From Monocercomonoides exilis PA203 (Eukaryota > Protista > Preaxostyla), in the NCBI GenBank assembly GCA_001643675.2, contig LSRY02000084.1, forward strand, positions 1-43,604: a stretch of 43,604 bases of DNA, given 5' to 3'. The translations under genes were made by a program, and so were the position numbers. Of this stretch, positions 1 through 43,604 are shown piece by piece. The stretch's first letter is position 1. Every line of letters starts with the position of its first letter. Under the pieces are notes generated by a model. The model saw only the letters and a program-made list of their open reading frames with translations, ran no database searches and was not told the origin of the DNA.

Positions 1-14300: not shown

Positions 14301-17300
14301 ATAAAAACAAATTGCACCTTTCAAAACCTCGGATCGTCAATTCTGAGCAAAATCGATAGATTTTGCCTGCCTACAAAAAAATAAAAATTTAAAAAAATTG
14401 CATAAAAATAACTTACAAACCGAATTGAATGCGAGTTGCTGCGCAACGTTGTAACAGTGGCGACACACACATATCGCTCGCCTCCACCCCAAATGCTCAC
14501 CCCTTTTCTGATAAAGAAGGAAAAAATGACTGAAAAGGGGTCATTCAGATAGACTGAAAAAATGAAAATATTTTTTTAAAAAAGAAAGAATGACCAGACA
14601 ACAAAAAGAATGTGTGTTTGGGAGGTGTTATGACAAAAGTTAAAAAAGAAAAATAAAAACAAATTGCACCTTTCAAAACCTCGGATCGTCAATTCTGAGC
14701 AAAATCGATAGATTTTGCCTGCCAACTACAAAAAAATAAAAATTTAAAAAAATTGCATAAAAATAACTTACAAACCGAATTGAATGCGAGTTGCTGCGCA
14801 ACGTGTAACAATTGGCGACACACACATATCGCTCGCCTCCACCCCAAATGCTCACCCCTTTTCTGATAAAGAAGGGAAAAAAATGGCTGAAAAGGGGGTC
14901 ATTCAGATAGACTGAAAAAATGAAAATATTTTTAAAAAGAAAGAATGACCAGACAACAAAAAGAATGTGTGTTTGGGAGGTGTTATGACAAAAGTTAAAA
15001 AAGAAAAATAAAAACAAATTGCACCTTTCAAAACCTCGGATCGTCAATTCTGAGCAAAATCGATAGATTTTGCCTGCCAACCTAAAAAAATAAAAATTTA
15101 AAAATTGCATAAAAATAACTTACAAACCGAATTGAATGCGAGTTGCTGCGCAACGTGTAACAATTGGCGACACACACATATCGCTCGCCTCCACCCCAAA
15201 TGCTCACCCTTTTCTGATAAAGAAGGAAAAATGACTGAAAAAGGGGGTCATTCAGATAGACTGAAAAAATGAAAATATTTTTTTTAAAAAGAAAGAATGA
15301 CCAGACAACAAAAAGAATGTGTGTTTGGGAGGTGTTATGACAAAAGTTAAAAAAGAAAAATAAAAACAAATTGCACCTTTCAAAACCTCGGATCGTCAAT
15401 TCTGAGCAAAATCGATAGATTTTGCCTGCCAACAAAAAAATAAAAATTTAAAAAAATTGCATAAAAATAACTTACAAACCGAATTGAATGCGAGTTGCTG
15501 CGCAACGTGTAACAATTGGCGACACACACATATCGCTCGCCTCCACCCCAAATGCTCACCCCTTTTCTGATAAAGAAGGAAAAAATGACTGAAAAAGGGG
15601 GTCATTCAGATAGACTGAAAAATGAAAATATTTTTAAAAAAGAAAGAATGACCAGACAACAAAAAGAATGTGTGTTTGGGAGGTGTTATGACAAAAGTTA
15701 AAAAAGAAAAATAAAAACAAATTGCACCTTTCAAAACCTCGGATCGTCAATTCTGAGCAAAATCGATAGATTTTGCCTGCCAACTACTAAAAATAAAAAT
15801 TTAAAAAAAATTGCATAAAAATAACTTACAAACCGAATTGAATGCGAGTTGCTGCGCAACGTGTAACAATTGGCGACACACATATCGCTCGCCTCCACCC
15901 CAAATGCCACCCCTTTTCTGATAAAGAAGGAAAAATGACTGAAAAGGGGGTCATTCAGATAGACTGAAAAATGAAAATATTTTTTTAAAAAAGAAAGAAT
16001 GACCAGACAACAAAAAGAATGTGTGTTTGGGAGGTGTTATGACAAAAGTTAAAAAAGAAAAATAAAAACAAATTGCACCTTTCAAAACCTCGGATCGTCA
16101 ATTCTGAGCAAAATCGATAGATTTTGCCTGCCAACACAAAAATAAAAATTTAAAAAAATTGCATAAAAATAACTTACAAACCGAATTGAATGCGAGTTGC
16201 TGCGCAACGTGTAACAATTGGCGACACACACATATCGCTCGCCTCCACCCCAAATGCTCACCCCTTTTCTGATAAAGAAGGAAAAAATGACTGAAAAAGG
16301 GGGTCATTCAGATAGACTGAAAAATGAAAATATTTTTTTAAAAAAGAAAGAATGACCAGACAACAAAAAGAATGTGTGTTTGGGAGGTGTTATGACAAAA
16401 GTTAAAAAGAAAAAATAAAAACAAATTGCACCTTTCAAAACCTCGGATCGTCAATTCTGAGCAAAATCGATAGATTTTGCCTGCCAACACTAAAAAATAA
16501 AAATTTAAAAAATTGCATAAAAATAACTTACAAACCGAATTGAATGCGAGTTGCTGCGCAACGTGTAACAATTGGCGACACACATAGCTCGCCTCCACCC
16601 CAAATGCTCACCCCTTTTCTGATAAAGAAGGAAAAAATGACTGAAAAAGGGGGTCATTCAGATAGACTGAAAAAATGAAAATATTTTTTTTAAAAAAGAA
16701 AGAATGACCAGACAACAAAAAGAATGTGTGTTTGGGAGGTGTTATGACAAAAGTTAAAAAAGAAAAATAAAAACAAATTGCACCTTTCAAAACCTCGGAT
16801 CGTCAATTCTGAGCAAAATCGATAGATTTTGCCTGCCAACACAAAAAAATAAAAATTTAAAAAAATTGCATAAAAATAACTTACAAACCGAATTGAATGC
16901 GAGTTGCTGCGCAACGTGTAACAATTGGCGACACACACATATCGCTCGCCTCCACCCCAAATGCTCACCTTTTCTGATAAAGAAGGAAAAATGACTGAAA
17001 AAGGGGGTCATTCAGATAGACTGAAAAAATGAAAATATTTTTAAAAAAGAAAGAATGACCAGACAACAAAAAGAATGTGTGTTTGGGAGGTGTTATGACA
17101 AAAGTTAAAAAAGAAAAATAAAAACAAATTGCACCTTTCAAAACCTCGGATCGTCAATTCTGAGCAAAATCGATAGATTTTGCCTGCCAACACAAAAAAT
17201 AAAAATTTAAAAAAATTGCATAAAAATAACTTACAAACCGAATTGAATGCGAGTTGCTGCGCAACGTGTAACAATTGGCGACACACACATATCGCTCGCC

Positions 17301-20300
17301 TCCACCCCAAATGCTCACCCCTTTTCTGATAAAGAAGGAAAAATGACTGAAAAAGGGGTCATTCAGATAGACTGAAAAATGAAAATATTTTTTTTTAAAA
17401 AGAAAGAATGACCAGACAACAAAAAGAATGTGTGTTTGGGAGGTGTTATGACAAAAGTTAAAAAAGAAAAATAAAAACAAATTGCACCTTTCAAAACCTC
17501 GGATCGTCAATTCTGAGCAAAATCGATAGATTTTGCCTGCCAACACAAAAAAATAAAAATTTAAAAAAATTGCATAAAAATAACTTACAAACCGAATTGA
17601 ATGCGAGTTGCTGCGCAACGTGTAACAATTGGCGACACACACATATCGCTCGCCTCCACCCCAAATGCTCACCCCTTTTCTGATAAAGAAGGAAAAAATG
17701 ACTGAAAAAGGGGGTCATTCAGATAGACTGAAAAAATGAAAATATTTTTAAAAAGAAAGAATGACCAGACAACAAAAAGAATGTGTGTTTGGGAGGTGTT
17801 ATGACAAAAGTTAAAAAGAAAAATAAAAACAAATTGCACCTTTCAAAACCTCGGATCGTCAATTCTGAGCAAAATCGATAGATTTTGCCTGCCAACACAA
17901 AAAATAAAAATTTAAAAAAATTGCATAAAAATAACTTACAAACCGAATTGAATGCGAGTTGCTGCGCAACGTTGTAACAATTGGCGACACACACATATCG
18001 CTCGCCTCCACCCCAAATGCTCACCCCTTTTCTGATAAAGAAGGAAAAAATGACTGAAAAAGGGGGTCATTCAGATAGACTGAAAAATGAAAATATTTTT
18101 TAAAAAAGAAAGAATGACCAGACAACAAAAAGAATGTGTGTTTGGGAGGTGTTATGACAAAAGTTAAAAAAGAAAAATAAAAACAAATTGCACCTTTCAA
18201 AACCTCGGATCGTCAATTCTGAGCAAAATCGATAGATTTTGCCTGCCAACACAAAAAAATAAAAATTTAAAAAAATTGCATAAAAATAACTTACAAACCG
18301 AATTGAATGCGAGTTGCTGCGCAACGTGTAACAATTGGCGACACACACATATCGCTCGCCTCCACCCCAAATGCTCACCTTTTCTGATAAAGAAGGAAAA
18401 ATGACTGAAAAAAGGGGTCATTCAGATAGACTGAAAAAATGAAAATATTTTTAAAAAAGAAAGAATGACCAGACAACAAAAAGAATGTGTGTTTGGGAGG
18501 TGTTATGACCAAAAGTTAAAAAAGAAAAATAAAAACAAATTGCACCTTTCAAAACCTCGGATCGTCAATTCTGAGCAAAATCGATAGATTTTGCCTGCCA
18601 ACACAAAAAATAAAAATTTAAAAAAATTGCATAAAAATAACTTACAAACCGAATTGAATGCGAGTTGCTGCGCAACGTGTAACAATTGGCGACACACACA
18701 TATCGCTCGCCTCCACCCCAAATGCTCACCCCTTTTCTGATAAAGAAGGAAAAATGACTGAAAAAGGGGTCATTCAGATAGACTGAAAAAATGAAAATAT
18801 TTTTAAAAAAGAAAGAATGACCAGACAACAAAAAGAATGTGTGTTTGGGAGGTGTTATGACAAAAGTTAAAAAAGAAAAATAAAAACAAATTGCACCTTT
18901 CAAAACCTCGGATCGTCAATTCTGAGCAAAATCGATAGATTTTGCCTGCCAACACAAAAAATAAAAATTTAAAAAAATTGCATAAAAATAACTTACAAAC
19001 CGAATTGAATGCGAGTTGCTGCGCAACGTGTAACAATTGGCGACACACACATATCGCTCGCCTCCACCCCAAATGCTCACCCCTTTTCTGATAAAGAAGG
19101 AAAAATGACTGAAAAAGGGGTCATTCAGATAGACTGAAAAAATGAAAATATTTTTTTAAAAAGAAAGAATGACCAGACAACAAAAAGAATGTGTGTTTGG
19201 GAGGTGTTATGACAAAAGTTAAAAAAGAAAAATAAAAACAAATTGCACCTTTCAAAACCTCGGATCGTCAATTCTGAGCAAAATCGATAGATTTTGCCTG
19301 CCAACACAAAAAAATAAAAATTTAAAAAAATTGCATAAAAATAACTTACAAACCGAATTGAATGCGAGTTGCTGCGCAACGTGTAACAATTAGCGACACA
19401 CACATATCGCTCGCCTCCACCCCAAATGCTCACCCCTTTTCTGATAAAGAAGGAAAAATGACTGAAAAAGGGGTCATTCAGATAGACTGAAAAATGAAAA
19501 TATTTTTTTAAAAAAGAAAGAATGACCAGACAACAAAAAGAATGTGTGTTTGGGAGGTGTTATGACAAAAGTTAAAAAAGAAAAATAAAAACAAATTGCA
19601 CCTTTCAAAACCTCGGATCGTCAATTCTGAGCAAAATCGATAGATTTTGCCTGCCAATACAAAAAAATAAAAATTTAAAAAAATTGCATAAAAATAACTT
19701 ACAAACCGAATTGAATGCGAGTTGCTGCGCAACGTGTAACAATTGGCGACACACATATCGCTCGCCTCCACCCCAAATGCTCACCCCTTTTCTGATAAAG
19801 AAGGAAAAATGACTGAAAAAGGGGGTCATTCAGATAGACTGAAAAATGAAAATATTTTTTAAAAAGAAAGAATGACCAGACAACAAAAAAGAATGTGTGT
19901 TTGGGAGGTGTTATGACAAAAGTTAAAAAAGAAAAATAAAAACAAATTGCACCTTTCAAAACCTCGGATCGTCAATTCTGAGCAAAATCGATAGATTTTG
20001 CCTGCCAACACAAAAAAATAAAAATTTAAAAAATTGCATAAAAATAACTTACAAACCGAATTGAATGCGAGTTGCTGCGCGTGTAACAATTGGCGACACA
20101 CACATATCGCTCGCCTCCACCCCAAATGCTCACCCCTTTTCTGATAAAGAAGGAAAAATGACTGAAAAAGGGGGTCATTCAGATAGACTGAAAAAATGAA
20201 AATATTTTTTTAAAAAGAAAGAATGACCAGACAACAAAAAGAATGTGTGTTTGGGAGGTGTTATGACAAAAGTTAAAAAAGAAAAATAAAAACAAATTGC

Positions 20301-23300
20301 ACCTTTCAAAACCTCGGATCGTCAATTCTGAGCAAAATCGATAGATTTTGCCTGCCAACTACAAAAAATAAAAATTTAAAAAAATTGCATAAAAATAACT
20401 TACAAACCGAATTGAATGCGAGTTGCTGCGCAACGTGTAACAATTGGCGACACACACATATCGCTCGCCTCCACCCCAAATGCTCACCCCTTTTCTGATA
20501 AAGAAGGAAAAAATGACTGAAAAGGGGGTCATTCAGATAGACTGAAAAAATAAATATTTTTTTAAAAAAGAAAGAATGACCAGACAACAAAAAGAATGTG
20601 TGTTTGGGAGGTGTTATGACAAAAGTTAAAAGAAAAATAAAAACAAATTGCACCTTTCAAAACCTCGGATCGTCAATTCTGAGCAAAATCGATAGATTTT
20701 GCCTGCCAACAAAAAAATAAAAATTTAAAAAAATTGCAAAAAATAACTTACAAACCGAATTGAATGCGAGTTGCTGCGCAACGTGTAACAATTGGCGACA
20801 CACACATATCGCTCGCCTCCACCCCAAATGCTCACCCCTTTTCTGATAAAGAAGGAAAAAATGACTGAAAAAGGGGGTCATTCAGATAGACTGAAAAAAT
20901 GAAAATATTTTTTTAAAAAAGAAAGAATGACCAGACAACAAAAAGAATGTGTGTTTGGGAGGTGTTATGACAAAAGTTAAAAAAGAAAAATAAAAACAAA
21001 TTGCACCTTTCAAAACCTCGGATCGTCAATTCTGAGCAAAATCGATAGATTTTGCCTGCCAACAAAAAAATTTAAAAAAATTGCATAAAAATAACTTACA
21101 AACCGAATTGAATGCGAGTTGCTGCGCAACGTGTAACAATTGGCGACACACACATATCGCTCGCCTCCACCCCAAATGCTCACCCCTTTTCTGATAAAGA
21201 AGGAAAAATGACTGAAAAAGGGGTCATTCAGATAGACTGAAAAATGAAAATATTTTTAAAAAAGAAAGAATGACCAGACAACAAAAAGAATGTGTGTTTG
21301 GGAGGTGTTATGACAAAAGTTAAAAAAGAAAAATAAAAACAAATTGCACCTTTCAAAACCTCGGATCGTCAATTCTGAGCAAAATCGATAGATTTTGCCT
21401 GCCAACTACAAAAAAATAAAATTTAAAAAAATTGCATAAAAATAACTTACAAACCGAATTGAATGCGAGTTGCTGCGCAACGTGTAACAATTGGCGACAC
21501 ACACATATCGCTCGCCTCCACCCCAAATGCTCACCCCTTTTCTGATAAAGAAGGAAAAATGACTGAAAAAGGGGTCATTCAGATAGACTGAAAAATGAAA
21601 ATATTTTTTTAAAAAAGAAAGAATGACCAGACAACAAAAAGAATGTGTGTTTGGGAGGTGTTATGACAAAAGTTAAAAAAGAAAAATAAAAACAAATTGC
21701 ACCTTTCAAAACCTCGGATCGTCAATTCTGAGCAAAATCGATAGATTTTGCCTGCCAACCTAAAAAATAAAAATTTAAAAAAATTGCATAAAAATAACAC
21801 AAACCGAATTGAATGCGAGTTGCTGCGCAACGTGTAACAATTGGCGACACACATATCGCTCGCCTCCACCCCAAATGCTCACCCCTTTTCTGATAAAGAA
21901 GGAAAAATGACTGAAAAAGGGGGTCATTCAGATAGACTGAAAAATGAAAATATTTTTTTAAAAAGAAAGAATGACCAGACAACAAAAAGAATGTGTGTTT
22001 GGGAGGTGTTATGACAAAAGTTAAAAAAGAAAAATAAAAACAAATTGCACCTTTCAAAACCTCGGATCGTCAATTCTGAGCAAAATCGATAGATTTTGCC
22101 TGCCAACACAAAAATAAAAATTTAAAAAAATTGCATAAAAATAACTTACAAACCGAATTGAATGCGAGTTGCTGCGCAACGTGTAACAATTGGCGACACA
22201 CACATATCGCTCGCCTCCACCCCAAATGCTCACCCCTTTTCTGATAAAGAAGGAAAAATGACTGAAAAAGGGGGTCATTCAGATAGACTGAAAAAATGAA
22301 AATATTTTTTTAAAAAAGAAAGAATGACCAGACAACAAAAAGAATGTGTGTTTGGGAGGTGTTATGACAAAAGTTAAAAAAGAAAAATAAAAACAAATTG
22401 CACCTTTCAAAACCTCGGATCGTCAATTCTGAGCAAAATCGATAGATTTTGCCTGCCAACACAAAAATAAAAATTTAAAAAATTGCATAAAAATAACTTA
22501 CAAACCGAATTGAATGCGAGTTGCTGCGCAACGTGTAACAATTGGCGACACACACATATCGCTCGCCTCCACCCCAAATGCTCACCCCTTTTCTGATAAA
22601 GAAGGAAAAAATGACTGAAAAAGGGGTCATTCAGATAGACTGAAAAAATGAAAATATTTTTTTTAAAAAGAAAGAATGACCAGACAACAAAAAGAATGTG
22701 TGTTTGGGAGGTGTTATGACAAAAGTTAAAAAAGAAAAATAAAAACAAATTGCACCTTTCAAAACCTCGGATCGTCAATTCTGAGCAAAATCGATAGATT
22801 TTGCCTGCCAACACAAAAAAATAAAAATTTAAAAAATTGCATAAAAATAACTTACAAACCGAATTGAATGCGAGTTGCTGCGCAACGTGTAACAATTGGC
22901 GACACACACATATCGCTCGCCTCCACCCCAAATGCTCACCCCTTTTCTGATAAAGAAGGAAAAATGACTGAAAAAGGGGGTCATTCAGATAGACTGAAAA
23001 ATGAAAATATTTTTTTAAAAAGAAAGAATGACCAGACAACAAAAAGAATGTGTGTTTGGGAGGTGTTATGACAAAAGTTAAAAAAGAAAAATAAAAACAA
23101 ATTGCACCTTTCAAAACCTCGGATCGTCAATTCTGAGCAAAATCGATAGATTTTGCCTGCCAACAAAAAAATAAAAATTTAAAAAAATTGCATAAAAATA
23201 ACTTACAAACCGAATTGAATGCGAGTTGCTGCGCAACGTGTAACAATTGGCGACACACATATCGCTCGCCTCCACCCCAAATGCTCACCCCTTTTCTGAG

Positions 23301-26300
23301 TAAAAGAAGGAAAAAATGACTGAAAAAGGGGGTCATTCAGATAGACTGAAAAAATGAAAATATTTTTTTAAAAAGAAAGAATGACCAGACAACAAAAAGA
23401 ATGTGTGTTTGGGAGGTGTTATGACAAAAGTTAAAAAGAAAAATAAAAACAAATTGCACCTTTCAAAACCTCGGATCGTCAATTCTGAGCAAAATCGATA
23501 GATTTTGCCTGCCAACTACAAAAAAATAAAAATTTAAAAAAATTGCATAAAAATAACTTACAAACCGAATTGAATGCGAGTTGCTGCGCAACGTGTAACA
23601 ATTGGCGACACACACATATCGCTCGCCTCCACCCCAAATGCTCACCCCTTTTCTGATAAAGAAGGAAAAAATGACTGAAAAAGGGGTCATTCAGATAGAC
23701 TGAAAAAATGAAAATATTTTTTTAAAAAGAAAGAATGACCAGACAACAAAAAGAATGTGTGTTTGGGAGGTGTTATGACAAAAGTTAAAAAAGAAAAATA
23801 AAAACAAATTGCACCTTTCAAAACCTCGGATCGTCAATTCTGAGCAAAATCGATAGATTTTGCCTGCCAACTACAAAAAATAAAAATTTAAAAAATTGCA
23901 TAAAAATAACTTACAAACCGAATTGAATGCGAGTTGCTGCGCAACGTGTAACAATTGGCGACACACACATATCGCTCGCCTCCCACCCCAAATGCTCACC
24001 CCTTTTCTGATAAAGAAGGAAAAAATGACTGAAAAAGGGGGTCATTCAGATAGACTGAAAAAATGAAAATATTTTTTTAAAAGAAAGAATGACCAGACAA
24101 CAAAAAGAATGTGTGTTTGGGAGGTGTTATGACAAAAGTTAAAAAAGAAAAATAAAAACAAATTGCACCTTTCAAAACCTCGGATCGTCAATTCTGAGCA
24201 AAATCGATAGATTTTGCCTGCCAACACAAAAAATAAAAATTTAAAAAATTGCATAAAAATAACACAAACCGAATTGAATGCGAGTTGCTGCGCAACGGTG
24301 TAGTGGCGACACATATCGCTCGCCTCCACCCCAAATGCTCACCCCTTTTCTGATAAAGAAGGAAAAATGACTGAAAAGGGGTCATTCAGATAGACTGAAA
24401 AAATGAAAATATTTTTTTAAAAAAGAAAGAATGACCAGACAACAAAAAGAATGTGTGTTTGGGAGGTGTTATGACAAAAGTTAAAAAAGAAAATAAAAAC
24501 AAATTGCACCTTTCAAAACCTCGGATCGTCAATTCTGAGCAAAATCGATAGATTTTGCCTGCCAACACAAAAAATAAAAATTTAAAAAATTGCATAAAAA
24601 TAACTTACAAACCGAATTGAATGCGAGTTGCTGCGCAACGTGTAACAATTGGCGACACACACATATCGCTCGCCTCCACCCCAAATGCTCACCCCTTTTC
24701 TGATAAAGAAGGAAAAATGACTGAAAAAGGGGGTCATTCAGATAGACTGAAAAAATGAAAATATTTTTTAAAAAGAAAGAATGACCAGACAACAAAAAGA
24801 ATGTGTGTTTGGGAGGTGTTATGACAAAAGTTAAAAGAAAAATAAAAACAAATTGCACCTTTCAAAACCTCGGATCGTCAATTCTGAGCAAAATCGATAG
24901 ATTTTGCCTGCCAACACAAAAAATAAAAATTTAAAAAATTGCATAAAAATAACTTACAAACCGAATTGAATGCGAGTTGCTGCGCAACGTGTAACAATTG
25001 GCGACACACACATATCGCTCGCCTCCACCCCAAATGCTCACCCCTTTTCTGATAAAGAAGGAAAAATGACTGAAAAAGGGGGTCATTCAGATAGACTGAA
25101 AAATGAAAATATTTTTTAAAAAAAGAAAGAATGACCAGACAACAAAAAGAATGTGTGTTTGGGAGGTGTTATGACAAAAGTTAAAAAAGAAAAATAAAAA
25201 CAAATTGCACCTTTCAAAACCTCGGATCGTCAATTCTGAGCAAAATCGATAGATTTTGCCTGCCAACACAAAAAAATAAAAATTTAAAAAATTGCATAAA
25301 AATAACTTACAAACCGAATTGAATGCGAGTTGCTGCGCAACGTGTAACAATTGGCGACACACACATATCGCTCGCCTCCACCCCAAATGCTCACCCCTTT
25401 TCTGATAAAGAAGGAAAAATGACTGAAAAAGGGGGTCATTCAGATAGACTGAAAAAATGAAAATATTTTTTTAAAAAAGAATGACCAGACAACAAAAAGA
25501 ATGTGTGTTTGGGAGGTGTTATGACAAAAGTTAAAAAGAAAAATAAAAACAAATTGCACCTTTCAAAACCTCGGATCGTCAATTCTGAGCAAAATCGATA
25601 GATTTTGCCTGCCAACACAAAAAAATAAAAATTTAAAAAAATTGCATAAAAATAACTTACAAACCGAATTGAATGCGAGTTGCTGCGCAACGTGTAACAA
25701 TTGGCGACACACACATATCGCTCGCCTCCACCCCAAATGCTCACCCCTTTTCTGATAAAGAAGGAAAAAATGACTGAAAAAGGGGTCATTCAGATAGACT
25801 GAAAAATGAAAATATTTTTTTAAAAAAGAAAGAATGACCAGACAACAAAAAGAATGTGTGTTTGGGAGGTGTTATGACAAAAGTTAAAAAAGAAAAATAA
25901 AAACAAATTGCACCTTTCAAAACCTCGGATCGTCAATTCTGAGCAAAATCGATAGATTTTGCCTGCCAAAAAAATAAAAATTTAAAAAAATTGCATAAAA
26001 ATAACTTACAAACCGAATTGAATGCGAGTTGCTGCGCAACGTGTAACAATTGGCGACACACACATATCGCTCGCCTCCACCCCAAATGCTCACCCCTTTT
26101 CTGATAAAGAAGGAAAAATGACTGAAAAGGGGGTCATTCAGATAGACTGAAAAATGAAAATATTTTTAAAAAGAAAGAATGACCAGACAACAAAAAGAAT
26201 GTGTGTTTGGGAGGTGTTATGACAAAAGTTAAAAAAGAAAAATAAAAACAAATTGCACCTTTCAAAACCTCGGATCGTCAATTCTGAGCAAAATCGATAG

Positions 26301-29300
26301 ATTTTGCCTGCCAACACAAAAAATAAAAATTTAAAAAATTGCATAAAAATAACTTACAAACCGAATTGAATGCGAGTTGCTGCGCAACGTGTAACAATTG
26401 GCGACACACACATATCGCTCGCCTCCACCCCAAATGCTCACCCCTTTTCTGATAAAGAAGGAAAAAACTGAAAAAGGGGGTCATTCAGATAGACTGAAAA
26501 ATGAAAATATTTTTTTAAAAAAGAAAGAATGACCAGACAACAAAAAGAATGTGTGTTTGGGAGGTGTTATGACAAAAGTTAAAAAGAAAAATAAAAACAA
26601 ATTGCACCTTTCAAAACCTCGGATCGTCAATTCTGAGCAAAATCGATAGATTTTGCCTGCCAACACAAAAAATAAAAATTTAAAAAAATTGCATAAAAAT
26701 AACTTACAAACCGAATTGAATGCGAGTTGCTGCGCAACGTGTAACAATTGGCGACACACACATATCGCTCGCCTCCACCCCAAATGCTCACCCCTTTTCT
26801 GATAAAGAAGGAAAAATGACTGAAAAAGGGGTCATTCAGATAGACTGAAAAATGAAAATATTTTTTTAAAAAGAAAGAAATGACCAACAAAAAGAATGTG
26901 TGTTTGGGAGGTGTTATGAAAAACAAAAAAAAAATAAAAACAAATTGCACCTTTCAAAACCTCGGATCGTCAATTCTGAGCAAAATCGATAGATTTTGCC
27001 TGCCAACACAAAAAAAAAATAAAAAAATTGCATAAAAATAACTTACAAACCGAATTGAATGCGAGTTGCTGCGCAACGTAACAATTGGCGACACACACAT
27101 ATCGCTCGCCTCCACCCCAAATGCTCACCCCTTTTCTGATAAAGAAGGAAAAAATGACTGAAAAAGGGGGTCATTCAGATAGACTGAAAAAATGAAAATA
27201 TTTTTTTTTAAAGAAAAGAATGACCAGACAACAAAAAGAATGTGTGTTTGGGAGGTGTTATGACAAAAGTTAAAAAGAAAAATAAAAACAAATTGCACCT
27301 TTCAAAACCTCGGATCGTCAATTCTGAGCAAAATCGATAGATTTTGCCTGCCAACTACAAAAAAATAAAAATTTAAAAAATTGCATAAAAATAACTTACA
27401 AACCGAATTGAATGCGAGTTGCTGCGCAACGTGTAACAATTGGCGACACACACATATCGCTCGCCTCCACCCCAAATGCTCACCCCTTTTCTGATAAAGA
27501 AGGAAAAAATGACTGAAAAGGGGGTCATTCAGATAGACTGAAAAAATGAAAATATTTTTTTAAAAAAGAAAGAATGAAAACCAGACAACAAAAAAGAAAT
27601 GTGTGTGTTTGGGAGGTGTTATGACAAAAGTTAAAGAAAAAATAAAAAACAAATTGCACCTTTCAAAACCTCGGATCGTCAATTCTGAGCAAAATCGATA
27701 GATTTTGCCTGCCAACACAAAAATAAAAATTTAAAAAATTGCATAAAAATAACTTACAAACCGAATTGAATGCGAGTTGCTGCGCAACGTGTAACAATTG
27801 GCGACACACACATATCGCTCGCCTCCACCCCAAATGCTCACCCCTTTTCTGATAAAGAAGGAAAAATGACTGAAAAAGGGGTCATTCAGATAGACTGAAA
27901 AATGAAAATATTTTTTAAAAAAGAAAGAATGACCAGACAACAAAAAGAATGTGTGTTTGGGAGGTGTTATGACAAAAGTTAAAAAGAAAAATAAAAACAA
28001 ATTGCACCTTTCAAAACCTCGGATCGTCAATTCTGAGCAAAATCGATAGATTTTGCCTGCCAACACAAAAATAAAAATTTAAAAAATTGCATAAAAATAA
28101 CTTACAAACCGAATTGAATGCGAGTTGCTGCGCAACGTGTAACAATTGGCGACACACACATATCGCTCGCCTCCACCCCAAATGCTCACCCCTTTTCTGA
28201 TAAAGAAGGAAAAAATGACTGAAAAGGGGGTCATTCAGATAGACTGAAAAAATGAAAATATTTTTAAAAAAGAAAGAATGACCAGACAACAAAAAGAATG
28301 TGTGTTTGGGAGGTGTTATGACAAAAGTTAAAAAAGAAAAATAAAAACAAATTGCACCTTTCAAAACCTCGGATCGTCAATTCTGAGCAAAATCGATAGA
28401 TTTTGCCTGCCAACTACAAAAAAATAAAAATTTAAAAAATTGCATAAAAATAACTTACAAACCGAATTGAATGCGAGTTGCTGCGCAACGTGTAACAATT
28501 GGCGACACACACATATCGCTCGCCTCCACCCCAAATGCTCACCCCTTTTCTGATAAAGAAGGAAAAATGACTGAAAAAGGGGGTCATTCAGATAGACTGA
28601 AAAAATGAAAATATTTTTTAAAAAAGAAAGAATGACCAGACAACAAAAAGAATGTGTGTTTGGGAGGTGTTATGACAAAAGTTAAAAAAGAAAAATAAAA
28701 ACAAATTGCACCTTTCAAAACCTCGGATCGTCAATTCTGAGCAAAATCGATAGATTTTGCCTGCCAACACAAAAAAATAAAAATTTAAAAAAATTGCATA
28801 AAAATAACTTACAAACCGAATTGAATGCGAGTTGCTGCGCAACGTGTAACAATTGGCGACACACACATATCGCTCGCCTCCACCCCAAATGCTCACCCCT
28901 TTTCTGATAAAGAAGGAAAAATGACTGAAAAAGGGGTCATTCAGATAGACTGAAAAAATGAAAATATTTTTTTAAAAAAGAAAGAATGACCAGACAACAA
29001 AAAGAATGTGTGTTTGGGAGGTGTTATGACAAAAGTTAAAAAAGAAAAATAAAAACAAATTGCACCTTTCAAAACCTCGGATCGTCAATTCTGAGCAAAA
29101 TCGATAGATTTTGCCTGCCAACAAAAAAATAAAAATTTAAAAAATTGCATAAAAATAACTTACAAACCGAATTGAATGCGAGTTGCTTGCGCAGCGTTGT
29201 AACAATTGGCGACACACACATATCGCTCGCCTCCACCCCAAATGCTCACCCCTTTTCTGATAAAGAAGGAAAAATGACTGAAAAGGGGGTCATTCAGATA

Positions 29301-32300
29301 GACTGAAAAATGAAAATATTTTTTAAAAAAGAAAGAATGACCAGACAACAAAAAGAATGTGTGTTTGGGAGGTGTTATGACAAAAGTTAAAAAGAAAAAT
29401 AAAAACAAATTGCACCTTTCAAAACCTCGGATCGTCAATTCTGAGCAAAATCGATAGATTTTGCCTGCCAACACAAAAATAAAAATTTAAAAAAATTGCA
29501 TAAAAATAACTTACAAACCGAATTGAATGCGAGTTGCTGCGCAACGTGTAACAATTGGCGACACACACATATCGCTCGCCTCCACCCCAAATGCTCACCC
29601 CTTTTCTGATAAAGAAGGAAAAAATGACTGAAAAAGGGGTCATTCAGATAGACTGAAAAAATGAAAATATTTTTAAAAAAGAAAGAATGACCAGACAACA
29701 AAAAGAATGTGTGTTTGGGAGGTGTTATGACAAAAGTTAAAAAAGAAAAATAAAAACAAATTGCACCTTTCAAAACCTCGGATCGTCAATTCTGAGCAAA
29801 ATCGATAGATTTTGCCTGCCAACACAAAAATAAAAATTTAAAAAAATTGCATAAAAATAACTTACAAACCGAATTGAATGCGAGTTGCTGCGCAACGTGT
29901 AACAATTGGCGACACACACATATCGCTCGCCTCCACCCCAAATGCTCACCCCTTTTCTGATAAAGAAGGAAAAAATGACTGAAAAAGGGGTCATTCAGAT
30001 AGACTGAAAAAATGAAAATATTTTTTTAAAAAAGAAAGAATGACCAGACAACAAAAAGAATGTGTGTTTGGGAGGTGTTATGACAAAAGTTAAAAAGAAA
30101 AATAAAAACAAATTGCACCTTTCAAAACCTCGGATCGTCAATTCTGAGCAAAATCGATAGATTTTGCCTGCCAACACAAAAATAAAAATTTAAAAAAATT
30201 GCATAAAAATAACTTACAAACCGAATTGAATGCGAGTTGCTGCGCAACGTGTAACAATTGGCGACACACACATATCGCTCGCCTCCACCCCAAATGCTCA
30301 CCCCTTTTCTGATAAAGAAGGAAAAAATGACTGAAAAAGGGGGTCATTCAGATAGACTGAAAAAATGAAAATATTTTTTTAAAAAGAAAGAATGACCAGA
30401 CAACAAAAAGAATGTGTTTGGGAGGTGTTATGACAAAAGTTAAAAAAGAAAAATAAAAACAAATTGCACCTTTCAAAACCTCGGATCGTCAATTCTGAGC
30501 AAAATCGATAGATTTTGCCTGCCAACAAAAAATAAAAATTTAAAAAAATTGCATAAAAATAACTTACAAACCGAATTGAATGCGAGTTGCTGCGCAACGT
30601 GTAACAATTGGCGACACACACATATCGCTCGCCTCCACCCCAAATGCTCACCCCTTTTCTGATAAAGAAGGAAAAATGACTGAAAAAGGGGGTCATTCAG
30701 ATAGACTGAAAAAATGAAAATATTTTTAAAAAAGAAAGAATGACCAGACAACAAAAAGAATGTGTGTTTGGGAGGTGTTATGACAAAAGTTAAAAAGAAA
30801 AATAAAAACAAATTGCACCTTTCAAAACCTCGGATCGTCAATTCTGAGCAAAATCGATAGATTTTGCCTGCCAACACAAAAATAAAAATTTAAAAAAATT
30901 GCATAAAAATAACTTACAAACCGAATTGAATGCGAGTTGCTGCGCAACGTGTAACAATTGGCGACACACACATATCGCTCGCCTCCACCCCAAATGCTCA
31001 CCCCTTTTCTGATAAAGAAGGAAAAAATGACTGAAAAAGGGGGTCATTCAGATAGACTGAAAAATGAAAATATTTTTTTAAAAAGAAAGAATGACCAGAC
31101 AACAAAAAGAATGTGTGTTTGGGAGGTGTTATGACAAAAGTTAAAAAAGAAAAATAAAAACAAATTGCACCTTTCAAAACCTCGGATCGTCAATTCTGAG
31201 CAAAATCGATAGATTTTGCCTGCCAACACAAAAAAATAAAAATTTAAAAAAATTGCATAAAAATAACTTACAAACCGAATTGAATGCGAGTTGCTGCGCA
31301 ACGTGTAACAATTGGCGACACACACATATCGCTCGCCTCCACCCCAAATGCTCACCCCTTTTCTGATAAAGAAGGAAAAATGACTGAAAAAGGGGTCATT
31401 CAGATAGACTGAAAAAATGAAAATATTTTTTTAAAAAGAAAGAATGACCAGACAACAAAAAGAATGTGTGTTTGGGAGGTGTTATGACAAAAGTTAAAAA
31501 AGAAAAATAAAAACAAATTGCACCTTTCAAAACCTCGGATCGTCAATTCTGAGCAAAATCGATAGATTTTGCCTGCCAACACAAAAAATAAAAATTTAAA
31601 AAAATTGCATAAAAATAACTTACAAACCGAATTGAATGCGAGTTGCTGCGCAACGTGTAACAATTGGCGACACACACATATCGCTCGCCTCCACCCCAAA
31701 TGCTCACCCCTTTTCTGATAAAGAAGGAAAAATGACTGAAAAGGGGGTCATTCAGATAGACTGAAAAATGAAAATATTTTTTTAAAAAAGAAAGAATGAC
31801 CAGACAACAAAAAGAATGTGTGTTTGGGAGGTGTTATGACAAAAGTTAAAAAAGAAAAATAAAAACAAATTGCACCTTTCAAAACCTCGGATCGTCAATT
31901 CTGAGCAAAATCGATAGATTTTGCCTGCCAACACAAAATAAAAATTTAAAAAATTGCATAAAAATAACTTACAAACCGAATTGAATGCGAGTTGCTGCGC
32001 AACGTGTAACAATTGGCGACACACATATCGCTCGCCTCCACCCCAAATGCTCACCCCTTTTCTGATAAAGAAGGAAAAATGACTGAAAAAGGGGGTCATT
32101 CAGATAGACTGAAAAATGAAAATATTTTTTAAAAAAGAAAGAATGACCAGACAACAAAAAGAATGTGTGTTTGGGAGGTGTTATGACAAAAGTTAAAAAA
32201 GAAAAATAAAAACAAATTGCACCTTTCAAAACCTCGGATCGTCAATTCTGAGCAAAATCGATAGATTTTGCCTGCCAACCTAAAAAAAATAAAAATTTAA

Positions 32301-33120
32301 AAAAATTGCATAAAAATAACTTACAAACCGAATTGAATGCGAGTTGCTGCGCAACGTGTAACAATTGGCGACACACACATATCGCTCGCCTCCACCCCAA
32401 ATGCTCACCCCTTTTCTGATAAAGAAGGAAAAATGACTGAAAAAGGGGGTCATTCAGATAGACTGAAAAAATGAAAATATTTTTTTAAAAAGAAAGAATG
32501 ACCAGACAACAAAAAGAATGTGTGTTTGGGAGGTGTTATGACAAAAGTTAAAAAAGAAAAATAAAAACAAATTGCACCTTTCAAAACCTCGGATCGTCAA
32601 TTCTGAGCAAAATCGATAGATTTTGCCTGCCAACACAAAAAAATAAAAATTTAAAAAATTGCATAAAAATAACTTACAAACCGAATTGAATGCGAGTTGC
32701 TGCGCAACGTGTAACAATTGGCGACACACACATATCGCTCGCCTCCACCCCAAATGCTCACCCCTTTTCTGATAAAGAAGGAAAAAATGACTGAAAAAGG
32801 GGGTCATTCAGATAGACTGAAAAATGAAAATATTTTTTTAAAAAGAAAGAATGACCAGACAACAAAAAGAATGTGTGTTTGGGAGGTGTTATGACAAAAG
32901 TTAAAAAGAAAAATAAAAACAAATTGCACCTTTCAAAACCTCGGATCGTCAATTCTGAGCAAAATCGATAGATTTTGCCTGCCAACACAAAATAAAAATT
33001 TAAAAAAATTGCATAAAAATAACTTACAAACCGAATTGAATGCGAGTTGCTGCGCAACGTGTAACAATTGGCGACACACACATATCGCTCCACCCCAAAT
33101 GCTCACCTTTTCTGAGTAAA
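2321..33120. repeat. Subtelomeric tandem satellite, ~352-bp unit, 87 complete copies plus a ~180-bp partial copy
   Basis: The marker acctcggatcgtcaattctgagc recurs 88 times (2321, 2678, 3032, 3387 ... 32586, 32938), with spacing of roughly 341-361 bp. Copies differ almost only in homopolymer length or small indels. Similarity stops after ...gctcaccttttctgagtaaa at ~33120. Confidence 0.98.
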
Positions 33121-33152
33121 AAAGCGAAAGCATTCGCGTTTTTATCAGAAAA
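33108..33152. other. 45-bp imperfect palindrome at the centromere-side boundary of the satellite
   Basis: TTTTCTGAgTAAAAAaGCGAAaG|CaTTCGCgTTTTTATCAGAAAA gives 20 complementary pairs, two mismatches and one bulged G. The outer left arm is the satellite motif TTTTCTGATAAA. Confidence 0.85.
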
Positions 33153-34732
33153 AACGTTCGCTATTTTGGATGTCGGACTCGCGCAGAGCGTAAAATGAAG
33201 TTTCTTATCGTGATCTTTGTTAATATTTGATTACAGCTGTTTAATCATTTTCAATGATCTTTTGTATTATATTTGTATGCTTTCTAAATGATCAAAAAAT
33301 TTATTTTTCACATATTGAAATTTCAATCTATTAATAAATGAAATTATTTTTTAAGTATATCTCACAGTTAAGTGCTAAATATCAATGTCAAATTTTCATA
33401 AATATCTACTTATTGAAATATTTACACATTTTTATTTTTCTAAATTGTTCATATTTGTGGAAATTTTATTTGTTATACAATAATTCACTTATTTATTTTG
33501 TTTGAGTTTACGCAAAAATTTTTTATTCCAATCTGGTTAATTACGAAGTGTCTTTTTCAACAACTTTCATTCATTTTCAATACATAAATCAACGAAAAAT
33601 GTCACCTAATAATGATGTGAAGTCAGATAGAAAAAAAAATTTAACGATTAAAAATTGAATTTTTAACATAGAAAAATGGTTATGATCTAGATCAAACATT
33701 TTTTTTAAAAAATTTATATTTAATAAAGAAGAAGGAATTAGTGGTTGATGAAAAGTTACGTATATGGGTAATAATATGAGAGGAATTGATTGATATTAAA
33801 ATCAGAAATTAATTGATTCAAATTGTGGAATGATATGTTAAATAAAATTTTTTCTGTCAAAATTTTCATAATTATTTTTAAAATATCTCGATAAATAAAT
33901 TTTTCTAAGCCGTGAGACTTTACCAGAGTGTTAGTTGGACTATTTGTGAATTTTTGAAGTCAGGGTCAAAAATTCGAAAAATGAGAAATTTTCATTTTTT
34001 CTGATTAAGTTGAATTTAGCTCAAGTTATTCATAAAAATAGAAAAATTGGTGAAAATCGGTTTTTATGAAAGTTGTGATCGAAACTTATGAAAACACAAA
34101 AAGTTCGGATAATTCGCGAATAGTCCGCTGAATTTTTTTTTCGGGCCAGATTGGTCTGGTTAGAGAGAAAATGTCATAAGAATATTTTAACTGAAAAAGT
34201 GGTGATCTTAGATCAAGGACCGAAAAATATGGGGTCTCAGATTCCTTTGATAATTGGCAGGTGGCAAGGACGTGGGCCCCTTATAAACATACTCGAATCT
34301 AAATTTTTCTGTCGAGCGGTTGTGGCAGGGCAGTGCGGACAAGTTGGCCATTTTGACTGAAAAAATGAAAAAATTTTTTCTCGAAAATTTCAAAGTCGAT
34401 ATAAAATACGATTAAGCACATGAATACGACTTCTAATGTTGTATATTGACGATTTTTTGTTGGATACACTTATTTGTAGTTTTTGAGTTTTAATCGAATT
34501 TTTGAGTGAAAATGTTCATTTTTGAGGTAAATCGAGTATAACTCCAGAAGTAACAGCCAGATAAATTTGAAATTAATATATGATATATGTGCATATAGTG
34601 CGGTAAGAGCATGCATATGGGTGTTGGTGGTGGGGGTCTGGCAGGCGGTGCAGAAAAGAAATATATTTTTCATAGTGACTGGGGTGCTTGGTTAGTGAGG
34701 TCACAGAGAGTGAACCAGGGGCAAGTGGCTGA

Positions 34733-34794
34733 ATCGAAACACATATGACCGGCACAGTAACCCATGCCCGGATGTGGCCAAACGGCGTTTCGAT
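34733..34794. other. Nested stem-loop within a locally G-rich patch (function unknown)
   Basis: Outer stem ATCGAAAC/GTTTCGAT, inner stems ACAT/ATGT and CCGGCA/TGCC(C)GG closing the loop CAGTAACCCA, and a side hairpin GCC-AAAC-GGC. Confidence 0.4.
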
Positions 34795-35049
34795 CGGCCC
34801 AGTGGTTGCTGAGAAATCCGATCGGCTAGTTGTTTTGAGTTCGGTTCTGATTTTTCACATAGAAAAATGACTTGGGGGTATTGACTTGGTGATGCTGTGG
34901 AGTGTGAGAGGAGGGCAAGTGATCGGAGTTAGAGGGATATGTTGGGGAATGTTAGTGGAGGTAGGATGTGGTGCAATTACTAAGAGATTGGGTCAGCGGA
35001 TATTCCTCCACACATCAATCAGTATAATTACTATTTGAAAATTGAATTT

Positions 35050-37320
35050 TTCTTTTATAATTTTTTTGAAAAATTTATTGCAATGTTAAACCTGCCATTC
35101 AACTTTTTATTGCATTGCTTATCATATTATTAAACAAACTTTATTACTGCAACATAAAAATCCACTTTCGATAAATTGCAAATAAATAATATTGATCAAA
35201 TCAAATTTTCATGTTTTAAAGATCCTATTTTGGAACATGTTGTAAATCAGTAATCTTCTTCGTCAAACAAAGTAAAATCATCGTGCAACTTTTCTTCAGC
35301 AACTTTTTAACACGTAAATCTTCTATTTAACAGCTTATAACTTTTGGACTTGCATCTTTTTCCATATATTTCAGTAATCAAATAATTTGTGAATGATGCA
35401 AAAAATGTTGATTGCATACTCAATGTGCACTATTTCCGGCTGCGCAAATAAACATTCTTCTATGACAAAAGCATTTCTTCTGACATTCTTCCATCTTTGC
35501 AAAGAAATTCGTCAAAAATAGTTTAAGATTATCTGCTCATTCAAACCATGAATTATGATTCAAATTGAGATCGCTTTCGAAATAAGCATATACAGTTAAC
35601 TTTCTTCAATTGTATTACCAGTTTGTAATATTTCATCTTTCTTTTTGTACATTATCTTTCTAATCATATAAATTACTATTATTTCCAGAGATTATCTTAT
35701 ATCAAAACATGAAACATTTTTAAATCATTTCTTTTCATTTTTATCTTGCTAATTCAATCTCATGAAAAGAAAAATTTTTCTTTTGTTGAGTACAAACAGT
35801 TTCAATAATTTAATTCATTGAAATTGTTTGAAAGCAGATAATATTCCAGTAACATATAAGCTATAAATAATAATTCATGATAATTTGCAAGCATATTCAC
35901 ATATTTTACGCTCAATAAGATTGGCATTGACTTTCAATTGAATTGTATCACTTTTATTTTGAATTCAATTACCAAGTTTCCGCTTCATTTGATAATCTTT
36001 AGTTTTCATTCATATTTAATGAAGAACAATATCTTTATTTCCATCATTAGAAACTTTCGCAAGTTATTCAATTTCGTTGAGAAAGTTATAAAACTTCATT
36101 TTTGTTTGCCAAACTCTTTATTTTTAGTTTTTATTTGTTTTAATATTTCGTTTCAAAAATGCTCAATAAGAAACATAACAATTATGAACTTTCACCGTTA
36201 AAACAATCGTAAATTGTTAACCTTCTGAATTTCATTTTCAGATGATGTTTTCACAGAATTTTAAAAAACAAATGAACGAAAATCTCATTCCAATAATGAA
36301 TCAAAATATTTCTGTATGCATCTTATTAAATTGGAGATATTAATGAACATTCTTTTCAAAAATTTATTTGAAAAAAGTGAAATTTCCTTTCATCCGATCA
36401 TGTTTTCCATTGTCAATTTATGAAAATGTCAAAAACCTTGCTCCTTCTTTACTAAATCTAACAAACACTGCAGTAATCTAGACTAAATGCATAACAAATA
36501 GTTGCAAAAGCTGATTAGTGTGCTTCTGTAAATTTACTCTGCTTTTAATCCAACAAATTTTTCCTCAACGAAAATCAATACTTGGCAAAAATGGAAAAGT
36601 TTTCATTGAAAATATCATTTCTGGATGCATGGCAAAGATCATTCCCAAGTATTCCCTTCAAGCGTGTTTGTTGTTTCACCGAAGTTGAACTTCTTCTTCA
36701 TGTAATTATCCATATTTCTTCTTTGACACGAACGTTCATAATCTTACTGATAATGACAAAGATCTAAATGAATTTGTATCAAACTTTATATTATGTGTTC
36801 ATGCTTTTTTGCTTATTTTCTTTGTTCAACTTTTCTCAGCGATGGATTTACAAAACTTCAATCTTCATCTAGTTTTGTATATTGCTTCCGCATTCAACGA
36901 AAAACTGAAACACTTCACCTTTCGATTTCAATTGTCATATCGCTTTTCTTTTTTGCAATAAATTTCTTTGCAATTAACATTTCTCTTTCAAAACAATAAA
37001 ATTATTAAACAAACCTTTCTAAATAGTCCACCTTTGTTAATAGATAATTCCTTTCGAAAAACTTTGTAAATAACACTAATTTATTTTGTTCTTTCCAGAA
37101 TTGAACGATTCCATCGAATTCCTTTTATTTGACAAGAAGCATTCAATTATTCTCTTTTGTTCATTCTTGACTGAACAAAATGATTGAATTTTCAATATTC
37201 ATCTGTGACGTATTTCATTTCTAAAATATACTTTGATTTTCTGTTCATTTTTAACAGAACCTTTCTCGAACAGTCAAGTTTTCCATTTCTTGCTTTTGAA
37301 AGTGTATGTAATATTTTCAT
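35050..37320 (-). pseudogene. Possible decayed coding relic, unidentified
   Basis: The minus strand is A-rich with protein-like stretches (SVKNEQK encoded twice near 37150-37260; VAEEKLHDDFTLFDEEDY near 35250-35305). The plus strand gives F/I/S-rich ORFs typical of antisense shadows. The minus frames I translated are interrupted by stops, and no family motif was recognised. Confidence 0.2.
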
Positions 37321-37402
37321 TGACAATATTTGATGTGAATGATAAAAATATTTAAAATGGAGCAAGCCTGTCAGCAGATTAATTTCAATAAAGGCAAAAA
37401 AT

Positions 37403-40135
37403 TCAATTTCCAGAACGTCTTTTCAATTTCTTCTCTTTGCAATTAACAACAGAAGAAGATGATGTTTTCTTTGACAACTCTTCAAGCGACTTCTTTTTCT
37501 TTGTGAACGAGTCCGATTTATTTCTGTAACTTGCACGGATTAACTCATCAGCAGCATTCAGATCTTCATCTTCGTCATCAACTATGCTTATCGTTAAATC
37601 ATTGTTCATCTGCTCATTATCGCAACACACTTCTTCTTCGTTTCTATCATCTTCATCGTCTTCTCTGCTGTCTTCGCATTTGATTTCCTTCCATTCACTT
37701 GAATCCGAGCAACTTTCAGAATCATCAACATCTTCGGATTCACTTGACTCATTTCTTTGTAAACTGCAGTCATTCGCATCATCCTTTATGACTTTTATTG
37801 CGTGAGTATTATTTTCCTTGGCATCGTTCTCATCCTCGTCATCATGTATTATTTTCAAACAATGCAACACTTCGTCCCTGGAATATTCTGGGTGCCTTCG
37901 CCACTGCTTCTTTTGCAAGTTTCGCCAACGATCTTTAAGATCCTGACCACTTCTTCCATCGAATTGAAGCGACATGTCGCACCATCTCATTTTTTGCTGC
38001 TTACACCTTCTGAGCAGCTCATCTTCTTCCTTTGTGAAGAATCTTCTTTTCTTTTGCTTCTTTTTCACCTTTATGGCATTGGAACTTGTGGAATTTTTGT
38101 TGTTCATAAGTAATCTATTTGGAAGTTGATACGGGTTGTCTGATATAACTTCAACAGATGATGGTGAAGAAGAAGAACTTGAAGTTGCACTGCTGGAAGA
38201 TTGTGTTGAAGATGATGATGTGCATTCTTGGTTTGATTGTTTTCCTTCTCCATCTGAGTTCGTGTTTGTGGATTCGCTCCCTTCAGTGTTTTCGCTTTGA
38301 CCCTGTGACTCTTCATCGGATTGTTGAATTGAGAGATCATTTTCATTTGAAGATGATGTGCAGTTGGATGATGCTTCTTGAGGGAAACTGCCTTTTAAAT
38401 CTAGACTGCGTCTCACAGGATAATCACTTAGATTAACAAAATCATCAACCAAATTGTCAAGATTAGCTAATGATTTTGACAATTTACAAACCACGTCTTG
38501 TCGAATGATTTTCATTCTTATCGTGTGAAAGTCATTTTCCTTCAAAGCTCTAAAAAAGACTTTTCTTTTGGTGAATGCACGCTTTGCTCTCAAGGAAAGG
38601 TTTTCGTTCTTGTCGATATAAGCTTTAGCACATTTCTTCCATTGGTTTCGAATTTCCCTTTCACCATCTTCCAAGTGCTTCATTGCATCATTGAAATGAT
38701 CATTCACTGCATTTCTAAATGTCTGAAATTGTTCTTTGATTGTTCTTTTTGGGTCTGACAACTTGATACTATGATATGCAGCGATAGAAGTTAGAGCCAG
38801 ATCTATTACAGTATCTCCAGGCTTGGGATTCACTAATCTGGAGCATACCGTTATTTTCTTGGAGGTATTTCTGACGTAAGTTAACTGAGCCCTGCCAAAT
38901 GGGACCCAGTCAGCGACGTAAGCAGTGTGTTCAAGTATCCCTTTAACTTTTTCATCTGTTCCGGCTACCATAATTGCAGTACAGATGAAGCCTGCCCTGG
39001 AGTGAAAAGAAAAAGAGTTTACAAGGGTACCCTGCTTGCTCTGATCTTTTTCTGAACCTTAAGGACATTGCTGCTGGGCTCATGTCCCACAGCTTTTTCG
39101 ACAACACATTCTTCGGCCACTTTTGTCTCGTTTTCAAAGATAGATGGTGGTTAACCTGCAAATGACGCTCAAGCCAATAAACAGGATCTCTGACTTGTTC
39201 ATGTAAGCTGGTATGAGCAAATCTTCCTTCGATCGTTACAGAGTGGTTAGAGTTTGGATGTCCCTTCAGCCTTCTCAATCTGATTTCAACCAAGATGCAC
39301 TCAGCGTGTAAATCCGAAATTGTTACGTTTTTAACATCCTCTAAAAAACGTTTGCACATGTAATTGACCTAGCTCCGCAGTGAACAGCAAATAGAAAAAG
39401 AGAACAATCAAAATCAAAAACATATTACCAGAATTGCTTCTTTCAATGATAAGGGCTACATCGTCAAGCAGTGCCGCTTCTTTTCCTTCTCCTTCCCTTT
39501 TGTAGCATCCGCTTTTTCTGACAGAAGAAAAAGCAGATCGAATTGTTAATTTAAGCTCACTGGAAAAGAATTCTTTCGTTTGTTGAAGATGTTGTGATTT
39601 TAAAGATGGAATGACAACATTTTCAACACTTTTAATAGAATATAAACATTCAATGCAGAGAAATTGAATGAATGAAGAGATTGTTGATGATTGTATTGGA
39701 AAAGGTTGGCTTTTAAGCAATTTCGCATATGGAACGTAAAGTTTTTCAGCCCATTTATATTTGCGATGGAGAGAAGGAGATAGAATTGTAACTTGTTGAG
39801 AATAACGTTGTAATGTAAGCGGTTTGCTTTTTTTTTAAGGTTTTTGTAATTTTGTCTCCTTTTGTTGCTATCCCGCATTCAGCAAAAACTCATCCCAGTT
39901 TGAAGGCATTTCGAAATATGGTTTGTCCAATTCTTCAGCTTCTTTATCTTTTTCAAATATCCCAAAAAAATATAAATTAACAAAAATGAAATCAACAAGA
40001 TAAATATGCAAACATAAATATAAAAAAACCTTCAAAATGATTGCTTTCAACCTGTTTCAAGTTGTCTAACTTCTTGGTTCGAATATTAAACAGCAAATGT
40101 TTTGATCGAGGTTGTCGAAAATTTAAATTTGACAT
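37403..40135 (-). CDS. Tyrosine recombinase fused to a C-terminal TRF/telobox-like Myb domain (YR-Myb copy 1; ~890 aa reconstructed across frameshifts and one probable intron)
   Basis: Joining ORFs 39868-40050, 39331-39720, 38952-39359 and 37403-38971 across small indels gives, in order: an N-terminal core-binding-like segment (PFPIQSSTISSFIQFL...YSIKSVENVVIPSLK); LFAVHCGARSIT (Arg, 39368-39370); IRLRRLKG (Lys, 39264-39266); DPVYWLERHL; FHS-RAGF (His 39002-39004, Arg 38996-38998, one residue short of HxxR as read); VADW (38906-38908); QLTYV (Tyr, 38876-38878). These are followed by a helical region, a Ser-rich linker, a basic NLS-like KKKQKKRR, the Myb repeat and an acidic tail. The start at ATG 40135 is tentative. 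Confidence 0.85.
37909..38047 (-). other. Single Myb/SANT repeat with telobox signature, inside YR-Myb copy 1
   Basis: RRFFTKEEDELLRRCKQQKMRWCDMSLQFDGRSGQDLKDRWRNLQK has Myb aromatic spacing (F...W...W). The recognition helix LKDRWRNL (37916-37939) matches the LKD(K/R)WR(N/T) telobox of TRF1/TRF2 and plant TRB/TRFL proteins. Confidence 0.85.
39963..40029 (-). other. Putative short spliceosomal intron in YR-Myb copy 1
   Basis: An open frame from ATG 40135 (MSNLNFRQPRSKHLL...SNHFE) runs into GAAG|GTTTTTTTATATT, a 67-nt very T-rich segment with an in-frame stop. It ends TTTTTTT-G|GG ATA TTT GAA, and splicing there keeps the frame into GIFEKDKEAEEL. A canonical AG acceptor needs one A that is missing from the read. 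Confidence 0.4.
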
Positions 40136-41966
40136 TTAAAAATGTTATTATGGGTTGTAATATTTTTAGTGTAATAATAATGAACAATTCCTGATAAATG
40201 AATACTTTAACAATTCATAAAAACTTTTAAATAAAAAAACTCAATAATTCATTTATCTATATAATAACAGTTTTTCTTTATTTCATTGGATTAATTTTTA
40301 TAAAAAAGTTCAATCAAAAGATTATGCAATTTGAAATAAATAAAGTTAATGGAAATGTGAATAAATAATATATGTCGCAATTCTGATGATTTTCGTCATT
40401 ATAATGCTTGTCAATTTTTGGTTAAATCAATTGAAATCTATGATTTAAATGAACTCGGTTCTTGAAAATATGAATATTTCAATATTACAAATATTTGATT
40501 TCGTAAATGAAAATCAATAATGAAATTATCAATTATTATTTACAATATTACAAAAATTTATTTTACAACCCGAAGGAATAAATTAATTAAATAACTATCG
40601 GATGAATTATGATATTTATTATTAATTGTGTTCTTTAAAATAATCCATTTTCTCACTCAATATTTCGTTCAAAATATAAAAGAAGCTTTTCTGACAAAAA
40701 ATAGACTTGTTAATCTCACTTGATTGCTTTTAATCGATTTTTTTCGTGCACTTTGCAAATAAATAAATATTTATTAAAATAATAAGTTTATTTCCATTCA
40801 AAAATTTTTCCAATGTTTTTCAATATCCCACCAAATATCAGAGATTTCGAAAAACAAATAATTTTTCCGTTGTTTACAATTAATGTCCTTCCTTTTCAAG
40901 TACACAGAAATTTTTCCAGAATTTTTTTATTTTTGTCATTTTTAACTTTTTCCATAGACTTTCAAATAGAAGAAAAATTGATTTTCTTTTAATTTTATTC
41001 TTAATTCTCACAAATCAAGATATCGTTTGAAAAAGTTCAAAGCAGCATGAAATAATCAAATTCACTATGTTTTCAACAATAAACATTATTATATCGATTT
41101 TTTACGAAAATTCAAAAAATACATTTATTCTAATAATTTCAGTCAAAGATATTATTCTTCAATATCTCAACGAATATGAGACAGATAAATTCTTTGATCT
41201 CATTGCTTTAACATTTATCTCATTGGCAGGCAATTGTTGCATTTATAGTTTCATTTATTAATCAATTATTTTCAAACAATTATTCAACTAGGTTATGTTT
41301 TCAGTCACTTTTCATATTGAAAAATGAGAATTCATATATTAATTTTTTTCGATATTCATTTGTTAAATCTATATGTCTTTAACATATATTACAGGCAAGG
41401 ATATATGCTGCATTAATGATTTTTCCTCCGCACAAATATAAATATTTACAAAATTATGTAAACTGAAGTATTTTTTCATAGAAATCATACATAGACAAAT
41501 TTTATGAAAAATCGAAAAATTCCATAAAAAATTTCCGAGTTTTCAGATAAAAAGTGATATTCGTTAATAACATGCAACGATATATTAGTACATATGGAAT
41601 TGGAGATATCATTCAAATAGTCATAAAAGAGGATTTTTTGCAAATTTGGAAAAAACACCAAAAATCGAAATTTTTGTTTTCGCAATAACTCGACAAATAA
41701 TGGTCATAACGAAATTCTGTTTCATGTGCAGTTAATCACATGACATATGTGAATATTTGATCACATCAAAATCGTTGTTAATCTCATTTTTAGAAATGTC
41801 ATTTTTCGACATGATACTAAAAGGTCACTTTTCGGATCAAAATTTTACAGAGATATGCAACAGATTCCAATAAATCATATTCCATACAAATAGCTACATG
41901 AGTGAATTAAACGTTCATAATGAAAATATTCTCCAACTCGATGCATAAAAGGGAAGAGTTGTAAAA

Positions 41967-42010
41967 CCTAACCCTAACCCTAACCTAACCCTAACCCTAA
42001 CCCTAACCTA
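41967..42010 (+). repeat. Interstitial telomeric tract (~8 units), same orientation as the terminal telomere
   Basis: CCTAA CCCTAA CCCTAA CCTAA CCCTAA CCCTAA CCCTAA CCTA, lying between the two recombinase genes. Confidence 0.96.
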
Positions 42011-42314
42011 GTTTAAATACAATTAAACTTCGTCTTGTGGAAACAACAAAATGATGTTATTTTGAAGTGAAAAAGAGTGCGAAGATTTTGTTTCTCCACT
42101 GTGAATGTTAATGCATCAAAGAAGAAATTGCAATAATTCAAAATAAAGAAAGATAAAATCAATTTCACAAACCTTGTTCATATGTGCAACATGGTGCATA
42201 TAAGAAGTTCTCACAAAAAGTTCATGATTAATCTCCAGCTTTCAAATTGCGTCCTTGCAAAAGATTGAATCATCACTTTGGCTGTCCACTTCTTTCATCA
42301 AACCACTATTGATA

Positions 42315-42427
42315 TCTCTTCTCTTCTTCTCTTTCTCTCTCATTCTCTCTCATTCTCTCTCATTCTCACTCTCACTAACTCTCACTCTCTCTCGCTGACT
42401 CTCTCTATTCTCTCTCTCTCTCTCTTT
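42315..42427. repeat. Degenerate (CT)n microsatellite with (CTCTCTCATT)x3
   Basis: Pyrimidine tract tctcttctcttcttctctttctctctcattctctctcattctctctcattctcactctcac...ctctctctctctctcttt, just downstream of YR-Myb copy 2. Confidence 0.85.
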
Positions 42428-42471
42428 GCAGATCTTCTTCGTTAACAGATTAATGATGTTCAACTATCGCA

Positions 42472-43604
42472 CTATTGCTTTGAACGAGATGTATTCCGCC
42501 TCAAGTTCATCAAGATGCCACTGCTTTCCTTTGCTTTCTCATTTGTCAATTGTTTAATAATGTTCCTTACACGGTCTCTACACGAGTTGGCTGATCTTAT
42601 TTTCAGTTTTTCTCCAATATCTGCAAATGATTTCCCATCCATCAATTCTTTTATCAAAATATCGTCTTCCATTCTCGTCCAATGAATTCTGGATTTGCAA
42701 TTTGTTATTGGATTTATTGTTCTTTCCTCTCTAAGTTTTTTTGGCTCAAAATCTTTAACATCCAATATGATCTTTCCATCAAGATAGTCATCTATTTGCG
42801 ATAGGAATTCGTTTGCAATATCAATTAAATCTCCGCCACTGGTTTTAACGAGTTGGAGAACATACTCTTTGCATGCTTGAATAGTGGTTTGAGTCTTTTT
42901 CTTTTTATATCATGTTCCTTCATAAACTTTGTCGCCGCCATTGAATGCAATTTGGATACATAAGAAGATGGATATCCAAGTTTCCAGCAGGCGAATTTTA
43001 TTACTTGCAAAATATAAAACCTTAAAGTGACTATTATACTGTCTATCTTCCATTCACTTTGGTTGATTTTCATATTATGGAAAACCTCCGGCTTTGATAG
43101 ATCAAAGTCATACGGATTATCGCTTTCCAGAACATCACTTGGAAAGTTTGTTCTGTTTGCAATGATTGTAGCTTTGGAAGTCCTATTGAGGTACTTCTCC
43201 TCAGTAGGACCTCCAAACTTCCATTTTGCTATTATAGAGGCAGTTTCCAGCACGCTTTCTCTTTTGTATGGGCTATCCCCTATTTTGAGCAAAGCTGAAC
43301 ACAGAAACGGAGCGAAAAGAATGGAATCCAAAAAGCTTCTCGGGATAGCCTGCCTGTTTTGCCCTCTTCTGTATCCTTACCCTCATGGCACCTTTGCGCA
43401 AGCCCCACACGTTCCCACCCCAAATCCTTTAGATTCCATTCATCAAATCGAGTTAACGAAAGGCCAAATTCTTGCACTAAGTATTGTTCAAACCACCATA
43501 TGAAATTCAAGCTGCTTTTTGAACAAATGTCCCCCTCAGGGTCACGCAATGGTCATCCATTCTAATGTTTTTGCCACACACCAAATTGAAAGTTATCTTA
43601 AGAA
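42472..43604 (-). CDS. Second tyrosine recombinase-Myb fusion (YR-Myb copy 2), 5' part beyond the window
   Basis: Joining ORFs 43280-43549, 42825-43331 and 42472-42765 plus the intervening frames gives HCVTLEGD...NFIWWFEQYL...WGLRKGAMRVRIQKRAKQAGYPEKLFGFHSFRS(G)FLCSA (HSFR at 43312-43323), IAKW (43221-43223) and EEKYL (Tyr, 43191-43193). It ends in a Myb repeat IHWTRMEDDILIKELMDGKSFADIGEKLKIRSANSCRDRVRNI (~42553-42690). Colinear with copy 1. Confidence 0.85.

Follow-up and report, generated by a model that had tools for sequence, protein, structure and literature searches.

Several systems are known in which units are stacked head to tail at chromosome ends, with a defined proximal junction and an eroding outer end; they include TRAS/SART, HeT-A/TART and the yeast Y' elements, the last with short telomere tracts between the units. 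TRAS/SART and HeT-A/TART use a reverse transcriptase (RT), and Y' encodes a helicase and spreads by recombination; to our knowledge, none of them contains a tyrosine recombinase (YR) or a Myb domain. Cryptons, as Goodwin, Butler and Poulter reportedly described in 2003, are DNA transposons with a YR only. Kojima and Jurka (2011; PMC3212892, as cited in PMC6681497) are likewise a source for Crypton DNA transposons, and some fungal members add a C-terminal DNA-binding domain, GCR1_C (PMC3537659). The YR retroelement TATE occurs in Leishmania braziliensis as tandem clusters whose position within the telomeric hexamers is fixed (PMC6681497). Mobile elements targeted to telomeres are known mostly as retrotransposons, and a DNA-based case was reported only in 2026, namely the Helitrons of Paramecium aurelia, which have co-oriented telomeric repeats on both sides, an absolute strand bias, stacks at germline chromosome ends and internal telomere tracts (PMC13085455). 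Tel-1 of Tetrahymena (Cherry and Blackburn 1985, as cited in PMC13085455) is mentioned there in a passage that does not give its coding capacity.

The elements described below, in which a YR is followed by one Myb repeat, look like an undescribed Crypton-like family of telomere-specialised mobile DNA, because telomere repeats, one of them of a different type, are also where relatives from other microbes are located. No published family with this architecture was found in the searchable literature, in line with the initial annotation of the locus. The family annotates dozens of 'hypothetical proteins' of Monocercomonoides exilis, a model amitochondriate, and part of the 35 % 'unclassified repeats' in its genome (PMC8767320). 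The likeness to Cryptons (a single YR gene, a length of a few kb, no RT and no long terminal repeats) is one of architecture, and the Crypton-derived domains DUF3435 and DUF3504 had no Pfam match in the family. In contrast to Cryptons, the extra domain is a Myb repeat, and the site is telomeric repeats or chromosome ends, with fixed polarity. As in the TATE/VIPER-like elements of kinetoplastids, a YR-bearing element is clustered in telomeric repeats; however, TATE has RT/RH, terminal repeats and an RNA route, whereas the YR-Myb elements have one open reading frame (ORF), a Myb repeat and no RT. With the Paramecium Helitrons and, as far as the cited description goes, Tel-1, they share the form of DNA elements that lie between co-oriented telomeric repeats, stack and create internal tracts, although the Helitron enzyme is a Rep/helicase and not a YR. 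Stacking at ends, a defined proximal junction and an eroding outer end are shared with TRAS/SART, HeT-A/TART and Y'.

The locus and its two gene copies

The window is the whole stretch analysed, 43,604 nucleotides of contig LSRY02000084.1 (C85 below). Between positions 37403 and 43604 its minus strand carries one full gene and one gene truncated by the contig end, each with a YR core and then one Myb repeat (Table 1). The initial annotation had proposed this architecture for both genes, and it is confirmed by profile matches in copy 1 and copy 2 and by the single ORF of many intact paralogues. It had also described both genes as pointing toward the telomere, with a short co-oriented telomeric tract between them, as is indeed the case: both lie on the minus strand, with the terminal array at the left end of the window, and the tract is a run of CCCTAA units. 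The pair is not, however, directly inside the chromosome end as had been stated, but 35-41 kb in, behind a satellite array.

Table 1. Features of the window and their coordinates.
Feature	Position	Strand	Remarks
Terminal telomere array (CCCTAA)n, left chromosome end	1-2324	+	ONT-type homopolymer noise; variant units, including CCTAGTTTGAA at 116-126
353-bp subtelomeric satellite array	2319-33129		87.6 copies, 30.8 kb; between telomere and elements
Fragment of family element	33884-34330	+	84 % identical to 3' non-coding region of an element of the 1205-aa type (L037:6961-7400)
Duplicated block	34936-42014		99.5 % identical to contig C83; parts 99.3-99.5 % identical also on C59, C43 and C31
Copy 1 gene, YR core and C-terminal Myb	37403-40130 (upper limit approximate)	-	Frames broken by assembly indels
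Copy 1 Myb repeat	37874-38038	-	Helix 3, DLKDRWRNL
Copy 1 catalytic box II (H-x-x-R, W, Y)	38860-39010 (approximate)	-	
Copy 1 5' non-coding region	40131-41966	-	AT-rich; 5' terminus (TTTTACAACTC...) adjoins spacer
Interstitial telomeric tract (spacer)	41967-42010	+	44 nt, about 7 CCCTAA units; same orientation as terminal array
AAACTAGG motif at spacer start (G-strand reading)	42007-42018	-	
Copy 2, N-terminal part cut off by contig end	about 42019-43604	-	
Copy 2 3' UTR	42019-42471	-	
Copy 2 Myb ORF	42472-42765 (Myb at about 42562-42684)	-	PF00249, E 6.5e-6, above gathering score
Copy 2 YR, C-terminal half	42825-43549	-	Family YR profile

In copy 1, a 522-aa ORF at 37403-38971 holds the end of the YR domain and the Myb repeat (Pfam Myb_DNA-bind_6, E 1.9e-4, residues 312-366), and the upstream YR pieces are in other frames. 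Its twins read as ORFs of 533/534 aa and 395/396 aa, and the leucine codon of HSLR, absent from the window copy, is present in all four twins. Five copies on other contigs are 99.3-99.5 % identical, and nearly all their differences are short indels, most of them in homopolymers: indels account for 31 alignment columns and substitutions for 8. Short-read contigs have extra bases where the window copy has gaps. The frameshifts are mostly assembly errors. Introns can be ruled out as the source of the frame changes, since the twins have long uninterrupted ORFs and differ by indels that are short or lie in homopolymers. In copy 2, the ORF at 42825-43331 aligns with positions 291-432 of the family YR profile (probability 99.7, E 5.7e-26) and that at 43283-43549 with positions 214-256 (E 3.8e-12). 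The frame pieces of both copies were searched separately, not joined, and intact paralogues were used for whole proteins.

Homology between C85 and C83 runs up to the inner boundary of the telomeric spacer and stops precisely there, and the spacers on the two contigs are nearly equal in length. Judged from the sequence comparison, copy 1 of the window spread when a subtelomeric block, 7 kb or more in length, was duplicated, and not as a single-element insertion.

The recombinase-Myb protein family

In intact paralogues one ORF of 830-1260 aa encodes the whole protein, and in many copies the YR and the C-terminal Myb lie in it without interruption. The elements are about 3.5-5 kb long and have one gene each, which encodes a variable N-terminal region, core-binding and catalytic YR domains and one C-terminal Myb repeat. 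The catalytic residues R575, K608, H692, R695, W726 and Y736 (numbered as in L038:3933-6884) show little or no variation in an alignment of 11 paralogues, and the R-K-H-R-W-Y hexad is kept also in a second alignment of nine; the paralogues in these alignments are only 20-59 % identical. A structural check of the YR assignment had been proposed at the outset; with an AF2 model made from the family alignment, Cre, XerA, XerH, IntI, XerD, lambda Int and Flp occupied all of ranks 1-50 in a Foldseek search of the PDB (probability 0.93-1.0, best E 7.7e-5, about 340 columns), the mean pLDDT of the model being only 67.6. A sequence search of the PDB with the YR part returned weak Cre matches only (E 0.2-1.5). 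Against Pfam Phage_integrase (PF00589), L038 scores 21.4 bits, the cutoff being 27.1, and P0103, a relative from a metagenome, exceeds it with 36.2 bits. A word search with a single protein (L038 residues 1-984) gave no match, low-complexity words probably swamping it; profile searches did work. On these alignments and the model, the family protein is a tyrosine recombinase with a predicted two-domain, Cre/Xer-like fold. Both domains are under purifying selection, with Ka/Ks at 0.06 (YR core) and 0.18 (Myb).

The initial annotation had noted that no RT is visible around copy 1. Pfam scans gave no RT or RNase H match in the family, and the complete units L038:3107-7249 and L082:155-4084 consist of one ORF each; nor were LTRs, TIRs or split direct repeats present in the three units checked, in which the only terminal direct repeats are the flanking telomere tracts.

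It had been suggested that the Myb repeat is of the 'telobox' kind. This is not supported for the family, whose Myb profile scores higher against Trichomonas MYB21 (TvMYB21, 26.1 bits) and c-Myb (24.9 bits per repeat) than against TRF2 (22). The repeat of copy 1 gives 28.0 bits with TvMYB21 as against 18.9 with TRF1, and that of copy 2 matches Reb1 and c-Myb, with no TRF match. Helix 3 is not conserved: it varies (DRWRN, DRIRN, DHIKH, DHIQV and others) across subfamilies, all of which are telomere-associated, and a telobox-like Myb is seen only in the copy 1 lineage and in L090.

Chromosome ends, junctions and competing explanations

There are at least 75 family matches in the M. exilis genome. 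The expectation that homologues would be concentrated at chromosome ends is borne out, 70 of the 75 lying no more than 60 kb from a contig end, spread over 47 ends; chance is therefore excluded (binomial P about 4e-52, with 14.7 % expected). Fifty-one point toward the end and 19 away from it, and the orientation is consistent inside each subfamily.

Junction anatomy was compared at about 25 loci. The elements are stacked, and their centromere-side end is a defined terminus that adjoins a telomere tract of 10-80 nt; these spacers are uniformly short, as against terminal arrays of 2-3 kb. One 5' terminus is shared after telomere tracts at different loci and in different subfamilies. On C25 two 4.14-kb copies, 99.9 % identical, lie one at each contig end, with both termini equal and different flanks. 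Many outer ends are truncated, at differing positions, and capped by seeds of 11-16 nt. Since the spacers are so short and the outer ends truncated and re-capped, the stacking would involve erosion and telomerase healing, possibly with tract-mediated recombination, and not simple insertion into long arrays. The earlier idea that successive insertions stack the elements is thus only partly upheld: there are stacks with short co-oriented telomeric spacers, but copy 1 spread by block duplication, and erosion and healing are also involved. Assembled contigs of older DNA runs contained no circle junctions, empty sites or polymorphic insertions, it being understood that these are contigs, not reads, in which circles cannot be judged. 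Among RNA runs, none was found to contain the sequence.

About half of the tracts start with a telomerase-type restart motif, AAACTAGG. An 11-nt unit, TTCAAACTAGG, is scattered within the terminal arrays of many chromosomes; the motif occurs in graded lengths, from CAAACTAGG down to CTAGG, behind unrelated sequences; and a template-like string that matches it is found in one single-copy internal locus, a candidate telomerase RNA (C13:635000-635390) for which an Rfam search gave no match. The motif at the junctions is probably a telomerase product and not an element end, and that at the start of the window's spacer probably marks where telomerase restarted when the outer end of copy 2 was healed. 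For the same three reasons (the scattered unit, the graded lengths and the template-like string elsewhere), AAACTAGG was rejected, as the main reading, as a conserved 3' terminus of the element.

We think it probable that these genes belong to a large and diverse family of single-gene, Crypton-like DNA elements, mobilised by their YR and living in the telomeric repeats and ends of M. exilis. The recombinase would move the element as DNA, probably via a circle as in Cryptons, and one defined element end would be joined to a telomeric repeat by the YR, with polarity fixed in each subfamily. The inserted element would become the chromosome end, its outer part exposed to erosion; telomerase would then re-cap the eroded end, often beginning with the unit (C)AAACTAGG, and the next element would land on the new tract, leaving the short spacers. 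Whole stacks would also be copied between ends by recombination, copy 1 of the window being such a copy. The Myb repeat may guide integration as a sequence-specific tether, its target being either duplex telomere DNA or the CAAC-bearing terminus of the element itself. If this is correct, YR elements that carry a Myb domain would have come to inhabit telomeres independently, by a third route. The family offers a testable system for the way in which a site-specific recombinase reads a telomere, for the assembly of subtelomeres through rounds of erosion, healing and the arrival of elements, and for the question of whether the maintenance of ends is aided by such elements or exploited by them. Several observations sit less easily with this reading. 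Many outer ends are truncated and capped by short seeds, the more distant relatives L108 and L109 have no telomere tracts, and the Myb domain is not specifically TRF-like. Uniformly short spacers are not what random insertion into arrays would give, and five copies of copy 1 in one block that breaks at the spacer are what Y'-like, tract-primed recombination alone would be expected to produce.

An alternative, which we regard as unlikely, is a Y'-like subtelomeric gene family that is not, or no longer, autonomous; once ends had been eroded and healed, its units would be copied to other ends through break-induced replication or gene conversion that starts in short telomere tracts, the YR-Myb protein being a relic or having a host telomere function. 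The exact end of the C85/C83 homology at spacers of nearly equal length would fit it, as would the five near-identical copies at a similar distance from the end, the satellite between element and telomere in the window, the constant shortness of the spacers, the truncated and healed outer ends and the restart motif. However, recombination can copy junctions but does not create the first junction between a telomere repeat and a defined element end. There are, moreover, many deeply diverged subfamilies (20-30 % identity), all with the full catalytic hexad and a Myb under purifying selection, and each with its own polarity and its own defined terminus beside telomere repeats; the 4.14-kb unit is discrete, with both ends defined in two different contexts; and the architecture occurs also in unrelated hosts with another telomere repeat.

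It is much less probable that the elements are YR retroelements of the DIRS/VIPER/TATE kind, whose RT has been lost or is supplied in trans. TATE offers a precedent in the telomeric hexamers of Leishmania braziliensis (PMC6681497), and the nearest ESM Atlas clusters include proteins with ALOG and Phage_integrase, of the DIRS1 type; but in the complete units between telomere tracts there is only one ORF, neither RT nor RNase H gives a match, and the termini show neither inverted nor split direct repeats. Elements of either polarity are truncated only at their telomere-distal side, and so erosion fits and incomplete reverse transcription does not. That the locus is an artefact of assembly, the 43.6-kb ONT contig being noisy and redundant, might be suggested by the many indel errors of the window and the short twin contigs C85 and C83. 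This is already contradicted, to the point of being negligible, because the family occurs on 41 contigs, some of them megabase chromosomes, as well as among the gene models of M. exilis at NCBI, in short-read contigs and in unrelated metagenomes.

Relatives in other hosts

The YR-Myb architecture recurs in unrelated hosts beside the host's own telomere repeat, with two repeat types represented. A tentative extension of the reading as mobile DNA elements is that YR-Myb elements are a widespread, unrecognised superfamily of DNA transposons with a telomere niche, tracking the host repeat (TTGGGG for ciliates; TTAGGG for other protists, oxymonads among them), attached through a single defined terminus to tracts that are short or newly forming, building chromosome ends together with telomerase and perhaps supplying the coding identity of elements of the Tetrahymena Tel-1 type. 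Because TTGGGG-flanked YR-Myb contigs were found, Tel-1-like elements may, by analogy, be of this kind. The more distant relatives L108 and L109 have no telomere tracts. TTAGGG or CCCTAA flanks are present in six metagenomic relatives (L082, L085, L086, L090, L091 and L099). In four contigs that use the ciliate code (L095-L098), YR-Myb units of 3.2 kb stand in tandem and the flanks are (TTGGGG)n; on these contigs one element is followed by three different neighbours.

Two gene copies and their domain composition

The window makes up all of contig C85 (43,604 bp), which belongs to an ONT assembly of 82.3 Mb in 101 contigs (PMC8767320). The unique sequence of the window is the last 10 kb, where two genes combining a tyrosine recombinase (YR) with a C-terminal Myb repeat are found; both are broken, and their frame pieces were searched separately. 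In copy 1, the final ORF (522 aa) covers the closing part of the recombinase domain plus the Myb repeat, the upstream recombinase parts being spread over other frames. In copy 2, the Myb repeat scores above the Pfam threshold and two ORF pieces match the family profile (positions 214-256, E 3.8e-12; positions 291-432, E 5.7e-26). Both copies are oriented toward the telomere and a short co-oriented tract lies between them, as the initial annotation had described; its placement of the pair directly inside the chromosome end needs correction, the distance to the terminal array being 35-41 kb.

Coordinates of the window features and of loci discussed in the text (L, extracted locus; C, assembly contig)
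Feature	Location	Strand	Remarks
CCCTAA repeat array	window, first 2.3 kb		ONT-type homopolymer noise
Satellite array	window 2319-33129		unit 353 bp; 30.8 kb; 87.6 copies; 96 % matches; directly inside terminal telomere
Copy 1	window 37403 to about 40130	minus
Spacer between copies	window 41967-42010		about 7 CCCTAA units; co-oriented with terminal array
Copy 2	window 42019-43604	minus	N-terminal part lost to contig end
CAAC(T/G), examples	window 41950-41966	minus
	L032:2088-2115
	L033, just inside 8326	minus
TTCAAACTAGG in terminal arrays	window 116-126; L038:1-3110; L037:7968-10000; L043:6600-10000
Common 5' end	L033 and L039; L035 and L025
Common 3' end	L031 and L040; L013 and L038
Cut ORF	L043 at 3274 and 6600		capped directly by telomere repeats
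Copy truncated within ORF	L038 at 7250		preceded by 12-nt tract
TTAGGG or CCCTAA flanks	L082, L085, L086, L090, L091, L099
(TTGGGG)n flanks	L095-L098		JGI Ga0194111, Ga0194116, Ga0194126, Ga0194128
Receptor-kinase-like ORFs	L035:6210-8573 (C76)
Candidate telomerase RNA	C13:635000-635390 (L089:250-640)	plus	single-copy internal locus; contains TAACCCTAACCTAGTTTGAA

Five copies of the copy 1 gene (C85, C83, C59, C43 and C31) are 99.3-99.5 % identical and differ in 31 indel columns, mostly homopolymers, versus 8 substitution columns; short-read contigs of the same organism have extra bases at sites missing from the window. Both observations argue that the frame breaks are mostly assembly errors. 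On C59 and C31 the gene is two long ORFs (533/534 and 395/396 aa). Copy 1 lies in a block that spans at least 7 kb (34936-42014). The homology of this block to C83 breaks off precisely at the spacer, and C85 and C83 have different neighbours on its inner side. The other four copies are 15-39 kb inside their contig ends.

Elsewhere in the Monocercomonoides exilis genome, each intact paralogue is one ORF, 827-1263 aa long, and family proteins are exact matches to NCBI entries named 'hypothetical protein MONOS_...'. The residues R, K, H-x-x-R, W and Y are invariant and in canonical order among 11 aligned paralogues (20-49 % identity to the first), and the catalytic residues are likewise invariant in a trimmed alignment of nine. 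Pfam Phage_integrase is sub-threshold in one M. exilis paralogue and above threshold in the metagenomic relative P0103. When an AlphaFold2 model built from the paralogue alignment (mean pLDDT 67.6) was compared with the PDB by Foldseek, the first 50 matches were all tyrosine recombinases (Cre, XerA, XerH, integron integrase, XerD, lambda Int or Flp), with about 340 aligned columns, probabilities up to 1.0 and a best E of 7.7e-5. Among ESM Atlas clusters, the nearest contain Phage_integrase, in some cases plus ALOG.

Almost all members have just one Myb repeat, close to the C-terminus and within the recombinase's own ORF, and the proposed fusion is therefore sound. The further proposal of a telobox domain is not established, since TRF proteins score below c-Myb and Trichomonas MYB21. 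The family profile gives 24.9 bits with a c-Myb repeat, 26.1 with MYB21 and 22 with TRF2; copy 1 gives 28.0 with MYB21 and 18.9 with TRF1; copy 2 matches Reb1 and c-Myb best and has no TRF match. Helix 3 also varies, from DLKDRWRNL (copy 1) through CRDRIRNI to DDHIQVLI, all in telomere-associated subfamilies. Judged by sequence, the domain is not specifically TRF-like. Of 16 distinct ends, 8 (ciliate-type ones among them) have a c-Myb-type motif, CAAC(T/G), no more than about 25 nt from the 5' terminus, and the Myb domain might thus be a reader of the element's own end; alternatively, it may recognize the telomere.

Placement at chromosome ends and structure of the stacks

A genome profile search scored 75 of 207 candidates, giving at least 75 family matches. 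As the initial annotation had anticipated, these are concentrated at chromosome ends: 70 are no more than 60 kb away from a contig end, a zone comprising at most 14.7 % of the genome (P about 4e-52), and 47 within 20 kb. They occupy 47 distinct ends on 41 contigs; 51 face the end and 19 face away from it, orientation following subfamily. The few internal copies scored are full of stops.

Junctions were compared at about 25 loci. On the centromere side, with the telomere read as TTAGGG, each element is bounded by a telomere tract of 10-80 nt and then a defined terminus, so that stacking with short telomeric spacers is confirmed; termini recur across loci, even across protein subfamilies. On the telomere side, elements are often truncated. 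Of four compared copies of a 1205-aa subfamily, three are cut, each at a different 3' position, and behind each cut come a seed of 11-16 nt and the 5' end of a new element; the fourth (C45) extends beyond all three cuts. Truncation is always distal, regardless of element polarity, which fits end erosion plus healing. There are discrete units all the same: two 4.14-kb copies (99.9 % identical), one at each end of C25, have both termini in common and different flanks on either side. Units have only one long ORF each, and neither LTRs nor TIRs were found in them.

Paralogues C24 and C37a have an overall Ka/Ks of 0.16, with 0.06 for the YR core and 0.18 for the Myb domain. The same two ORFs (L032 and L039) have diverged in a mosaic fashion: Ks is about 2 for the YR core, against 0.13-0.42 for the Myb domain plus C-terminal tail, which suggests that elements have recently exchanged 3' parts. 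Separately, receptor-kinase-like ORFs that lack introns and encode a transmembrane segment adjoin subtelomeric elements on C76; this agrees with a report that the tyrosine-kinase family is expanded in M. exilis.

Relatives, precedents and mode of spread

A HMMER search of 1.84 billion representatives returned 235 proteins at E <= 1e-30. The named proteins among those looked up are all from M. exilis, the remainder coming from metagenomes and run assemblies. Telomere-type tracts lie beside the gene in 10 of the 22 non-M. exilis contigs examined, many of which are too short to judge; they are absent from two more distant relatives (L108 and L109). The four loci with TTGGGG flanks have long ORFs only under the ciliate code, and then comprise units of 3.2 kb in tandem, every one of them an intact YR-Myb gene; one element has three different downstream neighbours. 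Between the units lies (TTGGGG)3-5, and Myb helix 3 reads VRERARTLKL in four diverged paralogues. These units may be linked to the 'internal telomere' elements Tel-1 of Tetrahymena.

The best reading is that the family consists of Crypton-like YR-Myb DNA elements specialized for telomeric repeats and chromosome ends. Stacks would be built by repeated rounds of insertion, erosion and telomerase healing, and recombination would copy entire stacks from one chromosome end to another. Neither circles nor polymorphic insertions were seen in the assembled contigs. The main rival is a Y'-like family whose present spread occurs solely by tract-primed recombination. It accounts for short spacers and block duplication, but leaves unexplained why many diverged subfamilies retain a recombinase that looks active, why discrete units have both ends defined, and why the family recurs next to another telomere repeat in ciliates.

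Partial precedents for YR-Myb elements exist. TATE, which sits in telomeric hexamers (PMC6681497), shares the YR and the telomeric location but is a retroelement; Helitrons of Paramecium likewise insert into telomere repeats (C4A2), in a study that also discusses Tel-1 (PMC13085455). The word 'recombinase' is absent from both M. exilis genome papers, and 35 % of the assembly is unclassified repeats (PMC8767320). A full-text literature search found no such elements described; most subscription journals and Repbase Reports lay outside its scope, and an earlier description is possible.

A motif at tract starts and a candidate telomerase RNA

Many tracts start with (C)AAACTAGG. This was considered as a conserved 3' end of the element and rejected as the main reading on the basis of scattered array units, end-bound counts and graded lengths. 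The motif follows unrelated sequences, and the 11-nt unit TTCAAACTAGG is dispersed in the terminal arrays of many chromosomes, sometimes doubled, about once per few hundred bp and at positions that differ between telomeres. The terminal array of the window also has many CTAGG(G) units. There are 231 occurrences of AACTAGGTTAGG, nearly all at contig ends and in G-strand orientation, versus 28 of a reversed control.

A locus on C13 is a lead for the telomerase RNA. About 300 comparatively GC-rich nt lie 3' of TAACCCTAACCTAGTTTGAA; the locus folds better than 100 of 100 shuffles (z = -4.2) and has no Rfam match. If the locus does encode this RNA, exactly TTCAAACTAGG would result when the stretch immediately 3' of the canonical template is copied, and the motif would mark telomerase (re)starts, that is, healed ends. 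At an internal site on C12 (L088, C12:553301-554000), AACTAGGTTAGGGTG is followed by the tRNA-T-arm-like GGTTCGATTCC; taken with L087, this site has the look of an internal remnant left by either a healed end or an element junction.
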